From a virus: a stretch of 64,000 bases of DNA. The notes beneath the pieces were generated by a model. The model worked only from the letters and a program-made list of their open reading frames with translations, ran no database searches and was not told the DNA's origin. How positions within the stretch are numbered: position 1 is the first letter of the stretch; each line of letters begins with the position of its first letter. Of this stretch, positions 1-64,000 are shown piece after piece. The DNA is taken from IMG/VR virus record IMGVR_UViG_3300031718_000005, positions 1 to 64,000 of that record. The stretch is one strand, 5' to 3'. The translations under genes were made by a program, and so were the position numbers.

Positions 1-2
1 GG

Positions 3-230
3 GAGTTAAAGCCTGTGGAGATTCCGCCAGACGGATTCACTGCGCGGTACGAGAAAACCATGGCTAACCTGCCGGTTATCGTAACCCACCATGTGCCTAT
101 CGGCGAAGCGTGGCTCATGAGAGCGGACAAGTTACTGGCGGTAGCGCACGTACCAGAAAAGCCCATAGAAGCGGTAACGCTAGATGGAACCAGTTTGGGC
201 GTGGTCACGGGAGAGAAACGTGCCGATTAA
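3..230 (+). CDS. hypothetical protein, 5' end cut by window edge
   Basis: Frame is open from nt 3. The TAA stop at 228-230 is overlapped by the next gene's GTG. Confidence 0.4.
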   Translation, partial: ELKPVEIPPDGFTARYEKTMANLPVIVTHHVPIGEAWLMRADKLLAVAHVPEKPIEAVTLDGTSLGVVTGEKRAD

Positions 231-450
231 CTTTGATCGTTGCCGAACCTACGGAAGTGAAGGCGATACCCTTCGCATCGGTGCCGGAACGATTGGCGAA
301 GATGACGGACGCTTCTACGGTGATGTGCAATTCGGAAACTCATTCGCCATGATTAACGGGCGAACACCGGAAGAAGCTCGGGCTAAGAGCCTTCTGTACA
401 TCTGGCGAAACTGGCACGCCGACAGAGTTCAGTTTGGTGACGGAGCATGA
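220..450 (+). CDS. hypothetical protein
   Basis: GTG at 220 overlaps the upstream stop. The stop at 448-450 overlaps the next ATG (ATGA). Confidence 0.4.
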   Translation: MPINFDRCRTYGSEGDTLRIGAGTIGEDDGRFYGDVQFGNSFAMINGRTPEEARAKSLLYIWRNWHADRVQFGDGA

Positions 451-620
451 GCGACTTTGAGCAACGCGAAGGCGACGAGCACGCTTACGTTGAGACGCAC
501 GATTCACTGCCGACCTCGATAAACGTTTCAGCGTGGTTGAGGTACATCGGTAAACTAGGCCCGTCGAAGTGCCCCGGTGACGGCGGGCAGCTTGAGGCCG
601 GGGAATTGGAGAAGACGTGA
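447..620 (+). CDS. small acidic hypothetical protein (57 aa)
   Basis: Hand-translated MSDFEQREGDEH...GELEKT. ATGA coupling to the upstream gene. Below the ORF-track size cutoff. Confidence 0.35.
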   Translation: MSDFEQREGDEHAYVETHDSLPTSINVSAWLRYIGKLGPSKCPGDGGQLEAGELEKT

Positions 621-702
621 AGATTAGCGACATTGAGGAGCAATACGCTGCGCCAATATTAGGGTTTGTTGGACTTCTTGCGATTCTTTACTTTGTGTTT
701 TT

Positions 703-903
703 ATGGCCGAAATGACGCCCACCATCGCCCCAGTCGATACGCACACCTGGAAGGTCTACTTGTTCAGAGACCCAGAACAGCATACCGGAGCTTCGTTCGT
801 TGTGTGCGTCGATTGCGGCATCCCATACCACGGAGATCCGAAGGACGATCCCGATTGCGATGAGTACCCCGTCTGCGAGGGAGCCAAAGATGGAAACACG
901 TAG
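703..903 (+). CDS. small Cys-rich protein
   Basis: 66 aa containing CVDC...CDEYPVC, a four-Cys metal-binding pattern. Confidence 0.45.
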   Translation: MAEMTPTIAPVDTHTWKVYLFRDPEQHTGASFVVCVDCGIPYHGDPKDDPDCDEYPVCEGAKDGNT

Positions 904-1042
904 CTGGCAATTCAGCGCGTTGTTGTTCGCCATGCTATTTGGGGCGTTTATTGGAGATCTGCTGAGAACCTTGATCGGGAACTGATGAGTAGTTTCCCCA
1001 GTTTCGCGTTGTTTGTAATGCAGCGTATACTGAGTCCGTGCC

Positions 1043-1231
1043 ATGCCTCGCCAGACCACAACCCGCTGCGTCAGGACCGAGCAGGTATTCGGTCCGTGCA
1101 TGGTCTGTTGGCAACCGATTCTAGGGCACGCGCATGTGCTCGACGATCCGCTGTGGCTGAGGTGCGAGGCGCATTGCCCGGATCACAAGACGGAAGCGAA
1201 GCAGCCGGAGCACGAACTAGTGGTGGCGTGA
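1043..1231 (+). CDS. small Cys/His-rich protein
   Basis: 62 aa with CMVC ... CEAHC. Confidence 0.4.
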   Translation: MPRQTTTRCVRTEQVFGPCMVCWQPILGHAHVLDDPLWLRCEAHCPDHKTEAKQPEHELVVA

Positions 1232-1235
1232 GCGC

Positions 1236-1394
1236 GTGAAAAGAGCTCTCGTAATCGTTGGGTTGGTTCTATGCGTTGGACTGTTGTTTAATCCTTGGAT
1301 TATCCTCCGGCCTAATCAACGCTGCTATCGCGAAGGTGATAGCCTTCAATGGCGTCAGTACTGCTGGGGTGGTTCATGGAGCGCGATACCGTAG
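1236..1394 (+). CDS. small membrane protein (52 aa)
   Basis: GTG start. Hydrophobic N-terminus VKRALVIVGLVLCVGLLF. The stop abuts the ATG at 1395. Confidence 0.35.
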   Translation: MKRALVIVGLVLCVGLLFNPWIILRPNQRCYREGDSLQWRQYCWGGSWSAIP

Positions 1395-1781
1395 ATGGCC
1401 GCTGCTATAATCCCGATGGCGCTCACTCTCGCGCCACAGTTATTCAACTTGATTGCCGGGTTGGTTCACAAGCACGCGCCGGTGGCCGAAGCGCAGTTCG
1501 GAGCAGGAACAGGGCCGGTGAAGCTGGCCGACGTGTTCACCAAAGTCATCACCGACCTTCAGAACGCTGCTGTAGCAGGAACCATCGACAAGAACCTTCC
1601 ATCGGACGAACTGATCAAGACCATCATTCAGTCGGTGGTAAGCAGTCTGAACCTGCAAGGGCAACTAGGCGGAGCGACGGCATCGGTTCAACCGATAGCA
1701 GGCTTGACAGCAATGGTAGCCGCTTCTCCGCAGAAGATCCTCGTGGCCTCGGGGCAGACGATTACGATTGTGGGAAAATAG
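1395..1781 (+). CDS. hypothetical protein
   Basis: 128 aa with a hydrophobic N-terminus (MAAAIIPMALTLAPQLFNLIAGLV). The alternative-frame ORF 1349-1798 is R/S-rich and judged spurious. Confidence 0.5.
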   Translation: MAAAIIPMALTLAPQLFNLIAGLVHKHAPVAEAQFGAGTGPVKLADVFTKVITDLQNAAVAGTIDKNLPSDELIKTIIQSVVSSLNLQGQLGGATASVQPIAGLTAMVAASPQKILVASGQTITIVGK

Positions 1782-1784
1782 CGT

Positions 1785-2096
1785 GTGTTCCGATCTAGCT
1801 TTAAGAAAACGGTACTCGCCAGACTGGACGAAATCAAGAACCTGCTCGCAAATCAAATTCAGGAGAACAAACTAATGTCACAAGAACTTGATACACTGAC
1901 CGCCGAAGTCGCTAGAAACACCACGGTCGAGAAATCGGCGCTGGCTCTAATTCAAGGCTTCAACGCACGCCTGATTGCCGCCGGTACCGATCCGGCGAAA
2001 CTAAAGGCCTTGAGCGATTCACTCACGGCAAACGACAACGAACTGGCCGCCGCTGTTATAGCGAATACCCCGGCTGCTCCCACACCCACAGCATAA
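1785..2096 (+). CDS. hypothetical coiled-coil protein
   Basis: 103 aa with heptad-like helical sequence. Tightly packed with its neighbours. Confidence 0.5.
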   Translation: MFRSSFKKTVLARLDEIKNLLANQIQENKLMSQELDTLTAEVARNTTVEKSALALIQGFNARLIAAGTDPAKLKALSDSLTANDNELAAAVIANTPAAPTPTA

Positions 2097-2263
2097 TGGT
2101 CCGAACCTACGGCGTGAAACCGGACGAACTGCTGGCGTGGCAGAGAATCCTGCCAGCGGATAGGGATATGTTCCTTATCCTGCTTAACTACCGCTCTAAC
2201 TTCGGTGCCGCTTTGAAGGAGTTTCATATCCTGGAGAAGCAAGGTTGGTGCCGTGGCCGCTGA
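2096..2263 (+). CDS. small hypothetical protein (55 aa)
   Basis: The ATG overlaps the upstream TAA (TAATG). Hand-translated MVRTYGVKPDELLAWQ... Confidence 0.35.
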   Translation: MVRTYGVKPDELLAWQRILPADRDMFLILLNYRSNFGAALKEFHILEKQGWCRGR

Positions 2264-2612
2264 TTCGCGACGTTCATTCCTGTTGGCACTGATCAGCTCT
2301 CCCTCTGTTGTAGGCGCGGTTGCTGCGGTTGCCACGGAAGCGCCGCAGTTATATCGGTTCACGTTCGCGTTTCCTCACGATCTACCACAAAAGCACTTTG
2401 CCAACTTTATGCAGTTTGCATGCGACCAAATGGCAATGAAAATCTGTACCGCCACGGATGGGCGCAGAATATTTTACGAACGAAATAGCCACGGCAATCT
2501 AACCAGCCGGTATCTCTTCACGCTTGAAAAACACTGCACCGATTACGAAGCCAAGAAGACTTGGGATAAATTACAACGCGGCTTGACCTGGGAGATGCCC
2601 GATGCCGCTTAG
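2253..2612 (+). CDS. hypothetical protein with twin-arginine-like signal
   Basis: GTG start. N-terminal SRRSFLLAL followed by a hydrophobic stretch, matching the Tat consensus S/T-R-R-x-F-L. Confidence 0.45.
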   Translation: MAADSRRSFLLALISSPSVVGAVAAVATEAPQLYRFTFAFPHDLPQKHFANFMQFACDQMAMKICTATDGRRIFYERNSHGNLTSRYLFTLEKHCTDYEAKKTWDKLQRGLTWEMPDAA

Positions 2613-2877
2613 TGAAGCCCAGCGCGAAAGAGATTTATTTTGGGAGACTGTCGGGTTTGGGACCGATTTTGAGGGCGGCGGTCCATGCTTCGGCCAGGAT
2701 TGCGTTTGGGTCGGTGAAATCGGATCGCGCAAATGCACCGGCTGTGGGCGGATGCACGCCGAGGACTGGATTAAGCAGTATGGCCGCTCTCTGCAGTTTG
2801 CTGAGTTGCAGTACTTGCTCCGCAAGATGGAGCCGGAGTCTAACGCTGAAATCGTCAATCTGGAGGTTCCAAGATGA
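2602..2877 (+). CDS. small Cys4 protein
   Basis: 91 aa with CFGQDC ... CTGC. Confidence 0.45.
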   Translation: MPLSEAQRERDLFWETVGFGTDFEGGGPCFGQDCVWVGEIGSRKCTGCGRMHAEDWIKQYGRSLQFAELQYLLRKMEPESNAEIVNLEVPR

Positions 2878-3050
2878 TCATAATTTTCCCACTTTTGGTG
2901 CTGCTGATAGGATTGCTCCTGCACTTGCTGAACGGCGTGACTAAACAGGCTTTCCAATCGCTCGGTATCCCAACTTACTTCGCGGGACTTTTGTTCATTT
3001 GCTACATCTATGCCCCGCGCATCATCGATCTTTTGAAGGTCCAGCACTGA
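2874..3050 (+). CDS. small two-TM membrane protein (58 aa)
   Basis: ATGA overlaps at both ends. MIIIFPLLVLLIGLLLHLL ... YFAGLLFICYIY. Holin-like size and topology only. Confidence 0.4.
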   Translation: MIIIFPLLVLLIGLLLHLLNGVTKQAFQSLGIPTYFAGLLFICYIYAPRIIDLLKVQH

Positions 3051-3211
3051 TGCCAGCGCTAGGAATGCCTAAATGTCCTCGTTGCGGTAGTTCCCGCGAC
3101 GTTACTATACCTCCAGGACAGATTTACGCTAAAGAGTACTATCTCTGCCAGTCCTGCCAGCATCTGTGGAATAGCGTTGCGCCGACTCGAAAGGAAACCC
3201 AAGATGCCTGA
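3050..3211 (+). CDS. zinc-ribbon protein
   Basis: CPRCGS ... CQSCQH. ATGA coupling. Confidence 0.5.
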   Translation: MPALGMPKCPRCGSSRDVTIPPGQIYAKEYYLCQSCQHLWNSVAPTRKETQDA

Positions 3212-3386
3212 TGTAGAGAAAGCGCCGTACTCCGGAGTCAATCTGGTTTCTCCGGATCACCCCGACGCGCATCGCTGCCCGGTTTGCAAATCCGTTCTAA
3301 CCCTTCCCAACGGTAAAGATGGGCGGCTGTGCCAGCACTGCGGGAACAAGTTCATAGAAGATGGATCAGACGCACTCAAGCCCTAG
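3204..3386 (+). CDS. zinc-ribbon protein
   Basis: CPVCKS ... CQHCGN. An AGGAAA motif lies upstream of the ATG. Confidence 0.5.
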   Translation: MPDVEKAPYSGVNLVSPDHPDAHRCPVCKSVLTLPNGKDGRLCQHCGNKFIEDGSDALKP

Positions 3387-3576
3387 GGTCGGCGCAACGC
3401 AGGCTTACGTGAACAATTGGGACCACGCCTTCGCCCGACCACAACTTGAGCGGCACTCGCATAATTGGGACAGTAATGGTTACCCTCGCTACAACGAAAG
3501 AAGCTGCCCTATCTGTGCTCGCTGGCGGGCGCTAGTAGCGGAGTGGGACGCAAATAATGCCCTGGACCGCCGCTGA
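3361..3576 (+). CDS. hypothetical protein
   Basis: 71 aa containing CPIC. Overlaps neighbours in the same direction. Confidence 0.4.
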   Translation: MDQTHSSPRVGATQAYVNNWDHAFARPQLERHSHNWDSNGYPRYNERSCPICARWRALVAEWDANNALDRR

Positions 3577-3745
3577 CGCTCACTCAAAGACCAAGAAGGC
3601 AGACAGCCCAACCGCGCAGCGGCAGTGGTCGCACGTGGCTAACGAGATGCTCGAAAAAACCGGTGACGACGCAGTAGCAATACGAGCCGCCAACTCGGTG
3701 ATCTCCAAGCGCATCCCAGACTACAAGGCCAGCCGAAAGAAATGA
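3557..3745 (+). CDS. ChaB-like small protein
   Basis: MPW... AQRQWSHVANEML ... DAVAIRAANSVISKR resembles the ChaB pattern (MPY...A..AFN.A...A.kvAWaAVK). Motif-level match only. Confidence 0.4.
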   Translation: MPWTAADAHSKTKKADSPTAQRQWSHVANEMLEKTGDDAVAIRAANSVISKRIPDYKASRKK

Positions 3746-3933
3746 TCAAGGGCGGAGTCATCACGGTCGCAACCACGGTAACCAGCCGTTGCCTGAACTG
3801 CAAGATCGGGCCATTGGAAGGAGATTACAACCGCTGCCCTCGGTGTGCGAGCTTTTTAATGGTACGTGATTTTGTTCCGATTCAACCGCAGATCGAGTCT
3901 TCCACCGCTTCACAAACCAAGTTCCTGAACTGA
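3742..3933 (+). CDS. zinc-ribbon protein
   Basis: CLNC ... CPRC. Confidence 0.5.
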   Translation: MIKGGVITVATTVTSRCLNCKIGPLEGDYNRCPRCASFLMVRDFVPIQPQIESSTASQTKFLN

Positions 3934-4397
3934 TGGCCGAGTCGAAGATACCCAAGGAAGCGGTACTGTACATCTTCCGGCCCGAAGTCAACATCACCTG
4001 TGGAAAGTGCGTATTCGTCAAGAAATCGCAATGCGCGGTATTCGGTCCCTCGGAAAGCATTTCGCCAGAACGCGGATCATGCGGGTTTTACATTCATGGC
4101 GACCTTGGAGAAGCGAAGGAAATGCCGTGGATCGGCTTCATCACCAAGGTAGAAGCTGGTTACGCCGAAAACACCAACGGATTTCAGTGCAAGCGCTGCG
4201 AGTATTTTGATTCTCCCAAACTGGACTGCGAGAAGGTGGACAAGGATTCGGACGGGGACACGCCCGGAGTTATTCACCCCAATGGCTGTTGCAACCGCTG
4301 GGAAGCAGATGACACACGCGGACAGATGAGCGCCAATCAACTCATGGACAAGCTTCTGCCAAACCGCTCCAGTTATTTCGCGAGCCGCACCAAATGA
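3933..4397 (+). CDS. protein with two HiPIP-like Cys4 modules, at the position usually held by a small terminase
   Basis: CGKC-x7-C-x15-CGFY and CKRC-x9-C-x19-CCNRW. Lies immediately upstream of and overlapping the large terminase gene. Confidence 0.55.
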   Translation: MAESKIPKEAVLYIFRPEVNITCGKCVFVKKSQCAVFGPSESISPERGSCGFYIHGDLGEAKEMPWIGFITKVEAGYAENTNGFQCKRCEYFDSPKLDCEKVDKDSDGDTPGVIHPNGCCNRWEADDTRGQMSANQLMDKLLPNRSSYFASRTK

Positions 4398-6883
4398 CCA
4401 AGTACCCACGCGATCCAGCTTCCGGCATTCCCATTCCACCGGAGCCGCAGAAACGCCGCACGCCAAAGGAGCAGCAAAGCACCAGAGCCTTCACTGAACT
4501 CATTCGCCTGCACAAAATCTGGATGGATCAGCAGGCTATACTTGGAGCCGAAGAATCGCTTAAAAAGTTCCTCAAGTTGGCGTGGCCCGCGATTGAGCCT
4601 GGTTACGAGTATGTGGATGGATGGCATATCGACGCCATCTGCGATCACGTTCAGGCGGTGATGGACGGAGAGATACGGAAACTGCTTATCAACGTCCCGC
4701 CGCGTTCAACCAAATCCAGCATCGTCAGCGTTGCTCTGCCCGCATGGAGATGGATAAAAGTTCCCGAGTATCGTTGGCTGTGCTGTTCCTACGATCTAAA
4801 ATTAGCGAAGGACGATTCCCGCCGGTGTCGTGACCTCATCCGTTCAGACTGGTTCCAGAAAAACTGGGGGGACAAATTCCAGATCGACCGCAACCAGGAT
4901 GAGAAGCAATTCTTCGCCAATGACCATAAGGGCTGGCGTATCGCAGCCTCAACCGATACAGGTTCTACTGGACGCGGCGGCGACTGCATTATTTACGACG
5001 ACTTGAACGACGTCAATCAGATGAACTTCGATGCCTACATCGATAATGTAATCAATTTCCATGAACGGGTAACCCCAAGCCGGTTGAACGACCAAAAAAC
5101 AGGCACGCGCATATCTGTGCAGCAGAGGTCGCACGAACGAGACATCACCGGCCATATTCTCTCCAAGGAGTTCGGCTGGGTACACCTAAACATCCCGATG
5201 GAGTACGAGGGGAAACGACCGGCCACAGTACTTGGCTGGACCGATCCCCGCGAAACCGAGGGCGAGTTAATGTGTCCGGCAAGAACCGGCCCAACCGAAG
5301 TTGCCGATTTGAAAGTGTCCCTAGGGCCAATTGCTTACAATGGTCAGTACCAACAACGTCCTTCTCCTGGTGAAGGAGCGAAGTTCAAACGGGAATGGTG
5401 GAGATTCTACAACCCTCCCGGATTCAAGCAAACCGACGAAGCTGGGAACACGCTGCCGGTTCGCCTATCTCTTCCCGATGGAAAGATTTTAGAACGGATG
5501 CCGGTTGAATGCCCTCCGGCCTTTGAGCAAGTCTTGCAAGCCTGGGACATGGCGTTCAAAGAAGAGAAGGACTCCAACAACGTCTGCGGGCAAGCATGGG
5601 GGCGCGTAGGGTCGAATGTGTTTCTGTTGTCGCGGGACTGCTCCCGCAAGGACTTTCCCAAAACGATAGCAGCAGTGCGAAAGATGAGCCAGGAGTTTCC
5701 GTGTCCCGAAAAACTGGTGGAAGACAAGGCCAACGGACCGGCTGTCTTGCAAACCTTAAAGAACGAGATTCCGGGGCTAATCCCTTCACCGATAATTGGG
5801 GGCCTTGAATCGCTGGCAACCGCATCAACTGGTTATGTGGAGGCTGGAAATGTCTATTTGCCCAATCCCGCCGTGGCTCCTTGGGTCCTCGACTATATCG
5901 AACAGTTCGCGGTCTTCCCGCGAGGCAAGACTGATGATGATGTTGCGGCGCAGTCTCACGCTCTAAGGAGGCTGTTTGATTCGGTCGCCAATTCCTCCGT
6001 CCCAGAGTTTCGGGTTGTTCCTCGACTCAATGAGCCAAAATCAGCTTGCCACGTCGAAGAAAGTTCTGCCTTACTAGCAAGTCTCGCTCCGCACTGGCGC
6101 AGATGGGTATCGCTATCGCCTGGAGCCGCGCTGTGGTTGTGCGAGACACCCACTCGCTCTATTAGGGTTTATCGTGAACTGGATCTCGACAAGATTGACG
6201 CGCATGAAACCGGGCGGAGAATCGCCCAAGCCTCGATCCAGGACGTAACCGCTTTTACGCGGGCGATTCATGAAACCGCGAGATGGCACTGCGACATCTT
6301 CATGGAGAAGGAATGCTTCGCGGCCATCGAACCAATCGGGTGTTACGCGGAACTGGTAGCCGAAGGCATTCGCACTTATGAGCCGGATCAAGGCGACTTA
6401 TATCAACGTCAGGCCACAAAAGAAGCGTTGGGGCGGATTGCCTTTTCTCCCGAGCTAATCGAAGTAGAGGACGCGGCCTGGGACCGGTTGAGAGACTTAC
6501 TACGCTTCGCGCCCGCCGATTTCCAAACTCTCGATTACGACCGCACCGAGGCGATGAATCTCTACCGCAGAGATCCAGAAGCCTGGAGAAGCTACATGGC
6601 CTCCTGCTATGGACAGGTGCATGGCGAATGGCCCAAGATCAAGCTGTCTAGCGATTGCAAATGGACGCTTGCCGCCATGGGAGCCGCTAACCGCAATGAC
6701 AAAGCGGTAGTCAATCCGTTCATGCAGGCATTGCTGATCGGAATCACCATTCCCGATTCAGTCGCACAACCCAAACTGCGAGAAATACCGTGGGTGGGCA
6801 ACGGAGCGAAAGGCAGGCTGCCGAATCGCGGGGGAGCGCATCGCACTCGGCAAGGGATACGCCGATTCGGCATGGTGGGATGA
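4394..6883 (+). CDS. terL: terminase large subunit with a ~300-aa C-terminal extension
   Basis: Walker-A-like INVPPRSTKSS and Walker B DCIIYDDLND. Nuclease-domain signature GKTDDDVAAQSHALRRL. Total length 829 aa. Confidence 0.9.
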   Translation: MTKYPRDPASGIPIPPEPQKRRTPKEQQSTRAFTELIRLHKIWMDQQAILGAEESLKKFLKLAWPAIEPGYEYVDGWHIDAICDHVQAVMDGEIRKLLINVPPRSTKSSIVSVALPAWRWIKVPEYRWLCCSYDLKLAKDDSRRCRDLIRSDWFQKNWGDKFQIDRNQDEKQFFANDHKGWRIAASTDTGSTGRGGDCIIYDDLNDVNQMNFDAYIDNVINFHERVTPSRLNDQKTGTRISVQQRSHERDITGHILSKEFGWVHLNIPMEYEGKRPATVLGWTDPRETEGELMCPARTGPTEVADLKVSLGPIAYNGQYQQRPSPGEGAKFKREWWRFYNPPGFKQTDEAGNTLPVRLSLPDGKILERMPVECPPAFEQVLQAWDMAFKEEKDSNNVCGQAWGRVGSNVFLLSRDCSRKDFPKTIAAVRKMSQEFPCPEKLVEDKANGPAVLQTLKNEIPGLIPSPIIGGLESLATASTGYVEAGNVYLPNPAVAPWVLDYIEQFAVFPRGKTDDDVAAQSHALRRLFDSVANSSVPEFRVVPRLNEPKSACHVEESSALLASLAPHWRRWVSLSPGAALWLCETPTRSIRVYRELDLDKIDAHETGRRIAQASIQDVTAFTRAIHETARWHCDIFMEKECFAAIEPIGCYAELVAEGIRTYEPDQGDLYQRQATKEALGRIAFSPELIEVEDAAWDRLRDLLRFAPADFQTLDYDRTEAMNLYRRDPEAWRSYMASCYGQVHGEWPKIKLSSDCKWTLAAMGAANRNDKAVVNPFMQALLIGITIPDSVAQPKLREIPWVGNGAKGRLPNRGGAHRTRQGIRRFGMVG

Positions 6884-6928
6884 TGACAACCGAAGCCAAG
6901 GCAAGATTAAAGTAAGACGGTTCATTAA

Positions 6929-7249
6929 ATGATAAACTTGACCATACCAATTGACCAACTTCAGGTGGAAGTCTACACCACTAAGCGAGGCCGCAACATG
7001 GCCATCGTTATTGGCGACATGACACTGTATCTCGACGCCAAGCAATCACTGGAATTGCTCGATGGCATAACAGCCCATATCCAAGAACTTAGTTGGGATG
7101 AATATTCAGAAGACGAAGACAACGAAGTGGTAAGACGGCTTAAAGCGCTGGATAAGGAATCTCTCTTGTGCGCGGCTCTAACGACCCTACGGGGACAAGG
7201 CATTTGTGCTGCGGGGTCTGGAAAATATAATGAACAAGCAGAAACTTAA
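6929..7249 (+). CDS. hypothetical protein
   Basis: 106 aa, acidic in the middle. Lies between the terminase and portal genes. Confidence 0.5.
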   Translation: MINLTIPIDQLQVEVYTTKRGRNMAIVIGDMTLYLDAKQSLELLDGITAHIQELSWDEYSEDEDNEVVRRLKALDKESLLCAALTTLRGQGICAAGSGKYNEQAET

Positions 7250-7541
7250 TAGGCGCGGGCTGCTTTCAGTCATCGCGGCGGCAATAACCGCTCGGAGCGT
7301 CCCAAGTCAATCCGCTAACGAATTATCGCCGGAACAGGTTTGGACGGCACGACAACTACAGAAGGCCGACTTATACGGTTCTCTAGGGCTATCTGATCCA
7401 GGAAATATCCTAAAGATACAAGAATGCCTTGAGCTTTCAGCGTCCTCCACCGTCAATGCCATAGTTAATAGTATCGCGAGGCCCGATATTTTAAAGGAGC
7501 ACCATGGGAGCACTACTGATCGGAATTGGAAAACGCGGTAA
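7230..7541 (+). CDS. Tat-signal protein
   Basis: MNKQKLNRRGLLSVIAAAITARSVPSQSA: twin-arginine motif, hydrophobic region and an A-x-A-like site. Confidence 0.45.
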   Translation: MNKQKLNRRGLLSVIAAAITARSVPSQSANELSPEQVWTARQLQKADLYGSLGLSDPGNILKIQECLELSASSTVNAIVNSIARPDILKEHHGSTTDRNWKTR

Positions 7542-7869
7542 GCCGTCGATGCCGCCGCCGGAACGCGAGACGCCTAAGCCAACGGCTAAAGCAGCGCTGA
7601 AGCCCGGTGACGAACCGGATGACGACGATCAGGACGACGACAAGCTCTCACCCGAGAAGGCAATCGTGATTCGCGCTGGGGACCATTGCGTGTCATGCAA
7701 GAACTATCACCCCGATACCGGCGAGTGCGACGAAGTGGAGGGAACGTTTGAGCCAGATGACGCTTGTTGGGCCGCGTTTAAGCCGATGGGTGGTGGTGAC
7801 GAACAAGAGCAAGACGCTTCGCCTGCCGCTCCGCCGCAAGCAAATCCAGATTCAGGACCGCCGCGATAA
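7504..7869 (+). CDS. acidic protein with a HiPIP-like Cys4 module
   Basis: CVSC-x9-C-x13-CWAAF, with D/E-rich flanks. Confidence 0.5.
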   Translation: MGALLIGIGKRGKPSMPPPERETPKPTAKAALKPGDEPDDDDQDDDKLSPEKAIVIRAGDHCVSCKNYHPDTGECDEVEGTFEPDDACWAAFKPMGGGDEQEQDASPAAPPQANPDSGPPR

Positions 7870-8273
7870 TGTTCTACTCCGCGCTTCGTACTCAATTCTC
7901 CAGGGCCATGGCCGAACTGGAAGCCCTTCGCGCCCTCTATGAGCAAGAGCGCTCGGCCCGACAACGTTTGGAAGCGTTAGTACCTGAGCTACGAAAGCAA
8001 CTGGAAGCCGCCGAAGAACGAGCGGCACGTTTCGAGAAGAATTACGTTGATGCCACGCTCTCTCATTCCCGCACGTTGGAAGGCGTAATTCTATCCAACG
8101 CTGGGATTGAACCGACTTTACCTACGCGTGTAGCCAGTGGCGAACAACGCGAGGTCAAACCGCCGCCTTCGCCGACTACTCCGTTTCGCAGATTGCAACA
8201 CTCGCTCATTCGGGAAGCCGTTAAAGACCTGAAGAACTCCGCTATCAAAGAGATCACCAAAACAGTTCAGTAG
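7869..8273 (+). CDS. coiled-coil protein
   Basis: 134 aa with a helical E/R/L-rich N-terminal half. Confidence 0.5.
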   Translation: MFYSALRTQFSRAMAELEALRALYEQERSARQRLEALVPELRKQLEAAEERAARFEKNYVDATLSHSRTLEGVILSNAGIEPTLPTRVASGEQREVKPPPSPTTPFRRLQHSLIREAVKDLKNSAIKEITKTVQ

Positions 8274-8276
8274 ACC

Positions 8277-10739
8277 ATGGAAGCTATAGCCCCAGCCCCT
8301 CCCGCACCATCGGTGGACGAATTAATCGCTCTGCTCGAAAATCCCGTCAAGGACGTGATGCGGACGGAAATGTCGGACGAAAACGACCCCGACCGCGTAT
8401 GGATACTGCGCAAGAACTTCAACAACTACATCTACTCCAGGGGCCTTCAGAATTACGCTTCGCTGCTGACCCAATCGATTCTGGCTCTGACCTCGCAGGG
8501 CGGTCCAGGTGTGGATTTAGGAGCGGACGAGGAGCCGACCGGACTCTACGACTACACCCAAAAGCACTATACCGGGTTCAAGCGCAAGTTTGTCGCTGTG
8601 ATCGGAAACCGGCTGGCGAACATGATCGCCGTGCCGAACAATTCCAACGACGAGGAAGGAGTTCGGGCAACACGCTCGGCAAACCCGGCTGCGCTTTACC
8701 TGAGACAGAAGTGCGATCTGGAATCGAAGTTTCTGGATCAGGCGGCACGCATCTTCGACTACGGGACAACGTTCTGGCATCTCGATTGGGTTGAGGATGG
8801 CGATAAGTACGGTTATCGCGACGAACCACAGCATCAAATTCAGCAGCAGCCCCTCGGAAACGCACGGTTCGATTGTCCGAACTGCGGAGCTAGTGTCCCG
8901 TCAGACGGTAACCCGCAAACTGCACCACCAGTTTGTCCGCAGTGCGGGACACAACTAGGCCCTCAGCACTTCGTTCCGCCTACGATGGTTCCGACTCCCG
9001 TACAGACCGGAACGAAGAAAGTCCCCAAGGGAGCGCTGGAGATCGACCTGAAAGACGCAAACGAAATCTCCGTGCCACTAGATTCGACTTGTGTTGACGA
9101 TTGCGATTGGCTCCGATGGGACCGCGAAGAACCAAAAGGGAAATTGCTTCGCAAGTACGGCAGAGACAAATTGAGCGACTTTGATGGTAACGATCAAGGG
9201 CATGATACGGTGTCATCGCAACTCGGAGAATTCATCCGATCTGCCATGGCCTCGCCGATTGGCTTAGTTCGGCCTAATCGTCCTAACCGATGGACATGTT
9301 CTGACATATGGTGGACGCCCAACCAATATGAATTGGTGCCAGACAAGACGGCCCGCGAAACGCTTAAATCCCAATTTTCAGATGGGGCCAGATTTTGTTT
9401 CGTCAAGGGAAAGTTGGTTGACCTGAAGGCTGAAAAACTTCAGGACCGCTGGCAGGAAACCAAACCTGAACCGGCCCCGCGAATCATGACCGACGCCTTA
9501 GGGGACGAATGGACGGAAACGACCGACATCGCCAACAACGTCATGAACCAGTGCGAGCAGAACGTGGCCCGGAGCAATTTGCCACTGTTCATGAACAGCA
9601 GCAAGGTCGATTCCGACGCTTGGGCTAATAGGAACACGCTTCCTGGCGATGCGTTCTTTATCCTGCCACGTGCTGGTCGTGCGCTATCGGACGAAATTCA
9701 TCAACCGCAGTCTTTGATGTTCTCCGAACAAGCCCCGCAATTTCGCGCCGGTGTAATTGAGGACGCGAAGTCCAATACCGGCCTGGTAGACGCTATCTGG
9801 GGCGGTGGTGAACCTGATCCCACGGCGCGTCAGACGTTGCTCAAAACCAATCAGGCTTTGATGCAGTTGGGAACGCACTGGACGCAGATCCGTAAGTCTC
9901 TTGAGAAACTGATGCTGAAGGCGTGTAAGTTGCTTTCCCAGTACTCCGAGGGAGTCATCGAGTTTTCCAAGAAAAACCAGTTTGGCAGATTTGACACGTT
10001 GAGTTTCACCACGGAAGACCTGAGAAGTGATTCCTATCATTTCGAAGCCGACGAAGCCATTCCGGTTAATTGGGGGCAGCAACGCGATCAGTTGATGTGG
10101 CTGTTAGGACAAATCGGCGAGAATCCGCAATTGGCGACAATGATGGGCTTGACCGATCCGTTCAACGTGTTCGAGTTCAAGCAACTGATCGGTATTCCAG
10201 GGATGCACACCCCGCAATTCGACGCCCGCGAGAAGTGCATGGATGTGATCGCCACTCTAATTTCCGACGTATCCGCTGGGCCAAATGGCGAGCGTCCCAA
10301 GCAACAAATGCAACCCGGACCTCCCGGCCCAGATGGTCAACCCGGCCCTCCGCAACCAACCGTACAGCCAGATTGGGAAGACGATCACGCTTTCTTCTCG
10401 ATGGCGGTGAAAGCGTACCTGTTGGACAATTCCGACTTGAAAACCAGCAGCCCTGACGCTTACGCCAATATTCAGGCTTATGGGCAGGCGCAAGACGCCA
10501 TGGCCAATCCGCCGCAACCTCCAGCGGAGCCTAAGAAGACCTTCTCGGTGTCACTAAAGGGTTCCGATGTTGGTGTTCAAGCCGTCCAGGACATGCTGAC
10601 TAAGGAAGGTATGCTAGACCCGAACACCCCAGTAGAATCGGATGCCGACAAGAAGTTAGCGCAGACAGATCAGATGAACCAACAGCAATTGGCCGCGCAA
10701 ACGGCTATGCCTGCCCCTAACGGTGCAGCGATTCAGTAG
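8277..10739 (+). CDS. portal protein (putative)
   Basis: 820 aa. First large gene after the terminase, followed by scaffold-like and capsid-like genes. Assigned by size and position, with no diagnostic motif seen. Confidence 0.65.
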   Translation: MEAIAPAPPAPSVDELIALLENPVKDVMRTEMSDENDPDRVWILRKNFNNYIYSRGLQNYASLLTQSILALTSQGGPGVDLGADEEPTGLYDYTQKHYTGFKRKFVAVIGNRLANMIAVPNNSNDEEGVRATRSANPAALYLRQKCDLESKFLDQAARIFDYGTTFWHLDWVEDGDKYGYRDEPQHQIQQQPLGNARFDCPNCGASVPSDGNPQTAPPVCPQCGTQLGPQHFVPPTMVPTPVQTGTKKVPKGALEIDLKDANEISVPLDSTCVDDCDWLRWDREEPKGKLLRKYGRDKLSDFDGNDQGHDTVSSQLGEFIRSAMASPIGLVRPNRPNRWTCSDIWWTPNQYELVPDKTARETLKSQFSDGARFCFVKGKLVDLKAEKLQDRWQETKPEPAPRIMTDALGDEWTETTDIANNVMNQCEQNVARSNLPLFMNSSKVDSDAWANRNTLPGDAFFILPRAGRALSDEIHQPQSLMFSEQAPQFRAGVIEDAKSNTGLVDAIWGGGEPDPTARQTLLKTNQALMQLGTHWTQIRKSLEKLMLKACKLLSQYSEGVIEFSKKNQFGRFDTLSFTTEDLRSDSYHFEADEAIPVNWGQQRDQLMWLLGQIGENPQLATMMGLTDPFNVFEFKQLIGIPGMHTPQFDAREKCMDVIATLISDVSAGPNGERPKQQMQPGPPGPDGQPGPPQPTVQPDWEDDHAFFSMAVKAYLLDNSDLKTSSPDAYANIQAYGQAQDAMANPPQPPAEPKKTFSVSLKGSDVGVQAVQDMLTKEGMLDPNTPVESDADKKLAQTDQMNQQQLAAQTAMPAPNGAAIQ

Positions 10740-10748
10740 AAAGGATTT

Positions 10749-12062
10749 ATGGAAACAGCATTAGCAACACCCGCAGCAGCAGAAGCGCCCGTCTCGGCAC
10801 CAGCGGAGACGATGGACAGCGCCCTTAACGATCTGGCGAACATGATGACCGGCACGGAGGAAACGCCTCCAGGCGAATCCCCTACCGCTCCACCGCCATC
10901 GGGCGAACCAGTTCCCGCGCATCCAGGCGGGGAAGGCCCAAGTTCGGAAGCCTCCCCCGCAGCGCAACCAACCGACGCTCCTGTCGAATACCAACTCTCC
11001 CCAGATGGCAATCACTACCTCGTGCCCAAGGATAAGATCGGCGATGTTGGGCAACTCCCGGCGGTGAGGGAATATTACGCCAAAGTCCAAGAGAAGTTTC
11101 CGACAGTGGGCGATGCTGAGGAAGCCTATAGCCGCGCCTCGCAGTTCGGCCTGATGAACACAGATTTCCTGTACGGCGATGATAACGGCATCGACAACTT
11201 TCTTGCTTACCTCACAGGCAAAGGGGTTGACCCGGCCTATCCCGATCTGGCGAACCAGTTCAAGGGCAGCTTCGTCAAGATGGCCCAGCGGATGCCCGAT
11301 ACCCTTCGTTCGGTAGATCCGCAGGCGCACTACAATTTCACCGATTCGCTCATCAAGCAGGAGATAGACGCTGCCTATTCTGCCGCCGCTGAATCAGGTA
11401 ACCCCGAGCATTTTAAGGCCGCGCAATGGCTGGATTACGGCTGGAACGGGAAATACCGCACCGAACTCGGTAAGCCCGATCCTGCCGCCCAGCAGACCAA
11501 TGTACTCACCCAGAGGGAGCAAGGCATACAACAGCGTGAATCGCAATTACTTGAACGAGATTGGACGGCTTTCAATTCATCGAAACTGGAAGGCGCGAAG
11601 TGGCAAGAGTTCAACGCCGAACTCGACCGAACCTTAGCCCCAGTCAAAGACAAGTACGACGCTACTATCTGGCCGCATGTGCGCGACGGAATCCGCCGTG
11701 ACGTATTGGCCAAGATGACCAAGAACGAAGCCTGGGCCGGTCAGCACTCCGGTTCTCTCCGTGGACTGAAGGCCACCTACGATCAACTCTGGAAAGCCGG
11801 TAAGTCTCCCGATGCGTTGACGACAAGTGCCAGAGCATATATCAACGATTTCATGATCCAAGCTCGCCGTGCGATACCCGAGGTATCCAAGGCATTACTC
11901 TCCAAGACTCCTCCCGCCAAGGCAGGAACTCCGCAGCAAGTCCCGGCAGCAACGGCGCGTCCTAACACGCCCGCCCGCGCTCCCAATGGGCAATTCGTAG
12001 AACAACAGAAAGCAGATTACGAAAAAGAGGTTGAAGCCACCGCCGGGATGCTCGGCTGGTAA
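10749..12062 (+). CDS. scaffolding-like protein (putative)
   Basis: 437 aa with a P/E/A-rich N-terminus followed by long helical sequence. Lies between the portal and capsid genes. Confidence 0.5.
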   Translation: METALATPAAAEAPVSAPAETMDSALNDLANMMTGTEETPPGESPTAPPPSGEPVPAHPGGEGPSSEASPAAQPTDAPVEYQLSPDGNHYLVPKDKIGDVGQLPAVREYYAKVQEKFPTVGDAEEAYSRASQFGLMNTDFLYGDDNGIDNFLAYLTGKGVDPAYPDLANQFKGSFVKMAQRMPDTLRSVDPQAHYNFTDSLIKQEIDAAYSAAAESGNPEHFKAAQWLDYGWNGKYRTELGKPDPAAQQTNVLTQREQGIQQRESQLLERDWTAFNSSKLEGAKWQEFNAELDRTLAPVKDKYDATIWPHVRDGIRRDVLAKMTKNEAWAGQHSGSLRGLKATYDQLWKAGKSPDALTTSARAYINDFMIQARRAIPEVSKALLSKTPPAKAGTPQQVPAATARPNTPARAPNGQFVEQQKADYEKEVEATAGMLGW

Positions 12063-12093
12063 ACCTCGCAATCTTCCCTATTAGGAGTCTCCT

Positions 12094-13455
12094 ATGGCTG
12101 TAGGCCAATTTTCTTCACAAGTTGCGGCAACGCAGCTAGAGCAAGTACGCAAACAGTTTGCGAAACTGCTCGCCATGAACGAATCCAAGTTCATGAAAAT
12201 GTTTGTGTCCGCTTCCGAGAAACACCAAGTCTCGGCATGGACGGCGGGCACTGTCGGTTCCGGCGGCGTCGTCGCATGGCGCATTCCGGTACTCGTATCC
12301 ATCGGCGGCGATTATCAGGCAGTCTCTTTGGACGCTGGCGACCTCGGTGCCGGTTCGATGATGAACACCAACTTCATGACCGTTGGTTATTTCGCCAACG
12401 ACTTGGCGTACGCTATTCCCGCACTGGCGGCAATGGCTACCAAGAACGCCACCCAGGCCATGAACAACACCCTGAAGTTCTCGTTGGGCAACGCCTTCAA
12501 GGAAATGGCGCTGTACAACGAAATAGGGTTCTTCCAGGATTCGACCGGAGTCTTGGCAACCGCCAATGGAACAGGTTCTCCGACCGTTGCGGCAGGCAAG
12601 GTAACGTACAACCTAGAACCTTCCAACTTCAGTTTCAATCGCCTTCGTTCCACCGGAGCACTGGTAGACGTTTACGATTCGACCAACACCCAGCGTCAAT
12701 TGAGTTCCCGTATCCTGAGCACTAACCTGTCGCTCACGGCTCCCACGGTAACTCTCACCGTAACCGGCACCCCCACGGTCGCCAACACCGATCAAATCGC
12801 CTTCGCCGGAATGGGCGGAACAATCGGCACCTCGACCATCGCCGCAGGTTCCTGGAGAAACGGCCTCTACACCTTCTCCACCACCAGCTCGAGTGGCAAC
12901 CTGCTCGGCCTTCCTTACTCCTCGGTCAGCGAACTGATCTGCTGCCAGGTGAACGGAAACAACGGCTTCTACACTCCCTCCATCGTCTTCAGCGGTGCGG
13001 CCCAATTACGGCAACGGCGCGACGAAGAAGCGCTCTCAGGCGTAGTCGGAGTAGGAAGCTTCGCACAGCGCGTCTCCTGGTACCTCCAGGGACTCACCAT
13101 CGCCAACCAACACCTTCGTCCAGGTGAAGCGGCAAGCTCGCTCGATCTGGCAGGCCAGGGTCTCAAGTACACCGACACCTGGGAAGCAGGCGACGTAACT
13201 CATCACGTCTCGCGCTACGCCAACAAATCCAGAGTAGACTGGGTCATCCCTAAGAACTACGGCTGGGTCCAACTCGACGACATCGACTTCTTCAAAACCC
13301 CCGAGGGCCAGAAGATTTTCGTGGGCCGCGTTGCTTCCACCGGGAATCCGGCGGCGGGGTTCCAATTCTACATTTTGAACAGTAGAAATTTGTACTGTGT
13401 AGATCCCGGAAGTAACGTGAACTACACGGCGCTAGCAATTCCTTCAGGCCAATAG
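12094..13455 (+). CDS. major capsid protein (putative)
   Basis: 453 aa. AGGAG lies upstream. The position fits, and the segment NTLKFSLGNAFKEMALYNEIGFFQDSTGVLA resembles the HK97-fold spine-helix/G-loop region. A hairpin follows the gene. Confidence 0.55.
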   Translation: MAVGQFSSQVAATQLEQVRKQFAKLLAMNESKFMKMFVSASEKHQVSAWTAGTVGSGGVVAWRIPVLVSIGGDYQAVSLDAGDLGAGSMMNTNFMTVGYFANDLAYAIPALAAMATKNATQAMNNTLKFSLGNAFKEMALYNEIGFFQDSTGVLATANGTGSPTVAAGKVTYNLEPSNFSFNRLRSTGALVDVYDSTNTQRQLSSRILSTNLSLTAPTVTLTVTGTPTVANTDQIAFAGMGGTIGTSTIAAGSWRNGLYTFSTTSSSGNLLGLPYSSVSELICCQVNGNNGFYTPSIVFSGAAQLRQRRDEEALSGVVGVGSFAQRVSWYLQGLTIANQHLRPGEAASSLDLAGQGLKYTDTWEAGDVTHHVSRYANKSRVDWVIPKNYGWVQLDDIDFFKTPEGQKIFVGRVASTGNPAAGFQFYILNSRNLYCVDPGSNVNYTALAIPSGQ

Positions 13456-13483
13456 AATCAACAACATGGAACACTGTTTGTCT

Positions 13484-13538
13484 CTTGACTGCGTTGGTCC
13501 ACAAGGCAAGAATAGCATTGTGCCCCAGCGCAGTCAAG
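13484..13538. terminator. hairpin between convergent genes
   Basis: CTTGACTGCG (13484-13493) pairs perfectly with CGCAGTCAAG (13529-13538). Lies between the capsid stop and the HNH stop. Confidence 0.45.
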
Positions 13539-13549
13539 GCAAATAAGTT

Positions 13550-14101
13550 CTAAACAGACTTTGGTATGTGTTTCCACGTGATCCGATGAACAGCGAAAAA
13601 TATCGCCGTCGTGTTAACGTTTTTCGAGAGAGCTATGGATCTCATGCTCTCCCTAGCTGCGTGGCGGCGGTCGATGTCCGGGATGTCTTGGGCGGTTAGC
13701 TTCGATTGTGGGAGCTTTTCTCCCCTCGCGGTTCTGCCTTTGGCGTGCCGGTCAGCGTTGTTCGTAACGCGCATTGCGCCTAGGAAAAAGTGGTGCGGAT
13801 TGCAGCATTGCCGGTTATCGCAGCGATGGCAAATGTCGCATGGATACGGGTCGCCTCCGTAGAACAGACGGAAAGCGAGCCGTGAAGCACGTACCGCTCG
13901 TAGTTCGGAATTGAGACCAAACTGCCCATAGCGGGATTTTATGTTTAGACTTGCAAGCCACGGCCAACACTCATCTTCGCCACGAATGTCAACGTATGAC
14001 CAAAACCTGTCAGCTTGTGCTTGGGTGATGATCGCTGGTAGGCGAATAGTTCTACCGCTGTGGGTAACTCGTCTGTTAGGTGTAGAATTGTTCTCAGGCA
14101 T
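13550..14101 (-). CDS. HNH homing-type endonuclease
   Basis: CWPW...YGQF...RASRLAFRLF...CHRCDNRQCCNPHHFFLG..NN matches the HNH_3-type pattern. The ATG at 14101 has AGGAGAG upstream. The ORF track begins at a TTG at 14137. Confidence 0.85.
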   Translation of the reverse strand: MPENNSTPNRRVTHSGRTIRLPAIITQAQADRFWSYVDIRGEDECWPWLASLNIKSRYGQFGLNSELRAVRASRLAFRLFYGGDPYPCDICHRCDNRQCCNPHHFFLGAMRVTNNADRHAKGRTARGEKLPQSKLTAQDIPDIDRRHAARESMRSIALSKNVNTTAIFFAVHRITWKHIPKSV

Positions 14102-14201
14102 ATCAGCCCTCTCCTGTAGGGCATTGCTTAGAGCCAATAGAGGCGTGTCTGCGCTTCATTGGCTCGTATCAATTGTAGTTCTAAACACTACCGTTTGCAA
14201 G

Positions 14202-14399
14202 CTATTTGTTGTACAGGTTCCGCTCGTCCTTGGGTGCAGTGTTTTGCATTCCTTCGTACTGCCGTCGCAGCCACTCGCAGCCCTCGATATGTTTAGCGAT
14301 GCCATTCAGCGCAGCGTCACAGACCGGGCAACGCGCTTGTTGCGTCATTCGTGCGTACCAGAGTTCAGTTTCCGAAAGAGGGCGGTCTTCACTTGCCAT
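14202..14399 (-). CDS. small Cys/His protein
   Basis: 65 aa with CPVC ... HIEGC. Confidence 0.45.
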   Translation of the reverse strand: MASEDRPLSETELWYARMTQQARCPVCDAALNGIAKHIEGCEWLRRQYEGMQNTAPKDERNLYNK

Positions 14400-14568
14400 G
14401 GCTGATTCCGATCTTCTGCTCGATGGCGCTCAGTCGCGATTCGATGTGAGCTTCAATGTCGATCAGGCGCAAAGAAATGTTGATCAGTAGTCCAATGATC
14501 CCGCCGACGACCAACATCGCGAATGTGCGCACGGACATCCCAGCTTGTTTAGGCTTATTTTCGGGCAT
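14389..14568 (-). CDS. small single-TM protein (59 aa)
   Basis: Hand-translated MPENKPKQAGMSVRTFAMLVVGGIIGLLINI... Overlaps the next gene by 11 nt. Confidence 0.35.
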   Translation of the reverse strand: MPENKPKQAGMSVRTFAMLVVGGIIGLLINISLRLIDIEAHIESRLSAIEQKIGISHGK

Positions 14569-14724
14569 CTACTTTACTCCTTTGCGCGGTATCTGTCGTA
14601 GCCAGATGAGCCACTGCAAACCTTCTGGAGTCTTGCTAGGCAGAAACCACAAAATCAAATGCACAAGTTCCACGCAGATGCAAAAGCGTAGTTCCGTTAG
14701 GATGGTACGATTGTTGTCAGGCAT
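14569..14724 (-). CDS. small hypothetical protein (51 aa), possible remnant
   Basis: Starts MPDNNRT. Its RBS and first 5 codons are near-identical to the HNH gene start. Confidence 0.3.
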   Translation of the reverse strand: MPDNNRTILTELRFCICVELVHLILWFLPSKTPEGLQWLIWLRQIPRKGVK

Positions 14725-14840
14725 GCTAGCCGTCTCCTTTACGGCAATCTTGCTCAGGGCCGGTCGTGGGTTGCTCACTCCGCGACCGGTTCGTCCCATC
14801 TTACACCAAAGTCCGTTCGTTGTGTTCCTTCATTCCTCCA

Positions 14841-14870
14841 CGGGGCGGCTTCTCTGCCCCGCCTTTTTCT
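14841..14870 (+). terminator. intrinsic-terminator-like hairpin
   Basis: CGGGGC-9 nt-GCCCCG followed by CCTTTTTCT. Ends 9 nt before the ATG at 14879. Confidence 0.45.
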
Positions 14871-14878
14871 GAGGTTCT

Positions 14879-15595
14879 ATGCGCTGGTCCGTTAAAGCAC
14901 TAAACGATCTCTTGGCCCAGGAGATGGGCCGCAACATCTACGGAGAACCGATCTTCCGTTGGGAGTGGTCAGAGACGTTGTTCTGGCCTGCCACGGCCAC
15001 CGGTCGCCTCGTTGATACTCCGGTCACCGGCTATCTGATCGGCGGCGGCATCGACAAGATCATGGTGCCGAAACCGGAGTACAAGCGGTCGCGGATGTGC
15101 ATCAACCATCGTAATCAGTGGGTGGTGACCAAATGGCTGAACCCGGCGGAACTGGTTGGGCTGGTATTGGACTACCGCCATGGCGACATGCCGCGAGAGA
15201 TCGACTACCCACGCGAGATGATTCTTGACCGCTGGCTCAGGAGATTTCCGGGGGCCGATTATCCAGAGCGTGGATTGCATGTCATCACGGACTACTACTG
15301 TAAACCGGGGATGACGCCGTTCTACGAGGACACCAAGTTTTTGATCGCTCAGTTACGCGAACAGCGTTCCGGTATGAATTTCGGCGAACGTCAACGAGAC
15401 ATGCTGGAAGACCGCCAAGCCAAGCTGGACCGTACTCAGCGTCTTACCGAGGACATCGTGGAAGACTGTTTCACGGCGTACCTCAATCCCGAACCAGGAT
15501 CGCGTGGTTACTTCGTCAACTTCCCCGATCCCAAAGCCAAACCGACTTTAGATTTTACCAGCATCAAGTCAGAGCCTATTCAAAAGGAGCAATAA
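14879..15595 (+). CDS. hypothetical virion-module protein
   Basis: 238 aa. First plus-strand gene after the island. GAGG lies upstream. Confidence 0.6.
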   Translation: MRWSVKALNDLLAQEMGRNIYGEPIFRWEWSETLFWPATATGRLVDTPVTGYLIGGGIDKIMVPKPEYKRSRMCINHRNQWVVTKWLNPAELVGLVLDYRHGDMPREIDYPREMILDRWLRRFPGADYPERGLHVITDYYCKPGMTPFYEDTKFLIAQLREQRSGMNFGERQRDMLEDRQAKLDRTQRLTEDIVEDCFTAYLNPEPGSRGYFVNFPDPKAKPTLDFTSIKSEPIQKEQ

Positions 15596-15598
15596 CCC

Positions 15599-16270
15599 AT
15601 GGGTCAATTCAAACCCAATTCCCTGTACATCGCTTCCATCTACCCCGGCAGACGCGAACGCATCATTAAGCCTTTTGGTCCGACGATGCACCGCTCGGAT
15701 GGAACCTCGACCTCGTTCGAGTTGAAGCCGGTAAAGAAGGGCGGAAAGCCTTACGTGATCGAAGTGCCGGACATGTTCCAGCACTCCAAAGATCCGCTGA
15801 AGACGGCGAATCAAGGGAAACAGGCGTTCTCGCTTGATCCGGTGCCTTGCGAGGAGATCGCGGCGGAACTGGTGAGAGTGTGGGGCGAGAACATTCCCGA
15901 TCTGCCGTTTGGGGCGGGTCCCGGCATCATGATTCTGATCGGCACGACGCCGCAGCAACACGAAGTCGAAACCATGAAGGCCATGCTTCAAGCGTACTGC
16001 GAGCACTATTTCCTCGATGGAGAACGCATCGCCCGCGACGTGGGAATGCACGGCATCAACGCCGAGCACAAGCTCGCGGCGGATTATCTGGAACGTCCGC
16101 GCAATTGGTCGCATCCCGGACGCGCGTTGGAGATGATCCCCTGCCCGCTGTGTAAGAAGGCGATTGCGGCGGATTCGATCATCTGCGGCGAATGCGGCAC
16201 CAGACTGAAGGAAGTTCCCAAGCAGTATGCAGATTTGAATCCACAACTGGCCCAGCCGGTGGAGGCGTAA
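15599..16270 (+). CDS. hypothetical protein with a C-terminal zinc ribbon
   Basis: 223 aa with CPLC ... CGEC near the C-terminus. The full-length antisense ORF 15569-16273 was rejected. Confidence 0.6.
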   Translation: MGQFKPNSLYIASIYPGRRERIIKPFGPTMHRSDGTSTSFELKPVKKGGKPYVIEVPDMFQHSKDPLKTANQGKQAFSLDPVPCEEIAAELVRVWGENIPDLPFGAGPGIMILIGTTPQQHEVETMKAMLQAYCEHYFLDGERIARDVGMHGINAEHKLAADYLERPRNWSHPGRALEMIPCPLCKKAIAADSIICGECGTRLKEVPKQYADLNPQLAQPVEA

Positions 16271-16271
16271 C

Positions 16272-16655
16272 ATGCAATGTCCACTTTGTACTCATCCCAG
16301 TTCCGCGCACCTCAAGCCGCACATGAGCACCATGATGCAGGACGGCGTGCGCGTCTACAAATGCGGCGGCTGCGGGTATGTTCAGCCGGTCGATGAAGCA
16401 CCGACGCCGGATCTTGGCGAGCAGGCGGCGGCTAAATTGGATGAGCCGTCCGTCGAAAGCATAGAAACAAACAGGCTGCTCTATCACTCTGAACGAGCTA
16501 TGAAGGAAGCTCTGTACAAAAGGGTGGAGCAGCTGGAAAAAGACAATGCCGCCATGAGCAACATCATTGCTGGGATGGACAAGCCCGCGTCCCCACCTCC
16601 TGCGGAAGAACCGCCAGCACCAGAACAACCGCCAACGTCGGCCCCACAAACTTAG
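16272..16655 (+). CDS. zinc-ribbon / coiled-coil protein
   Basis: CPLC ... CGGCG, followed by a helical segment and a P-rich tail. Confidence 0.5.
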   Translation: MQCPLCTHPSSAHLKPHMSTMMQDGVRVYKCGGCGYVQPVDEAPTPDLGEQAAAKLDEPSVESIETNRLLYHSERAMKEALYKRVEQLEKDNAAMSNIIAGMDKPASPPPAEEPPAPEQPPTSAPQT

Positions 16656-16903
16656 TGATGTATCACGATCCAGAGCAAATCAAGCGGTGCGTAGAGAGCG
16701 GTGATATCAACTTCAACGGCTCTGTTGTTGATCTTGCCGGTCTAGAGCTTATCTGGACGGTTCTATCGCAACGCGGCGAAATCACGATACTGGGTGTCGG
16801 GGGTGTTATTCCGCTAACGATGCTCGGTGCGTATTTGATCGGGATCGTCAAGGACGCTCCAGAAATACAGAAGATGCTTCGGGAACACTTCCCAGAAACC
16901 TAG
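16655..16903 (+). CDS. hypothetical protein
   Basis: 82 aa, tightly packed with its neighbours. Confidence 0.5.
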   Translation: MMYHDPEQIKRCVESGDINFNGSVVDLAGLELIWTVLSQRGEITILGVGGVIPLTMLGAYLIGIVKDAPEIQKMLREHFPET

Positions 16904-17869
16904 ATGGCGCTCGCGACCCTACAGATGGCATACGATACCGCTCGTGGCTATCTCCACGACACCCAAGTACCTGGCGGCGAGACGGCAACCAATGCCGCGC
17001 TCGCTACCCACTTTGGAGAAGCGTGGCGCAGAATGTGGCGGGCGCTGGCGCAGAACTCCAAGCGGGCGCAGAAGTTTGTCTATATCAATTTCCCGGCGGA
17101 TACCACGGTCCTGATCCCGTCAACGTACAACATGACCGACTTCGCCGAGCCGGAGTTGATTGAAGAACGACTGGCAACGGCATCACTTCCTATCGTTTCT
17201 TCCGACACGTCTACTCCGATCCGGCTAACAATCACCGCCCATGGCTTGGGCGCTAACGGCGTGATCGGTGGACCGGCCATGGTTTCCGGAATTGCGAACA
17301 CAACCGCTCCCTGGGGGCAGTGGTTCTACACCATCATCGACGCGAACACGATCTCGCTCAACGGTTCGGTGTCGGATGGAATCGTCGGAGGTTCAGGGGG
17401 AATATTCAGCCTTTCAAGTACGAACCGATGGACGGAAGTTTTACCCGCTGATCTAGCAGGACAGTGTATCGACGGAAACATTCAGCAGGTCTTGGGTTGC
17501 TATCTCTGGCAGAACGAGCAGTTGATTTTTCGCGGCTCGAACAACGTCCAGCAATTACGCATCACCTATTGGTCGAGTGGATCTCCTCCGACGCTCGTGA
17601 ACGCCAACCTGGGGATTGACGACTGTATCGACTTCGTGGCTTGTGTCACAGCGGCCAACTTCGCCAATGCCCAAGGATGGACGGTTATGGCCGATCGGCT
17701 GAACACCAAGGCATTCGGATCTTCGGAGCAACCGGATGAACCCGGCGGATTGCTTTTGGAATTCTTGAATCTTCAGGTCAAGACCCAACAGAGAGGTCCA
17801 CAGCGCAGAAGGGGACCGTTCCGCACGATTAGGCATCGCTGGGGAACGAGCGGCGTTTACGGCCAATGA
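16904..17869 (+). CDS. virion structural protein (putative)
   Basis: 321 aa. Contains a copy of the recurring ~65-aa beta domain (TITAHGLGANG...FYTIIDANTISL...GGSGG). Confidence 0.6.
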   Translation: MALATLQMAYDTARGYLHDTQVPGGETATNAALATHFGEAWRRMWRALAQNSKRAQKFVYINFPADTTVLIPSTYNMTDFAEPELIEERLATASLPIVSSDTSTPIRLTITAHGLGANGVIGGPAMVSGIANTTAPWGQWFYTIIDANTISLNGSVSDGIVGGSGGIFSLSSTNRWTEVLPADLAGQCIDGNIQQVLGCYLWQNEQLIFRGSNNVQQLRITYWSSGSPPTLVNANLGIDDCIDFVACVTAANFANAQGWTVMADRLNTKAFGSSEQPDEPGGLLLEFLNLQVKTQQRGPQRRRGPFRTIRHRWGTSGVYGQ

Positions 17870-17934
17870 TTTTCGTTAGTGGGGCTACGGCCCTAAAAGA
17901 ACACCACGCCTTTTAAGGCAAAAGGAGCAACACC

Positions 17935-19263
17935 ATGGCACGCAGTACTTTCAAGGACATTGGATCGGTACTTCGGTACTACCTCCAAAAGAGGTTCGCT
18001 CTCACGGTAGCGGGAGCGGATCACGATTTCGATAACAATTCACCTTTCACCGCTTCTGACGCAGGAGATACGTTCTCCATACCGTTCATCGGCGTCGATT
18101 CAGACAACCGCATTGAAGTAGACCAAGCGGCTCTACTAGGCGCAAGACAGACGCAAAACTTTTACTTCCCGACGGCCGGAGGTCTGCTAACCCAGACCTT
18201 CTTCATCGCCACTCGCCCGATGACCATCACCAGCATCCGGGAACTGCACTCCACCGCTGAAACGGCAACCGGAACCGCAACGCTAGCGGTATTCAAGGAC
18301 ACGGGTACCGCAGCACCGGGAGGCGGCACAACCACAATGGTCGGCACCTTCAACCTGAAGGCGACTGCGAATACCGTGCAGGCCGCAACTCTGTTGGCTG
18401 TTGACGGAAGCGGCAACCAGAACACCGGGATTCAACTCGCCGCTGGCGACCGGCTTTCCATCGTGGTCGGAGGGACGGCAACGATCACTGCTTTAGCTGG
18501 AGTGACGCTCTGTGTTCAATCGGCACCCGGCTTCAAGGAAACGGACGCCGTTTATTTCGTTCAGGCGAATGGAAGCATTGCAACCAACCAGACGTTTTTC
18601 CTCGCAAACAATGATTACGTCATCACCGGCGTACAGGCGATATGGTCGGTCAAGGGAACCAGCCCGACGATTGACATCACCCAGGAATCCGGGACCACGG
18701 CATCGGGATCGGGCACGACAATCCTATCCGCCACCATTGCTGGATCTGGCACAGCCAACACCGTAAACGCAGGGGCACTGACGGCCACGGCTGCGAACCT
18801 CATCGTCCGCGCCGGGAATCGCTTGAGTCTGAAACTCGGTGGCACCAAGGGAGCATTGGCCGGGTTGGTCATTGTGGTTCAGATGGAAGCTATCGGTACA
18901 ATCAACTATGTCGGCCAAGTGGATCTTTGCTGGGCTAATACCACGGTCGCCACAGAAGGCTTCTTCATTGCTGACCGCCTGTACGAAGTAGTTGACGTCT
19001 CAGGTATTTGGGGCACGGCGTCGGGTGCTGCTGGCACGCTTGATCTCACCATCGACAAGGGGGTCGTGGTTCCAGGGGCAGGCGCAACGGTACTATCTGG
19101 AACGCTGGATATTTCAGGGACGGCGGCTACTGTCAATGTGGCCGGACTGTCAACCTCGCGCAGGGCAAGGTTACTCAATCAGGGTGATCTTCTAAGCGTG
19201 AAGATTGGCTCTCCTTCGGCCACCGCCAATGTTGCCGTTGCTGTCACCTTGATTCCGAAATAG
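17935..19263 (+). CDS. virion structural protein with three tandem ~110-aa repeats
   Basis: A 65-nt spacer with AAAGGAG lies upstream. Three similar segments start TQTFFIATRP / NQTFFLANND / TEGFFIADRL. Confidence 0.65.
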   Translation: MARSTFKDIGSVLRYYLQKRFALTVAGADHDFDNNSPFTASDAGDTFSIPFIGVDSDNRIEVDQAALLGARQTQNFYFPTAGGLLTQTFFIATRPMTITSIRELHSTAETATGTATLAVFKDTGTAAPGGGTTTMVGTFNLKATANTVQAATLLAVDGSGNQNTGIQLAAGDRLSIVVGGTATITALAGVTLCVQSAPGFKETDAVYFVQANGSIATNQTFFLANNDYVITGVQAIWSVKGTSPTIDITQESGTTASGSGTTILSATIAGSGTANTVNAGALTATAANLIVRAGNRLSLKLGGTKGALAGLVIVVQMEAIGTINYVGQVDLCWANTTVATEGFFIADRLYEVVDVSGIWGTASGAAGTLDLTIDKGVVVPGAGATVLSGTLDISGTAATVNVAGLSTSRRARLLNQGDLLSVKIGSPSATANVAVAVTLIPK

Positions 19264-21386
19264 TGTTATACGCAGGTATCAGCGAGGTTGAGGCATCGGC
19301 TTTCGGCGGGGCCGTTACCCGCCTAGAGCCTTACTCTGTCCCTCAGTCGAAGGCTCTCTACGCGCAGAACATTCAATTTCTGCGCGGAGAGGCCGAGACT
19401 CGCTACGGCCACACACCTAAATTCCAATTGGTGGACGGAGCTATCACTTCGCTCGCCAATTGGTTCTTTGTATTCGGCGGGACTCCTGTCTCGGTGATCG
19501 CTTACTATGCGCCTTCAGTCGGAGTCCGGGTGCTGAATCAACTCGGTCCAACGCTGAATACCATCATGACCGTTACGGGCGCGGCGGGAGCCATGCTGAT
19601 CCCGAATGCCGAAAGATTATACGTGGCCTTCTACGATTCAACTGGAAGGCTGGGAGCAGCGGGAGGACGGGTCTACGGTTGGGACCTTGGGGACGATCCG
19701 TTATTCGCGGCTCCTATTCAAAACGCGGTGACGGCGGTTGAAACCGGTCCTGGTTTCTGCACTGCTGGGGATCATCGCATCGGTTATCTGACAACGACTC
19801 GAAACGGCTACACTGGGACGCTTCAACCAGTGGATATTTCGGGAGTGTTCACCCCGTTGACCTTCAATGCCGCCGGGGACAGCACAATTCAAGTGACGAT
19901 CTCGGGAACTTTACCTTCCTACCTTATTGGTGGGCTGATTCAGATCGTCATGACCACGGCGTCGAATCCGAACCAGTATTTCGCGGTTCCGGGAGCTACA
20001 AGCCTACCGGCCAATCCGACTGTCATCAACGTTTCGATTTCCGATGACGATTTAGCGGCCACGGGAACAGACGTGACGGATCATCTGAGCATTCTCACCT
20101 CCAGCGTGGGTGGGGTTCCTCCGTTCTTTCCGTCCGCCATCTGGTCGTATTCTTCTCGGCTTTGCTATGCCGCTTTGACTGCCGATGGGTTCCCTGTAGT
20201 CTACATTTCCGATCCAAACGACTACCAGTTTTTAACTCTCGATCAGCATGCAGTTTCGGTCGAAGGCCAACAGCAAGTAGTGGCCGGTTTTAGTCTGCGT
20301 GGTGTGAATTATATGGCCTGTACTTCGGGCTTTTACGACAACGAAGACAACGGGAATGTCCCGGTAACTTGGACGCCACCCCAAAGGGTGGATGGGTCTA
20401 TCGGTATTTTATCGGCCACGTGTGTGTACGCTAATCCTTCGGCGGGCTATGCGCTGGTCGCTTCTGAGCGCGGCTTCTACCTATTCCAAGGTGGTCTGTT
20501 TCCTCCATTGCCTCTTTCCTGGTATGTCGATTCCGATTGGTCGCGGATCAACTGGATGGTGCCGACACAAGTACAGATTGCCGAGGACACCAATATTAAG
20601 GAGTTCATCGTCATCGCGCCGTTGACAACCACCGTGCTTGCGGTCACAGGATCGGGACCGTACACCGTTACGACCTCGAATAACCCGCATCTTTATCCCT
20701 CGGGCTTGGTGGTCAAGATCGACGGCGTGAGTGGCACTCCCGCGATCACGGTTACAGGAGACAAAACCTTCACCATTCCCGGAGGTGCGGGCGCTCCCAC
20801 GGTGGGTGGAATGATATATCCGCAGACAGCTTCGCACCGGATGAAATTCAATTACGCGGAGGGTGATACCCCAGAGACAATCGGGTACTCCATCGACTCC
20901 TTCACGTCCTACCGGGCAGCGGCGGTAGCGGTCATCCGTACGTTGTCTACCTTGTTGCCGGAGGTTTATTACGCTCCCGCCGCGAATGGTTTCTTGATCC
21001 GCAAAAACGACGGCTCAGAAGCGAATCCGTGGAGGGATTGTGATTTGGCCGGGAATCCAGCGGCGATCAACTGTTTGTATGAGACGGCATTGTTCCCCAA
21101 TCCCAAAGTAGCGGGAATGACGGTTCACGATTACCACGGAGCGCATCTTGATGTCAGTGGGTCGGGATTGCTGACTTTGTTGGCGAAGGGACTACGCGGA
21201 GGCATTGTGGTAACTCCGGTCGCTTCCCCTATCGCGCTCGAAGCGGCTCCTTCCAAGGAAACGCTCGTTCGCTGGTTTTTACGTAACGAACGCCAGTCAA
21301 TACGATTCGGAACCAACGCTATCGACCACCACTTTATTTTGAGTCTGGCGCGGATCTACTACACCGACGCCTTCGCGCAGCGCTGA
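19263..21386 (+). CDS. large virion/tail protein (putative)
   Basis: 707 aa with a GTG start. Contains one copy of the recurring beta domain (PYTVTTSNNPHLYPSGLVVKIDGVSGTP...TFTIPGGAG). Confidence 0.65.
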   Translation: MLYAGISEVEASAFGGAVTRLEPYSVPQSKALYAQNIQFLRGEAETRYGHTPKFQLVDGAITSLANWFFVFGGTPVSVIAYYAPSVGVRVLNQLGPTLNTIMTVTGAAGAMLIPNAERLYVAFYDSTGRLGAAGGRVYGWDLGDDPLFAAPIQNAVTAVETGPGFCTAGDHRIGYLTTTRNGYTGTLQPVDISGVFTPLTFNAAGDSTIQVTISGTLPSYLIGGLIQIVMTTASNPNQYFAVPGATSLPANPTVINVSISDDDLAATGTDVTDHLSILTSSVGGVPPFFPSAIWSYSSRLCYAALTADGFPVVYISDPNDYQFLTLDQHAVSVEGQQQVVAGFSLRGVNYMACTSGFYDNEDNGNVPVTWTPPQRVDGSIGILSATCVYANPSAGYALVASERGFYLFQGGLFPPLPLSWYVDSDWSRINWMVPTQVQIAEDTNIKEFIVIAPLTTTVLAVTGSGPYTVTTSNNPHLYPSGLVVKIDGVSGTPAITVTGDKTFTIPGGAGAPTVGGMIYPQTASHRMKFNYAEGDTPETIGYSIDSFTSYRAAAVAVIRTLSTLLPEVYYAPAANGFLIRKNDGSEANPWRDCDLAGNPAAINCLYETALFPNPKVAGMTVHDYHGAHLDVSGSGLLTLLAKGLRGGIVVTPVASPIALEAAPSKETLVRWFLRNERQSIRFGTNAIDHHFILSLARIYYTDAFAQR

Positions 21387-21389
21387 TGA

Positions 21390-22205
21390 ATGCCCACTAC
21401 CCCGCTATCGAAACTAACCGTTCCCCGGTTGAACGCCATCGGCAACCTGATCGACGGTATCAGGTCCAAGGGGAAGCAGGTCAACGTCGCCATGTTCGCG
21501 GAGTTGACTGCGGAAGCTCTCAGGAGAATCGCCGACTTTCTGAATCAGTTGGTCAATTTCCTGAACTCGTTGCTTCGGGATATTCAGAACATCAGTACGA
21601 CGGGAAAACTTCCTCCCGTAGCAGTATTTGTGTTCGACATGACCAAGATTGGGTTAGTTCAGGGGGACTCAACCAACTTGGACATCGAGCGCGATCCGGT
21701 TCTGTTGACCTCATGGGAAGCAGTAGCAGAGGTAGCGAGCGCGGGAGCGGATATTCTCATCGACATCATCATTCGGGGCGGGAACTCGATCTTCGGGGCG
21801 GGAAACATTGTCATCACCAACGTGACAATCGCGGGAACAACAGTGACGGTCACTACTTCAGCCCCGATTACCCTACCGGCGGGAATCCAGATCTACATCA
21901 CTGGAGTCTTGGGAATGACCGGAATAAACGGGTTTCAGACCATTGCCACGGTATCGGGGCTAACCTTCACCTTCACGGCGACAGCCTCGGGTACTTACGC
22001 CGGTGGCGGGAAATTTGGCGGATCGGTAATCACCATTCCAGCGGGTTCGACGGCTTTGCAGATCGGAGCGAACTTCGCGCCCACCGTTCCTCTTTTGTTG
22101 GCCAAGGACACATTGCTACAGGGAATCGTGAAGCAGGTTGGAACCGACTTCCCAGGAAAACGAGTGCAAGTCAAACTGTACGGAATACCACCACCTACTA
22201 AATGA
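21390..22205 (+). CDS. virion protein with an FCCH-like beta domain
   Basis: 271 aa. GTTVTVTTSAPITLPAGIQIYITGVLGMTGINGFQTIATVSGLTFTFTATASGTYAGGG. Chosen over the same-size ORF 21386-22201. Confidence 0.65.
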   Translation: MPTTPLSKLTVPRLNAIGNLIDGIRSKGKQVNVAMFAELTAEALRRIADFLNQLVNFLNSLLRDIQNISTTGKLPPVAVFVFDMTKIGLVQGDSTNLDIERDPVLLTSWEAVAEVASAGADILIDIIIRGGNSIFGAGNIVITNVTIAGTTVTVTTSAPITLPAGIQIYITGVLGMTGINGFQTIATVSGLTFTFTATASGTYAGGGKFGGSVITIPAGSTALQIGANFAPTVPLLLAKDTLLQGIVKQVGTDFPGKRVQVKLYGIPPPTK

Positions 22206-23581
22206 TCGTCTTTCCCCCACTCATTCAGCACACGCAGTTCAACTGTACCGACGTACCTACGATGGCTAACGCGATCAAGGCTGGAGATTTGGCGGTGGGT
22301 TGGACAAGCACCGATACTTTCCAGACGGGGGTCATTACGTTTTTCGGCCAGCCGTTCGATGGCCAGACCATGACGATTAACGCCACAACGTTTACTTGGC
22401 GGAATACGGTTGTGTTCGCGACCGACATCGGAATCGGGGGAACAATCGCGATCACGGCCACTAATACGGCGGGTGTGTTGAACGCTAACTTGGCAACTCA
22501 GATCGTGGCGACCGCGACCGCGACCACGACGGTTATCCGAGCGATCAATGGCGGCTTCAATGCGAACTCAACTTTCAGCCAAAGCGGACTTCCGTTCGGA
22601 AATTTGAACTTCGCGTTCGCCACGGCCAGGGGCTATCGGTTGTTGAGTGTCGCAACTGGAGATGGGCTAAGAATGGCGACTTCGCTCTGGGATGGAAATA
22701 CGTTTGGCAGAGGCAACAAACTATATCTGACCGTGGAATCAACCGATGGTATTGTCAACAGCGATAACCCAGGAGTATTTTCGTTTGAACTGGACGTGTC
22801 TCCCGGACGGACATTGGAGATGCGAGCGCACGCTTATGGCTATATGACATGGCTGGCGAACAACTCCGGAACTCCTGGTTGTCAGTTCGGCTGTCTTACC
22901 CCGCACCTTCATGCCGGTCAAATACCAGTGGTCATCACTGGCATTTCGATTTCAGGCACGACGGTGACCGTGACCACTTCCACTCCGCTCGGACTCATCC
23001 CTGGCACGGATATTTTCATCTCCGAGGCCGATGGTACTACCGGTGTGAACGGATTCCACACGATCGCGACCATCAGCGGAACGACGTTTACCTTCACCGC
23101 CACGGCGTCGGGGAGCTATACCGGATCAGGAGCAAGGGTGGGAGGGACGAATACCCTCTCTCGATGTTTTATTGGGTGGGGCGACACAGATGGGAGTGGT
23201 TATCAGAACACCTTCCGTAATCAATTCGGGCTGTCTCATTACTTCGCATGCGCCAACCAATATTCCTTTGCGGCGGGAAGTTTCGGAAGCGGTGGAAATC
23301 GCGCCCAACTTTGCACGCTGCGCACGGACACGCCACAAGACTACTATTTCTGGGGGAACTTCTCAACATTGACCGAGCCGATGCTCGGTTGGCCGTCTAC
23401 GGCTTTAGGTTCGGTGTTCAATGTCATGGGCCAAGACTGGGGATCGTTCTGTGTTACTACCGATCAACCCCCACTCGATTCCGTTCGGTTGGCTTTCCAA
23501 GGACACGACTGGTTGAATTTTACGGCTCCTCCAGGTGGTTCGGGAAACCCGCACGGGACTTATTGGATTGCTCTAAACTAA
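22202..23581 (+). CDS. virion protein with an FCCH-like beta domain
   Basis: 459 aa. GTTVTVTTSTPLGLIPGTDIFISEADGTTGVNGFHTIATISGTTFTFTATASGSYTGSG, paralogous to the upstream gene. Confidence 0.65.
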   Translation: MIVFPPLIQHTQFNCTDVPTMANAIKAGDLAVGWTSTDTFQTGVITFFGQPFDGQTMTINATTFTWRNTVVFATDIGIGGTIAITATNTAGVLNANLATQIVATATATTTVIRAINGGFNANSTFSQSGLPFGNLNFAFATARGYRLLSVATGDGLRMATSLWDGNTFGRGNKLYLTVESTDGIVNSDNPGVFSFELDVSPGRTLEMRAHAYGYMTWLANNSGTPGCQFGCLTPHLHAGQIPVVITGISISGTTVTVTTSTPLGLIPGTDIFISEADGTTGVNGFHTIATISGTTFTFTATASGSYTGSGARVGGTNTLSRCFIGWGDTDGSGYQNTFRNQFGLSHYFACANQYSFAAGSFGSGGNRAQLCTLRTDTPQDYYFWGNFSTLTEPMLGWPSTALGSVFNVMGQDWGSFCVTTDQPPLDSVRLAFQGHDWLNFTAPPGGSGNPHGTYWIALN

Positions 23582-23582
23582 C

Positions 23583-23831
23583 ATGGCAGCCGATTCCCCA
23601 TTTGCTCTTGTAGTCCCGAATTGGGATTTTGCGCTCGAAAACCCGGCGCTGGAGGACACTCCGCCTTGGAGCACGATTCTATTCGATTACCCCGATGGGG
23701 TCGCGGCGGCGGCAATTCCTCAGTCCAGTTTTCTAGGGTATGTGAAAGTGGAACGTGACGCTATTCCACTAAATGCTTGCGAGTTCCCGGGGCCTCCGGT
23801 CGGAGCGGTGACGGTAAACGTAGCTTATTGA
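23583..23831 (+). CDS. hypothetical protein
   Basis: 82 aa, packed between structural genes. Confidence 0.5.
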   Translation: MAADSPFALVVPNWDFALENPALEDTPPWSTILFDYPDGVAAAAIPQSSFLGYVKVERDAIPLNACEFPGPPVGAVTVNVAY

Positions 23832-23844
23832 AGGAGACAACTTT

Positions 23845-24516
23845 ATGGGTCCAGTACAAGACAATTTAGCCATTCGTTCCCCCAGAATGAGAATGGGAGC
23901 GCAAATGCCTCCCCCTGGTATGCCTCCAACCGCTCAGGCGCAGACCGACACGCCGCAATTGCCACAGTCACAGGTCCGTGTTGGTGCCGACATGCCGGGG
24001 CCAGCGCAGCTTGCTCCCGATTCGCAGGGTGTGGCTCCTGTGGCTCCTGGTTCGGATATGCCGCCTCCGGTTAATGCTCCAGGCCCAGCGCAGATGGCTC
24101 CCCCTGGAGGAGATATGCCTACTGTTTCAACTGGGCCACAGTTAGGTTCTCCCGACACACCTGGACCGACTGGACCTGAACGGCCTGGTGGTGCTCAGTT
24201 AGCTCAACCTCCACAGGCTCCTACGCCTCCGATGGGGCAACCATCTCCTGCCCCAATGGGAGGGGGAATGGGAGCAAATGGCGGCGTGTCTGCCATGCGG
24301 TCACAGTTCCAAGGACAGAATCAACCGCCCCAACAACCTCAGGGCCGCGATTCATTCGTGCAACGCCCAGGAAGAAGCCCCGATGATTCGATGGGCAGTA
24401 ATCCGGGGCAAGGACAGCGTTCGGCCTGGGGCGGGGGTGGATTCAGGCCGCGCCGTCCATCCATGGGTCCTCCAGGCGGTGGACCGCCCAGTCAAGGGCA
24501 GATGAACACGCAGTAG
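23845..24516 (+). CDS. P/G/Q/M-rich low-complexity protein
   Basis: 223 aa. AAGGAGA lies upstream. Recurrent DMP(G/P)P and PGPAQ(L/M)AP motifs. Confidence 0.55.
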   Translation: MGPVQDNLAIRSPRMRMGAQMPPPGMPPTAQAQTDTPQLPQSQVRVGADMPGPAQLAPDSQGVAPVAPGSDMPPPVNAPGPAQMAPPGGDMPTVSTGPQLGSPDTPGPTGPERPGGAQLAQPPQAPTPPMGQPSPAPMGGGMGANGGVSAMRSQFQGQNQPPQQPQGRDSFVQRPGRSPDDSMGSNPGQGQRSAWGGGGFRPRRPSMGPPGGGPPSQGQMNTQ

Positions 24517-24526
24517 GAGGTTTCCG

Positions 24527-26314
24527 ATGGCTACTCAACCTTACCCTGCTTATCAACAACGCTACATCGACCCCAACAACCCGTTTGCCGATCCGGCGTT
24601 TGATCCGAATGCACCAGGAAACGCGCAGGGCGCTGCTCCAGATCCATCGGCTAATCCTATCTACGGCGCTCCGGGGGGAGCTTTGCCGACGCCCAATCCG
24701 GACCCGGAAGCCCCGATTCACAACATGTTCTATGACGATCAGGGGCGGCTGATCGCAGGGGCGAACCAGATCAACGCCGAAGCTCAGTCGCAGTTGGGAT
24801 ATTACGGCCCTCGCCAAGCGGCATATGGAGCCGCGACCGATACCGCACTCGCGAATCTCAACGCCACACCAGGGTTTAACCAGGACGAAGCATCTAAGAT
24901 CGGGATCGATTACGGCCAGTACCGAACCAGCGCCGATGACATGAACAAGCAGTTTCTCACGGGCGACGAACAATCAGCCATCAAGGGTGATCCCAACGAT
25001 CCACGCAACGTCATGAACGCAGGTACGGCTGCCGAAGGAGCGATGCTGAATCAGTATCAAGCCAACCAGGGAGCGCAGGTCGGCCAATTAGCGTCTAACG
25101 TCGGCGGGCAGATGAACCAGTATCAGTCTAACGTCGGCGATCAGATGGGCAAGTACGAATCCGGTGTCGGAACGGGTGTAAGCAACCTCGACACGATGTT
25201 GCAAGGCTCTCAGGACAAATTTGGGAAGCTGGATACGGCAGTGGGTAATCCGGGGTTAGCCTTCGATCCCAACGCCACCGAAAAGCAGATGACCGACGCC
25301 GATGTGCAGGCCATCAAGACGGCAGCGGGGGAACGAATCGGAAATCAATACCGCTCAGCGGAAGACACTTTGAATCGGCAAGCGGCGGCAGCTGGCAATA
25401 CATCTCCCTTAGCCATTGAAGCGGCAAGAGCGCGGTTAGAGAACCAGTCCGCAGCGGGACAAGGAAGCGCGGAGTATCAAGCCGACATAGCCGCTCGACA
25501 AGCTCAGTATGACCGTGCTGCGGGAATTGAAGGACAGCGCGAGGGAGCGGTTAAAACTCAGGTTGGATTCCAAGCTGGCGCAGCGACTCAGGAACAAGCC
25601 CAAGCCCAGGCGGCAGCGGGATTAGCGGGAACATCGGGAATCGCGGCGGCAGAGAACGTAGGCCAAGCGGATCTTTCGGCTGCGGAGAATGTGGGGGCGG
25701 CGGGGGTATCGGCGGCTGAGAACGTGGGACAGGCGGGAATTAACGCCGCGAACACCTACGGGCAGTTCTCAACACAAACGGCTTCTAATATGGCGAATCA
25801 GGGCTACGGTGCCGCGCAGACAGCAGAGCAGGAAGCGGCTGCCCGCGCCGCGATGCTCGGTGCAAATCGGCAGAACACCCAAGCGAACGTAAACAACGCG
25901 ACCTACACCCAGGGCATGAATACAGGCCAAGCCACGTCCGCAGGTCAGCAAACGCTTGGCGGGGCGCGTATGCAAGGTCAGGCGGCTTACCGGTCAGGTC
26001 TGGCTCAACAAGAGGGCATGGCGCAACAAGGCGGTCAGAACGCCATGCAGCAACAAGGGCAGACTCTTCAGACCACGACTTCAGGATTGAATCAGTCCAC
26101 AGCGAACCGGGCTAACTACGAGAATACGGGGCCAGGGGGATTAGGCAAAGCTGGCAGTCAAATCTTCGGGGCGGGAATGAAGTTACTGGGAGCAGACGAA
26201 GGCGGCGTCTTCACCGAGCCGACCTTGGCGATTGTCGGAGAAAAACGCCCGGAAATGGTAGTCAAGGTTCCGCAACGCTATGGGTACCGGAGTGACAACG
26301 GGAAGGCGGCCTAA
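24527..26314 (+). CDS. Q/A/G/N-rich internal/ejection or tape-measure-like protein
   Basis: 595 aa. Three 11-aa repeats of AAENVGxxxxx (25646-25744). C-terminal motif TLAIVGEKRPEMVVKVP. Confidence 0.6.
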   Translation: MATQPYPAYQQRYIDPNNPFADPAFDPNAPGNAQGAAPDPSANPIYGAPGGALPTPNPDPEAPIHNMFYDDQGRLIAGANQINAEAQSQLGYYGPRQAAYGAATDTALANLNATPGFNQDEASKIGIDYGQYRTSADDMNKQFLTGDEQSAIKGDPNDPRNVMNAGTAAEGAMLNQYQANQGAQVGQLASNVGGQMNQYQSNVGDQMGKYESGVGTGVSNLDTMLQGSQDKFGKLDTAVGNPGLAFDPNATEKQMTDADVQAIKTAAGERIGNQYRSAEDTLNRQAAAAGNTSPLAIEAARARLENQSAAGQGSAEYQADIAARQAQYDRAAGIEGQREGAVKTQVGFQAGAATQEQAQAQAAAGLAGTSGIAAAENVGQADLSAAENVGAAGVSAAENVGQAGINAANTYGQFSTQTASNMANQGYGAAQTAEQEAAARAAMLGANRQNTQANVNNATYTQGMNTGQATSAGQQTLGGARMQGQAAYRSGLAQQEGMAQQGGQNAMQQQGQTLQTTTSGLNQSTANRANYENTGPGGLGKAGSQIFGAGMKLLGADEGGVFTEPTLAIVGEKRPEMVVKVPQRYGYRSDNGKAA

Positions 26315-26316
26315 CG

Positions 26317-26796
26317 ATGGGCGGATTCTGGTCGAGTCTAGGGCAAGGTTTAGCGGACTACGGCAAGTCACGCTTGCAGAAGAGTCCGCTAGGCGGCCTG
26401 TATGACGCTTTCTCCGGCGGAGACCAAGGTTTCACCTCGGATCAAATGCCGATGGATACCCAAATGGCGACTGATCCTACGGTGCGCTCTACCGCTCGTA
26501 ATGCTGACCCCAACGCTGCGCTCTCGGATGCAATCTCTGGTGCCGAGCCGATGGCTGGAGGAAAACTTGTTACTTCACCAACGGTTGCGATGTTGGCAGA
26601 ACATGGTCAGCCGGAGGCCGTCATTCCCCTCGATTCAATGCCAGGCCAGAAGATGTCCGCAAGCATGATGGGCGGTCTTCCGGGCGGATTACCTGTCCGC
26701 AGTAGGTACCGCAGGCCCAGCGGCGCAAACGCGGCAAAACTGCAAGCTCCGATTCGATCAGATATCCCGCTCGGCGCAAATCGATTTTTCAGGTAG
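26317..26796 (+). CDS. hypothetical virion protein
   Basis: 159 aa. Motif PTVAMLAEHGQPEAVIPL is shared with the upstream gene. Confidence 0.55.
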   Translation: MGGFWSSLGQGLADYGKSRLQKSPLGGLYDAFSGGDQGFTSDQMPMDTQMATDPTVRSTARNADPNAALSDAISGAEPMAGGKLVTSPTVAMLAEHGQPEAVIPLDSMPGQKMSASMMGGLPGGLPVRSRYRRPSGANAAKLQAPIRSDIPLGANRFFR

Positions 26797-26799
26797 GCA

Positions 26800-28836
26800 A
26801 TGCCAACAATAGGCCTTCCAGCACGGTATCGTAGTCCTTACGGCACCCGTAGTGTGCTCACGCCGCCAGATAGCGCACCGCCGGGATTTAATCCTGACGA
26901 TCCGAACGATGGCATGGATGGGCAGAACGTGGACTATACCGGATCTGCGATGCCGGGGCCTGCCGCAATTCCGCAATCGGCCACGAACGGCGCGGCACCA
27001 GGGACAAGCAACACCGTCTCGCTCGCATCCCCAGCACTGAATGGTAAACCGGAGAGCATGCGAAAGTTTCGACTTGCGAGTGCGGCTCCATCCATGCCAC
27101 CGCCGGAAGCGATGGAACCGCCTCCACAGCCCACTGGGACTTCAACACCTGCACCTTCCCCCGCCGCCAACGCAACAACACCCATCAGCGCCGGTCCTGC
27201 ACCAGAAACAGCATCCATCGGCATGATGGACAGGACTCCTGCGGGGATTACGCCACCTCCGAGCGGAGGGGTGGTTGCGCCCACTCCCCCTACCACCTCT
27301 GATGAACGACGGGCGGCGATTGACGCAGAACGACCTCAAGCATTTCACGATAACTGGGCGCAGCGATTCGGGCGAGCTATTCTTTCACTCACCAAGTTTG
27401 CACCCGCAGCCAACATGCTCATGCACCCGAAGTGGTCTGAGCAGGAAGCAGCGTATCAGCGGGACATGGCGAACGAAGCGCAGCGGGAGCAGTTGGAACA
27501 AACTCAGGCTGGGACCGAGGCCCTTGGAGAACAGCGGGCGGCGCAGGCCGCTTATCGTACCGCCCAGGCCGAACAGCAAGGCGCACTCGCCGACACTCGT
27601 AAGCGAGGGCAAGAAGAGAAAACGTATAAGGACTTCGTTGATTCTCTCGGCAAGGGAGCGCAGCAGATCCCGGCAACACAGGAAATTCCGGAAGGCTTCT
27701 ACTCTGTGGCCGATCCGCGTAATCCGAGCACGCAGTGGGTTCTCCGCACACCGTTCGTTACGGTTCCAGATTCAATGCTCGATATGTTCCCTGGACAGAA
27801 GAGTGGTTTCAAGGCAACCGTCAACGAATTCGATCAAGCGCTGAAAGATAAACGCGATCAGATGAAGGAAGACCAGAAGGCTGGAAATAGGCCAGACAAA
27901 ACGATGACGCCGCAGCAGCGGATGGCCGCTATTGCCGCAGGAGTTCCGGCTAATAAATCCATCGATGAATTGACGCAACCTGAAGCGCAACGGTTAAATG
28001 CTGAGTTGGCAAAACAGGCCCAAGCCACTCACATCACGAACAATACCATCATCCCCGGAATGCCTCCAGCGCCAGGGCCAGGACAAATGACGGGCGGCGA
28101 GGACTATCTCAAGACCCTTCCGGTAGGAGTCGCCGCACAGGTCAAAGCTATCGCCGAAGGCCGTGCGGCACTTCCGTCAGGAGCTACGCGGAGTCAGGCA
28201 GCCCAACAACTCCGCAACGCCGTGTTCACCTACGATCCGCTGTACAGCGATCAACGAGCACAGATTCGCAAGTCTTTCGCGACTGGGCCAGATGGGAGAA
28301 ATATCGGTTCTCTCAATACGGCTACCGTTCACTTGGATCAGTTGGGCGATGCGGCGGAAGCGTTAAAGAACGGCACGTTTACCCCAGGCAACGCCGCTTA
28401 CAACTATTTCGCCAGTATGTTTGGCGGTGCCGCGCCGAGTAATTTCGAGTCTCTGAAATCGGCGGTCGCGGGAGAATTGGCAAACGCGCTGAAGGGTCAA
28501 GCGACCGATATTGAGATCCGCACAATTGGCAACAATATTATGTCGGCAAAATCGCCGGAGCAATTGGGTGGAGCGGTGGACACGAACCTGCATATTCTCG
28601 GGGCGAAGCTGAAGACTTACCAAGAGCGCTATCAGCAGCAGATACCGAATGACCCGGCGTGGAGTCCAGTTCTTCCATCGGCGCGGCGAATTTATCAAAA
28701 ACATGGATTCGATCCAACTGGTGAAACTGGCGGTGGGAAAGTTAGGATGCTACGCCCTGGCGGAGCAACTCCGGTAGAAGTCGATGCAAGTCAAGTGGAA
28801 CATTACAAAAAGCTAGGCGCTAAGGTTGTTCAATAA
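26800..28836 (+). CDS. large internal/ejection-type protein (putative)
   Basis: 678 aa with a P-rich N-terminal third followed by a Q/A/E-rich helical region. Confidence 0.6.
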   Translation: MPTIGLPARYRSPYGTRSVLTPPDSAPPGFNPDDPNDGMDGQNVDYTGSAMPGPAAIPQSATNGAAPGTSNTVSLASPALNGKPESMRKFRLASAAPSMPPPEAMEPPPQPTGTSTPAPSPAANATTPISAGPAPETASIGMMDRTPAGITPPPSGGVVAPTPPTTSDERRAAIDAERPQAFHDNWAQRFGRAILSLTKFAPAANMLMHPKWSEQEAAYQRDMANEAQREQLEQTQAGTEALGEQRAAQAAYRTAQAEQQGALADTRKRGQEEKTYKDFVDSLGKGAQQIPATQEIPEGFYSVADPRNPSTQWVLRTPFVTVPDSMLDMFPGQKSGFKATVNEFDQALKDKRDQMKEDQKAGNRPDKTMTPQQRMAAIAAGVPANKSIDELTQPEAQRLNAELAKQAQATHITNNTIIPGMPPAPGPGQMTGGEDYLKTLPVGVAAQVKAIAEGRAALPSGATRSQAAQQLRNAVFTYDPLYSDQRAQIRKSFATGPDGRNIGSLNTATVHLDQLGDAAEALKNGTFTPGNAAYNYFASMFGGAAPSNFESLKSAVAGELANALKGQATDIEIRTIGNNIMSAKSPEQLGGAVDTNLHILGAKLKTYQERYQQQIPNDPAWSPVLPSARRIYQKHGFDPTGETGGGKVRMLRPGGATPVEVDASQVEHYKKLGAKVVQ

Positions 28837-30380
28837 TGCCTGACGATTCCGATTGGTTCAAGCAAAACGCTCCACTGACGGCATCGCCACAAGTGCAATC
28901 TGACGCCGACTGGTTCAGACAAAATTCTCCTGCCGGGAACGTGAATCTCAATGCTCCTGGCGGATTTGGTCAGGGCATGACGGACATACTAAATCCTGTT
29001 CCGGCTGTAAAGACGGTCGCGACGGCTATGTTCGGTGACCCTAAGGCGCAAGCAGAAGCAAAGGCCAATCTTCGCGACGCTACCATTGGCGCAACACAAC
29101 GACAGGCACAGCTTACAAAAGAGGCGGCAAATGCGGGACGGTATAGCGAAGCTGTTGGGCACGGCCTTGCTACCGCTATTCCGATAATCGGCCCAGCAGC
29201 AGCAGAAGCCGCTGAAACGATTGGCGGCGTAAGCGATATGCCACCGAGTCAGACGATGCCCAGCGAGGGACCACCTAGAGCACCGCAGGTAGCCCGTGGA
29301 TTAGGGCAGGCAACCGCGCTTGTAACTCCCAGCGTGGCATCGTCGCTGGCGCGGGCCGTCAGGAATTCATCAATAGGCGCTGGTGCCGCTGGCATCCTGG
29401 AAGACTCCTCCTCTAAGAATTATGCTCGTGTACTTGGCGCAACGACGAATCAAAACAAAAACATCACCGCTAGAATAGCGCCAGAGTTGGCTGATCGTGG
29501 AGTGTGGGCGGCAACTCGCAAGGGGTTGCGTAATACAGCAGAACAGCAAATACAGTCCTTCGGGCAGCAGATTGGCGATGCTTTCGACGCTCTCCACCCG
29601 GACACAAATCATCCATTGCAGCCGATTCTAGATTCCATTGATTCTGCGGCTAAAAACAGTTTTCAGATTCCCACCAGCAGGGGGCTAATGCCAAAAGGCC
29701 CAACCGCAGAAACCGGCTTATCCCACATTCAGGATCTAAAGAAAGCTCTGACTAATGTGTCCGAGGTGGACCCATCCACGGGCGAAGCAGTAATTCCAGT
29801 AGATAGGCTAAGGGCAATGCGTCAGTACTTCGATGGCATCGCAGCCAAAGCTGGCCGGTATGGGGGAATTGACCTTGCGAACGAAAGTCTTGCGGAGGCG
29901 CACGGGATGGCCGCTGACGCGATTCGCGAGGAGTTAGCAGGCGCGTATCCAGACATCGCAAAAATAAACAAAGAATACTCGTTCTGGAAAAGTGTGCATG
30001 GAGTCGTGGATTCGACCATTAAACGTACACAATCACAGGCCACGCCACTTGGAGAACAACTTGCTACGGCTGCTGGTGCTGCTGCCAAAATCGGAGCACA
30101 TGGAACTATTGGCGGTGCTGCGCTAACAGCCACGGGAGCTAAACTGCTCGTGAAGTTCGTCCGTAGTCCTGCATGGCAAACCACGTCCGCTATCACCAAA
30201 AGCAGGCTTGCCGATCTTCTAGCTGCTGGAAATTCCGATGGAGTCGCAGAGCTAATTGGTCGTGCGACTGGAAGTCCTTGGACATACAGACTTCCTGAGA
30301 CTACGGTTATGGCGGGTACGCCACAGAATCGGCAAACTACTTCTCGCGGCACTCCAGTAACGATGCCGCCACCTGAATAA
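28836..30380 (+). CDS. large virion protein (putative)
   Basis: 514 aa. N-terminal duplicated DSDWFKQNAP / DADWFRQNSP. Confidence 0.6.
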   Translation: MPDDSDWFKQNAPLTASPQVQSDADWFRQNSPAGNVNLNAPGGFGQGMTDILNPVPAVKTVATAMFGDPKAQAEAKANLRDATIGATQRQAQLTKEAANAGRYSEAVGHGLATAIPIIGPAAAEAAETIGGVSDMPPSQTMPSEGPPRAPQVARGLGQATALVTPSVASSLARAVRNSSIGAGAAGILEDSSSKNYARVLGATTNQNKNITARIAPELADRGVWAATRKGLRNTAEQQIQSFGQQIGDAFDALHPDTNHPLQPILDSIDSAAKNSFQIPTSRGLMPKGPTAETGLSHIQDLKKALTNVSEVDPSTGEAVIPVDRLRAMRQYFDGIAAKAGRYGGIDLANESLAEAHGMAADAIREELAGAYPDIAKINKEYSFWKSVHGVVDSTIKRTQSQATPLGEQLATAAGAAAKIGAHGTIGGAALTATGAKLLVKFVRSPAWQTTSAITKSRLADLLAAGNSDGVAELIGRATGSPWTYRLPETTVMAGTPQNRQTTSRGTPVTMPPPE

Positions 30381-30381
30381 T

Positions 30382-31518
30382 ATGGCATCAATCAAGCGCG
30401 GAAAATGGGAAAGAGCTGCGGCGAAGAGAGCCGCCGCCGATCCCGCCGCTATTCCGCCCTCACCACCGCCCGATCAACAAATCGCGATGGTCAAGAGCGG
30501 CATCGACATAAACCGTGGCAACGCGAACCAAATTCCTTTATCGGACGTAGGACACTCGGAAGCCCAGCAACGTGCCGATCAGTTCGCAGCTAAAGGCGGA
30601 GTAGATCAAGTTGTCATCCCAACTAGTGAACGGGCCAAGGAATCAGCGGCACCGATTATCGCGGCGAATCCCCAAGCCCAGGTAAAGAGCGATCCAAATC
30701 TCGAAGCGCATGCCCAAGGCAACCTGGAAGGCCAGCCCATGGACATGGTGAAGGGCCAACTGAGGGATCTGATGAAGAACAATCCCCAGCGGATCATTCC
30801 CGGCCAAGGTGCGCTGTCGTCACGCAAAGGTGAATCCTTCGACCAAGCTAGATTGCGGATTCTCCCGGCGATCCGGGGAGTCATGCAGCAACTCGCGGAG
30901 GGAATGCAGAAGAATCCAGACCACAAGATCGTAGTACCAATTCACTCCTCGGTCATCAAGCTAACGAAGGCGTGGCTAGCCAACGGAGCGCCTGACGATT
31001 TTTCGGTGAACCCGTCCGTGATGGACAAGGAAACGTCGGAGACTCCTGGTGGGGTAGACCATCTCTTCCCGAACAAGAGGGGTGAGTGGGAAACGAACGA
31101 AGTCAACATGCGCGATCCGCAACAACTGGGAGCGGGCATCTATCTTCTCCGCCACGCTCCGACGCCGATTAATAAAGAGACTTACGAGCAAGGCGCAGCC
31201 CAGCAACAAGCCTTAGCGCAGATGCACAAACACATTCAGTCGGGCGATTTCAGACGAGCCAAGAGCTTTGCTGAACAAGCTTCCAAAGCCGGAATGAGCG
31301 ATCAGGACATTGAGAAGTACGTGGATAACGCCATTCCAGACCGCGACACCGTTTCGCAGTATCCCATGCCTCGGTTACTTGCAACCATCGCCGCCGCAGG
31401 GCCGCAGAAGAAACAAGAACTCGCCCCGCTGTTACAAAGCCACTTTGGAAACATCGACCAATTACCGGAGGACGTGCGTGGTCCGTTCGCCGAGCACCTA
31501 GCCCAGATCGCTTCCTGA
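30382..31518 (+). CDS. protein with a divergent histidine-phosphatase (PGAM)-like fold
   Basis: 378 aa. NRGNANQIPLSDVGHSEAQQRA, VVIPTSERAKESAAPI, GESFDQARLRI and IVVPIHSSVIKL follow the order of PGAM-family motifs. The RHG motif appears as RG, and an RHA motif (IYLLRHAPTP) occurs downstream. Confidence 0.45.
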   Translation: MASIKRGKWERAAAKRAAADPAAIPPSPPPDQQIAMVKSGIDINRGNANQIPLSDVGHSEAQQRADQFAAKGGVDQVVIPTSERAKESAAPIIAANPQAQVKSDPNLEAHAQGNLEGQPMDMVKGQLRDLMKNNPQRIIPGQGALSSRKGESFDQARLRILPAIRGVMQQLAEGMQKNPDHKIVVPIHSSVIKLTKAWLANGAPDDFSVNPSVMDKETSETPGGVDHLFPNKRGEWETNEVNMRDPQQLGAGIYLLRHAPTPINKETYEQGAAQQQALAQMHKHIQSGDFRRAKSFAEQASKAGMSDQDIEKYVDNAIPDRDTVSQYPMPRLLATIAAAGPQKKQELAPLLQSHFGNIDQLPEDVRGPFAEHLAQIAS

Positions 31519-31529
31519 AGGAGAATTTC

Positions 31530-32084
31530 ATGAGACTAATACTTTCGCTGTTGTTTACCATGGTGCTCTACGCCCAAGGGCCGGAGGTGTCTATCTCCCA
31601 ACTTCCGCCCCTAAATCCAGGGCAACTGATTTACGGTTATTCGGGCACGAACCTGATTTACACCTGCTACGCACATTCGGGGTCTTCCACTCCTTCCGGG
31701 CCAAACGCGATCTCCGGTGTATCGAAGGCGAACCCGGCTATCGTGACTTCATCGGGGCATGGATTCAACGTCAACTCCCGGCCCAAGGTTACGATCTCCG
31801 GGGCCACGGGAACGGGATGGACGGCGATAAACGCGACTTGGACCGCGACGATTCTCGATGCCAACACGTTCTCGATTCCGATTGACTCCACTGGATTCGG
31901 GACGCTTGCGGGAACAGTAATTTTCACGACTACGGCTCCGCAGACCAATCAGCCGGTATGGGCCGTCAAGCTCTATACTTATGATGGTTCTAATAATTTA
32001 ATTTTCTCGGCGTGGCTCAACGGATCGTTGAGCTTTACCTCGAAGTGTTCCGATGCCACGTCGTCAACGTTGAACGCACAGTAA
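31530..32084 (+). CDS. signal-peptide protein with an FCCH-like beta domain
   Basis: MRLILSLLFTMVLYAQG. PAIVTSSGHGFNVNSRPKVTISGATGTGWTAINATWTATILDANTFSI. Confidence 0.6.
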   Translation: MRLILSLLFTMVLYAQGPEVSISQLPPLNPGQLIYGYSGTNLIYTCYAHSGSSTPSGPNAISGVSKANPAIVTSSGHGFNVNSRPKVTISGATGTGWTAINATWTATILDANTFSIPIDSTGFGTLAGTVIFTTTAPQTNQPVWAVKLYTYDGSNNLIFSAWLNGSLSFTSKCSDATSSTLNAQ

Positions 32085-32139
32085 TCCTTCAGATCACCCT
32101 TGCTATCATTCCAACGTTCAAAGTAGAAAGGTAAATTCA

Positions 32140-32739
32140 ATGAAACTTGTAGGCTCACTCCTGCTAGCAACGGCGCTTCTGTTCGGACAAGCTGTTGACA
32201 AAGTTGACGCGTCTGGTCGAGCGTCGGCGTCCGTAGGGCGTAATCGGAAGATCACCGAAGGGACGCGGCGTTCCAACGTTGTGCATGTCTTGGCTCGACA
32301 CCCCAAGCCTGGCTGCGCTGATACCGCCGTATGCGGGACGATCTTCTACGAGACTACCACCCATAACCTCGTCACCAACGCCGGGCTGAACTGGCTCGCC
32401 GATATCATGGCGAACACGTCAACGCCAGCGGTGAATACCCAGTGCAACTTCATTGCTCTGACAAACACCGCGATCACTCCCGGTGCGACCGATACCACGC
32501 TTTCTGGTGAAATTGTTGCCAACGGCCTGAGCCGCGCTCAGGGGACGTACACGCACAGCTCGAACGCGACCACGTTCACCATCGCCAAGACGTTCACGGC
32601 CACTGGTGCTCAGTCGGCCCAAGCTGGCGCTGTCTTTACGGCGTCAAGCGCTGGCACCATGTGCTATGAGGACACGTTCACCAGCGCTACGCTCGCGACT
32701 AACGACACACTCAGCGTAACTTGGACAATTACTATATAG
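32140..32739 (+). CDS. signal-peptide protein, paralog of 34587-35033
   Basis: MKLVGSLLLATALLFGQA. The shared pattern N.a.LN...AL...tL.GE..NG... with ORF 34587 was judged by eye. Confidence 0.55.
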   Translation: MKLVGSLLLATALLFGQAVDKVDASGRASASVGRNRKITEGTRRSNVVHVLARHPKPGCADTAVCGTIFYETTTHNLVTNAGLNWLADIMANTSTPAVNTQCNFIALTNTAITPGATDTTLSGEIVANGLSRAQGTYTHSSNATTFTIAKTFTATGAQSAQAGAVFTASSAGTMCYEDTFTSATLATNDTLSVTWTITI

Positions 32740-32754
32740 CTGATAACAAAGGAC

Positions 32755-34338
32755 TTGCTTATTTTAAGGTATGTACTAATCATTGCCCTACCGGGAATTG
32801 TTTGTGCGAGCAAATGGATTCCGTCAAAAGCCGCCTCGGATCTGACGACAGTGCAAACCTGTAATGCAGTCAGTACACAGAACACCTTCGCTCCGCAGAA
32901 ACTTGAGAACTCAACGGCCACGACAGGCTCCTGGGCATTCTCGCAGGTCAAGAGCAGCACACAGAACTTTGAGCTTTACACGAACGCGAACTTTCCCAAC
33001 AACACGTCTTGGGCATCTGGAACATGGACCATTCAAATCGACGTGACCATAGCAGCGTCGGCCAATATGACCTGGGAGGACACCTGTGTTATCCGGGTGA
33101 ACTCATCGGGCGTGGCGCAAACGACTGAAGGCTCAACGACGGCGCAGGCGATTAGTCTCAACACGACCGGAACCAAGAGCATGAACGTCACGCAATCGGC
33201 GACCGACAGCAGCGCATCGGCTACAGACCGTATCGTGATCGTGATGAACTTCAAGAACGCCTCATCAACGACTACGCGGACGTTCACATTGGACGCTGGG
33301 GTTGTTGCCAACGAATTTGTAACGGCTCCTACAGTGGCTAAATTGACTGGTACGGCAACAGACGGCACGCTCTCAGAAAGTATGGCCCGCGTTCATGGAT
33401 GGGTTCGCACCGATTCAGATACAGCATTGTCAGCAGAGTCTCCTGCGCGAGTTTTTGGCGCGGTGCGGTCTGACTCCGATACGACCTTATCCGCTGAATC
33501 CGATGCGCGTGTGTTTGGGGCCGTCCGTTCTGGTTCTGACGGGACGCTATCGGAAACTGCGGCTCGATCTGCAATTGCTTTCGCCCGAACTGGTTCGGAT
33601 GCCGGCGTATTAACAGAAACGGCTTCGCGAGCAAGTATTGCCTTCACGCGCACAGATGCGGATTCGGCGTTCTCATCTGAAACTGGAGCACGATCCGCGA
33701 TTGCATTTAATCGCAGTGGTGCAGACGCGGCACTCTCGTCCGAATCGGCATTGCGGGGCACGATTGCCTTTCTGCGTTCTAGTTCTGACGGCACCGTGGT
33801 GGAATCCATGGTACGGCAACCGCTTGCATTTATACGCATCGGAGCGGACGGTAGCGTTACCGAGACAGTAGCCAGACAGCGGAATGTGCCGATCACAATA
33901 TCGGATGGAACGCTCTCGGCGTCGGTTGGACGAACAGCGGCCTCGTTCCGCACCGCATCCGATGGCACGCTTTCCGAATCAGTCAATCGCGGTTCGCTCG
34001 TATTGGCGCGTACTACGTCAGACGGATCGCTTTCCGAAACGCTCGCCACTAACAGCGCATATGTGCGGACTGTTGTTGCGGATGGAAGCACAACGGAGTC
34101 AGTCGTTCGGCTGGCGGCATCGCTACGCAATCTATCCGATGGATCGTTGGCTGAATCCATAATATCGAATGGGGCCTTTTCTCGGGCTATGTTCGATGGA
34201 AGTTTGGGAGAGTCGCTTGCGACGGTTTCGTCGGGCGGTCATTCGTCCATTTATAAAACGCTGTGTCCTGAGTTGCACATCACTCCAGCAGTTTGGAAAG
34301 CGAATATTGGTCTATGGCCGCTCTGTTCGATCAAATAG
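32755..34338 (+). CDS. fibre-like protein with a signal peptide and a 17-18-aa repeat shaft
   Basis: TTG start. MLILRYVLIIALPGIVCAS. About 17 repeats of the type xARxxxAFxRxxSDGxLSEx. Confidence 0.6.
   Translation: MLILRYVLIIALPGIVCASKWIPSKAASDLTTVQTCNAVSTQNTFAPQKLENSTATTGSWAFSQVKSSTQNFELYTNANFPNNTSWASGTWTIQIDVTIAASANMTWEDTCVIRVNSSGVAQTTEGSTTAQAISLNTTGTKSMNVTQSATDSSASATDRIVIVMNFKNASSTTTRTFTLDAGVVANEFVTAPTVAKLTGTATDGTLSESMARVHGWVRTDSDTALSAESPARVFGAVRSDSDTTLSAESDARVFGAVRSGSDGTLSETAARSAIAFARTGSDAGVLTETASRASIAFTRTDADSAFSSETGARSAIAFNRSGADAALSSESALRGTIAFLRSSSDGTVVESMVRQPLAFIRIGADGSVTETVARQRNVPITISDGTLSASVGRTAASFRTASDGTLSESVNRGSLVLARTTSDGSLSETLATNSAYVRTVVADGSTTESVVRLAASLRNLSDGSLAESIISNGAFSRAMFDGSLGESLATVSSGGHSSIYKTLCPELHITPAVWKANIGLWPLCSIK
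33349..34233 (+). repeat. coding tandem repeat, unit about 51-54 nt
   Basis: Recurrent (S/T)DG(T/S)LSE(S/T) spaced 17-18 aa apart. Diverged at the nucleotide level. Confidence 0.7.
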
Positions 34339-34571
34339 TCGGTGAAGTAGTTCCCTACGAGCAAGACGTGGAAGGGGACACGATTGCCTCGGTTGCGTGG
34401 TCCGTTTCCCCCACCGGCCCAACCGTCACTCCACTGGCAAATACCGGAACATCGGCGACAGCTAACTTCACTAGCTCGGTAGTCGGAACGTTCGTTTTGC
34501 AATGCGTTCTAACACTAACCACCAACGGCCAAATCCGCAAGGGCCGCGCAACAATCTCAGTAGATCCCTAA
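34314..34571 (+). CDS. small Ig-like protein (putative)
   Basis: Internal ATG. Beta-rich sequence SVAWSVSPTGPTV...FVLQCVLTLTTNG. Overlaps the upstream gene by 25 nt. Confidence 0.4.
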   Translation: MAALFDQIVGEVVPYEQDVEGDTIASVAWSVSPTGPTVTPLANTGTSATANFTSSVVGTFVLQCVLTLTTNGQIRKGRATISVDP

Positions 34572-34586
34572 AGGAGACATAAAACT

Positions 34587-35033
34587 ATGGGGCCGGGTCC
34601 ATGGACGCTATACAACGATGCCAAGCTGAACTTCTTCAAGAAGCTCATGGATCTTGGCGGAGACACATTTAAGGTCGCGCTCGTTACGTCATCCTCTAAT
34701 GGACTCGTCGCGACGTTAACGCCGGGAACCTATGGCACCTTGACCGGCGAACTTACAACAGCCAACGGGTACACGGCGGGCGGGGCTACGGCTGGATCAC
34801 CCACGTTAACAGGTGGTGGCGCGACAGCCACTATCACATGGAACACCAATGACGTGTCATGGACTGCCTCTGGGGCCGGGTTTACGGCGCGTGGGGCGGT
34901 GATGTATGATTCGACGGCGGGAGATTTGATTGCCTTCTTCCTGCTCGACTCCACGCCCGCCGATGTGACGATAGCGGCTGGAAATACATTGACCATCTCC
35001 ATCGCCAGCCCGAAGGTATTCACCGCGACTTAA
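34587..35033 (+). CDS. hypothetical fibre-module protein
   Basis: 148 aa. AGGAGA lies upstream. Paralogous pattern to 32140-32739 but without a signal peptide. Confidence 0.55.
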   Translation: MGPGPWTLYNDAKLNFFKKLMDLGGDTFKVALVTSSSNGLVATLTPGTYGTLTGELTTANGYTAGGATAGSPTLTGGGATATITWNTNDVSWTASGAGFTARGAVMYDSTAGDLIAFFLLDSTPADVTIAAGNTLTISIASPKVFTAT

Positions 35034-35037
35034 TAAA

Positions 35038-36540
35038 ATGGCATTCGCCACCTCACGCTCGCTCACTATCGACCACACCAAGGTATCGGGATCGGATCAG
35101 TCCAATTTCCCGGTCTTGGTGAAGATCGTCAACGGTTCGTTCGCCACGGTAGCAAACAGCGGACTGATTCAGCACACAGTAACTCAATCCGGGGGCAACC
35201 CAATCACCATGCCCGCTGATCTTATCTTTACCTCGGATTCGGGCGGGGCAACAAAGATACCGTGGGAATTTGAATCATACGACGGGACGACTGGAACACT
35301 TTACGCCTGGGTGTTGATCGCCACCGTCTCACACACAGTAGATACTGTCTTCTATGTTTTCTACGGGGATGCGACGGTTTCGACTCAGCAAAACACCGGT
35401 AGCTTCTCTGTGGCTAACGTCTGGGACGCGAACTTCAAGGGAGTCTACCATTTCCCCGATGGCACGACGCTGAACGCGAAAGATTCTACCGGCAACGCCA
35501 ACAACGGGACTCTTACTGGTTCGAGTTTGGCTACAGCCGGGAAAGTCGATGGATGTTTCGACGTTCATCCTAATCCTGACTACGCATCGGTCGGAACCCT
35601 GGGACTGACTACTACCTTTACCTTCAGTTTGTGGATCAAACCGGCAGATTTGAGATTTGGTGGATTGATCGCCCAGCAAGCACATGGTGGGGTAGAGTTC
35701 CGAACCAACAACGACAACACTCTTAGCCTACTTAGTGCTCAAGTATCCAATCTAGCCACTTCGAGCGGGACGGTGACTACTGGGGCTTTCCATTATGTCG
35801 TGCTCACCTACGATGGGTCCACCGCCAAATTCTACATTGATGGGGCGGCATCTGGAAGTACGAGCGTTTCGTTCACGTTCGGATCGGGTATATACGATAT
35901 CGGTCGCAGTGGAGGGGCGGGAGACTTTTTTTCCGGTCCTCTTGATGAAGCGCGGATATCGAGTACAATCCGATCCGCCGACTGGATCACCACTGAGTTC
36001 AACAATCAGAACTCACCCAACACGTTCATCACACTGGGCGGGGCATTAACCACACTCGCTCCAAGTGCCGCGTCGTTTACGTTTACCGACCTGACGCCCG
36101 CGCTGACGCGGAAACTCCAGCCCGCTTCAGCGTCCCTCACATTCACTGGCGCAACCCCGAGCGAAAGACAAACGCTTCACCCTGCTGCTGGTAGTCTTAC
36201 ATTTACAGGCGAAACTCCAGTAACCGGCGGTGTTCTACGGCCATCTGCGGCAACATTGGCTTTCGCTGGACGAACCCCAACACTGAAGACCGGGCTACGG
36301 CCAAACGCCGCAAGTTTCGTCTTGACGGGCGATGGTCCGCACTTACGGTTAACGCTTCACCCTACTCCCGCAGTGATTATGTTCCATGGCTTGATGCCAT
36401 CGCTTACGGGAGCTTCCTTTGCCAATGCGCGAAGATTTACACCGATAGACGCCGATCCCCGAGCATTGGCTGCGGTCGATGCCGTGAACCGTAAACTCAA
36501 ACCGCTGAATTCCTCACCACGTTCTATGGAGAAAGTATGA
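35038..36540 (+). CDS. DUF2341/LamG-like (concanavalin-type) domain protein
   Basis: SLTIDHTKVSGSDQSNFPVLV. DSTGNANNGTL...FSLWIKP...VVLTYDGSTAKFYIDG...GPLDEARISSTIRSADWITTEFNNQ. Confidence 0.75.
   Translation: MAFATSRSLTIDHTKVSGSDQSNFPVLVKIVNGSFATVANSGLIQHTVTQSGGNPITMPADLIFTSDSGGATKIPWEFESYDGTTGTLYAWVLIATVSHTVDTVFYVFYGDATVSTQQNTGSFSVANVWDANFKGVYHFPDGTTLNAKDSTGNANNGTLTGSSLATAGKVDGCFDVHPNPDYASVGTLGLTTTFTFSLWIKPADLRFGGLIAQQAHGGVEFRTNNDNTLSLLSAQVSNLATSSGTVTTGAFHYVVLTYDGSTAKFYIDGAASGSTSVSFTFGSGIYDIGRSGGAGDFFSGPLDEARISSTIRSADWITTEFNNQNSPNTFITLGGALTTLAPSAASFTFTDLTPALTRKLQPASASLTFTGATPSERQTLHPAAGSLTFTGETPVTGGVLRPSAATLAFAGRTPTLKTGLRPNAASFVLTGDGPHLRLTLHPTPAVIMFHGLMPSLTGASFANARRFTPIDADPRALAAVDAVNRKLKPLNSSPRSMEKV
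36058..36411 (+). repeat. six 20-aa (60-nt) coding repeats
   Basis: P(S/A)AASFTFTG.TP....L(R/H/Q) units: APSAASFTFTD..., PASASLTFTG..., PAAGSLTFTG..., PSAATLAFAG..., PNAASFVLTG..., PTPAVIMFHG... Confidence 0.7.
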
Positions 36541-38252
36541 AAATAATTGCCCTGCTTCTTTTAGTGTTCGCACCGCTGATGGCCCAATATGTCCCTACTC
36601 CAAATCCAGGGGACCCGATCAAGATCGCTGCTGGTGGTGGCGGCGGCTCCGGAACGGTAACTAGCGTAACCATCAATGGCACCGCGAGCCAAATTACGGC
36701 CACTGGCACCTGCACTGGCACGACGACGATCACTTGCACGCTGTCCCTGCCTAGCGCACTGGTGCTTCCTGGCACGATTGACGGCCTGACGATCACCACC
36801 ACAACAGGCACTCTGACTATCGCTGCGGCTAAGGTGTTCACAGTTAACAACACGGTCACGATAACGGGAACGGACGGCAGCACGCTTAACATCGGCGCGG
36901 GCGGAACGCTTGGATCGAATGCGTTCAACAGTACCGCGTTCGTGCCGACGACCACGACCGTGGCGGGCCATGCTTTGAGCAGTAACGTCTCCATCGCCTG
37001 TGCGGATTTGACCAACGCATCTGCTGCATGTAGCAGTTTGAATAATTTATCGCTAACCGGAACACCAACCGCTCCTACCCCAGCGGCAACCGACAACAGC
37101 ACTACGATCCCCACCACTGCTTATGTCACCACGGCTATCACGAATGCGGTAAATGCTGCTGCTGGACGCGATCTAGTGCAGGCAGCTACGGCGGCGGTGT
37201 TGCCCAACACTCCGACGTTCACGCATGTCGATGCAGGCGTCGGTTCGTTCTTTACCTCAAGCACTAATTCCGTGTTGGTAGTAGACGGCTACACGCCTCT
37301 ACTGCTGGACAGGATTCTGGTGAAGAACCAGGCGACGGCGGCGAACAATGGCATCTATTCGGTCACTCAGCTTGGCGTGGCTGCTGTGACACCGTGGATC
37401 TTGACGCGCACGCTCGATTACGATCAACCTTCGGATATGAACAACACGATTGTTCCGGTAGCGAACAATGGAACCACTAATCCTAAGAGTTCCTGGATCA
37501 TGACTTCGGTTGTGGCGACCGTCGATACTGATGCGGTTAATTTTGCGCCCTTCACTCCAAACGGGGCCAATATTGTTACTGCATCGTCACCAGGAGTCGG
37601 GCTGTGCCATTTCGCCGGGGGCACGCAGGCGTGTACTAGTTCGGCAGTGGTTAATGCCGACATCGCTAATTCTACTATTGATCTGACTACTAAAGTAACC
37701 GGAGTACTGCCATTAGCCAATGGAGGTGGAATCACGCTTACCTCTTATCCAGTAGGGGTAAATATAAGTGCTGGCATTCATGCACCAACTAGCAATGCAA
37801 CTATCGCATGGTCGTTTGATATTTTATCACCTGTATCATTCTCCAAGATACTTCTGGTAATACACGGTGCAGACACGAACGCCGGATCGTTTAATTGTCC
37901 AAATTTATCTGGTGTTAACCAAACCTCCGTGCAGTGCTATGATTGGGGAATTGCCGACTCTTCCGGTGTACTAAAGGCGGATGTCGGACCTCACCAAGTA
38001 AATTCTCCGACCGTTGCCGACTTATCAATAGCACAAGGAACCGTGACTATTTCTCCAGGTAGGTATTTCTTTATCATCACAGGCACAGCAGCTTCAGCAG
38101 ACTTGTACTTCACTGGCCCCAGCCTATATTTCTCCGGGGCGTGCGGAATAAATGAGAGCCAAGCTACATCTGGAGGGCAATTAGTGTCATTCACTCCGGC
38201 ATCTCTGTCGTGGGGACAATGCGATTGGCCACTGATACAGTTACACCAATAG
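36537..38252 (+). CDS. tail fibre protein with an N-terminal signal-peptide-like segment
   Basis: LTGTPTAPTPAATDNSTTIPTTAYV is the classic tail-fibre motif. N-terminus is MKIIALLLLVFAPLMAQ. The 3' third is low in GC. Confidence 0.75.
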   Translation: MKIIALLLLVFAPLMAQYVPTPNPGDPIKIAAGGGGGSGTVTSVTINGTASQITATGTCTGTTTITCTLSLPSALVLPGTIDGLTITTTTGTLTIAAAKVFTVNNTVTITGTDGSTLNIGAGGTLGSNAFNSTAFVPTTTTVAGHALSSNVSIACADLTNASAACSSLNNLSLTGTPTAPTPAATDNSTTIPTTAYVTTAITNAVNAAAGRDLVQAATAAVLPNTPTFTHVDAGVGSFFTSSTNSVLVVDGYTPLLLDRILVKNQATAANNGIYSVTQLGVAAVTPWILTRTLDYDQPSDMNNTIVPVANNGTTNPKSSWIMTSVVATVDTDAVNFAPFTPNGANIVTASSPGVGLCHFAGGTQACTSSAVVNADIANSTIDLTTKVTGVLPLANGGGITLTSYPVGVNISAGIHAPTSNATIAWSFDILSPVSFSKILLVIHGADTNAGSFNCPNLSGVNQTSVQCYDWGIADSSGVLKADVGPHQVNSPTVADLSIAQGTVTISPGRYFFIITGTAASADLYFTGPSLYFSGACGINESQATSGGQLVSFTPASLSWGQCDWPLIQLHQ

Positions 38253-38285
38253 GAACGTCAGATCAGGTAACACCTAACTTTTAGT

Positions 38286-38681
38286 ATGTCACACTGCAAT
38301 AATATTTCAGGATTAGGATTATACCCGGTGGAGAGGACGGCTTCCATCAACACCTCGAATTCCCTCGCCCGGCGGCAGGCGGTGTTGCCACAAAAGAGGA
38401 TACGTAGTCGTTGTTTGGCTTGCCGCCGGATGCTAGACAATACATATCGAAAGAAGACGAGGAAGCACTGTAGCACGAGATGTCGCTGGATTTACAATAA
38501 GCGAATGTCTCGATTCCGTAAAACCGGACGGTTGGCGGGCATAGTCCGCTGCGAAAATATGGACTGCGGGAAATTGTTCAGACAAAAGAGAATTAGCCAC
38601 CGCTACTGTTGTGACTTTTGCCGCTGGCGAGACTATTTCGTTATTAGCTCCGATTACCATCCAAGAAAGAAGGCGGCGTGA
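38286..38681 (+). CDS. Arg/Cys-rich double zinc-finger protein
   Basis: CLAC-x13-HCSTRCRW and C-x4-C-x13-YCCDFCRW. Low GC. Resembles the YacG-type CxxC...FCSxRC pattern, at motif level only. Confidence 0.45.
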   Translation: MSHCNNISGLGLYPVERTASINTSNSLARRQAVLPQKRIRSRCLACRRMLDNTYRKKTRKHCSTRCRWIYNKRMSRFRKTGRLAGIVRCENMDCGKLFRQKRISHRYCCDFCRWRDYFVISSDYHPRKKAA

Positions 38682-39289
38682 GGCTTTTGTTAGCGATTCT
38701 TCTACTTGCGAATTCAGTCCGCGCTGAATCCTTTTGGAGTCGCATTGCGAACTTCTTCGCGCCCAACGCGCCACTTACGATCACTACTACGGCTTTACCA
38801 ATCGGCCAAACCGGAACGGCTTACAGTACCACGTTAACAGCCTCGGGCGGCAAGACACCTTACCGCTGGTCGATCCAGCCTTTAGCCACATTGCAGGCCG
38901 CAAACCTTACTCTTTCAGGTGCTACGCTATCGGGCGCATCTTCAGTCGTGGTCAACGGGACAGCGCTCAATATATACGTGTTGGACAAGACCGGGAGGCA
39001 AGCTTTTGTGTCACTGCCTCTCGCGATTTGCGCTCCATTCTTGGTGGCTAATGCCTCGCCACTCCCGCAAGGATCGCTTGGACAGCCTTACAAAGTTCAA
39101 TTCATCACGTCCGGCGGGTTCAAAGCTCCTGGATTGACATGGAGCGTTTCAGGTACGCTTCCAACTGGTTTGACGCTAGATTCCGCCACTGGAATCTTGA
39201 GCGGAGTTCCGACTACCGCAGGATCTTTCAGCATTACCGCAACCGCGAGCGATGGAGCGGCAAGCAATCCTCCGTCCTGTAACCCCTGA
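38678..39289 (+). CDS. secreted protein with two putative Ig (He_PIG-type) domains
   Basis: GTG start. MRLLLAILLLANSVRAES. LPIGQTGTAYSTTLTASGGKTPYRWS and GTLPTGLTLDSATGILSGVPTTAGSFSITATASDG. Confidence 0.75.
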   Translation: MRLLLAILLLANSVRAESFWSRIANFFAPNAPLTITTTALPIGQTGTAYSTTLTASGGKTPYRWSIQPLATLQAANLTLSGATLSGASSVVVNGTALNIYVLDKTGRQAFVSLPLAICAPFLVANASPLPQGSLGQPYKVQFITSGGFKAPGLTWSVSGTLPTGLTLDSATGILSGVPTTAGSFSITATASDGAASNPPSCNP

Positions 39290-39302
39290 TTTATAAGCGC
39301 AT

Positions 39303-39665
39303 ATGCGTAACCAAATGAAATCTCTTGTAGTTTCGTTCTTGTTTCTCAGTCAAGCCATCGGGCAGACCGCCCACGTCGCCACCTTGCAGTGGACCGACTC
39401 CATCAATCCACCGGGAACGCTCTACAACGTGTACCGAGTCGTTGGTACTTGCCCGCCCGCAACGCCAAGTCCGCCAATAAATGCAGTGTTCACTCGCATA
39501 GCCAGTATGCTTGGTGCTCTGACTTATCAAGATAAGACGATCACCACGGGGACTTTTTGTTTTGCCGTGAGCGCAATTTCAAATGGCGGCGAGAGCGGTC
39601 TATCAAACGTGGTGCAAGTAACCGTGATATCTGCTCCTACTGGTTTGACGGTGGTGATTCAGTGA
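39303..39665 (+). CDS. secreted FN3-like domain protein, apparently truncated
   Basis: MRNQMKSLVVSFLFLSQAIGQTA. LQWTDS...YNVYRV...FCFAVSAISNGGESGLSNVVQVTV, then SAPTGLTVVIQ-stop, which is the start of a second FN3 domain. Confidence 0.6.
   Translation: MRNQMKSLVVSFLFLSQAIGQTAHVATLQWTDSINPPGTLYNVYRVVGTCPPATPSPPINAVFTRIASMLGALTYQDKTITTGTFCFAVSAISNGGESGLSNVVQVTVISAPTGLTVVIQ
39585..39665 (+). repeat. 81-nt direct repeat, copy A
   Basis: Starts GGCGGCGAGAGCG and ends GGTGGTG.T.CA.TGA. About 70% identical to copy B by hand alignment. Both copies end in TGA. Confidence 0.7.
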
Positions 39666-40213
39666 AAAGATGTCCTGGTTGTAAAGAAACCAAACAAGCA
39701 GCAGACTTCCACAAGGGTAGAGACAATAAGGATGGACTGCAAACACGGTGTAAATTGTGCAAGGCTTCGGCGCGTAAGAAGTTTAGAGAGCAGTATCCCG
39801 AAAGAGTTAAAGCTCGGGAGAGTAGGGCATATGCGCGGTTGGTGGCTGAAGGAAAGGCCAACACACACTACCTGAGGCACTTCGAGAGGTATCGCGACGA
39901 GTGGCTCACGAGGCGCTATGGAATAACCTACGCCGATTACCAGAGAATGTTAGAACTTCAGAAGGGTCTATGTGCGATCTGCAATAGGTCCGCAAAACTG
40001 GACGTTGACCACAACCACGAAACAGGCCGAGTCCGTGGGCTGCTTTGTAGAAAGTGTAATCTAGGGATAGGTTATCTTAAGGATGACCACGGGCTGTTGC
40101 TGAAGGCATACCGGTATCTAGTTGCATTCGACGGCGGCGAGAGCGCTCAGTCCAACACGGCGCAAGCAGTTCTGATTTCGCCGCCAACGGGACTTACGGT
40201 GGTGGTACAATGA
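39662..40213 (+). CDS. recombination endonuclease VII family nuclease (free-standing)
   Basis: CAICNRSAKLDVDHNHETGRVRGLLCRKCNLGIGYL. GTG at 39662 with GGTGGTGA upstream. Lower GC than the flanking sequence. Confidence 0.8.
   Translation: MKRCPGCKETKQAADFHKGRDNKDGLQTRCKLCKASARKKFREQYPERVKARESRAYARLVAEGKANTHYLRHFERYRDEWLTRRYGITYADYQRMLELQKGLCAICNRSAKLDVDHNHETGRVRGLLCRKCNLGIGYLKDDHGLLLKAYRYLVAFDGGESAQSNTAQAVLISPPTGLTVVVQ
40133..40213 (+). repeat. 81-nt direct repeat, copy B
   Basis: Encodes GGESAQSNTAQAVLISPPTGLTVVVQ-stop, compared with GGESGLSNVVQVTVISAPTGLTVVIQ-stop in copy A. Confidence 0.7.
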
Positions 40214-40280
40214 ACACTACTGTCACGGCGCTCGCCGGGGCACCCACATTTTGGAACGGTTCTCTCGCTAGAGCCGGGGG

Positions 40281-40517
40281 GTGCCCCGGTTCCGAGACGG
40301 TGGTGTGGTGAAATACCTCGCACTCACCGTCGCACTCTTGCAGTCGCCTCCGTCCAACCTGCAAGTATTCGTGGGCAGGCAATTCTGCATTGCCGATAAC
40401 AACTGCTACACGCTAGTCTACGTCCCGATTCCATGGATAGACCCGAAGGACATCAAGCCAGAGTACGACGAAATGGTTATCGATGGCGTGGTGTGGGGCT
40501 GGGGGCACTTGCCTTGA
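40281..40517 (+). CDS. hypothetical protein, possible FN3 remnant
   Basis: Contains LLQSPPSNLQVFV, similar to the repeat-encoded ISPPTGLTVVV. Start uncertain. Confidence 0.3.
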   Translation: MPRFRDGGVVKYLALTVALLQSPPSNLQVFVGRQFCIADNNCYTLVYVPIPWIDPKDIKPEYDEMVIDGVVWGWGHLP

Positions 40518-40744
40518 AAGCGAACTATTTTCGGGACTACGCGCGGAAGTGGCGTGCTCAGAACCGCGAAAGGTACAACGCACAAGCGCGGGAGTACAAC
40601 CGCCGGTGGCGCATCATGAACAGGGAAAGATACAACGCTTGGGCAAGAGAATATCAGCGTGACCGAAGGACCAATGGCCGCAAATGGGCGTATCAAGGAT
40701 TGGGCCAAGTAGCCATCGAGATCCTGAATTCGCTGGGGACATGA
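40514..40744 (+). CDS. basic repeat protein (RERYNA-x-AREY repeated)
   Basis: TTGA coupling. ARKWRAQNRERYNAQAREYNRRWRIMNRERYNAWAREYQRDRR. Confidence 0.3.
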   Translation: MKANYFRDYARKWRAQNRERYNAQAREYNRRWRIMNRERYNAWAREYQRDRRTNGRKWAYQGLGQVAIEILNSLGT

Positions 40745-40748
40745 ACTG

Positions 40749-41219
40749 ATGGACCCAGCCGTCGTGCCTGTCAGTGAACTTCTGAAACTCGGAGCAGCCC
40801 ACGTGCAGATTCCGTCTGATGCGTTACCGGCGTTCATGCTGTCTGGGGGTGACGAGCAGCTATCCGCAAACATGCTAGGCCTTACGGTGGGACAGTTATT
40901 GGCGGCGCAGTTCGGAATGCACATCACGACCCGAGACTCACGGTTTGAAGATGTGCGGCATGACCAAAACGGCTGGCATCGGGACGAACACCCCAAGAAC
41001 TTCAGCGCGGATGCCTTCGCTAAGATGGTCCTTCCGTTTCCGATCGAATTGAATCCGCCAACCGTGGTGAGGCTTTTTAGTGGCCATAAAGTTCAAGCTC
41101 CTACTGGATTCGTAACATTGCTGCTTTGTCATCCTCGGGCTGTCTGGCACCGGGCAGATAACATTGGGGCGGAGAGGCGCACGGTTCTAACGCAAGGGTT
41201 CGATCTGAAGAGAATATGA
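40749..41219 (+). CDS. PhyH-like 2OG-Fe(II) oxygenase (short)
   Basis: NGWHRDEHP (WHxD/E) and CHPRAVWHRADNIGAERR (H.s.N.s...R pattern). 156 aa. Confidence 0.4.
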   Translation: MDPAVVPVSELLKLGAAHVQIPSDALPAFMLSGGDEQLSANMLGLTVGQLLAAQFGMHITTRDSRFEDVRHDQNGWHRDEHPKNFSADAFAKMVLPFPIELNPPTVVRLFSGHKVQAPTGFVTLLLCHPRAVWHRADNIGAERRTVLTQGFDLKRI

Positions 41220-41578
41220 ATCTACCCGCAAACCTAGGCACGCTTGATTGGTCGAACTGGCTGCGAGGCGTTATTGGTGGCTTCATCGGTGGTGGGGCTG
41301 GCGCGTTCGGAGCTGGTAGTTCTGCCATGTTGTTCCTCGATCCCGCTTACCTTGCCAGCCATGGAACCGGGATTGTGCTAAAACTCATGAGTGGAACCTT
41401 CCTAATCAGCGGCATCACCGGTATGATGCTATTCCTTGCCAAAGAGCCGATCCCATCAAAGATCAAGACAGTCGAAACAACGAAGGAGACCACCCAAGTG
41501 GGCACAAAGGCTCCGACTGTTGTCGAGACCGTCAAGGAAACTGTCGTTCAATCGGTGCCAACAGAGCCGAAGTCATGA
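41216..41578 (+). CDS. membrane protein, holin candidate
   Basis: G-rich TM segment VIGGFIGGGAGAFGAGSSAMLF plus a second TM GTFLISGITGMMLFL. Hydrophilic tail. Confidence 0.45.
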   Translation: MNLPANLGTLDWSNWLRGVIGGFIGGGAGAFGAGSSAMLFLDPAYLASHGTGIVLKLMSGTFLISGITGMMLFLAKEPIPSKIKTVETTKETTQVGTKAPTVVETVKETVVQSVPTEPKS

Positions 41579-41709
41579 GACGCGATCCGCTCCTGGTGGT
41601 CATCGTTGCCGCTGCCCTACTCGCCTTCCTCTATGCTTTGAGCATCATCGCCTATAACAGGCTCAAGGGCTGGCGGAACAGGCGACACTTCAGGCAGGGG
41701 AACGAATGA
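41575..41709 (+). CDS. small single-TM protein (44 aa)
   Basis: ATGA coupling. MRRDPLLVVIVAAALLAFLYALSIIAY followed by a basic tail. Confidence 0.4.
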   Translation: MRRDPLLVVIVAAALLAFLYALSIIAYNRLKGWRNRRHFRQGNE

Positions 41710-41712
41710 CCC

Positions 41713-42051
41713 ATGGGAAAAATATCAGACGTAGAATCCCTACGCCGGGAAATTGCCATTTTGAAGGAAATGGCCCAGGTCAAGTGGGACAGCCACTTCC
41801 GGGAGCACAGTATTGAACGTGAGGCCGTTCAACTTGCCCATGCGGATATGGACCGGCGGCTGAACGAAATGAACAGGCTGAAAGAACAAATGGCGGCTTC
41901 GGATGCGAAGTACATCCCGCGTCCCGAATACGACGCAAACCATAAGACTTTGGAGGTTCGGGTTGACTCCTTGGCCAAGCTGGTTTACATCGGTCTAGGC
42001 GGCGTGATGGTGATCTCGGGATTTTTTAGTTGGTTTTTCAGTAAGCATTGA
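41713..42051 (+). CDS. coiled-coil protein with a C-terminal TM anchor
   Basis: 112 aa ending LVYIGLGGVMVISGFFSWFFSKH. Confidence 0.5.
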   Translation: MGKISDVESLRREIAILKEMAQVKWDSHFREHSIEREAVQLAHADMDRRLNEMNRLKEQMAASDAKYIPRPEYDANHKTLEVRVDSLAKLVYIGLGGVMVISGFFSWFFSKH

Positions 42052-42085
42052 AATATAAGGGTTTTAGGTTACACTTGAACTTCAA

Positions 42086-42397
42086 ATGAACAACACGCCG
42101 CCAACGGTCGAGGATTTTCCGTGGCGAATCGTTGCATTCCTGGGTAGCCTCTTTGCGTTCACGCCGTTGATACGCTACGTAGCTGGCTACCTCCGCGAAG
42201 CCAGAATGAAAGAATTGCGGGAATGGTTTCGCACCGAAGACGGTAAGGCTTTTATGGTGCAGTTGTTTTTGGACACGCTTGAGGACGAGGACCGTTACAT
42301 GCGTGACTACCTAGAGGACTGGTGGTGTAACCGCCACAACCGAGACAGGAGCAGACCAAGTGAAGAACCTCGCAAATTGGATCGACCGGGCAATTGA
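42086..42397 (+). CDS. N-terminal-TM protein
   Basis: 103 aa with FPWRIVAFLGSLFAFTPLI. Confidence 0.45.
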   Translation: MNNTPPTVEDFPWRIVAFLGSLFAFTPLIRYVAGYLREARMKELREWFRTEDGKAFMVQLFLDTLEDEDRYMRDYLEDWWCNRHNRDRSRPSEEPRKLDRPGN

Positions 42398-42545
42398 ATC
42401 AGCCACGCCGGAAACACTTCCAGTCGTACTGAATCGTATTCAGTGGGAGATAAACAAGGCCCTGGAGGACGCTGGCGACACGCGGACAGAGTATATGGCA
42501 GACTCACCACCTCCACAGTGTCCGACATGCCCTCCGACGCCATAG
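42360..42545 (+). CDS. small hypothetical protein
   Basis: GTG start. 61 aa ending CPTCPPTP. Overlaps the upstream gene by 38 nt. Confidence 0.35.
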   Translation: MKNLANWIDRAIESATPETLPVVLNRIQWEINKALEDAGDTRTEYMADSPPPQCPTCPPTP

Positions 42546-42548
42546 AAC

Positions 42549-43244
42549 GTGAATACAGACGTGACCGCAACCAATGCGCTTTGGCTGTCCGCTGACGTGG
42601 CGGAAGCCTGCTTAATGGTTTACTTCTGGATCAAGCTACGCCGGTTGTTTCCCTGGTTCATCATGTACGTCGCCTTGGACATCGGTTGCGCCTTGTTCTT
42701 AGCCGGTGTGCTTCTAGCGAATAGCCGCCTCTACAGCGATGTGTGGATCGCCCACGAATGGCTGTTGGCGTTGCTGGAATTAGTAGTTTCCATCGAAGCG
42801 CTCCGGCGCATGAATCAGGTCGCGGCGTACAGTCCCAGGAACCTGCTCTTTGTCGGTTCACTCTCAGCAGTGCTAATCCTTGTCGGCTCGTGTCTGTTCA
42901 CTTCGTCCCCGCGTTGGCCGGGGGACGTGCTGGAGCCTATCAATTTCGTGCGTGGCGGGTTCCAAGCGTGGCTCGGCATTACACTGTGGTATCTGTGGGC
43001 TATTCCCTGTCGCCAAGGGCAGCGTTGGAGCGTCCAAGGGCGTCAGATGCTCATGCTGTCCATCTACATGCTAGCGGCAAGCGTAGAGGCGTTCTCAGAG
43101 AATCACCTATGGACAGAAGGGAAGCCGATACCGGGTGATATCATCATGGGGATATCGCTGGGGATTTTCCTTCTATGGGCGCTCGTCATGTGGTTTAGGC
43201 CTTCACGACTTCCTCGCACCATTCAGCAGCACGATCAACAATAA
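42549..43244 (+). CDS. polytopic membrane protein
   Basis: 231 aa with about six hydrophobic segments. Last plus-strand gene of the late block. Confidence 0.55.
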   Translation: MNTDVTATNALWLSADVAEACLMVYFWIKLRRLFPWFIMYVALDIGCALFLAGVLLANSRLYSDVWIAHEWLLALLELVVSIEALRRMNQVAAYSPRNLLFVGSLSAVLILVGSCLFTSSPRWPGDVLEPINFVRGGFQAWLGITLWYLWAIPCRQGQRWSVQGRQMLMLSIYMLAASVEAFSENHLWTEGKPIPGDIIMGISLGIFLLWALVMWFRPSRLPRTIQQHDQQ

Positions 43245-43279
43245 AGCGCAGGCCAGCATCAGGGCCACGGGTAGAGCGG

Positions 43280-43555
43280 TCATCGCTTCACCAGCCTTGC
43301 CGGAACTTTCAGCATGAAGGAGAAGGGGCGCATATCGCGACGACAAGTGTTATCGAAGTCCTCAATGAATGTGCATGCTTTATTCGAGAGCGCCAGCCAC
43401 ATTTGCCCGATGCGTACACATGACGTAGTAACGTACGGAGGTCGCGTTACTCTTCTAGTAATAGCGCGCGCAACAGGGCATGTATCGCATCGACCTTTGG
43501 CACCATCACGGATGTCCCTCGCCGTCACGTTGACGCGGATCGTGCTCAGTTTCAT
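43280..43555 (-). CDS. hypothetical protein
   Basis: The ATG at 43555 is preceded by AAGGAGGG. MKLSTIRVNVTARDIRDG...CDTCPVARAI. Confidence 0.55.
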   Translation of the reverse strand: MKLSTIRVNVTARDIRDGAKGRCDTCPVARAITRRVTRPPYVTTSCVRIGQMWLALSNKACTFIEDFDNTCRRDMRPFSFMLKVPARLVKR

Positions 43556-43722
43556 TTTCCCTCCTTCAGCGGCGGATAGATCAGCCACAGCGGGTCGCCG
43601 AGGAGCATTCCGGCGTGATGATTGAGGTTATACGTTAGTAGCGCGCCGATCTTGGCGTCTTCCTCGCATACGTTGAATACCGCTCCGGTTCCGTCCGTTG
43701 CGACTGCGCGGGTCCCGTTCCT

Positions 43723-43965
43723 TCATGGCCGTATTATTCTACTTCTGATCGCTTCACCTGAAACTGCCATACGTTCAAGCGTGCTGATAATAACGGCACT
43801 CTTGTGTTTGCATACAAGGCTCGGGAGTTTCTCAACAATCTCGCGAACCGTTAATGGGTTTCGTGCGGCTTTAAGAATGCGGCGAACGTCCTCGGTTAAG
43901 CCCTCTTGTTTGGGAGTAACTCCATACCGCCATACGTATTTCGTTCGCGCCATGTTATCGTTCAT
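43723..43965 (-). CDS. winged-helix-like small protein
   Basis: 80 aa. LTVREIVEKLPSLVCKHKSAVIISTLERMAVSGEA. Its TGA stop is followed by 56 open in-frame codons. Confidence 0.45.
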   Translation of the reverse strand: MNDNMARTKYVWRYGVTPKQEGLTEDVRRILKAARNPLTVREIVEKLPSLVCKHKSAVIISTLERMAVSGEAIRSRIIRP

Positions 43966-44309
43966 GGCTCACCGCCGTGCATGACATCTTCTGCCAGCTT
44001 CTCGCGGGATCGCTGGGCGCTGGGAAGCGAATCAAGAGCGGCACGCAATTCCAATACCGGGCATGTGCTTTCGTGCTGAACCTCGTCTGGCGTTGCTTCA
44101 TCCGTCCTGCCACAGTATTCGCAGTGTAGAAAGTTTCCGTGCGCGTCGGCCTCGTTTGAACCTTGCCAGCCGATCATCGGGCGCAATCTCTTCAACACGC
44201 CTTCCAGTTTCACGATGCGTCGTTTAGCCGCTTCGGCGTTGTTATTGGCAAGTTTCAGATAGCTTTCCTGGAAGTATTTCTTGCCGTCTTTTTCGATCCA
44301 GTCGCTCAT
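43962..44309 (-). CDS. hypothetical protein
   Basis: 115 aa with CEYC...H..C. ATGA-type coupling. Confidence 0.5.
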   Translation of the reverse strand: MSDWIEKDGKKYFQESYLKLANNNAEAAKRRIVKLEGVLKRLRPMIGWQGSNEADAHGNFLHCEYCGRTDEATPDEVQHESTCPVLELRAALDSLPSAQRSREKLAEDVMHGGEP

Positions 44310-44821
44310 GCCGATTTGCGCTCCTTCTTGTCGTTAGGATCAACGCCTTCGGGATACCAACCCCAGTGATCGGAGTGGGAGTCGTATCGCTTCGATGGAG
44401 TTCCGTCAGCATTGAGAATCCGCACTACAAATTCTCCTGGTTTAGCCATCGAGTAACTGGAGATGTTCTTAGGGTGAACCATACCGACAGTCGCAGCTTC
44501 GTAGATTCCCTTTTCCTTTGGATCATAAATGTTTGTCCAGCGGCGAGTTTCCCATTTAACCAGTTTTGTTCCAATAGGCCACTTACCGCCTTCGCCGGTC
44601 AATGCGATACGCTCTCGCTCTGCGGTAGTAGCTGCGCTGGCCGCTACAAATGCTTCATGCAGCCGCTTCAGTTCCGCACCATAGGTTTCGTTAAGGTCGT
44701 ATTCGATCTCGGCATATGCCTTTGAGCGCCGGTCAGTGCGCTCCTGCTCAACCGAGTACTTCAAGTTTTGATAGTCTGCTCCGGATTCGCGTTCGATCTT
44801 TTCCAGTTGCTTCAGCGTCAT
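44306..44821 (-). CDS. hypothetical protein
   Basis: 171 aa. First gene downstream of the 467-nt ORF-free region. Confidence 0.55.
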   Translation of the reverse strand: MTLKQLEKIERESGADYQNLKYSVEQERTDRRSKAYAEIEYDLNETYGAELKRLHEAFVAASAATTAERERIALTGEGGKWPIGTKLVKWETRRWTNIYDPKEKGIYEAATVGMVHPKNISSYSMAKPGEFVVRILNADGTPSKRYDSHSDHWGWYPEGVDPNDKKERKSA

Positions 44822-45288
44822 GGTTTCTCACTTCTTCGGAACCGCTGTGGACCCTATTGAAAGAACAGATTGGAGGCTCTGTCCTTCCCCCTCTAGATCC
44901 CAACGGCTCCGAAGAAGCGCCCTCGTGAGAAGGCCGGGGACTCCAGGGTTCGTGGATCAGGAGTCCTAAAAGGCTGGTCATCCCGAGAACCGACCATCCC
45001 CATTACCACAGGGACTAAGGCTTATCAATTTTGAAAGGAGAGCGGTCCCCGTTCCCCCGAGATTACCCGCTCTCCCCAATTGCTAACTTTCGGGATCTTC
45101 GCCCGTGCAGGGATCTTGGCCCAAGCCAGCAAGACTACTTGCTGGGCGGTAGAAAGGAGCCGGTGCGAAAGCACCGCGCGGCATTACCCGCACACGCCCA
45201 GCAAGCTGGATGGAGGCTGACAGCTTTAAAGTCTGCTATGGATCGAAAGGCTACGCATCCGACAGCCCCCATAAACCGCACAAGTTCG
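44822..45288. other. ORF-free, hairpin-rich intergenic region (candidate structured RNA or leader)
   Basis: Contains a 13/14-bp long-range stem, 9-bp, 8-bp and 7-bp stems, and a 6-bp stem capped by GAAA. Only an R/P-rich ORF crosses it. Confidence 0.5.
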
Positions 45289-45810
45289 TTACGTCGGACT
45301 TCCCTCTCTCCGTTGCAGTTCGGCGATTAGCTCGTCACTGGTGAACTTCGCGAGTTGTTCCTGGATCGACTGCGTCTCCTGCTGTGGCGGAAAGAGCGGC
45401 TCCGGCATTGCTCCACTGTCCGCTTGGGTTACTTCTCCGGTCAGGGCGTTGATCCAGGAACCGTCCGGTTGTAGAAGCTCCGCCTCTACCTTGCCTTCAA
45501 AAGGGCCATCGAGACCCTGGAAGTCCTGGTGATCTGCCAACGAGCGACCGAGCAGATACTTCTCCATGCCGTCGATGTCGCTGGTCTGTATTGATGCTTG
45601 GGGCGCGTTTCCAGGATCGTCTTTGCGCCGGGGAAGATAGTGCCCCGCCGCCACGTCCACAGCGTCACGATCTCGTGACACGACGCGGAAAAAGTCTGTT
45701 ATGTTCGCCTGGAACTTCACGAGCGCAGTGCGGAAACCGTCCGCGTCAATCGAACGAGCATCTAGTTGTTTCAGCGCTGCCAGTTTCATTTGTTTCACAT
45801 CATCAGCCAT
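45289..45810 (-). CDS. hypothetical protein
   Basis: 173 aa, acidic. Confidence 0.55.
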   Translation of the reverse strand: MADDVKQMKLAALKQLDARSIDADGFRTALVKFQANITDFFRVVSRDRDAVDVAAGHYLPRRKDDPGNAPQASIQTSDIDGMEKYLLGRSLADHQDFQGLDGPFEGKVEAELLQPDGSWINALTGEVTQADSGAMPEPLFPPQQETQSIQEQLAKFTSDELIAELQRREGSPT

Positions 45811-45868
45811 TTAGTTCTCCTTCTGGTTTAGTAGTGCGTTTCTGTGTTGGCCCCCGCATGGAAGCATA

Positions 45869-46132
45869 TTACCGTAATTTGTTCTCCATCTCCCGCATGC
45901 GCTTGTGTTTGAGGTTGGAGACGTATTTCTCTAAAGCATTGCGCAGTTCGTGTGTATCTGACTTGTAGAAGAATTTGACGCCAACACGGATAACATACCT
46001 GGACTGCACTGGGTTCATCGGCATGTAGCCAGCGTAGTCCATGAAATACTTCTCCAACTCTTTACCGTCCATTGCAAGAACGTCATCAACCGACTTACCA
46101 GCGATCACGGCAGCAACCCCCACCATCTCCAC
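45869..46132 (-). CDS. hypothetical protein
   Basis: 87 aa. Confidence 0.5.
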   Translation of the reverse strand: MEMVGVAAVIAGKSVDDVLAMDGKELEKYFMDYAGYMPMNPVQSRYVIRVGVKFFYKSDTHELRNALEKYVSNLKHKRMREMENKLR

Positions 46133-46596
46133 TTCACCACTGGCGTCTGAGGCATTAACGCCGCAACCTGCCCCTGAAGATTCACTATCGCGAGCTTCTG
46201 TATCTCGATCTGCCGGTCGCGTTCGACGATCTCGTAGCTCAGTTCGTTGATGCGCTGGCAGTAGATTTTCTCTACTTCGGCGAAGTAGTTGCCCTGCGTC
46301 TCCGGGCCGTGCTCGTTGAAGCGCTTCACGAAGGCTTGGCGGTCGCCTACGTTCAGGCTCTCTAGGTGCGCTAGTTCCATGCGACAGAGGGCGCTGCGGA
46401 CTTCGGTGTCGTCGGGTGTCATGCTATTTCCCCTTTCCTCGCGAATCGCTGAGCGGAGCCAGCTTGCAGCCACCTGATTGAGAATGCTTTGCAGTTCCAT
46501 CGCCGTAAGATCGAAGACTTGCACTATCTGCACAACGCTCTCAGCTAGCTTCAGGTGCGCTTCGCTGACTTGACGCTGTCTCTCGTGCATCTTCAT
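46105..46596 (-). CDS. hypothetical protein
   Basis: 163 aa, helical. Confidence 0.5.
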   Translation of the reverse strand: MKMHERQRQVSEAHLKLAESVVQIVQVFDLTAMELQSILNQVAASWLRSAIREERGNSMTPDDTEVRSALCRMELAHLESLNVGDRQAFVKRFNEHGPETQGNYFAEVEKIYCQRINELSYEIVERDRQIEIQKLAIVNLQGQVAALMPQTPVVKWRWWGLLP

Positions 46597-46964
46597 TTGC
46601 CCTTCTTCCTCTCTGCCAAAGCTGGCCTCAGATACACGCGTTCGAGTGAGTTGGCGATCTCGCTAAATGGTACTCCTGAATCATTGAGGCTTGCGGCGGT
46701 ATCGGGATATTCCAGTAGGGGATTTGTTTTTCTGATCCCAAGCCAAATCTGCACTGGACCGGGCAACGTGGATGACTCACGAAAATCATCAATAATAAAT
46801 ACCCCGGCTCTCCAGCGACCCAGTCCTGTCGTTCGCCGGAAGACCTCGCACGCCACGCCTAAGCAGCAAAACTTGCGGTCATCGCGTAGCTGGTTTTGTG
46901 CCTGCCTGAACTCGCCGCTACGGAGCGCTTTGAGCCATAGCTTCATGTGGGATATGTTAATCAT
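46593..46964 (-). CDS. hypothetical protein (CCLG-motif family)
   Basis: WLKALRSGEFRQ...KFCCLGVACEVF...SLNDSGVPFSEIA. Related motifs occur in 50090-50461 and 59532-59951. Confidence 0.55.
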   Translation of the reverse strand: MINISHMKLWLKALRSGEFRQAQNQLRDDRKFCCLGVACEVFRRTTGLGRWRAGVFIIDDFRESSTLPGPVQIWLGIRKTNPLLEYPDTAASLNDSGVPFSEIANSLERVYLRPALAERKKGK

Positions 46965-47173
46965 TTGGCCTTTTTCCGTCTCGCGTCCTTCTCCAGCCTC
47001 ACCAGCGCACGGCGGAGGAACTGGCGGAGCTTGGGGCTATTCGTGCCGCCACCCCACCAATTGGCGGGAGACGGGGAATGCCAAGTCAAGTACATGCCTC
47101 TAATACCCGAATTATCTTCCGGCAACAAGCGGAGATGGCTACCGTTCTCGGATACGAACTCTAGGTCCTTCAT
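46961..47173 (-). CDS. hypothetical protein
   Basis: 70 aa, ATGA-coupled. Confidence 0.45.
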   Translation of the reverse strand: MKDLEFVSENGSHLRLLPEDNSGIRGMYLTWHSPSPANWWGGGTNSPKLRQFLRRALVRLEKDARRKKAK

Positions 47174-47523
47174 TTGCCATTCTCCCGCTTGGGCCGCTTC
47201 AAGAACTGCGACCCTTTCGCTCTTTCCCTCAGGCGCTTGACGGCTTCCTCTGCTAACTCCTGCGCCATGTGGTGCCCATTGCCGTGAATCAACCCAGCGC
47301 CTTCAGCACGCTCAAACCATAATGCGGCCCGGTATACGTCATTACCCAAGTCTTCTTCAATAGACGCGAGAGTGAGAACCTTCTTCTTCCGAAGCTCCGG
47401 CTTTGGCAAAAACGCCCGCAGCGCCTGCTCGGTAATCGCGTGCATCTTTAAGCCGGTATGAGCGCTGTATTCCTTTACCGCATCCCTGATCTCGTCAGAA
47501 ACGAGCATGTTCAATCCAGGCAT
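47170..47523 (-). CDS. ribbon-helix-helix (CopG/Arc-type) regulator, probably leaderless
   Basis: MPGLNMLVSDEIRDAVKEYSAHTGLKMHAITEQALRAFL. No SD sequence, and a -10-like hexamer lies 6 nt upstream of the ATG. Confidence 0.5.
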   Translation of the reverse strand: MPGLNMLVSDEIRDAVKEYSAHTGLKMHAITEQALRAFLPKPELRKKKVLTLASIEEDLGNDVYRAALWFERAEGAGLIHGNGHHMAQELAEEAVKRLRERAKGSQFLKRPKRENGK

Positions 47524-47529
47524 GAGAAG

Positions 47530-47558
47530 AGGATAACACAGGGAAAACTGGATTGCAA
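47530..47558 (-). promoter_or_regulatory. candidate leftward promoter
   Basis: On the minus strand, TTGCAA-17 nt-TATCCT ends 6 nt before the ATG at 47523. Confidence 0.35.
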
Positions 47559-47588
47559 CAATAATTTTCAACTGACAACAAAAATGTC

Positions 47589-47617
47589 TTGACTTCGCCC
47601 TGTGGCTGGTTTACGAT
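47589..47617 (+). promoter_or_regulatory. candidate rightward early promoter
   Basis: TTGACT-17 nt-TACGAT. Divergent from the RHH gene. Confidence 0.45.
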
Positions 47618-47623
47618 TGGTTC

Positions 47624-47779
47624 ATGAGCATCGACCGCAACCTCGAAAGCAGCATGGGGAAAGTGCCAACATCCTCCGAACTAGCGGCTGAGCGGCGTAT
47701 TTGGGGCGCAGAGCCGGTGGAGCAAAGCGCTGGCGACCCATTCGATGAAACGGATTGGTATGAGGAGGAATCGGAATGA
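47624..47779 (+). CDS. small acidic protein (51 aa)
   Basis: Hand-translated MSIDRNLESS...DWYEEESE. The stop overlaps the ATG at 47776. Confidence 0.35.
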   Translation: MSIDRNLESSMGKVPTSSELAAERRIWGAEPVEQSAGDPFDETDWYEEESE

Positions 47780-48006
47780 GCGTCTGGTACGAAACCTGCA
47801 TTGAGCAGAAGGGTGAGATCCGCGATGTAATCGTGCGCGGCAATCTAGAAGGGGCGAAACGAGCTATAGACCAACTGAAAGTTGATTGGCCGAAATTCGA
47901 CATGATCTTTGTCCGGCAACACGGCAAGCGTAAACGCGGCGAAACCTCTCAGGACAGTTTTCGCGTCCTCCAGAAACTTACGATTAAACCCGAGGTAGCA
48001 GCATGA
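47776..48006 (+). CDS. hypothetical early protein
   Basis: 76 aa. GAGGAGGAA lies upstream. Confidence 0.55.
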   Translation: MSVWYETCIEQKGEIRDVIVRGNLEGAKRAIDQLKVDWPKFDMIFVRQHGKRKRGETSQDSFRVLQKLTIKPEVAA

Positions 48007-48233
48007 GCCACTACCCAGTAGGTTGCAGCGCTTCGGACGTAGACCGCTCCTCGAATGGCGATGCGGAATATGTTGACGAACTCGACGAGCTTTGCGTATT
48101 GGACTGCGGACACTCAGGAACGATTCGCAACGCTGAAGAAGCGGCAGGCCAGTTGATCTGTGAACCTTGTTTCATTGCACGGAAAGCGTTCATCACCGAG
48201 TTGATGGGCGGGTTGAGGAGCTTGGCGCAATGA
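48003..48233 (+). CDS. small Cys-containing protein
   Basis: 76 aa with CVLDCGH ... CEPC. Confidence 0.5.
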   Translation: MSHYPVGCSASDVDRSSNGDAEYVDELDELCVLDCGHSGTIRNAEEAAGQLICEPCFIARKAFITELMGGLRSLAQ

Positions 48234-48424
48234 TGCACCCTATTGAGATTCGCGAGCAACACGCCAATTTACTAGCAGAGATTCAGGAATTGCTTGGATT
48301 CTGCCAAGATTTAATGCTGGTGGTTACCGGCGGTGCACCACAGGAACAACTTAACAGTGTGCGTGGGAATATGATTCACTGTTGCGAACGCATCGGCAAT
48401 ATTGCCGCCAGGATCGGAAGGTGA
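48230..48424 (+). CDS. hypothetical protein
   Basis: 64 aa from the ATG that overlaps the upstream TGA. Confidence 0.45.
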   Translation: MMHPIEIREQHANLLAEIQELLGFCQDLMLVVTGGAPQEQLNSVRGNMIHCCERIGNIAARIGR

Positions 48425-48443
48425 TGGGCGGGTTGAGGAATCT

Positions 48444-49061
48444 ATGCCAGTAAAATCTACAATTAACGCTCTTGATCCAGTCTCGAACGATGCCGAAGTT
48501 GACATCCTCGCAGGCCAACCATACACCGTGTGCGCGACAGTCGTCGGCACTGCGCCGATTCTATTTCACCGTTGGAGCGTGGAAGGCGTGGCCGAGAAAG
48601 CCAAGGCTGCGAAGGGCAGTAAGGCCAAGAAGGAAGACAATCTCGAAAGCTACGTCTACCGTGATCAGCGCGGGCACATAGCGATTCCGGCTGAGTACTT
48701 TCGTATGGCGATTATCACGGCTGCAAAGTTCAAACAAGACCCGCGTTCGCCACGGAAATCAGCAATGGACCTTTTCAAGGCTGGGATCGCAATTGGCGAA
48801 GAGTACTGCTCTTTGGGCAAGAGCGAATGGGATTATGTTGACCAACGGCGTGTGGCGGTCCAGCGCAACGGTATTACGCGCTGTCGGCCAGCAATGCAGA
48901 CCGGCTGGAAAACTGACGTGATCCTGTCGGTTCTCTTACCGGAATACATCAACGTTGAACTTCTCAATGAAGTCATGCAGAGTGCGGGTCGGCTGATCGG
49001 CGTGGGCGATTTTCGACCGTCATACGGGCGCTTTCAGATCATTGGTTTCTCGGTAGTGTGA
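48444..49061 (+). CDS. hypothetical early protein
   Basis: 205 aa. GAGGAA lies upstream. C-terminal GRLIGVGDFRPSYGRFQI. Confidence 0.55.
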   Translation: MPVKSTINALDPVSNDAEVDILAGQPYTVCATVVGTAPILFHRWSVEGVAEKAKAAKGSKAKKEDNLESYVYRDQRGHIAIPAEYFRMAIITAAKFKQDPRSPRKSAMDLFKAGIAIGEEYCSLGKSEWDYVDQRRVAVQRNGITRCRPAMQTGWKTDVILSVLLPEYINVELLNEVMQSAGRLIGVGDFRPSYGRFQIIGFSVV

Positions 49062-49360
49062 GCCGAGGCTAGGCGAGATCTGGCGAGGTATGGCGTGGAT
49101 GGGTCAGGCGTGGTTTCGGAAAGGCGTGACACGGTATGGTTAGGCTGGGCCCGGTGAGGCGCGGTAGTGTTTGGTGTGGCGCGTTCGGGCTGGGCACGGT
49201 TCCCTATGGTGTAGTTTGGAGCGGTTAGCCGAGGCGAGGCGGTGTCAGGTTCGGCAGGATGCGGTATGGCGTGGCACGCTCAGGAGCGGTATGGTGCGTT
49301 CAGACGGGCCATGGTCTGGTTCAGCATGGTCGGGACAGGTCAGGTCAGCTAAGGCATGGA
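49062..49360 (+). repeat. G/T-skewed tract with 5-nt-phased GG (degenerate NNGGY pentamers)
   Basis: Hand count in 5-nt register: 35 of 49 pentamers from 49116 have GG at positions 3-4. Of the preceding 11 pentamers, 9 have GG at positions 2-3. Confidence 0.75.
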
Positions 49361-49369
49361 TTATTAAAA

Positions 49370-49570
49370 ATGGAAAACATCACAGAAGAACAGGTTTTGA
49401 AGTGGTTCGAGACTGCCGAATTACAAGACGCCATCGTCATCAACGCTACGGCTGCTGGCGTTATTCGGATGAGGCAGCAGCAGAACGGGCGGAAACGCCG
49501 CAGTGACGCGGGCCAGAAGCGGAAGGCTGAGGAGCCGGTGTTGAATTTCGATCCAAAGGACAGGCCATAA
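49370..49570 (+). CDS. small basic protein
   Basis: MENITEEQVLKWFE... 66 aa. The part of ORF 49259-49570 upstream of this ATG lies in the pentamer tract and was rejected. Confidence 0.45.
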   Translation: MENITEEQVLKWFETAELQDAIVINATAAGVIRMRQQQNGRKRRSDAGQKRKAEEPVLNFDPKDRP

Positions 49571-50461
49571 ATGTTTGACATCATCAATCGATATACGCAA
49601 GCTGTGCTTTACCACAGCGAGACTGCCACTACCGTCAAAGAAGCTGTCGTGGCGGCTGTCGCTACTAAAGCCAACCTGCGCGATGCCGACCTGGGCGGTG
49701 CCTACCTGCGCGGTGCCAACCTGCGCGATGCCGACCTGGGCGGTGCCAACCTGGGCGGTGCCTACCTGCGCGGTGCCAACCTGCGCGATGCCGACCTGGG
49801 CGATGCCGACCTGGGCGGTGCCGACCTGCGCGATGCCAACCTGGGCGGTGCCAACCTGGGCGGTGCCGACCTGCGCGGTGCCAACCTGCGCGGTGCCAAC
49901 CTGCGCGATGCCAACCTGGGCGGTGCCAACCTGGGCGGTGCCTACCTGCGCGGTGCCGACCTGCGCGATGCCAACCTGGGCGGTGCCGACCTGGGCGGTG
50001 CCTACCTGCGCGGTGCCAACCTGCGCGATGCCGACCTGGGCGGTGCCAACCTGCGCGATGCCAACCTGGGCGGTGCCGACCTGGGCGAATTCAGGACCGA
50101 TCTAATTGCTGAGATTCTGAAACTGCCTGATGAGCTTGAAAATCTTCGCGATCAGTTGATTGCCGGTAAAATCAGCGGCTCGACCTATACCGGCGAGTGT
50201 GCTTGTTTGGCTGGGACAATCGCTAAGCATCGTGGGCTCACTACAATCTCAAGCGGAGACGTAATGTCGGACAATGCCGTAAAGTTCCAGGTTGACAGCT
50301 CTTCGCCTCGTGAAAAATGGTTCCTGAATGTCCAGAAGGGCGACACGCCGGAAACAAGCCAGATCGCCAAGATCACGCTCGGCTGGATTGAGGAGGCGAT
50401 TGCGATACGCGATCACATCCGAGCAGTACCGGCGAAGCTGCTGGAGGAGATAAAGCGATGA
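49571..50461 (+). CDS. pentapeptide-repeat protein with a C-terminal CxxG-family domain
   Basis: 28 consecutive A(N/D/Y)L(R/G)(G/D) pentapeptides, followed by ...YTGECACLAGTIAKHRGL... Confidence 0.85.
   Translation: MFDIINRYTQAVLYHSETATTVKEAVVAAVATKANLRDADLGGAYLRGANLRDADLGGANLGGAYLRGANLRDADLGDADLGGADLRDANLGGANLGGADLRGANLRGANLRDANLGGANLGGAYLRGADLRDANLGGADLGGAYLRGANLRDADLGGANLRDANLGGADLGEFRTDLIAEILKLPDELENLRDQLIAGKISGSTYTGECACLAGTIAKHRGLTTISSGDVMSDNAVKFQVDSSSPREKWFLNVQKGDTPETSQIAKITLGWIEEAIAIRDHIRAVPAKLLEEIKR
49670..50089 (+). repeat. 28 tandem 15-nt units GCC(A/G/T)ACCTG(C/G)GCG(G/A)T
   Basis: All 28 units were enumerated by hand. Only positions 4, 10 and 14 vary, plus position 15 in the last unit. 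Confidence 0.95.
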
Positions 50462-50655
50462 CGAACCTTGACTTGATTCGTGAATTGCGCGGGAATGTCT
50501 GTCGATGCGGCAAGCCCAAACAACCGAAACAAACATTCTGTCGGAAGTGTTACTTCTCGCTTCCAGAGGAAAAACGGCAAGCGCTTTACAGTCGCGTTGG
50601 CGAAGGATACGCCGAAGCCTACGAGGACGCAATTTGCGAACTGGACGCAAGGTAA
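50458..50655 (+). CDS. small zinc-binding protein
   Basis: CRCGKPKQPKQTFCRKC. ATGA coupling. Confidence 0.5.
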   Translation: MTNLDLIRELRGNVCRCGKPKQPKQTFCRKCYFSLPEEKRQALYSRVGEGYAEAYEDAICELDAR

Positions 50656-50682
50656 CGGTACTTCAGAAGGATTTAAGCCCGC

Positions 50683-50977
50683 AACTAGCGTGGTGAGAAT
50701 GTTTGTAGCTGGCGTCGGAGTGGAAAGACACTCAGGCAGGGGTGCTGGATAAGCGAACCCAGGCAGGTTTCAGCAGATTAAGTTCGTAGCGCTGCCGATC
50801 AACTTCATAGCCGGTGAAAAACGGCACGCCAGCAAAGTAACTAGCGGGGTGAGAACTGAGTTAGTCTGATTTCACCTAGGAGCCGGAACGCGCACAGGTT
50901 GAAGGTTTTGGTGAACTGCGCAATTGGGTCAACCGCGATTGCGTAGCGGCTCCGAATGAAGGCAGATTGGTGAACTG
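50683..50977. promoter_or_regulatory. iteron-like direct repeats in a 390-nt intergenic region
   Basis: AACTAGCG(T/G)GGTGAGAA(T/C)TG at 50683 and 50839. TGAAGG-n-TTGGTGAACTG at 50908-50918 and 50967-50977. Confidence 0.5.
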
Positions 50978-51044
50978 AAGGCCCTTTTCCCTAGGCGGAT
51001 CTAGACCGCTGTATGGCTTAACAGCGTACCAGGGGAGAGGGGCC

Positions 51045-51290
51045 TTGAGTTCATGGGAGGTTCTATTGGCTGAGCAATTGGTTGAGGATCGCATCGCGGC
51101 GGCGAGACTGGCTCGGGCGAGAGCTTTGGCGGTCTTGGTAAAGAACGATTGCATTCGGCTCTTGATCGGGTTGACCGACGACGAATGGCAAAACATGGCG
51201 GTTCAGGCCAAGATCAACGCTCAGAAGCCGCCTAGCGAAGAGACGCGGCAGATGTTACTGGATATCGTGAAAGGGTGGAAGTGCGAATGA
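51045..51290 (+). CDS. hypothetical protein
   Basis: TTG start. 81 aa, helical. Confidence 0.5.
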   Translation: MSSWEVLLAEQLVEDRIAAARLARARALAVLVKNDCIRLLIGLTDDEWQNMAVQAKINAQKPPSEETRQMLLDIVKGWKCE

Positions 51291-52063
51291 GCGAACAGCA
51301 AAACCTTGTGGTGCAGGACGAGCCGAAGGCAGTAGTTCCGATCACCATCTACGAGATATTCGCGCAACTAGCCCGCGATCCTAACGTTGACCCAGTTCGC
51401 ATTCAACAGTTGATGGAACTGCAAGAGCGGGCTGAGGCACGGCAAGCCGAGAAGGAGTTCATTGCCGCCATGAACCGCTTGCAGCCGAAACTGCCACGGA
51501 TCACAAAACAGGGCAAGATCGCATTTGAGTCTCAGCGTACTGGCCAATCGCAGAACACGCCCTATGCTCGGTTCGAGGACATCGACGCCAAGATCCGACC
51601 ATTGCTGCATGACGAGGGGTTCTCAATCAGTTTCGGCACGGCTGCGCTAGAGAAGGGCGGCATTCTCATTACAGCCACATTGAGCCACGCGGCGGGGCAC
51701 AGTCGCACAGAGTCCATGCCGTTGCCGTTTGACACCAGCGGCAGCAAGAACAGCATACAGGCCGTGGGAAGCACAATGGCGTACGGGAAACGGTATTTAA
51801 TTTGCGCCATGCTGAACATCATCACCGTGGGTGAAGATGACGACGGCAACGCTGTCTCGTTCATCGACCAACAGCAACTCAACAGCATCATGGACCTGAT
51901 TATCGCTTCCGAGATGGACGAAACTTCTCAGGCCGCGTTTCGCAAGCTGATGAACGTGGAGCGGATTGAGGATATCCGCAAATCTAACTATCCGAAGGCC
52001 ATGTCCGCGCTGCACGCCAAGTTCAAGAAGTGGCGGCAAGAACATCCCGAGGTTTCTGTGTGA
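51287..52063 (+). CDS. erf: ERF-family single-strand annealing protein
   Basis: PYARFEDIDAKIRPLL and QAVGSTMAYGKRYLICAMLNI match the P22 Erf-type motifs (GATSSYARKYCLNGLFGI). Confidence 0.75.
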   Translation: MSEQQNLVVQDEPKAVVPITIYEIFAQLARDPNVDPVRIQQLMELQERAEARQAEKEFIAAMNRLQPKLPRITKQGKIAFESQRTGQSQNTPYARFEDIDAKIRPLLHDEGFSISFGTAALEKGGILITATLSHAAGHSRTESMPLPFDTSGSKNSIQAVGSTMAYGKRYLICAMLNIITVGEDDDGNAVSFIDQQQLNSIMDLIIASEMDETSQAAFRKLMNVERIEDIRKSNYPKAMSALHAKFKKWRQEHPEVSV

Positions 52064-52773
52064 AGTATTTACCCTACGAACAGAGAAGTCGCGAGTGGTT
52101 CGCTGCCAGGTTGGGAATTCCTTGCTCCTCGGAGTTCCACAAGATTATCACTCCGAAGACTATGAAGGTATCCAGCCAGGCACCGGCCTACGCTCATCGT
52201 CTGCTCGCAGAGTGGGTGAGCGGAGCGCAGTTAGACGCTTACGAATCCCCACACATGATGCGGGGTCAAGAGCTTGAAGCGGATGCGATAGCGGCATACG
52301 AACTTCTAACCGAAACCGAAACCACTCCGGGTAACTTCGTCACCACCGATGACGGAATGTTGGGTTGCTCGCCGGACAGGTTGATCGGCGAGGTAGGCGA
52401 CCTCGAATTGAAATGCCCAGCTTTGCAAACTCAGATCGGCTTCGCCATCGACGGCTTAGACGATGAGTACAAGTGCCAGGTGCAGGGTCGCATGCTGATC
52501 CACGGCCGAGAATTCTGCGACCTGTTCTCTTACCATCCGCTCGTATCCATCCCGCCGATTCGCCTACATCGCGACGAGAAGTTTATCGGTGCTATGCGCC
52601 CAGTGCTCGATACATTCGTTGAGCAACTACTGAAGGCACGGGAACTACTAGAGCAGCGCTACGGTCCATTCACGCGCAACGAACCGAAACCAGCAGCGGC
52701 CGACATGCTAGGGGTGAGCGACAAGGATTTGCAGGATATTCTCAAGGCCAGGGAGATTGTAGAAAAATGGTGA
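52060..52773 (+). CDS. YqaJ/lambda-Exo-like exonuclease
   Basis: QRSREWFAARLGIPCSSEFHKIIT. GCSPDRLI...GDLELKCP gives the PD-(D/E)xK arrangement. GTGA coupling to erf. Confidence 0.75.
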   Translation: MKYLPYEQRSREWFAARLGIPCSSEFHKIITPKTMKVSSQAPAYAHRLLAEWVSGAQLDAYESPHMMRGQELEADAIAAYELLTETETTPGNFVTTDDGMLGCSPDRLIGEVGDLELKCPALQTQIGFAIDGLDDEYKCQVQGRMLIHGREFCDLFSYHPLVSIPPIRLHRDEKFIGAMRPVLDTFVEQLLKARELLEQRYGPFTRNEPKPAAADMLGVSDKDLQDILKAREIVEKW

Positions 52774-53141
52774 GAGAAACCCAAGACGATGATTTTGGCG
52801 TAGAGATAACACAGCCCGAGTTGGTGCCGCACAATCTCCAAAAATACAGCATCACGCTTGACGCGGAAACCTGGGGCGAACTTGTCAGCGCGTTGCTCCA
52901 TCACGGTTACCAGGATCTCGCGAGCGTGCTAACTGCGGATCACGCGACTCCGACACCAATTAAGAGCGAGATAGCCAAAGTCCTGAAATCCTCCGAGAAG
53001 TGCCCGAAGTGCAACGGTGTCGGAGCGCCCTGGAATAATTCCTCATCGGTGCCCTGCGACCAGTGCGGCGGCTCAGGACGCATAGCGGGTGCTGTCCCAG
53101 GTTGCCGATTGGTGGCTGGCGTGCGGTTAGAGGTGCGATGA
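52767..53141 (+). CDS. protein with a DnaJ-type CxxCxGxG zinc finger
   Basis: CPKCNGVG ... CDQCGGSGR. Confidence 0.5.
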   Translation: MVRETQDDDFGVEITQPELVPHNLQKYSITLDAETWGELVSALLHHGYQDLASVLTADHATPTPIKSEIAKVLKSSEKCPKCNGVGAPWNNSSSVPCDQCGGSGRIAGAVPGCRLVAGVRLEVR

Positions 53142-53341
53142 AGCACGAATGGAAGATGCGCAGGATTACCGCCGACGAGCATCCTCAGTTGTGGCACTTG
53201 GAGGTGGACAGGCGCAACGGATATTACATCACAGCTTGCGGCTTACGCTTCGGTGCTGCCGGGAGTTGTTCTAGGAAATATGTCCCAGCCGGTGCATGCG
53301 TTAAATGCTTAAAGGCAAACACTAGGCTAGAGGTGAAATAG
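53138..53341 (+). CDS. hypothetical protein
   Basis: 67 aa from the ATGA-coupled ATG. Confidence 0.45.
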   Translation: MKHEWKMRRITADEHPQLWHLEVDRRNGYYITACGLRFGAAGSCSRKYVPAGACVKCLKANTRLEVK

Positions 53342-53578
53342 ATGGCTCAAGAGAAATTGCGGCGTGTTCAGCTTCTTACCGGCTGCGAAGATGATATGCA
53401 CCGTCCGCTCTATGGTCTGTTCGAGGTGCTGATCAACGATGAGCAGCTTCGTCGGCAGATGCTCCGGGCCTATAAGAATAGTGGTCGCAAATCGACGAAT
53501 GGAGCGCTTGTTGTCAGGTATCAACCAGCAACGCAGGCGCAAGCAGAAAACATGGTCAAGCACCAAAACGCCCAATGA
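53342..53578 (+). CDS. hypothetical protein
   Basis: 78 aa. Confidence 0.5.
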   Translation: MAQEKLRRVQLLTGCEDDMHRPLYGLFEVLINDEQLRRQMLRAYKNSGRKSTNGALVVRYQPATQAQAENMVKHQNAQ

Positions 53579-53952
53579 AACGCAGCCCAGTAAGGAAACG
53601 ACGTCCTGGTGGACCGCGTAGAGGTCCGATGAGATGCGACGAATACCGCCTGTGGGTCGCTCTTCACGGCTGCTATATCTGCTATTTCGTTGTTCCGTTA
53701 AATGGGCAGTATGTTGAACGAGATGGTTTTCCTGGCGCTAAACACGCCGAGGCTGTCTCACAAGCGTGTCACACGGAAAACAACGGCACAAGCTCTAAAG
53801 GTCCGGACAGTTCATGCGTTCCGCTTTGTCCGCATCACCACGCGGTTTACGATCAAGGGCGCAAATCATTCGAGTGGTTTTTCAAAGTGGACATGAAAGC
53901 CATCGCAGCGCAGTACTATGCTGCTTGGCTCGCAGAGGGCAATAAACCGTGA
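53575..53952 (+). CDS. DUF968/YbcO-like putative nuclease
   Basis: YRLWVALHGCYIC ... CHTENNGTSSKGPDSSCVPLCPHHH. Motif-level match only. Confidence 0.4.
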   Translation: MKRSPVRKRRPGGPRRGPMRCDEYRLWVALHGCYICYFVVPLNGQYVERDGFPGAKHAEAVSQACHTENNGTSSKGPDSSCVPLCPHHHAVYDQGRKSFEWFFKVDMKAIAAQYYAAWLAEGNKP

Positions 53953-54140
53953 AGATTGTAACAGTAAGCACGCAAGTGGAAATACCGCGAATCCCAAACT
54001 TCCTGAGGACCGCCGCCGGAATGCTGCCGCTAACCGCGTTTTCGGATGAGGGCTTGCGGGAAATCGGCGAGCAGTGGATTGAGAATCTGCTGGAGAGGCG
54101 CAAAGAGCAAGCGGAGGATTCCAAAAACAATGACATCTGA
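53949..54140 (+). CDS. hypothetical protein
   Basis: 63 aa. Confidence 0.45.
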   Translation: MKIVTVSTQVEIPRIPNFLRTAAGMLPLTAFSDEGLREIGEQWIENLLERRKEQAEDSKNNDI

Positions 54141-54333
54141 AACCTTCGAGCTATACCACAAAAGCGGGGTAAGGCGCACGATCCGGCTGAAGGCGTGGGG
54201 CTTCGCCACCAAAAGCGGCGTGTTGCGGCTTCATTCCTTACGTACCGGATCGCGGAAGCATGCGCTTCTAGTAAAGGGGCCGCGCGAGAAGTTGGTTGAG
54301 TTGGAAGTAACGATCAAAGCGAAGACTGGATAA
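54130..54333 (+). CDS. hypothetical protein
   Basis: 67 aa ending KAKTG-stop, the same ending as the next gene. Confidence 0.4.
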   Translation: MTSETFELYHKSGVRRTIRLKAWGFATKSGVLRLHSLRTGSRKHALLVKGPREKLVELEVTIKAKTG

Positions 54334-54335
54334 CC

Positions 54336-54536
54336 ATGACAAAAGAATTGGCACTTCGGAATTGTAGGATGCTGGCCCTGAGGGAACTGCGTAGGCACGA
54401 TACAGGTAGATCTGACACGGTGCTGACATATGCAGCCTGGAAACACATCCTGCGTTTCTGCGAAGAGGCCGGGGTAAGAGGCTCAATTCTTCGAGATGAC
54501 ATAACGACCAAGGGAACGAAAGCGAAGACTGGGTAA
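54336..54536 (+). CDS. hypothetical protein
   Basis: 66 aa ending KAKTG-stop. Confidence 0.45.
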   Translation: MTKELALRNCRMLALRELRRHDTGRSDTVLTYAAWKHILRFCEEAGVRGSILRDDITTKGTKAKTG

Positions 54537-54550
54537 AGGGAGAATCATCC

Positions 54551-54907
54551 ATGTTTCTGACTTTGCGCGGTCACGTGCCAGGAAAGAAAAATGCTTGGAC
54601 TCGTTCAGCCAAAGGCGGGATGCACCTGCCTGCCGGAGTGAAGGCTGAGATTGACGGGCTGATCCTGCAAGCGAAGTCTCAGCGGCCAGAGCGCCCGATC
54701 AACATCGCGACCGTTTCCGCTACATTCTTCGTTAGTAATTTCAAGTCCGATCTGGACGGGAAACTCACTACGCTACTTGATGTGCTGGTGAAAGCATCGG
54801 TGCTGCGGAATGACTCAATGGCGCACGTTCAGGCTCTCAAGGCTTACATGGTTCTCAATGTTCCGTTCGGGGACAAAACCGATATCGAGGTGCGAGATAT
54901 AGAATGA
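54551..54907 (+). CDS. rusA: RusA-like Holliday junction resolvase
   Basis: PGKKNAW ... SDLDGKLTTLLDVLVKASVLRNDS, compared with RusA DLDN..K...DAL....DD. Confidence 0.6.
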   Translation: MFLTLRGHVPGKKNAWTRSAKGGMHLPAGVKAEIDGLILQAKSQRPERPINIATVSATFFVSNFKSDLDGKLTTLLDVLVKASVLRNDSMAHVQALKAYMVLNVPFGDKTDIEVRDIE

Positions 54908-55095
54908 AGATCCTGACTCCCTGGACGTACACCTGCCCGTTGAACAGCCCGTTGTGCAAGCGCGATAAACCGTGTATCGGATGCTGGAAGCTCGGGGTAG
55001 CGGAAGCGCAGCGCGATTTAGCGAAACCGCGCATGACGGCTCCAAGGTTGAAAGTGAAACCAGAGAAGCCAGTACTGCTGAGGAAACGGAAATGA
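54904..55095 (+). CDS. small Cys-rich protein
   Basis: 63 aa with four Cys: CPLNSPLC-x6-CIGC. Confidence 0.45.
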   Translation: MKILTPWTYTCPLNSPLCKRDKPCIGCWKLGVAEAQRDLAKPRMTAPRLKVKPEKPVLLRKRK

Positions 55096-56304
55096 GTGCC
55101 GGCCGTGCGTTGGAGAAATGGCTTGGCGCAAGCTCTTAAAGCTCCGTTTCCCTGGTTTGGCGGCAAGTCTCGAGTCGCACGCCTGGTTTGGGATCGTTTT
55201 GGAAATTGTGACAATTTCGTAGAGCCTTTCGCCGGTTCCCTCGCGGTTCTGTTGGGTCGTCCCCATGCTCCTCAAACCGAAACCGTCAACGATCTGGATT
55301 GCTACCTAGCCAACTTCTGGCGAGCTCTCAGCAAAGACCCCGTTGAATTAGCCGAGCACGCCGATTGGCCGGTAAACGAAGCCGATCTCCACGCCCGTCA
55401 TCTGTGGCTCGTGAATCAGACTGAATTCCGGGAGCGCATGAAGACGGATCCAGACTTCTACGATGTCAAGATAGCGGGCTGGTGGGTATGGGGAATCTCT
55501 CAATGGATCGGTTCAGGATGGTGCTCGAGGCCGGAATGGACCGGGCGCACCAATGCAGGGCGAGTTAACCGAGGTGTTCATCGCAACGTCAACGCTGAGA
55601 TTCGTCCGTTTCTTTCAAATGGCGGCATGGGCGTCCATCGGCAACTTCCGCAGCTCTCAGGCGACTCAACCGCACAAGGCCGTGGCGTCTTCAGTAACGA
55701 CGTACTGGACCGCAAGCGTCCGATGATCCACGGAACACATATCGGCAAGGGCGTCCATGCGAAGCGTGCCAACCTTTCAGGGCGGGTAAACGGCGTCGGA
55801 GTGCATGCTGACCGCTGCAACGCGCTCCTCGAGTACTTCTACGCCTTAGCCGACCGATTACGACGCGTCCGGGTATGCTGTGGCGACTGGACTCGAGTAC
55901 TCGGGCCGTCAGTCATGGTCAAGCACGGTGTCTGTGGAATCTTCCTTGACCCACCGTACGACATGCGCATTGTTTCAAACGCGGGATCCGGGCGAGACGG
56001 CGCGGCGCCTTCAGACGGATTATATTCAGAACACGATAACGAACTATCGGCAGAGGTAAGGAAATGGGCACTCGAGAACGGCAATAACCCACTCCTGAGA
56101 ATCGCCCTCTGCGGATATCAGGAGGAACACGACATGCCGGAAGAATGGGAATGTGTCGCCTGGAAAGCGCAAGGCGGGTACGGAAACCAGGGTACCGAGA
56201 CGAACGGGCGAAAGAACGCCGGCCGGGAGCGAATCTGGTTCAGCCCCCACTGCCTGAAACTGGGATTATTCGGCTTAGTGGAATTTGAAAGTGCGAACGT
56301 CTGA
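55096..56304 (+). CDS. DNA methyltransferase, D12/Dam-like (N6-adenine class)
   Basis: FPWFGGKSRVA...VEPFAGSLAV and IFLDPPYD. GTG start. 402 aa, with a long insertion relative to typical Dam. Confidence 0.75.
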   Translation: MPAVRWRNGLAQALKAPFPWFGGKSRVARLVWDRFGNCDNFVEPFAGSLAVLLGRPHAPQTETVNDLDCYLANFWRALSKDPVELAEHADWPVNEADLHARHLWLVNQTEFRERMKTDPDFYDVKIAGWWVWGISQWIGSGWCSRPEWTGRTNAGRVNRGVHRNVNAEIRPFLSNGGMGVHRQLPQLSGDSTAQGRGVFSNDVLDRKRPMIHGTHIGKGVHAKRANLSGRVNGVGVHADRCNALLEYFYALADRLRRVRVCCGDWTRVLGPSVMVKHGVCGIFLDPPYDMRIVSNAGSGRDGAAPSDGLYSEHDNELSAEVRKWALENGNNPLLRIALCGYQEEHDMPEEWECVAWKAQGGYGNQGTETNGRKNAGRERIWFSPHCLKLGLFGLVEFESANV

Positions 56305-56408
56305 GAGCTTCTATGCCCCTGGTGATTAACCGTGGTTTGCTATTATGTTCGTGCTCTTCTCGACTTTGGTTCATCGGTAGCAGTGCACAAACGTTCGCAC
56401 TTTGAAGC

Positions 56409-57026
56409 ATGCTAAAGGCACTTGATCTGTTCTGTGGGGCGGGAGGCGCAACAAAGGGCTTGCAGCGTGCCGGGTTCCACGTCACAGGTGTCGATATCAA
56501 TCCGCAGCCGCGCTATTGCGGGGATGAGTTTCACCAGGCCGATGCACTCACGTTTCCGCTGGAAGGGTTCAATTTCATTTGGGCCAGTCCGCCTTGCCTT
56601 AAATACACCACAGCGACGGCCAGGTATCGCAAAGCCGGTAAAGTTTATCCGCAATTGATCGAGCCGATGCGGGCACGGCTAACCGGTTGCGGTGTTTTGT
56701 GGGTAATTGAAAACGTTCCGCTCGCTCCGGTTCGCCGTGATCTGACTTTGTGTGGTTCGCAATTTGGCTTGCCAATTGTACGACATAGGGTATTCGAATT
56801 TAGTTGCCCGATTGGCGTGTTGCTTCCCTCGTGTGCGCACGTAAAGAATCCGATTACGGTATGCGGAGACGGGATGTGCTCAACGACGCGGGCACGAAGA
56901 CGCAAACAGGGACTTCCGCCCGACGTGCGTATTGCTGAAAAAAGAGCCGCCATGGCAATTCCGCCAGCCTACAGCGAGTTCATCGGCAGGCAGGTAATGG
57001 AAATACTTCGGGAGGGCGCACGGTAG
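56409..57026 (+). CDS. DNA cytosine-5 methyltransferase, unusually short
   Basis: Motif I LDLFCGAGGATKG, motif IV SPPCLKYT, motif VI IENV, motif VIII QFGLPIVRHRVF, motif X-like AMAIPPAYSEFIG. Only 205 aa. Confidence 0.75.
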   Translation: MLKALDLFCGAGGATKGLQRAGFHVTGVDINPQPRYCGDEFHQADALTFPLEGFNFIWASPPCLKYTTATARYRKAGKVYPQLIEPMRARLTGCGVLWVIENVPLAPVRRDLTLCGSQFGLPIVRHRVFEFSCPIGVLLPSCAHVKNPITVCGDGMCSTTRARRRKQGLPPDVRIAEKRAAMAIPPAYSEFIGRQVMEILREGAR

Positions 57027-57210
57027 AAACTCTCTACCGCTGCGTTGAGCGATGAGAAAAGCCCCAAACTCAAATGGTGAGGGGTTGAAACTGGGTGAGG
57101 CCGTAAAAACGAGCAAGCTGGGCCATTGCAAAGTTGCCTTAGAAAGTGATACCATTGGTTCAGTCGTTAGCAATCACCGAACCTCCGTCTTTCGGACCGG
57201 TTCACGACCG

Positions 57211-57243
57211 ACCCACCCCCTAGGTGGGTTTTGTCGTTTTTTT
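57211..57243 (+). terminator. rho-independent terminator
   Basis: ACCCACC-CCCTA-GGTGGGT followed by TTTGTCGTTTTTTT. Confidence 0.7.
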
Positions 57244-57788
57244 ACTTCCGCTGGCGGTTCCAGGTTTTGGTTTTCGAGACCCTGTATCCTGGAACCGCTT
57301 TCGACCTATTGCGGTTTAATCCGGTTCTGTGGTACTCTTGGGGCGTAGTTCTGTAGTCCTCCGGCCAGAGGTGAACTGCACGGAAACGGGTGCCTGACTC
57401 ATCGCAGGCACCCACGGTTACGATGAGATTCTCAGCACATCTCGCAGTAATAATCAAAACATCACAAAGTCCCGTTTCTTCCTTGGCCTCACTACGTCTG
57501 GGCGGGACACATCTACGCTGGCGGGCTTAGGAAACCAACGCGCTACCAGGGGATTCACCCGAGCGCGGATGCGGTGGGCGAAACGGATGACCGTGGGTGA
57601 GACGGCTGTTGGCCGTTCAAAGCACCGGATCTGGCGAGTCAACAGGTGAGCCAGAGCCGATCAATGGGACCCATACGGGAACTTCAAAGATTCGGTTAGC
57701 CTAGCTTTCTCTGCGGAGCGAGCTAGGCAGGACTCTGCCTCTCTTGCCCACCGTATTCTTAAAGATTCCCCCCTCGGTAGGCAGTTTT

Positions 57789-58094
57789 ATGAGAAAAGCA
57801 CGAACACGAAAGCAGCGACGGCGAATCCTCTACGAAGCCTTGATGAGGTTGGAGGGGATTGACCCCAACCCGAAGTGGACAGCACAGTACCGCGTCTATC
57901 TGAAGTCGGAAGGGTGGCGAAAGTTCGCCGCCAAGATTCGTGCTGATCGGGAAAAGTGCGAACGATGCGGCTCAACGCAAAGTCTGCAAGTTCACCATCT
58001 GACGTATTACCGATTGGGCCGCGAGCACCCGCAAGACGTGCAACTGTTGTGTAAATCATGCCACGAGGACGTTCATGGGAGGAAGTTCGAGTGA
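57789..58094 (+). CDS. HNH endonuclease
   Basis: CERCGSTQSLQVHHLTYYRLGREHPQDVQLLCKSCHEDVH. Confidence 0.8.
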   Translation: MRKARTRKQRRRILYEALMRLEGIDPNPKWTAQYRVYLKSEGWRKFAAKIRADREKCERCGSTQSLQVHHLTYYRLGREHPQDVQLLCKSCHEDVHGRKFE

Positions 58095-58141
58095 TTCGGG
58101 AAGCCCCACGAAGCCTGCCGCCGATTCCTTTCACTTTTCCC

Positions 58142-58171
58142 TTGACTCCTGTTTTGTCTTAGGACTATAGT
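58142..58171 (+). promoter_or_regulatory. candidate promoter with overlapping TAGGAC direct repeats
   Basis: TTGACT-18 nt-TATAGT ends 5 nt before the ATG at 58177. TAGGAC occurs at 58160 and 58171. Confidence 0.5.
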
Positions 58172-58176
58172 AGGAC

Positions 58177-58341
58177 ATGGCAGGAGCAAACAATCCAGAG
58201 ATTCACGTGTACATGACGCCAGCGCTTTATAAGCGGGTTAAGGCGGCGGCGAAAGAGGACCGGAGAAGCCTAACCACATTCATAGTTATGGCCCTGGAAG
58301 AAAAGTTGGCGCGAGTGCCGAAAGGTAAGCAAGCGGCATGA
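58177..58341 (+). CDS. ribbon-helix-helix protein (54 aa), probably leaderless
   Basis: IHVYMTPALYKRVKAAAKEDRRSLTTFIVMALEEKL. ATGA coupling to the next gene. Confidence 0.5.
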   Translation: MAGANNPEIHVYMTPALYKRVKAAAKEDRRSLTTFIVMALEEKLARVPKGKQAA

Positions 58342-58550
58342 TGAAGATCGAACCGGGCAAAGCAGTACGGATCACGATGAAGCGCGGCAAGATTAGCAAG
58401 AAGTTGCTGGTAACTGAAGTGGTTATTCCGTGCGTCGGCGACGAAGTGACTTGGGATGGCGATAGCTGGTTTATCACCAAGGCCAAGGAAGAGAAGATTC
58501 TAGCTGCGTTTCGGCCTGTAGGCAAGAAACTTAAGCAGGTATTCCCATAA
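58338..58550 (+). CDS. hypothetical protein
   Basis: 70 aa, coupled to the RHH gene. Confidence 0.45.
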   Translation: MMKIEPGKAVRITMKRGKISKKLLVTEVVIPCVGDEVTWDGDSWFITKAKEEKILAAFRPVGKKLKQVFP

Positions 58551-58551
58551 G

Positions 58552-58839
58552 ATGAGTTCCTGCCTCTGCGAACGCTACCAAGACCTGCTGGCCCAATGGC
58601 CGAAAGAGGACCGGCGCGGCGTAGACCTCGGAGCACGCACTTGGATCTCGCTGATCGACATCGGCGAGATAACAGAAGAGAACATCGGTGAAGTGTTTGA
58701 AGGGCTGGAGCGCTGGAAAGGCTCGGAGCAGTGGCGCAAGGGCTATATTCCGGCGATCAGCAACATGGACGGCAAGGGCTGGTTGCAGTTGAGGGCGTGG
58801 AAGGATTGGCCGAAGCAGGCGGAAAAGGAGCGATGGTGA
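58552..58839 (+). CDS. hypothetical protein
   Basis: 95 aa. Confidence 0.5.
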   Translation: MSSCLCERYQDLLAQWPKEDRRGVDLGARTWISLIDIGEITEENIGEVFEGLERWKGSEQWRKGYIPAISNMDGKGWLQLRAWKDWPKQAEKERW

Positions 58840-59162
58840 TGCCGAAACGAATTCAGCGCAAGCGCTTGAAAGGCTATAGAATGCCGGAAGGTGCGGTATA
58901 CGTAGGTCGCCCGACAAAATGGGGCAATCCATTCAGGGTAGGATTGCTGGCTTGTTTTTGCCGCTCTGCCGGGGAATGCCAACACAATGCACTTAGACGC
59001 GAAACGGCGGCTGAGGCGGCGCAGTCATACCGTGAACTTCCGCGCAGTCGCTTTAGGCTGGAAGAGATTCGCCGGGAGCTTCGCGGCAAAGACCTCGCCT
59101 GTTGGTGCCCACTGGATGAGCCTTGTCATGCGGATGTGCTGCTGGAAATCGCCAATGGCTGA
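58833..59162 (+). CDS. DUF4326-like protein
   Basis: YVGRPTKWGNPF ... DLACWCPLDEPCHADVLLEIANG. Confidence 0.6.
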   Translation: MVMPKRIQRKRLKGYRMPEGAVYVGRPTKWGNPFRVGLLACFCRSAGECQHNALRRETAAEAAQSYRELPRSRFRLEEIRRELRGKDLACWCPLDEPCHADVLLEIANG

Positions 59163-59535
59163 CAAACTCACCCAAGCGCACCTGAAGAAGCAGGTAGCAC
59201 GCCTGAAGGTTCTGCCGCGTGGCGATGAGAGGCCCTGGGGGACCGATAAAGAACCAGGGTTGCGCGAGGAGCTTCTGCGGGTGCTTTGGCAACAGGCGGC
59301 ATCGGACGAACACGCCACTAGAATCATCGACCACCTGATGGACGGTGCGGAGTTTTGCCCTACGCCTGCGGAGCTAATGGCGGCGGCTCAGGAGGTTCCC
59401 GAACGGCTGGGGATGCTGAGAGAGGCAGACGCCCAGTGCGTCAACTGTGGCGGCTCGGGATGGAAGAGAACGCAGGTGGGAAGCTATAGCGGAGTTAAGC
59501 GGTGCGAATGCACGTTAAAGGAGGTATCTCAATGA
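59155..59535 (+). CDS. hypothetical protein with a C-terminal zinc knuckle
   Basis: 126 aa with CVNCGGSGW...CEC. Confidence 0.5.
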   Translation: MADKLTQAHLKKQVARLKVLPRGDERPWGTDKEPGLREELLRVLWQQAASDEHATRIIDHLMDGAEFCPTPAELMAAAQEVPERLGMLREADAQCVNCGGSGWKRTQVGSYSGVKRCECTLKEVSQ

Positions 59536-59951
59536 GCAGAATCAATATTACCTACGACGAGGATTATCCAGGGCAGTTTGAATTATGGCAGGCCAACTGT
59601 CGGCGCTCTCTGCAAGGAAAGACGGGCCAAAAGGAACTCCGCGCTTTGCGGGATGCGCTACTAGCTTTGCCCGACAAGCGGCTTATCCACGGTTCGCTAG
59701 TGGATGAAGACGGCGAAGTGTGCGCGGTCGGAGCCTATGCGCGGCATAAGGGTCTTGACCTGCAAAAGTTCGATCCAGAAGACAATACCGATGACGTAGG
59801 CATCGAAGCGGGGATGCCCACGCTGGTTGCTTGGAAAGTTGTAGAGATGAACGACGACTATTTGTCGCGCCATCTGACGCCGGAGCAGCGATACGAGAAG
59901 ATGCTGGAATGGGTGAATGGCCAAATTTCGTCTGAGGTTGTGGCTGGATGA
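59532..59951 (+). CDS. hypothetical protein (CxxG-motif family)
   Basis: GEVCAVGAYARHKGLDL ... MND. Motif shared with the PRP C-terminus and 46593-46964. Confidence 0.55.
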   Translation: MSRINITYDEDYPGQFELWQANCRRSLQGKTGQKELRALRDALLALPDKRLIHGSLVDEDGEVCAVGAYARHKGLDLQKFDPEDNTDDVGIEAGMPTLVAWKVVEMNDDYLSRHLTPEQRYEKMLEWVNGQISSEVVAG

Positions 59952-59964
59952 TTAACCGAGGGGA

Positions 59965-60204
59965 ATGCTCTCTGAAGAAAGCGGTATACCGATGAGTGCC
60001 GATTTAGACGCGCGTAGGTTTCGGTGGGTAGAGAATCGTAAAGCGCTATGTGAATGGAAACATTCTATTCAGCATCCGGACGGTAGTTCTTTTCCGGGCT
60101 GCATTGTCGCTACCGAAACGGGCGCGGCTGCCGGTCCAACGCTGAGGGCGGCAATAGACCGGGCGATGCGCGAAATACCGACTCCGGAAGCGTTTGAATT
60201 GTAG
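59965..60204 (+). CDS. hypothetical protein
   Basis: 79 aa. An alternative ATG lies at 59992. Confidence 0.45.
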   Translation: MLSEESGIPMSADLDARRFRWVENRKALCEWKHSIQHPDGSSFPGCIVATETGAAAGPTLRAAIDRAMREIPTPEAFEL

Positions 60205-60245
60205 ATGGCCGCGATACACACTGAAGACGAGAAAGCGGTGCAGCG

Positions 60246-60479
60246 ATGAGCGAAACAGATCTACTAGACCGCGCCGAGCGGCTGCTGGATTCGTATTCCT
60301 TCATGACTCAGATTAAAGCGCGGGATGTTCGCATCAAGACCTTAGAGAACACGCTACAGAAGATAATCGAACACGAGCATGCCCTTGCTTGCAAATATTC
60401 AGTAGGAGAGCAATCATGGATGGAAGCGGCACGCCGTGCTCACGGTGGCTACGCCGCCCTGGACAAGAAAGCCAAGTGA
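60246..60479 (+). CDS. hypothetical protein
   Basis: 77 aa, helical. Confidence 0.5.
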   Translation: MSETDLLDRAERLLDSYSFMTQIKARDVRIKTLENTLQKIIEHEHALACKYSVGEQSWMEAARRAHGGYAALDKKAK

Positions 60480-60859
60480 AACAAGAACTGGAAGAACATG
60501 CACGAGAGATGCGGTCACGCCCAGGTGGAACAAAGCAGGGCCGAAGGCTAGATCCGCGCATCTACCGGCGCGAAATACAACCTACAGTTTATCGCTGTGG
60601 ATTCGACCCAAATGGCAAAAGCCTGAAAACTGTAGTGGATCACTGGGAACATTGCCACTCGCGCCAATGTCGTGAGTCCAACGCAAACTACAAGCGGTTT
60701 AAATTTCAGATCAAGCTCAAGTACGGGAATTTAGTTTCTCGCGGCGTGCTTCGAGTGCGGCTAGCTTCATGCCAGCTTCAATCACAGCCAAGTATGGCAC
60801 GGCGAATGCGGTACGACGCCCCTTCTGTCGGATTAGGAGCTCGTATGGTTCAAGCGTGA
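60476..60859 (+). CDS. possible Cys/His protein; 3' part doubtful
   Basis: GTGA coupling. The first ~80 codons look protein-like (CGFDPNGKSL...HWEHCHSRQC). The remainder overlaps a convergent gene. Confidence 0.3.
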   Translation: MKQELEEHAREMRSRPGGTKQGRRLDPRIYRREIQPTVYRCGFDPNGKSLKTVVDHWEHCHSRQCRESNANYKRFKFQIKLKYGNLVSRGVLRVRLASCQLQSQPSMARRMRYDAPSVGLGARMVQA

Positions 60860-60935
60860 CGATCAGCGGTTTCCCACGGTAGACGGCGCTGGTTTCGGCA
60901 CGGGATACGGTTTTTCTTTCAGCTAGGCGAGTCAT
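60717..60935 (-). CDS. hypothetical protein
   Basis: 72 aa from the ATGA-coupled ATG. Confidence 0.5.
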   Translation of the reverse strand: MTRLAERKTVSRAETSAVYRGKPLIVTLEPYELLIRQKGRRTAFAVPYLAVIEAGMKLAALEARREKLNSRT

Positions 60936-61147
60936 GATTGCACCTCGCATGCTGGGCATGGCCTGCCGTTTGGTGCTTCGATAATCGTCTCAGGTGTGTA
61001 CGGAACACCAGCGGTAGACTCGCGCATTCTACGGATGACAATGTGGCCGCAACCCGTGCGAACCTTGTATGGCTGCGTGGAACCGACCATAAAAGTATCG
61101 GCCAACAGTTCGCGCATGAAGCGGTCAGAAGGTAGGTTGTCAGGCAT
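60932..61147 (-). CDS. small Cys/His protein
   Basis: 71 aa with GCGH ... CPAC. Confidence 0.45.
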   Translation of the reverse strand: MPDNLPSDRFMRELLADTFMVGSTQPYKVRTGCGHIVIRRMRESTAGVPYTPETIIEAPNGRPCPACEVQS

Positions 61148-61466
61148 GTTGGTTTACCCTCATCGTGCCGAGAGTCGTATACAGCCCGGTAACGTCGGTA
61201 AAAAAGCGCTGGAGATCGTCAAAGTACACATCATCGAGCGTACGCACTGGAACCGCTTCCATGTTGCGGCAGCGGAGGAATTCCATTGTGTAGGTGTCGG
61301 ACGGCTCCAGCGTGATTCGCAAGTGTGAAGCTCCGGCACTATTGCGCCTGAGTTTCATGGTTAGCGCATTCTCCGAGCCGATCAGGTTGTAACTTCCGGT
61401 CATTGCGAGAAAACGCCTTCCGCCTAACTGTTCCAGAATCGTATTAGCAACTTGTAGATCAGCCAT
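61140..61466 (-). CDS. hypothetical protein
   Basis: 108 aa starting MADLQVANTILEQLGG. The ATG lies 2 nt after the upstream stop. Confidence 0.5.
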   Translation of the reverse strand: MADLQVANTILEQLGGRRFLAMTGSYNLIGSENALTMKLRRNSAGASHLRITLEPSDTYTMEFLRCRNMEAVPVRTLDDVYFDDLQRFFTDVTGLYTTLGTMRVNQHA

Positions 61467-61468
61467 GT

Positions 61469-62281
61469 TTAGTTCACCTCCACTTCGCCAGCTAGTTCTT
61501 GAGCCTTGGCGATTGTGCCGGAGTTGCGGTAGGCCTGCCACGCGCCGATAGTTGGCGACCAGCGGAAGCCGGAAGACTTTAGCGAAGTACGAACCTCGGC
61601 AGATGGCTTGCCGGGGAAGAACAGCCTTACGCGGTTATCAGCGGGGCAATCCTCAAGGCGTGCGTTGCTCCGCTCGGTAACTGTTTCTTCCGTGGCTTGA
61701 TTGCGCGAGACTCCCTCTAGCCGTAGCTTCATGCGCCGAATGTTCGCGTTGTTGTTGATTAGCTCGTAATCGGCAAAGCCAATGCGTCCGCAGAAGTCAG
61801 GCTCTAACAGTTTGCGTGCGATCGCGTCCGGTAGGCCAAAGGCCATTATTGCGGTGACTTGAGCCTCGATTCCAGCGGCCTTATGCTTGCGAATAGCCGC
61901 GTTTACACCGCGCATTTGCTCCTGGTGCTTTTCGGCCTTGGAGATCTTTTCGCGCAAGCGCTGCGTTGCGTCCGAGTCGCCCGACATGATCGGCCTGAGT
62001 TCGGGATGCAGCGCCTTACGCATCGCTGCTTTGGCACGTCCCAAGAAATCCAACAGGTCTTCCCGGCGCTTATCAACAACCCTATTACGTTTCTCCATCC
62101 GTCGCGATGGGAAGTTTGAAGGACCGGCAATTATGACACTGTAGGTTCGCGACTGGCTCGCGAGATAAGCCCGATACCGCTTGGCGTACCCATCGCGGAA
62201 ACGTGCGAACTCTTCATTAAGCGTGGCCTGTTTCTCTGGTGTGGTCGCATCGGCTAGAAGCTCGGCATAGATCCCGACCAT
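61469..62281 (-). CDS. DUF3560-like protein
   Basis: C-terminal VRLFFPGKPSAEVRTSLKSSGFRWSPTIGAWQAY. Motif-level match only. Confidence 0.5.
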   Translation of the reverse strand: MVGIYAELLADATTPEKQATLNEEFARFRDGYAKRYRAYLASQSRTYSVIIAGPSNFPSRRMEKRNRVVDKRREDLLDFLGRAKAAMRKALHPELRPIMSGDSDATQRLREKISKAEKHQEQMRGVNAAIRKHKAAGIEAQVTAIMAFGLPDAIARKLLEPDFCGRIGFADYELINNNANIRRMKLRLEGVSRNQATEETVTERSNARLEDCPADNRVRLFFPGKPSAEVRTSLKSSGFRWSPTIGAWQAYRNSGTIAKAQELAGEVEVN

Positions 62282-62402
62282 AGTTTCAGCGTATCCAGCA
62301 CGCGAAATCGTTCATAATGAGAGTAGACATTAAAAGCTCCATTCTTTGAGTGGTTACGGGCCTGTGTTGGCGCTAACCAGCACTCGCCCGGTGTTTACCG
62401 GT

Positions 62403-62600
62403 TTAGGCTTTCGCCAAAGTCTTACGGTTCTCCACGAGCCGCGAGGCTTCGATCCACACTTGACCGCAACCGGCGACTGGCTCGACAAGCAGGCGGAAGC
62501 GCCCGTAGCTCGTCTTAGTCTCGATTACCTTGCAGTCGATTATGAATACTCCAGCTTTCACCAACACCAGATCGCCAGCGGTGTGTTGTGTGTTGCTCAT
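62403..62600 (-). CDS. hypothetical protein
   Basis: 65 aa. Confidence 0.45.
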   Translation of the reverse strand: MSNTQHTAGDLVLVKAGVFIIDCKVIETKTSYGRFRLLVEPVAGCGQVWIEASRLVENRKTLAKA

Positions 62601-62737
62601 AGAAGCGGCTCCGCAAGTTTGTTAAGCTTGTAGCAGGCACGGGTAACGTCGGCAATGATAAAGTCGCGCATGGAGCGGTTACCGGCATCTGTAGCGGCGG
62701 CGTGGACTAGGCGGTATGTTGGTTTGATCGTGTTCAT
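62597..62737 (-). CDS. small hypothetical protein (46 aa)
   Basis: ATGA overlaps at both ends. Hand-translated MNTIKPTYRLVHAAATDAGN... Confidence 0.35.
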   Translation of the reverse strand: MNTIKPTYRLVHAAATDAGNRSMRDFIIADVTRACYKLNKLAEPLL

Positions 62738-63141
62738 GCGGACACCTCGACCACGGCAACCAAGCTCTTGATATTATTCAATTCTCTTTTGGCCAAGCGC
62801 ATGACGGCCTTAATTGCGCTCTGTGGAGTCCTTCCGTCACCAACCCACCTGCCGCCAGGAAAATCTCTGGATTCACTCAAGAAAGCGTGGTAGCCCAAAC
62901 CGCATGGATCGAGCGGGTAAACCTTGAGGTGGCCGGTTGAGTCGGTAGCGCCGTAGTGCCAGCCAATATTTTCCCACACACGCGCTACCCAACCTTTGCC
63001 CAGCGATTTAACCAACGCGGCGGCATCGGCACTGGCCTGCTGGTATTCAGCCCATGTACAGTCACCACCGCAAGCGGGAGCGCAGTAAATCTTGCCTCGC
63101 CTGACAGCGTTCCAGGATAACTCTGTTCGTTTGCTTTTCAT
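62734..63141 (-). CDS. hypothetical protein
   Basis: 135 aa. Confidence 0.5.
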   Translation of the reverse strand: MKSKRTELSWNAVRRGKIYCAPACGGDCTWAEYQQASADAAALVKSLGKGWVARVWENIGWHYGATDSTGHLKVYPLDPCGLGYHAFLSESRDFPGGRWVGDGRTPQSAIKAVMRLAKRELNNIKSLVAVVEVSA

Positions 63142-63182
63142 CTCAGTTTCCTTTCGTTAGTTGATTAGTGCTCTGCTTGCCT

Positions 63183-64000
63183 TCATAAATTCCTTACGAT
63201 CTCATCCCAGTTATCCGAAACCTGTTCGAGTCGTGCCTTGGCGTCGTTCTCGCGCTCCACGGCTGCTTCCCAAGCCTCTACGTCGCGCAGGGCGAACACC
63301 TCGTCACGAATCAGCGTGTTCAGCACAGAAGGTTCCAGGGCGTCTAGTTCCCACGATTCGTCGCCATACTCGTTGATGTACCCAGCAGCGCGGCTATCGG
63401 TGATCTTCGCCGGATTCGGCGGCGGTTCGTACTCGCGCACCTGGTTCATGTTGAGCGCGATACGGTTGATGACCTTGCCAACCTTGCGCGGGCTGATACC
63501 GTTCAGGTGATGACGAATGAACAGCGAAACGCGATCCTCAATATCGCGCGTCATGTCGATGCCGCTAGGATCGTGGTCGCCAAGGTGGATGATATTAACC
63601 CGCTTGCCTTGCTGTACTTTCTTCAGCAGGCGCATACCGGCGACCCACATTTCAGATTGCGAAGTGTAGCCACGGCAGGAGAAGTACGGAACGTCGAGCG
63701 GTTCGCAGGCGACTTGCAGCACGCCCACAAGCGCATCTTTTTCAACCCACACCTCGACGTAGTTGGTTTGCGTGCTCCACTTGTCATGCTGGAACTGCGA
63801 AGCGCAGGCGGCAACAATATCTTTCGGCGAATCCCAATGAGCGTTCTTACGCAGGTTTCGCGTACGGTCTGTGATGTGGTCCCAATCAACCAATCCGGCG
63901 AGACGCGCATCGTTGATGGTCGAACCGAGACGCTTATACTCAGAGTCTTTGTTGGCAATCAACCCACGGCTGACGAACTGGTAGTAAAGCTGACGAAGCG
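63183..64000 (-). CDS. Toprim/Topo-VI-A-like domain protein, N-terminus beyond the window
   Basis: VWVEKDAL...FSCRGYTS...VNIIHLGDHDPSGIDM...ELDAL. The frame stays open to nt 64000 (LRQLYYQFVSRG precedes the TTG at 63962). Confidence 0.45.
   Translation of the reverse strand, partial: LRQLYYQFVSRGLIANKDSEYKRLGSTINDARLAGLVDWDHITDRTRNLRKNAHWDSPKDIVAACASQFQHDKWSTQTNYVEVWVEKDALVGVLQVACEPLDVPYFSCRGYTSQSEMWVAGMRLLKKVQQGKRVNIIHLGDHDPSGIDMTRDIEDRVSLFIRHHLNGISPRKVGKVINRIALNMNQVREYEPPPNPAKITDSRAAGYINEYGDESWELDALEPSVLNTLIRDEVFALRDVEAWEAAVERENDAKARLEQVSDNWDEIVRNL

Follow-up and report, generated by a model that had tools for sequence, protein, structure and literature searches.

A GG-phased tract in a viral genome is very probably the guide array of a VIPR locus

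What kind of element places the dinucleotide GG at every fifth nucleotide over some 300 nt of a viral genome? Such a tract lies directly behind a small gene in a 64,000-nt stretch of the IMG/VR virus record IMGVR_UViG_3300031718_000005 (positions 1 to 64,000 of that record; the whole stretch is here called the window). A sequence-only reading had described the tract as a non-coding element acting at the level of nucleic acid and had offered three explanations for it, namely, an oriented array of Chi-like motifs, a G-quadruplex or R-loop replication origin, and an RNA sponge made of GG motifs. Here we argue that window positions 48444 to 49360 are instead, with high probability, a VIPR (Viral Interference Programmable Repeat) locus, in which a stand-alone vipr gene is followed directly by its vrRNA array (Table 1).

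Table 1. Features of the putative VIPR locus, in window coordinates
Feature	Position	Strand	Description
vipr gene	48444..49061	+	205 aa, Cas7-like minimal RAMP (predicted)
vrRNA array block 1	49060..49114	+	11 in-phase NNGGY units, 9 with GG
Phase slip between blocks 1 and 2	49115..49115	+	+1 nt, extra T; GG position modulo 5 shifts from 2 to 3
vrRNA array block 2	49116..49360	+	49 in-phase NNGGY units, 35 with GG

Significance of the 5-nt period against shuffled sequence had been set beforehand as a test capable of refuting the reading. Over positions 49060 to 49360, the period-5 spectral power of GG was 31.0, against a mean of 0.98 (standard deviation, 0.96) and a maximum of 7.2 in 5,000 dinucleotide-preserving shuffles. 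The power at each of the other periods from 2 to 20 was at most 1.3, and a sliding scan of the 64-kb window recovered no second GG-phased region at a comparable level. GG falls at positions equal to 2 modulo 5 from 49067 to 49112 and at positions equal to 3 modulo 5 from 49118 to 49358, and the register opens at 49060, within the stop codon of the gene that precedes it. The counts of the sequence-only reading were reproduced both from 49116 onward (GG at positions 3 and 4 in 35 of 49 pentamers) and ahead of the slip (GG at positions 2 and 3 in 9 of the 11 pentamers from 49061); the slip that it had placed near 49115 proved to be a single additional T, and its in-phase examples were right (ATGGT five times, GCGGT four times, CAGGT and GAGGC three times each, and TGGGC twice). 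Its description of the plus strand as G/T skewed and C poor holds in part: positions 49062 to 49360 are G rich (44% G, with a GC skew of +0.40), but the base counts (132 G, 65 T, 57 C, and 45 A) make A, not C, the rarest base.

The repeat unit of the tract is NNGGY. The fifth position is a pyrimidine in 86% of the GG units in the window and in 88% of those in the family, and the two NN positions are nearly uniform in composition. Because the units are so divergent, Tandem Repeats Finder was nearly blind to the array, reporting a trivial 10-mer alone and finding no repeat-spacer structure in the tract. The RNA fold of the tract was marginally more stable than those of shuffled sequences (z = -2.2), which is uninformative.

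The open reading frame upstream of the tract was called mechanically from a TTG at 48402; its likely start is the ATG at 48444, with GAGGA just before it. The product is 100% identical to a 205-aa database protein (P0001), belongs to a family with 5,422 database members at E values of at most 1e-3, and matches phrog_4652, which has no assigned function; a Pfam search of it matched no family. A profile of 50 homologues retrieved in hmmsearch one PDB sequence, 36pp_D ("SUSP1 Vipr protein"; E = 9.4e-11, residues 28 to 198), so that the similarity between SUSP1 Vipr and the window's protein is remote, a match at profile level. The AF2 model of the window's protein (pLDDT, 83.8; pTM, 0.78) had type VII Cas7, Csm3, and gRAMP as its top Foldseek matches, with E values of 5e-7 to 5e-5, and its C-terminal G-loop reads GVGDFRPSYGRF. 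PADLOC called no system at the locus, and PADLOC and Pfam together revealed no cas genes among the neighbors.

In the literature that we searched, VIPR is mentioned only in two bioRxiv preprints (10.64898/2026.04.26.720920 and 10.64898/2026.04.26.720927, April to June 2026; here the VIPR preprints). In these preprints, a VIPR system combines a Vipr RAMP of ~20 kDa with vrRNAs of 9 to 16 YNNGG repeats, in which GGY is conserved and NN is hypervariable. One Vipr protomer binds each repeat in a helical filament, with GGY as the protein-binding handle, while NN pairs with DNA reading NNx, in which one base is skipped that is often a codon wobble position (VIPR preprints). Pairing leads to an R-loop triplex and to silencing of target transcription, and the natural targets reported are satellites, prophages, and other VIPR loci (VIPR preprints). 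The characterized type II systems come from Escherichia phage SUSP1 and a Pseudomonas fulva prophage, and mutations of GGY abolished silencing in SUSP1 (VIPR preprints).

The residues that contact the repeat are also recognizable in the window's protein. SUSP1 Vipr is described in the preprints as holding the flipped-out GGY (G1, G2, and Y3) with H17, R138, D177, W178, and R179, which align in HMMER to H42, R148, D189, F190, and R191 of the window's Vipr. H42, R148, D189, and R191 are invariant in the 50 homologues, F190 is conserved in at least 90% of them, and the replacement of W178 by F190 preserves an aromatic side chain for stacking. The preprints define a vrRNA locus by at least four tandem YNNGG units in intergenic DNA beside vipr, in which GGY is conserved while NN is hypervariable. 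Since the NNGGY tract lies beside a Vipr gene with conserved contact residues, it therefore corresponds to a vrRNA array so defined, and because VIPR was already described in the 2026 preprints, the locus is a further example of this recently described system and not an unknown element.

Comparison with related loci links the tract to the gene. Back-translated searches of IMG/VR yielded 80 loci (77 of them unique), with encoded proteins 50 to 72% identical. An NNGGY array lies no more than 200 nt from vipr in 73 of the 77 unique loci, always with GG on the strand of the gene, and among these 73 it is found on both sides of the gene in 38, only upstream in 16, and only downstream in 19. In three of the remaining four loci the array is 250 to 450 nt distant, and the last locus is too short for a verdict. 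In essentially all 80 loci, the GG signal of period 5 is strongest directly beside the vipr homologue and on its strand, and the arrays range from roughly 8 to 167 units. No neighboring ORF of the window's vipr recurs across the 80 loci, except Erf (2 of 80), and all-against-all clustering of the flanking ORFs found nothing conserved but vipr and no vap gene. A terminator hairpin closes many of the downstream arrays, and the upstream ones run as far as the ribosome-binding site of vipr, so that the arrays resemble UTRs of the vipr transcript. The 114 family arrays searched share no conserved tail at the 3' end, no terminal unit, and no flanking k-mer. Among GenBank phages, DNA similarity was confined to the pentapeptide-repeat gene, with one weak record for the vipr-plus-array region. 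The sole GenBank phage with a homologue is DSL-LC04 (55% identity), in which the gene is labeled an HTH regulator and an unannotated gap of about 300 nt upstream of it contains about 49 units.

The arrays themselves vary between relatives. The closest relative (L147, with an 88% identical protein) has 31 units that keep the register from the stop codon onward with different NN, and its downstream genes are unrelated to those of the window; at 80% identity, relatives share neither array nor phage backbone with the window. Two relatives with closely similar vipr genes (L035 and L037; mean column identity of 91% across the aligned locus) have arrays that differ by indels of 10, 25, and 50 nt, and therefore by whole units gained and lost. 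Such variation is incompatible with a protein-coding frame. The tract was thus rightly called non-coding, since its homologues share no conserved reading frame, and we also uphold the earlier arguments that codons cannot produce a 5-nt period and that the element acts at the nucleic acid level. Phase breaks in the family are mostly +1 nt (50 of the 87 breaks of 12 nt or less), in-phase blocks show a broad mode at 8 to 19 units with a tail of up to 123, and degenerate units make up 24% on average.

Two sister loci suggest how the NN positions may be read. We converted the family arrays to NNx patterns and searched them against the window and the loci (1.3 Mb, counting both strands). With a skip of 1 nt, the array of L002 matched L016 at 10 of 10 consecutive units (20 of 20 bases), and the array of L016 in turn matched 27 of 30 bases in the start region of the homologous gene in L002. 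Controls with shuffled NN reached at most 18, skips of 0 or 2 remained at chance (16 or less), and a skip of 3 merely recovered the arrays themselves. Both sites lie in a homologous gene of ~700 aa just downstream of each array, which has a weak P22-portal match in Pfam (portal-like). The L016 site is in frame and the skipped base falls on the wobble position, whereas the allele carried by L002 itself has two different codons there, a difference that would spare it from self-targeting. In both cases, the NN of degenerate units agree with the target as well. Although the sample is small, these sequence matches appear to lend independent support, within the clade, to the 1-nt-skip rule and to a conflict between sister phages.

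In the window, the array comprises 60 units in two phases, about 44 with GG and about 17 (28%) without. Block 1 begins within the vipr stop codon and finishes at the phase slip, and its units are gagcc, GAGGC, TAGGC, gagat, CTGGC, GAGGT, ATGGC, GTGGA, TGGGT, CAGGC, and GTGGT (degenerate units in lowercase). Its length fits the 9 to 16 repeats per vrRNA given in the VIPR preprints, and the slip that follows it may be a guide boundary. Block 2 is free of breaks over its full length, with 14 degenerate units, most of them single substitutions, and probably holds several guides joined end to end, with neither tail nor spacer in between. The autocorrelation of the degenerate units was flat, giving no periodic placement by which they could mark guide boundaries. 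Promoter and terminator scans around the array predicted none that was usable and no terminator 3' of the array; the next ORF begins 10 nt past it. An Rfam scan of positions 47000 to 52000 at E values of up to 10 identified no relevant family and no hammerhead ribozyme.

Searches with NNx patterns from the window's array against the window itself and the 80 loci gave no match above chance; the published systems are likewise reported to have no self-target (VIPR preprints). We also scanned for targets by exact pattern with seeds of 7 to 9 units (7 to 8 against viral, 2 against genome, and 1 against metagenome collections). In the viral collection, no seed gave an extending match (in one scan, none among the matches listed, at least 120), and the 71 matches of one viral seed consisted of low-complexity CAnCAnCA sequence and one repeated marine-phage gene. 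The metagenome seed likewise gave no extending match and none in a HepT gene. In the genome collection, a single match from the two seeds, one of six to the seed from block 1, could be extended, and it covers all 11 units and 22 of 22 bases of the NNx-coded target, GAnGAnTAnGAnCTnGAnATnGTnTGnCAnGT.

This match lies at positions 1810 to 1841 of locus L269, from a Vicinamibacterales MAG, in frame within a gene for a 117-aa HepT-like HEPN toxin (PF01934, E = 9e-22). The site encodes RNRIVHEYDDYDLDIVWHV within the protein, the skipped base is the wobble position, and the gene is flanked by an NTP-transferase-domain protein upstream and a DNA methylase downstream. A second MAG (L386), reached by a related-locus search seeded on the HepT protein, matches at 20 of 22 bases in a gene of the same narrow HepT clade. 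The chance of one 11-unit match over all seeds is estimated at about 0.2, or ~0.07 with the coincidence of frame; the GC contents disagree (55% versus 68%), and the 8 kb surrounding the L269 site contained no second guide match. On these sequence matches, the HepT gene is a weak candidate for the target of block 1.

Could the array be a decayed, nonfunctional remnant of a VIPR array, guiding nothing? The share of units without GG, perfect GG runs that are never longer than 7 units, the absence of a convincing target in the pattern scans, and the absence of a terminator or tail at the array would all agree with decay. We nevertheless regard this as improbable. The degeneracy matches the family mean, and internal degeneracy of units is described as frequent in published VIPR arrays (VIPR preprints). 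The degenerate units keep G at position 3 in 61% of cases and a pyrimidine at position 5 in 79%, and the register is held over 49 units; drift with indels would preserve neither the register nor these two positions, which counts against a remnant. Degenerate units also pair correctly in the match of L002 to L016, and the vipr ORF of the window is intact, with all contact residues present.

If the tract is functional, its RNA might still act without guiding anything to DNA, as a sponge or decoy that uses its GG motifs to titrate some RNA-binding protein of the host or the phage, CsrA/RsmA-like or TRAP-like in kind. A short, regularly spaced motif is what such RNAs contain, as in the (G/U)AG repeats bound by TRAP or the GGA motifs of RsmZ, and the published structures imply that the partner protein binds each GG. 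The motif here, however, is GGY and not GGA in a loop (A occupies position 5 in just 14% of the window's units), and the Rfam scan, which included the CsrB, RsmY, and RsmZ models, gave no match. The conserved partner is, moreover, a RAMP homologous to a protein shown experimentally to bind DNA under RNA guidance, and the NN strings of the sister loci match rival phage genes under the 1-nt skip, which a sponge would not need. The part of the earlier sponge hypothesis that survives is protein-bound GG RNA, which agrees with the published GGY handle; the sponge itself is disfavored by the target information that NN carries in the sister loci, and we consider it very unlikely.

TRAP nevertheless offers an instructive analogy. 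On the Bacillus trp leader RNA, it binds 11 (G/U)AG triplets spaced by 2 to 3 nt. As in VIPR, a short purine motif recurs about every 5 nt along a single-stranded RNA, and a homo-oligomeric protein devotes one subunit to each copy. Unlike VIPR, TRAP has an unrelated fold, forms a ring and not a helical filament, has uninformative spacers, and acts by attenuation and not by DNA targeting.

The two other explanations proposed earlier are scarcely credible. An oriented Chi-like array, attenuating RecBCD/AddAB and working with the nearby erf and exo, would suit the G/T-rich strand, the Erf gene 1.9 kb downstream, and the occurrence of AGCGG (twice) and GCGGT (five times) in the tract; but these two motifs recur because both fit NNGGY, no 5- to 8-mer recurs beyond the NNGGY expectation, the tract nowhere contains the Escherichia coli Chi octamer GCTGGTGG, Chi sites do not keep to a strict 5-nt register, and the tract co-occurs with vipr, whose orientation it follows in about 77 loci, and not with recombination genes. 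A replication origin made of two-tetrad (GGNNN)n G-quadruplexes or an R-loop on the non-template strand, for which the G content and the regular GG runs with 3-nt loops could be cited, has next to no probability either, as it leaves the pyrimidine at position 5 unexplained, has no iterons, AT-rich unwinding element, or replication-initiator gene alongside, conflicts with published structures in which the Gs are held by protein, and does not account for a tract that travels with one protein gene, in its 5' or 3' UTR, through dozens of unrelated backbones.

Taking the locus as VIPR, we can outline how it might work by analogy with the SUSP1 and P. fulva systems. The array would be transcribed on the plus strand, probably together with vipr in one transcript, of which it would form the 3' part. 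Vipr is predicted to polymerize on the repeat RNA with one protomer per pentamer, each GGY being flipped out and sequestered by the RRM core, thumb, and G-loop, and the protomers would together form a helical filament. Given the published mechanism of GGY binding, the GG phasing would therefore be a protein-binding scaffold and NN its payload. The exposed NN would then pair with DNA reading NNxNNx, with every third target base skipped, and the resulting gapped R-loop triplex would block transcription of the target gene, which most likely belongs to a competing phage or another mobile element. It is from these characterized systems that we infer expression, processing, RNP formation, silencing, and the kind of target for the window's array.

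Like the type II VIPR systems, the window has a small (about 20 kDa) phage-encoded RAMP with the same GGY-contact residues and an adjoining YNNGG array with variable NN on the same strand, and its sister loci show 1-nt-skip, in-frame, wobble-skipping matches in rival phage genes. Unlike in type II VIPR, no vap gene accompanies vipr in the window or in the 80 loci compared, and the clade lacks the invariant 3' tail or pseudoknot of ~40 nt that separates type II guides. Its arrays are instead continuous (with 60 units in the window and a maximum of 167 among relatives), occupy the 5' UTR of vipr, its 3' UTR, or both, and are interrupted mainly by +1-nt slips. In the VIPR preprints, however, seven types are distinguished, with arrays that are tailed, "staggered," separated by hammerheads, or single, and six vap accessory genes are known while some vipr genes stand alone (VIPR preprints). 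Since the architectures described there vary and include tail-less "staggered" arrays, the absent tail does not exclude membership in VIPR, and the published "staggered arrays" and stand-alone vipr genes may already cover the form seen in the window.

With the Cas7 and Csm3 backbone of class 1 CRISPR-Cas, Vipr shares the RRM core, thumb, and G-loop (Foldseek E values of about 1e-6), and in both systems one protomer occupies each period of the RNA and the thumb flips bases out at a fixed period. In contrast, the period is 5 nt in VIPR, with three nucleotides sequestered and two read, versus 6 nt in class 1 crRNA, with one flipped and five read. The window also has no repeat-spacer array, Cas6/Cas5 handle, cas1 or cas2, or large or small subunits, and CRISPR-Cas is cellular whereas the element in the window is viral.

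A further reading, which we think unlikely, is that the clade is a mechanistically distinct form of VIPR with guide tracts in the UTRs of its own mRNA and that block 1 is perhaps aimed at a HepT defense gene. Such a form may be marked by a stand-alone vipr and by tail-less, concatenated tracts that reach 167 units and have +1-nt slips as their main boundaries, and in it Vipr may coat its own transcript, carrying many guides in series with no dedicated processing. Were block 1 truly directed against a HepT/HEPN toxin, VIPR would be an RNA-guided antidefense tool.

As a VIPR locus, the tract illustrates that reading raw sequence alone can recover a guide array of a class that annotation pipelines miss. 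Public annotation is blind to the element: the protein is of "unknown function" in PHROGs and absent from Pfam, its homologue in DSL-LC04 bears an HTH label, and the arrays are unannotated. The clade to which this vipr belongs is far larger than the 667 systems given in the founding paper, and its architecture, a stand-alone gene with UTR-embedded, tail-less arrays, is new to experimental characterization. What is gained is no new principle but better annotation and a set of natural long arrays for the study of guide biogenesis. On the computational side, the clade also lends independent support to the 1-nt-skip code and to the view that sister phages target each other's copy of a structural gene.

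The array is followed by two genes on the same strand (coordinates are collected in the table), the first of which, a 66-aa ORF starting 10 nt past the array end, had no match in Pfam, PHROG, or PADLOC and no homologue beside vipr in the other loci. It is therefore not a recognizable vap gene, the accessory gene of published VIPR systems. The second, a pentapeptide-repeat gene, is 80 to 90% identical at the DNA level, over ~400 nt, to pentapeptide-repeat genes found in P22-like Salmonella phages and in phages of Rheinheimera, Edwardsiella, and Acinetobacter, and it was linked to vipr in none (0/80) of the related loci encoding a 50 to 72% identical Vipr protein. Because this gene consists of near-perfect 15-nt DNA repeats, CC shows a period-5 signal there as well, a secondary one with a power of 9.2.

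A Vipr homologue (55% identity) is encoded in the deposited complete genome of Phage DSL-LC04 (GenBank OR003939.1), where it is labelled “helix-turn-helix transcriptional regulator”; the unannotated intergenic gap of ~300 nt upstream of it holds ~49 NNGGY units in four blocks. In two closely related VIPR loci, L035 and L037 (column identity averaging 91% across the aligned locus), the arrays differ by indels whose lengths are exactly 10, 25, and 50 nt, indicating that whole pentamer units are gained and lost as arrays evolve. In the arrays of two other contigs, L002 and L016, some in-phase blocks are separated by short GC stems capped by GNRA-like tetraloops (e.g., acgggCCGAAAGGccggt, acgggCGGAAACGccggt, and acgggCCGCAAGGccggt). 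These inserts may mark guide boundaries or serve in processing, and the window array contained nothing resembling them.

Coordinates of features and candidate target sites
Feature	Location	Strand
66-aa ORF	window 49370-49570	+
Pentapeptide-repeat gene	window 49571-50461	+
DSL-LC04 vipr locus	L393 2678-2971 and 2995-3612	
Aligned VIPR loci	L035 200-1160; L037 3860-4900	
HepT site of block 1	L269 (JBFWVR010000010.1) 1810-1841	
Second site, near-match of block 1	L386 3244-3276	
L002 array 5005-5054, target	L016 6076-6105	
L016 array 5268-5342, target	L002 5163-5207	

The 16-base seed ATNCTNTCNATNCGNCANCANCA had 71 matches in viral contigs (L314 to L384) versus <10 expected. About 25 of them have ATACTGTCGATGCGACAACAGCAGGATCG in common and trace to a single conserved gene shared by a set of viral contigs, the remainder are CAnCAnCA low complexity, and 0/71 continued along the window array. 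Block 1 (11 units) matched a HepT/HEPN toxin gene in a Vicinamibacterales MAG at 22/22 bases, in frame, a statistically weak match (~0.07 to 0.2) with disagreeing GC contents (55% versus 68%). This gene adjoins an NTP-transferase-domain protein and a DNA methylase, surroundings that look like a defence island.

Under the 1-nt-skip code, in which every third target base is skipped, the L002 array matched L016 at 20/20 bases and the L016 array matched L002 at 27/30. The target site in L016 is in frame, with the wobble position as the skipped base, and the allele of L002 itself differs there by two codons (QTVGVNSYKS versus QTVGMNNYKS). Judged from these matches, the two related VIPR-bearing viral contigs would each target the other's portal-like gene.

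Follow-up and report, generated by a model that had tools for sequence, protein, structure and literature searches.

The window analysed here, a 64-kb stretch of viral DNA, carries on its plus strand a complete gene for a three-part pentapeptide-repeat protein of 296 aa (49571..50461), in which a 33-aa N-terminal cap (49571..49669) is followed by an in-frame array of 28 head-to-tail 15-nt units (49670-50089) and a C-terminal domain of 123 aa (50090..50458). Pfam PF00805 places the protein in the pentapeptide-repeat family (167.5 bits against a cut-off of 20.2, E=3.6e-50), and a protein lookup had no record of the exact protein. The NF052603 model (Alr5209 family) scored 140 bits at a cut-off of 125, a sum from three overlapping repeat stretches on its 113 positions. 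As the repeats alone account for this score and both terminal domains lie outside it, we do not assign the protein to that family.

An earlier note on this DNA had described 28 units of one pattern, which holds for units 1-27, all reading GCC[A/G/T]ACCTG[C/G]GCG[G/A]T, but not for unit 28, GCCGACCTGGGCGAA (ADLGE), which ends in GAA and in which the A at position 15 replaces Asp by Glu, a non-synonymous change. At the protein level the unit is thus A-[N/D/Y]-L-[R/G]-[G/D/E], with base counts of A14/G10/T4 at position 4, C14/G14 at position 10 and G18/A10 at position 14. Counting unit by unit, we found all three variable bases to be non-synonymous, 8 of the 12 possible base combinations to be in use, and the silent positions to be invariant throughout the array (39 non-synonymous and 0 synonymous differences from its own consensus), all as the note had stated. 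Furthermore, Asp is encoded by GAC whenever it is residue 2 and by GAT whenever it is residue 5 of a unit, as Gly is by GGC at residue 4 and by GGT at residue 5. Such position-dependent codons rule out preferred codon usage as the source of the uniform silent sites, and the units are therefore identical by descent.

Superimposed on the 15-nt period (87 % matches) is a super-period of 60 nt (91 %; both from TRF), that is, four units or one coil of the solenoid. The longest exact repeat internal to the array measures 70 nt, so that unit order can be resolved by ordinary reads, and the four longest of the internal repeats recur at distances of 20, 16, 4, and 12 units, each a multiple of one coil. 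Chance is excluded as the origin of the repeat pattern: a two-unit probe allowing up to 3 mismatches found 26 matches, all within the array, and 0 in 100 shuffles. Open reading frames laid over the array in another frame (49575-50105, plus strand) or on the minus strand (49762-49929) are by-products of the repeat.

An AlphaFold2 model of the whole protein (pLDDT 88.6) places one strand per five residues from residue 38 to 170, and the array is accordingly predicted to form a rod of about seven coils of a right-handed quadrilateral beta-solenoid, the coil number that the note had expected from structure prediction. Foldseek gave a probability of 1.00 to the solenoids of NP275/276, HetL, MfpA, QnrB1, and AlbG. 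The N-terminal cap is modelled as two short strands and a helix (E2-6, E12-16, H22-31); its type, M.I.I.NR(W/Y)T..VL(F/Y), is common to many phage pentapeptide proteins and corresponds to N-flank cluster N0, present at 34 of 72 viral loci. The C-terminal domain is conserved in 35 homologues at 41-85 % identity, with invariant residues that include DGSTYxGECACLxGT, SSPRE.WF, and GDTPE, and is predicted to consist of helices, two beta-hairpins, and a long terminal helix (pLDDT 87.6). It belongs to no family in Pfam, PHROG, NCBIfam, or PADLOC, a fold search gave no match in the PDB (best E=2.9) or BFVD (best E=0.59), and a sequence profile search of the PDB was empty. The protein combines the C-domain residues Y..G.C.CL.GT, E, G.TP, and W with the N-cap motif, and thereby falls into what we define in this analysis as the type-B family of phage pentapeptide proteins (N-cap, array, and Cys-x-Cys C-domain).

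The start codon of the repeat gene lies directly 3' of the TAA of a small upstream ORF (66 aa, 49370..49570, plus strand), for which no family match was obtained. At the other end of the gene, its TGA and the start codon of the following ORF overlap as ATGA; this downstream ORF encodes a Cys-rich protein of 65 aa (50458..50655, plus strand) with a weak match to PHROG 24410. These abutting and overlapping junctions therefore indicate a tightly packed, translationally coupled operon. Further along the same strand follow genes for an ERF single-strand annealing protein (51275-52063; PF04404, E=1.3e-14; PHROG 155) and a YqaJ-type exonuclease (52030-52773; PF09588, E=2.9e-16; PHROG 149), confirming that the phage encodes both as the note had claimed; together with two DNA methyltransferases they make up the early operon in which the repeat gene sits. 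Rfam, promoter, and terminator scans around the gene found nothing. Overall, the early-operon neighbours comprise ral, sieB, gene 17, cIII, kil, erf, RecT, Gp157, or DNA methyltransferases. For instance, P22-like phages carry the homologue immediately after the anti-restriction gene ral, in an accessory stretch that also holds genes for superinfection exclusion, among them sieB and gene 17.

Homogenised arrays in phages and their turnover

We compared arrays from viruses and cellular genomes using a synonymous-blind pattern that was identical for the viral and the bacterial set. Viral arrays had a median synonymous homogeneity of 0.985, with 71 % of them at or above 0.95 (n=115), whereas arrays from cellular genomes reached a median of only 0.77, with 8 % at or above 0.95 (n=113), and every unit in them was distinct at the DNA level (Mann-Whitney p=2e-24 for phage versus bacterial homogeneity). 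Selection bias introduced by the pattern is ruled out, as the identical scan of bacterial genomes returned degenerate arrays. The expectation in the note that natural pentapeptide-repeat genes are degenerate in DNA is thus correct for cellular genomes, but not for phages. A homogenised array is the general condition of phage-encoded pentapeptide genes, unlike their cellular counterparts, and this contrast appears to be new to the literature.

The very cassette of the window recurs in at least 120 viral contigs of 37-66 % GC, joined to at least 8 unrelated C-terminal domains, and among the viral loci its arrays comprise anything from 4 to 66 units, no length being favoured. Around the array, N- and C-terminal modules are paired combinatorially. 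The idea of a uniquely special cassette was nevertheless weakened by the synonymous-blind control, which revealed about 45 backbones among regular phage arrays; that of the window makes up only about 9 %, and the backbones track contig GC.

Comparison among orthologues, which the note had proposed as a check, revealed that each possesses its own homogenised array and that backbone codons differ between lineages. Across 13 orthologous lineages there were 0-4 synonymous variant types per array, on backbones as different as GCC AAC CTG CGC GGT, TCC GAC CTG AGC GGC, GCT GAC CTT AGT GGT, and GCG AAC CTC AGC TCT, so units are more alike within than between orthologous arrays. Near-identical genomes among the relatives of this phage are polymorphic in unit number and order. 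For instance, eps34, g341c, and NM-3 share flanks with 0 mismatches in 327 positions and carry 12, 17, and 24 units; ST104 and Salfasec13b, likewise at 0/327, carry 21 and 26, and PVN06 and PEi21, at 1/306, carry 25 and 18. Between relatives with matching flanks the edges of the array are common while the interiors differ. Two metagenomic pairs, in which collapsed assembly could contribute to the difference, behave similarly: L015 and L028 differ by 1 mismatch in more than 8 kb and have about 24 and 4 units, and L010 and L011 are 100 % identical over 4.4 kb and have 12 and 8. Published data agree in kind, since phages L and ST64T are >99.9 % identical and one of their two differing sites is a 15-bp, one-unit indel in orf232 (PMC8022706), and pipB3 of a P22-like prophage ranges from 7 to 27 pentapeptides among S. 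Pullorum strains (PMC6449608).

Taken together, these comparisons show that the array of the window is a VNTR-like tract under concerted evolution. Mechanistically, slipped-strand mispairing as well as unequal or short-homology recombination, between single units and multi-unit blocks, would multiply, remove, and reorder cassettes at a pace far above that of point substitution. Such turnover would wipe silent differences inside the array while the backbone codons drift between lineages, and the ERF protein and exonuclease of the phage itself could catalyse the recombination between units. Among the options raised in the note, concerted evolution is therefore the one that stands, and neither a dedicated reshuffling system nor a single recent amplification alone is upheld. 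A single, very recent amplification is insufficient because the closest relative, L027, retains the cassette, with all five backbone codons the same as in the window, despite flanks that are silent-saturated (pS 0.75). Under purely neutral concerted evolution the backbone should drift as fast as silent sites of single-copy sequence do. The probability of sharing this backbone (0.41^5 = 0.012) in turn suggests that a process beyond neutral concerted evolution may act, and either nucleotide-level constraint or exchange of arrays between phages may lie behind it.

Exposed residues and possible functions of the solenoid

Codons 2, 4, and 5 of the unit vary whatever the backbone. Pooled over 15 lineage clusters, the variant types comprise 66 non-synonymous and 10 synonymous ones, where 29 % synonymous would be expected (p=9e-4), and variation is thus in excess at exposed residues. 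The array of the window alone contains only about 4-5 mutational variant types, too few for its all-non-synonymous pattern to be significant (about 0.2-0.3 under neutrality), and the case for selection rests on the pooled lineages for this reason. Within the window array, Tyr occupies one solenoid face in 4 of 4 cases (p=0.006), and 11 of 14 Arg residues fall on two faces (p=0.03). Likely, the inward-pointing Ala and Leu are fixed and variation persists only at the outward residues i-1, i+1, and i+2, where selection would keep it and arrange it by face, one or two faces holding every Tyr and the majority of Arg. The variability of the array may hence be adaptive.

As a whole, we consider it probable that the locus is best explained as an in-frame VNTR-like tract in ongoing concerted evolution, whose exposed residues are selected and which provides a variable binding surface. 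The solenoid would be a surface of variable length and composition within an accessory early protein, in which the conserved C-terminal domain would carry a constant activity and the solenoid would be the variable binding part. Such a protein may act in phage-host or phage-phage conflict.

Part of these observations would also fit a tract that is simply hypermutable and neutral, in which unit number and order are immaterial over a broad range, the solenoid simply serves the C-domain as a stiff spacer or solubility module, and homogeneity follows from the mechanics of replication and recombination instead of from selection for variability. Unit counts modulo 4 were 22/17/22/19 for the viral loci listed for the shared cassette, and this lack of a coil-register preference implies that array length seems weakly constrained. 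The range of unit numbers is equally permissive (2 to 28 in the C-domain family, 4 to 66 on the shared cassette), homogenisation is generic across the roughly 45 backbones and many unrelated partner domains, and phage annealing proteins are encoded nearby. However, the non-synonymous excess is not what would be expected if the retained differences were unselected, the face-specific Tyr and Arg together with block repeats in coil register imply a constraint on the solenoid surface, and reading frame and array have been kept in many phage lineages. We therefore regard neutrality as possible, yet rather doubtful.

A further-reaching version of the variable-surface reading is that phage pentapeptide arrays form a class of self-renewing hypervariable surfaces, a recombination-driven and template-free analogue of diversity-generating retroelements (DGR) and antigenic-variation loci. 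If this were true, reshuffling would tune solenoid length and exposed residues against a host defence or target protein that itself varies, unrelated phages could exchange arrays and flanking domains by way of the shared cassette, and the gene of the window would represent an undescribed family for counter-defence or host takeover. We put this forward as a speculative proposal that, taken whole, has a modest chance of being right.

The earlier note had raised the possibility of a DNA-mimic decoy. In this reading, a solenoid resembling B-DNA would titrate a DNA-binding host enzyme, for instance a restriction or BREX-type system, RecBCD, or, as with Qnr and MfpA, gyrase or topoisomerase IV, and cassette reshuffling would diversify the charge pattern to track host variants. 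The predicted fold, matching MfpA, QnrB1, and AlbG, speaks for such a role, as do an early operon shared with recombination genes and two methyltransferases, the position of the P22-like homologue directly after ral and near sieB and gene 17, the restriction of variation to exposed residues, and the mild acidity of the array (net charge -6, pI 4.5). This acidity is, however, of low density, amounting to 20 acidic against 14 basic residues in 140 aa, and is not conserved, since relatives have arrays with net charges between -10 and +3 and the Edwardsiella PVN06 protein has a pI of 8.9. Moreover, the Tyr/Arg stripe gives one face a net charge of +4, the opposite of a phosphate mimic, so that the dense, family-conserved negative surface expected of a DNA mimic is missing. 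The models for Qnr (NF033086, 46.1 bits against a cut-off of 240) and MfpA (NF000349, 50.6 bits against 360) are far from being reached, the 28 five-residue units run without any insertion and thus without Qnr-type loops, and lengths between 4 and 66 units are hard to square with the mimicry of a defined DNA segment. PADLOC gave no match for the repeat protein, and a literature search found no paper reporting an anti-defence pentapeptide protein; searches on DNA-mimic phage pentapeptides, concerted evolution of pentapeptide repeats, and DUF5758 likewise returned no functional study. DNA mimicry is, in our assessment, unlikely.

Less likely still, the main evolutionary role of the array might be that of a recombination linker which, by way of a cassette common to otherwise unrelated phages, offers co-infecting phages or prophages hundreds of bases of homology at which to swap N- and C-terminal domains and neighbouring genes. 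No other segment within 24 kb resembles the DNA of a catalogued phage, the exact backbone is spread over contigs of very different GC content, terminal modules combine freely around it, and the window and L027 agree in backbone although their flanks are silent-saturated. Against this stand the small share of that backbone among regular phage arrays and the many others that track contig GC; furthermore, domains could be shuffled without a crossover in the array, and a benefit at the population level leaves the maintenance of the protein unexplained. Finally, targeted hypermutation by a DGR, or site-specific shuffling from silent donors, would account for variable bases at three positions only and in many combinations, but is rejected as most improbable. 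The 64-kb window holds no second cassette copy or template repeat, and the substitutions (A/G/T, C/G, and G/A) lack the adenine specificity of a DGR. Many unrelated phages show this pattern, too, with no reverse transcriptase among the annotated neighbours, and relatives differ from one another by indels of whole units and by rearranged blocks.

The gene of the window is a clear and unusually long case of a common state, namely phage pentapeptide-repeat genes as coding VNTRs. In phages these solenoids are renewed within the time in which strains diverge, whereas in cells they are static. This turnover points to arms-race biology, and the contrast between phages and cells provides a simple sequence signature for finding such genes. 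Caution is needed in genome analysis, because many contigs end in arrays, indicating that the arrays break short-read assemblies, and because repeat similarity alone can lead to phage arrays being labelled wrongly as resistance or virulence genes of the Qnr or PipB type. For the rare family with the Cys-x-Cys C-domain, its sole cultured carrier, Bordetella phage vB_BaM-IFTN6, offers an experimental handle.

Relationship to known systems

Ocr, ArdA, and lambda Gam are encoded by early accessory genes, too, and are DNA-mimic inhibitors of restriction or RecBCD; their folds, however, are unrelated to that of the window protein, and searches of Pfam, PHROG, PADLOC, and NCBIfam revealed no sequence or family relationship. 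They are also far more acidic than the window protein, whose array carries a net charge of only -6 per 140 aa.

Qnr, MfpA, AlbG, and McbG, which protect or inhibit topoisomerases and are regarded as DNA mimics, share with the window array the right-handed quadrilateral beta-solenoid of A(D/N)LXX repeats. Loops interrupting the solenoid of Qnr are needed for quinolone protection. Unlike the window array, cellular pentapeptide arrays, compared as a class, are degenerate in DNA, and charge is not conserved in the phage family. In addition, Qnr/MfpA-type proteins dimerise via a short C-terminal helix (PMC10886550), where the window protein has a separate 120-aa domain.

Variation in repeat number is known from Legionella DotG/IcmE, in which the number of repeat blocks differs between species and even between strains and has been ascribed to intragenic recombination (PMC6761968). 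DotG/IcmE weakly matches the repeat profile, but it is a membrane-spanning component of type IVB secretion with different flanking domains, not a small cytoplasmic phage protein. The synthetic “Beta1” beta-solenoids (PDB 4yc5, 4ycq, and 4yfo) gave the top PDB profile matches (E=1.5e-42) and are among the best folds; these designs are man-made, whereas the idealised regularity of the window array is natural and arises via homogenisation.

Much closer are the proteins of P22-like Salmonella phages, represented by orf232 (ST64T and L), orf19 (ST104), gp42 (epsilon34), gp37 (g341c), and “PipB3” (prophage phiSPU1), with further homologues in Edwardsiella Yokohamaviruses. They, too, are encoded in the early operon, near ral, erf, kil, and cIII, on the 15-nt backbone of the window, GCC-NAC-CTG-NNC-GNT, their arrays are 84-90 % identical to the window array, and their unit number and order vary between near-identical genomes. 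Their N- and C-terminal domains, by contrast, are unrelated to those of the window protein; the Salmonella phage proteins carry a type A C-domain (...YFISITNGEYVRAGCQNH...RPDW), and the fourth residue of their unit is R/C/Y instead of R/G. The published label “T3SS effector-like” for these proteins rests on repeat similarity only.

True orthologues of the window protein are gp49 of Bordetella phage vB_BaM-IFTN6 and about 35 metagenomic proteins (P0001-P0035), which have the same N-cap, array, and Cys-x-Cys C-domain, the latter being 41-85 % identical in the metagenomic proteins and 42.5 % in IFTN6. Each of their arrays is homogenised, with about 2-14 units in the protein database and at least 20-25 in viral contigs, and several are built on other backbone codons and on other residue alphabets such as S/T/V.

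Array anatomy and genomic setting

The pentapeptide array (49670-50089, + strand) comprises 28 in-frame 15-nt units repeated head to tail within ORF 49571..50461 (296 aa). The pattern is real and was accurately described in the earlier note: units 1-27 all conform without mismatch to GCC[A/G/T]ACCTG[C/G]GCG[G/A]T and use eight of the 12 possible base combinations, with only unit 28, ending in GAA (ADLGE), departing from the formula, again by a non-synonymous change. In total, the units depart from their consensus by 39 non-synonymous and no synonymous changes, so that, as that note had claimed, the variable bases all change the residue and the silent positions are invariant. Furthermore, Asp is always encoded by GAC at residue 2 and by GAT at residue 5, and Gly by GGC at residue 4 and GGT at residue 5; because codons are fixed by residue position, the units are related by descent via single-base changes, and convergence on preferred codons is ruled out. 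TRF gave 91% matches for a period of 60 nt, which spans four units or one coil of the solenoid, versus 87% for the 15-nt period, and the four longest internal exact repeats lie at offsets of 20, 16, 4 and 12 units, that is, whole coils. As the longest of these measures 70 nt, unit order could be resolved by ordinary reads. A two-unit probe matched 26 times, always within the array (0 matches in 100 shuffles), and thus detected no second cassette copy elsewhere in the 64 kb.

Translational coupling links the repeat gene to a small ORF on either side. Genes for an ERF annealing protein and a YqaJ exonuclease, whose presence the earlier note had correctly pointed out, lie ~0.8 kb downstream, followed a few kb downstream of the repeat gene by two DNA methyltransferases (55096-56304 and 56409-57026). 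Within the array, 14 Gly-GGC units each generate CCTGG (a CCWGG Dcm/EcoRII-type site) and 14 Arg-CGC units each generate ACCTGC (a BspMI/BfuAI-type site), amounting to 14 sites of either kind in 420 bp, a density that probably follows incidentally from the codons. A G/T-rich non-coding stretch of ~300 nt (49062-49360, + strand) directly precedes the small ORF and the repeat gene. It has 'GG' at ~5-nt spacing (GGCGA GGTAT GGCGT GGATG GGTCA ...) as well as imperfect direct repeats of motifs resembling GGTATGGCGTGG (68-79% identity). It matched nothing in Rfam at E<=1, displayed no sigma-70 promoter or terminator consensus, and could represent an iteron/origin, a row of protein-binding sites or the remains of an older repeat.

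As a whole, the phage is highly novel and very distant from catalogued phages, the array being the sole part of 24 kb that resembles any of 50,697 of them at the nucleotide level. Within positions 1-48000, which contain the large terminase (4394-6883) and a weakly matching tail-fibre-like protein (36537-38252), no PHROG family was found at E<=1e-5 for eight of the ten largest ORFs tested, and no tRNA genes are present.

Relatives, unit turnover and concerted evolution

Pentapeptide genes from P22-like Salmonella phages, Edwardsiella Yokohamaviruses and one Bordetella phage match the array at 84-90% identity, and all have the backbone GCC-NAC-CTG-NNC-GNT in common. The N- and C-terminal domains of the Salmonella and Edwardsiella proteins (type A) differ from those of the window protein, whereas the Bordetella protein possesses the same ones (type B: N-cap, array of ~2-28 units, C-domain). 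A search with the C-domain only yielded 35 uncharacterised homologues (41-85% identity) and 14 viral loci, with Bordetella vB_BaM-IFTN6 as the single cultured phage; Y..G.C.CL.GT, E, G.TP and W are invariant. In the P22-like homologue, deposited annotations place the start ~48 codons too early, so that the gene overlaps ral (ST64T, L002, 2779-3477; ST160, L021, 1279-1962; Salfasec13b, L023, 1279-2142); the conserved start is the Met of MNSADLSK..., used in epsilon34, g341c, ST104 and NM-3.

Within each orthologous array silent sites are homogeneous and two to four non-synonymous positions vary, in codons 2, 4 and 5, while backbone codons differ by lineage (TCC GAC CTG AGC GGC; GCT GAC CTT AGT GGT; GCG AAC CTC AGC TCT; GCC GAC CTC ACG GGC), which together form the classical signature of concerted evolution. 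Unit counts change between isolates with virtually identical flanks: eps34, g341c and NM-3 carry 12, 17 and 24 units (0/327 nt flank difference), ST104 and Salfasec13b 21 and 26 (0/327), and Edwardsiella PVN06 and PEi21 25 and 18 (1/306); array edges are in common and interiors rearranged. Two metagenomic pairs, L015/L028 (1 mismatch in >8 kb) and L010/L011 (100% identical over 4.4 kb), have about 24 versus 4 and 12 versus 8 units, although repeats can collapse in such assemblies. Similarly, only two differences separate phages L and ST64T over 40 kb, one of them the gain or loss of a single 15-bp unit in orf232 (PMC8022706), and a 'pipB3' homologue in a P22-like prophage ranges from 7 to 27 pentapeptides across S. 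Pullorum strains (PMC6449608). Unit turnover is thus much faster than substitution. The concerted evolution proposed in the earlier note is supported, as orthologues revealed the opposite of ordinary silent divergence with a common unit order.

Metagenomic viral contigs often start or end inside or beside a pentapeptide array (L006, L008, L009, L011, L014), and contig edges truncate 19 of 80 loci (L029-L108), where seven ORFs lack their 5' end and 12 their 3' end; short-read assembly evidently breaks off at these arrays, and metagenomic unit counts need caution.

The same note had also considered active cassette reshuffling, but nothing indicates dedicated diversification machinery, since the 64 kb hold no template copy, base changes are not adenine-specific, and relatives differ by indels of entire units and by rearranged blocks. 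Array turnover would need no more than replication slippage and unequal or short-homology recombination, and the phage's own ERF and exonuclease module is a plausible catalyst of unit recombination; ERF, RecT or Gp157 recur in the neighbourhoods of relatives.

Homogenised arrays are a hallmark of phages

The exact window backbone occurs on at least 120 viral contigs, of which the 80 analysed range from 37% to 66% GC and carry 4-66 units. This cassette is joined to at least eight unrelated C-terminal domains and at least 11 N-terminal types, which assort combinatorially. The commonest partner is Pfam DUF5758 (44 of 63 complete C-flanks among L029-L108, for instance L029 and L031), on which we found no literature in the collection searched. 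The type A, L034, L078 and L053 partner domains display a common motif, '...(A/M/T)GC-x4-5-(S/T)-x3-(W/F)', and may constitute one superfamily.

A scan for arrays of six or more units, using a peptide-level pattern that leaves all synonymous positions free, gave a median synonymous homogeneity of 0.985 for 115 viral arrays (71% at >=0.95) and of 0.77 for 113 arrays from bacterial and archaeal genomes (8% at >=0.95; Mann-Whitney p=2e-24). Viral arrays had a median distinct-unit fraction of 0.50 and about 45 backbones tracking contig GC, with the window backbone tied for commonest (~9%); in the genome arrays every unit was distinct. DNA-level degeneracy, the premise of the earlier note, therefore holds for cells, whereas homogeneity is no anomaly but a general property of phage pentapeptide genes. 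Twelve of the 113 genome-assembly arrays are fully homogenised, including L340 (Citrobacter sp. ANG330) and L329 (Castellaniella denitrificans), the latter on a 278-bp contig with little beyond the array; these 12 may lie in prophages. No paper describing this contrast was found in the literature searched, and we regard the generality as more interesting than the single window gene.

Selection, predicted fold and function

Pfam recognised pentapeptide repeats in the protein (PF00805, E=3.6e-50), and its AlphaFold2 model (pLDDT 88.6) comprises an N-terminal cap (residues 1-31) made of two strands plus a helix, a solenoid (38-170) of perfect regularity in which every five residues contribute one strand, and a C-terminal domain of helices and hairpins (172-295). 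Foldseek aligned the model at probability 1.00 with the solved solenoids NP275/276, HetL, MfpA, QnrB1 and AlbG, and with synthetic consensus 'Beta1' proteins. Neither family collections (Pfam, PHROG, NCBIfam, PADLOC) nor a sequence-profile search of PDB returned a match for the C-terminal 123 residues, and fold searches found no relative, with hits no better than E=2.9 in PDB and E=0.59 in BFVD; the gene belongs to a rare sub-family whose C-domain is without fold relative in these searches.

We propose, with moderate confidence, an early accessory protein acting in phage-host or phage-phage conflict, in which the solenoid would provide a variable binding surface and the conserved C-domain a constant activity. 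A serious rival, which we consider rather unlikely, is a largely neutral, unstable spacer. With only four or five mutational variant types, the all-non-synonymous pattern of the window array is not significant alone (~0.2-0.3 under neutrality). Pooling 15 independent lineage clusters gave 66 non-synonymous versus 10 synonymous variant types (29% synonymous expected, p=9e-4, in a test conservative under transition bias), and 138 pooled P22-like units contained no synonymous type. The established geometry of pentapeptide solenoids turns residues i and i-2 inward and i-1, i+1 and i+2 outward, and the retained variation falls on exactly the outward-facing set, on any backbone. In the window array, residues are also arranged by face: a single face holds all four Tyr (p=0.006), and two faces hold 11 of the 14 Arg (p=0.03). 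All five backbone codons and the exit junction are also common to L027, the closest relative, although silent sites in the flanks are saturated (pS 0.75) and 41% of same-residue codons are identical there (chance of sharing all five, 0.41^5 = 0.012), which hints at nucleotide-level constraint or array exchange between phages.

The DNA mimicry or anti-defence role raised in the earlier note is a minority possibility that we hold to be improbable. The solenoid fold would suit it, as would the position of the P22-like homologue after the anti-restriction gene ral in the PL operon, beside superinfection-exclusion genes, that of the PVN06 homologue near a cytosine methyltransferase, and that of the window gene near ERF, exonuclease and methyltransferases. 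However, the window array is only mildly acidic (20 acidic versus 14 basic residues, net -6) with one face net positive and bearing a Tyr/Arg stripe, arrays of relatives range from net -10 to +3 (one protein has a pI of 8.9), and array length is nearly unconstrained, without coil-register preference (unit counts modulo 4 of 22/17/22/19 on the 80 contigs with the shared backbone). Furthermore, the literature searched contained no report of an anti-defence pentapeptide protein, the Qnr loops are absent, and scores against the Qnr and MfpA models (46 and 51 bits) fall far below their cut-offs (240 and 360). Among phage pentapeptide-repeat proteins of variable repeat number, the product of the window gene is long but typical.
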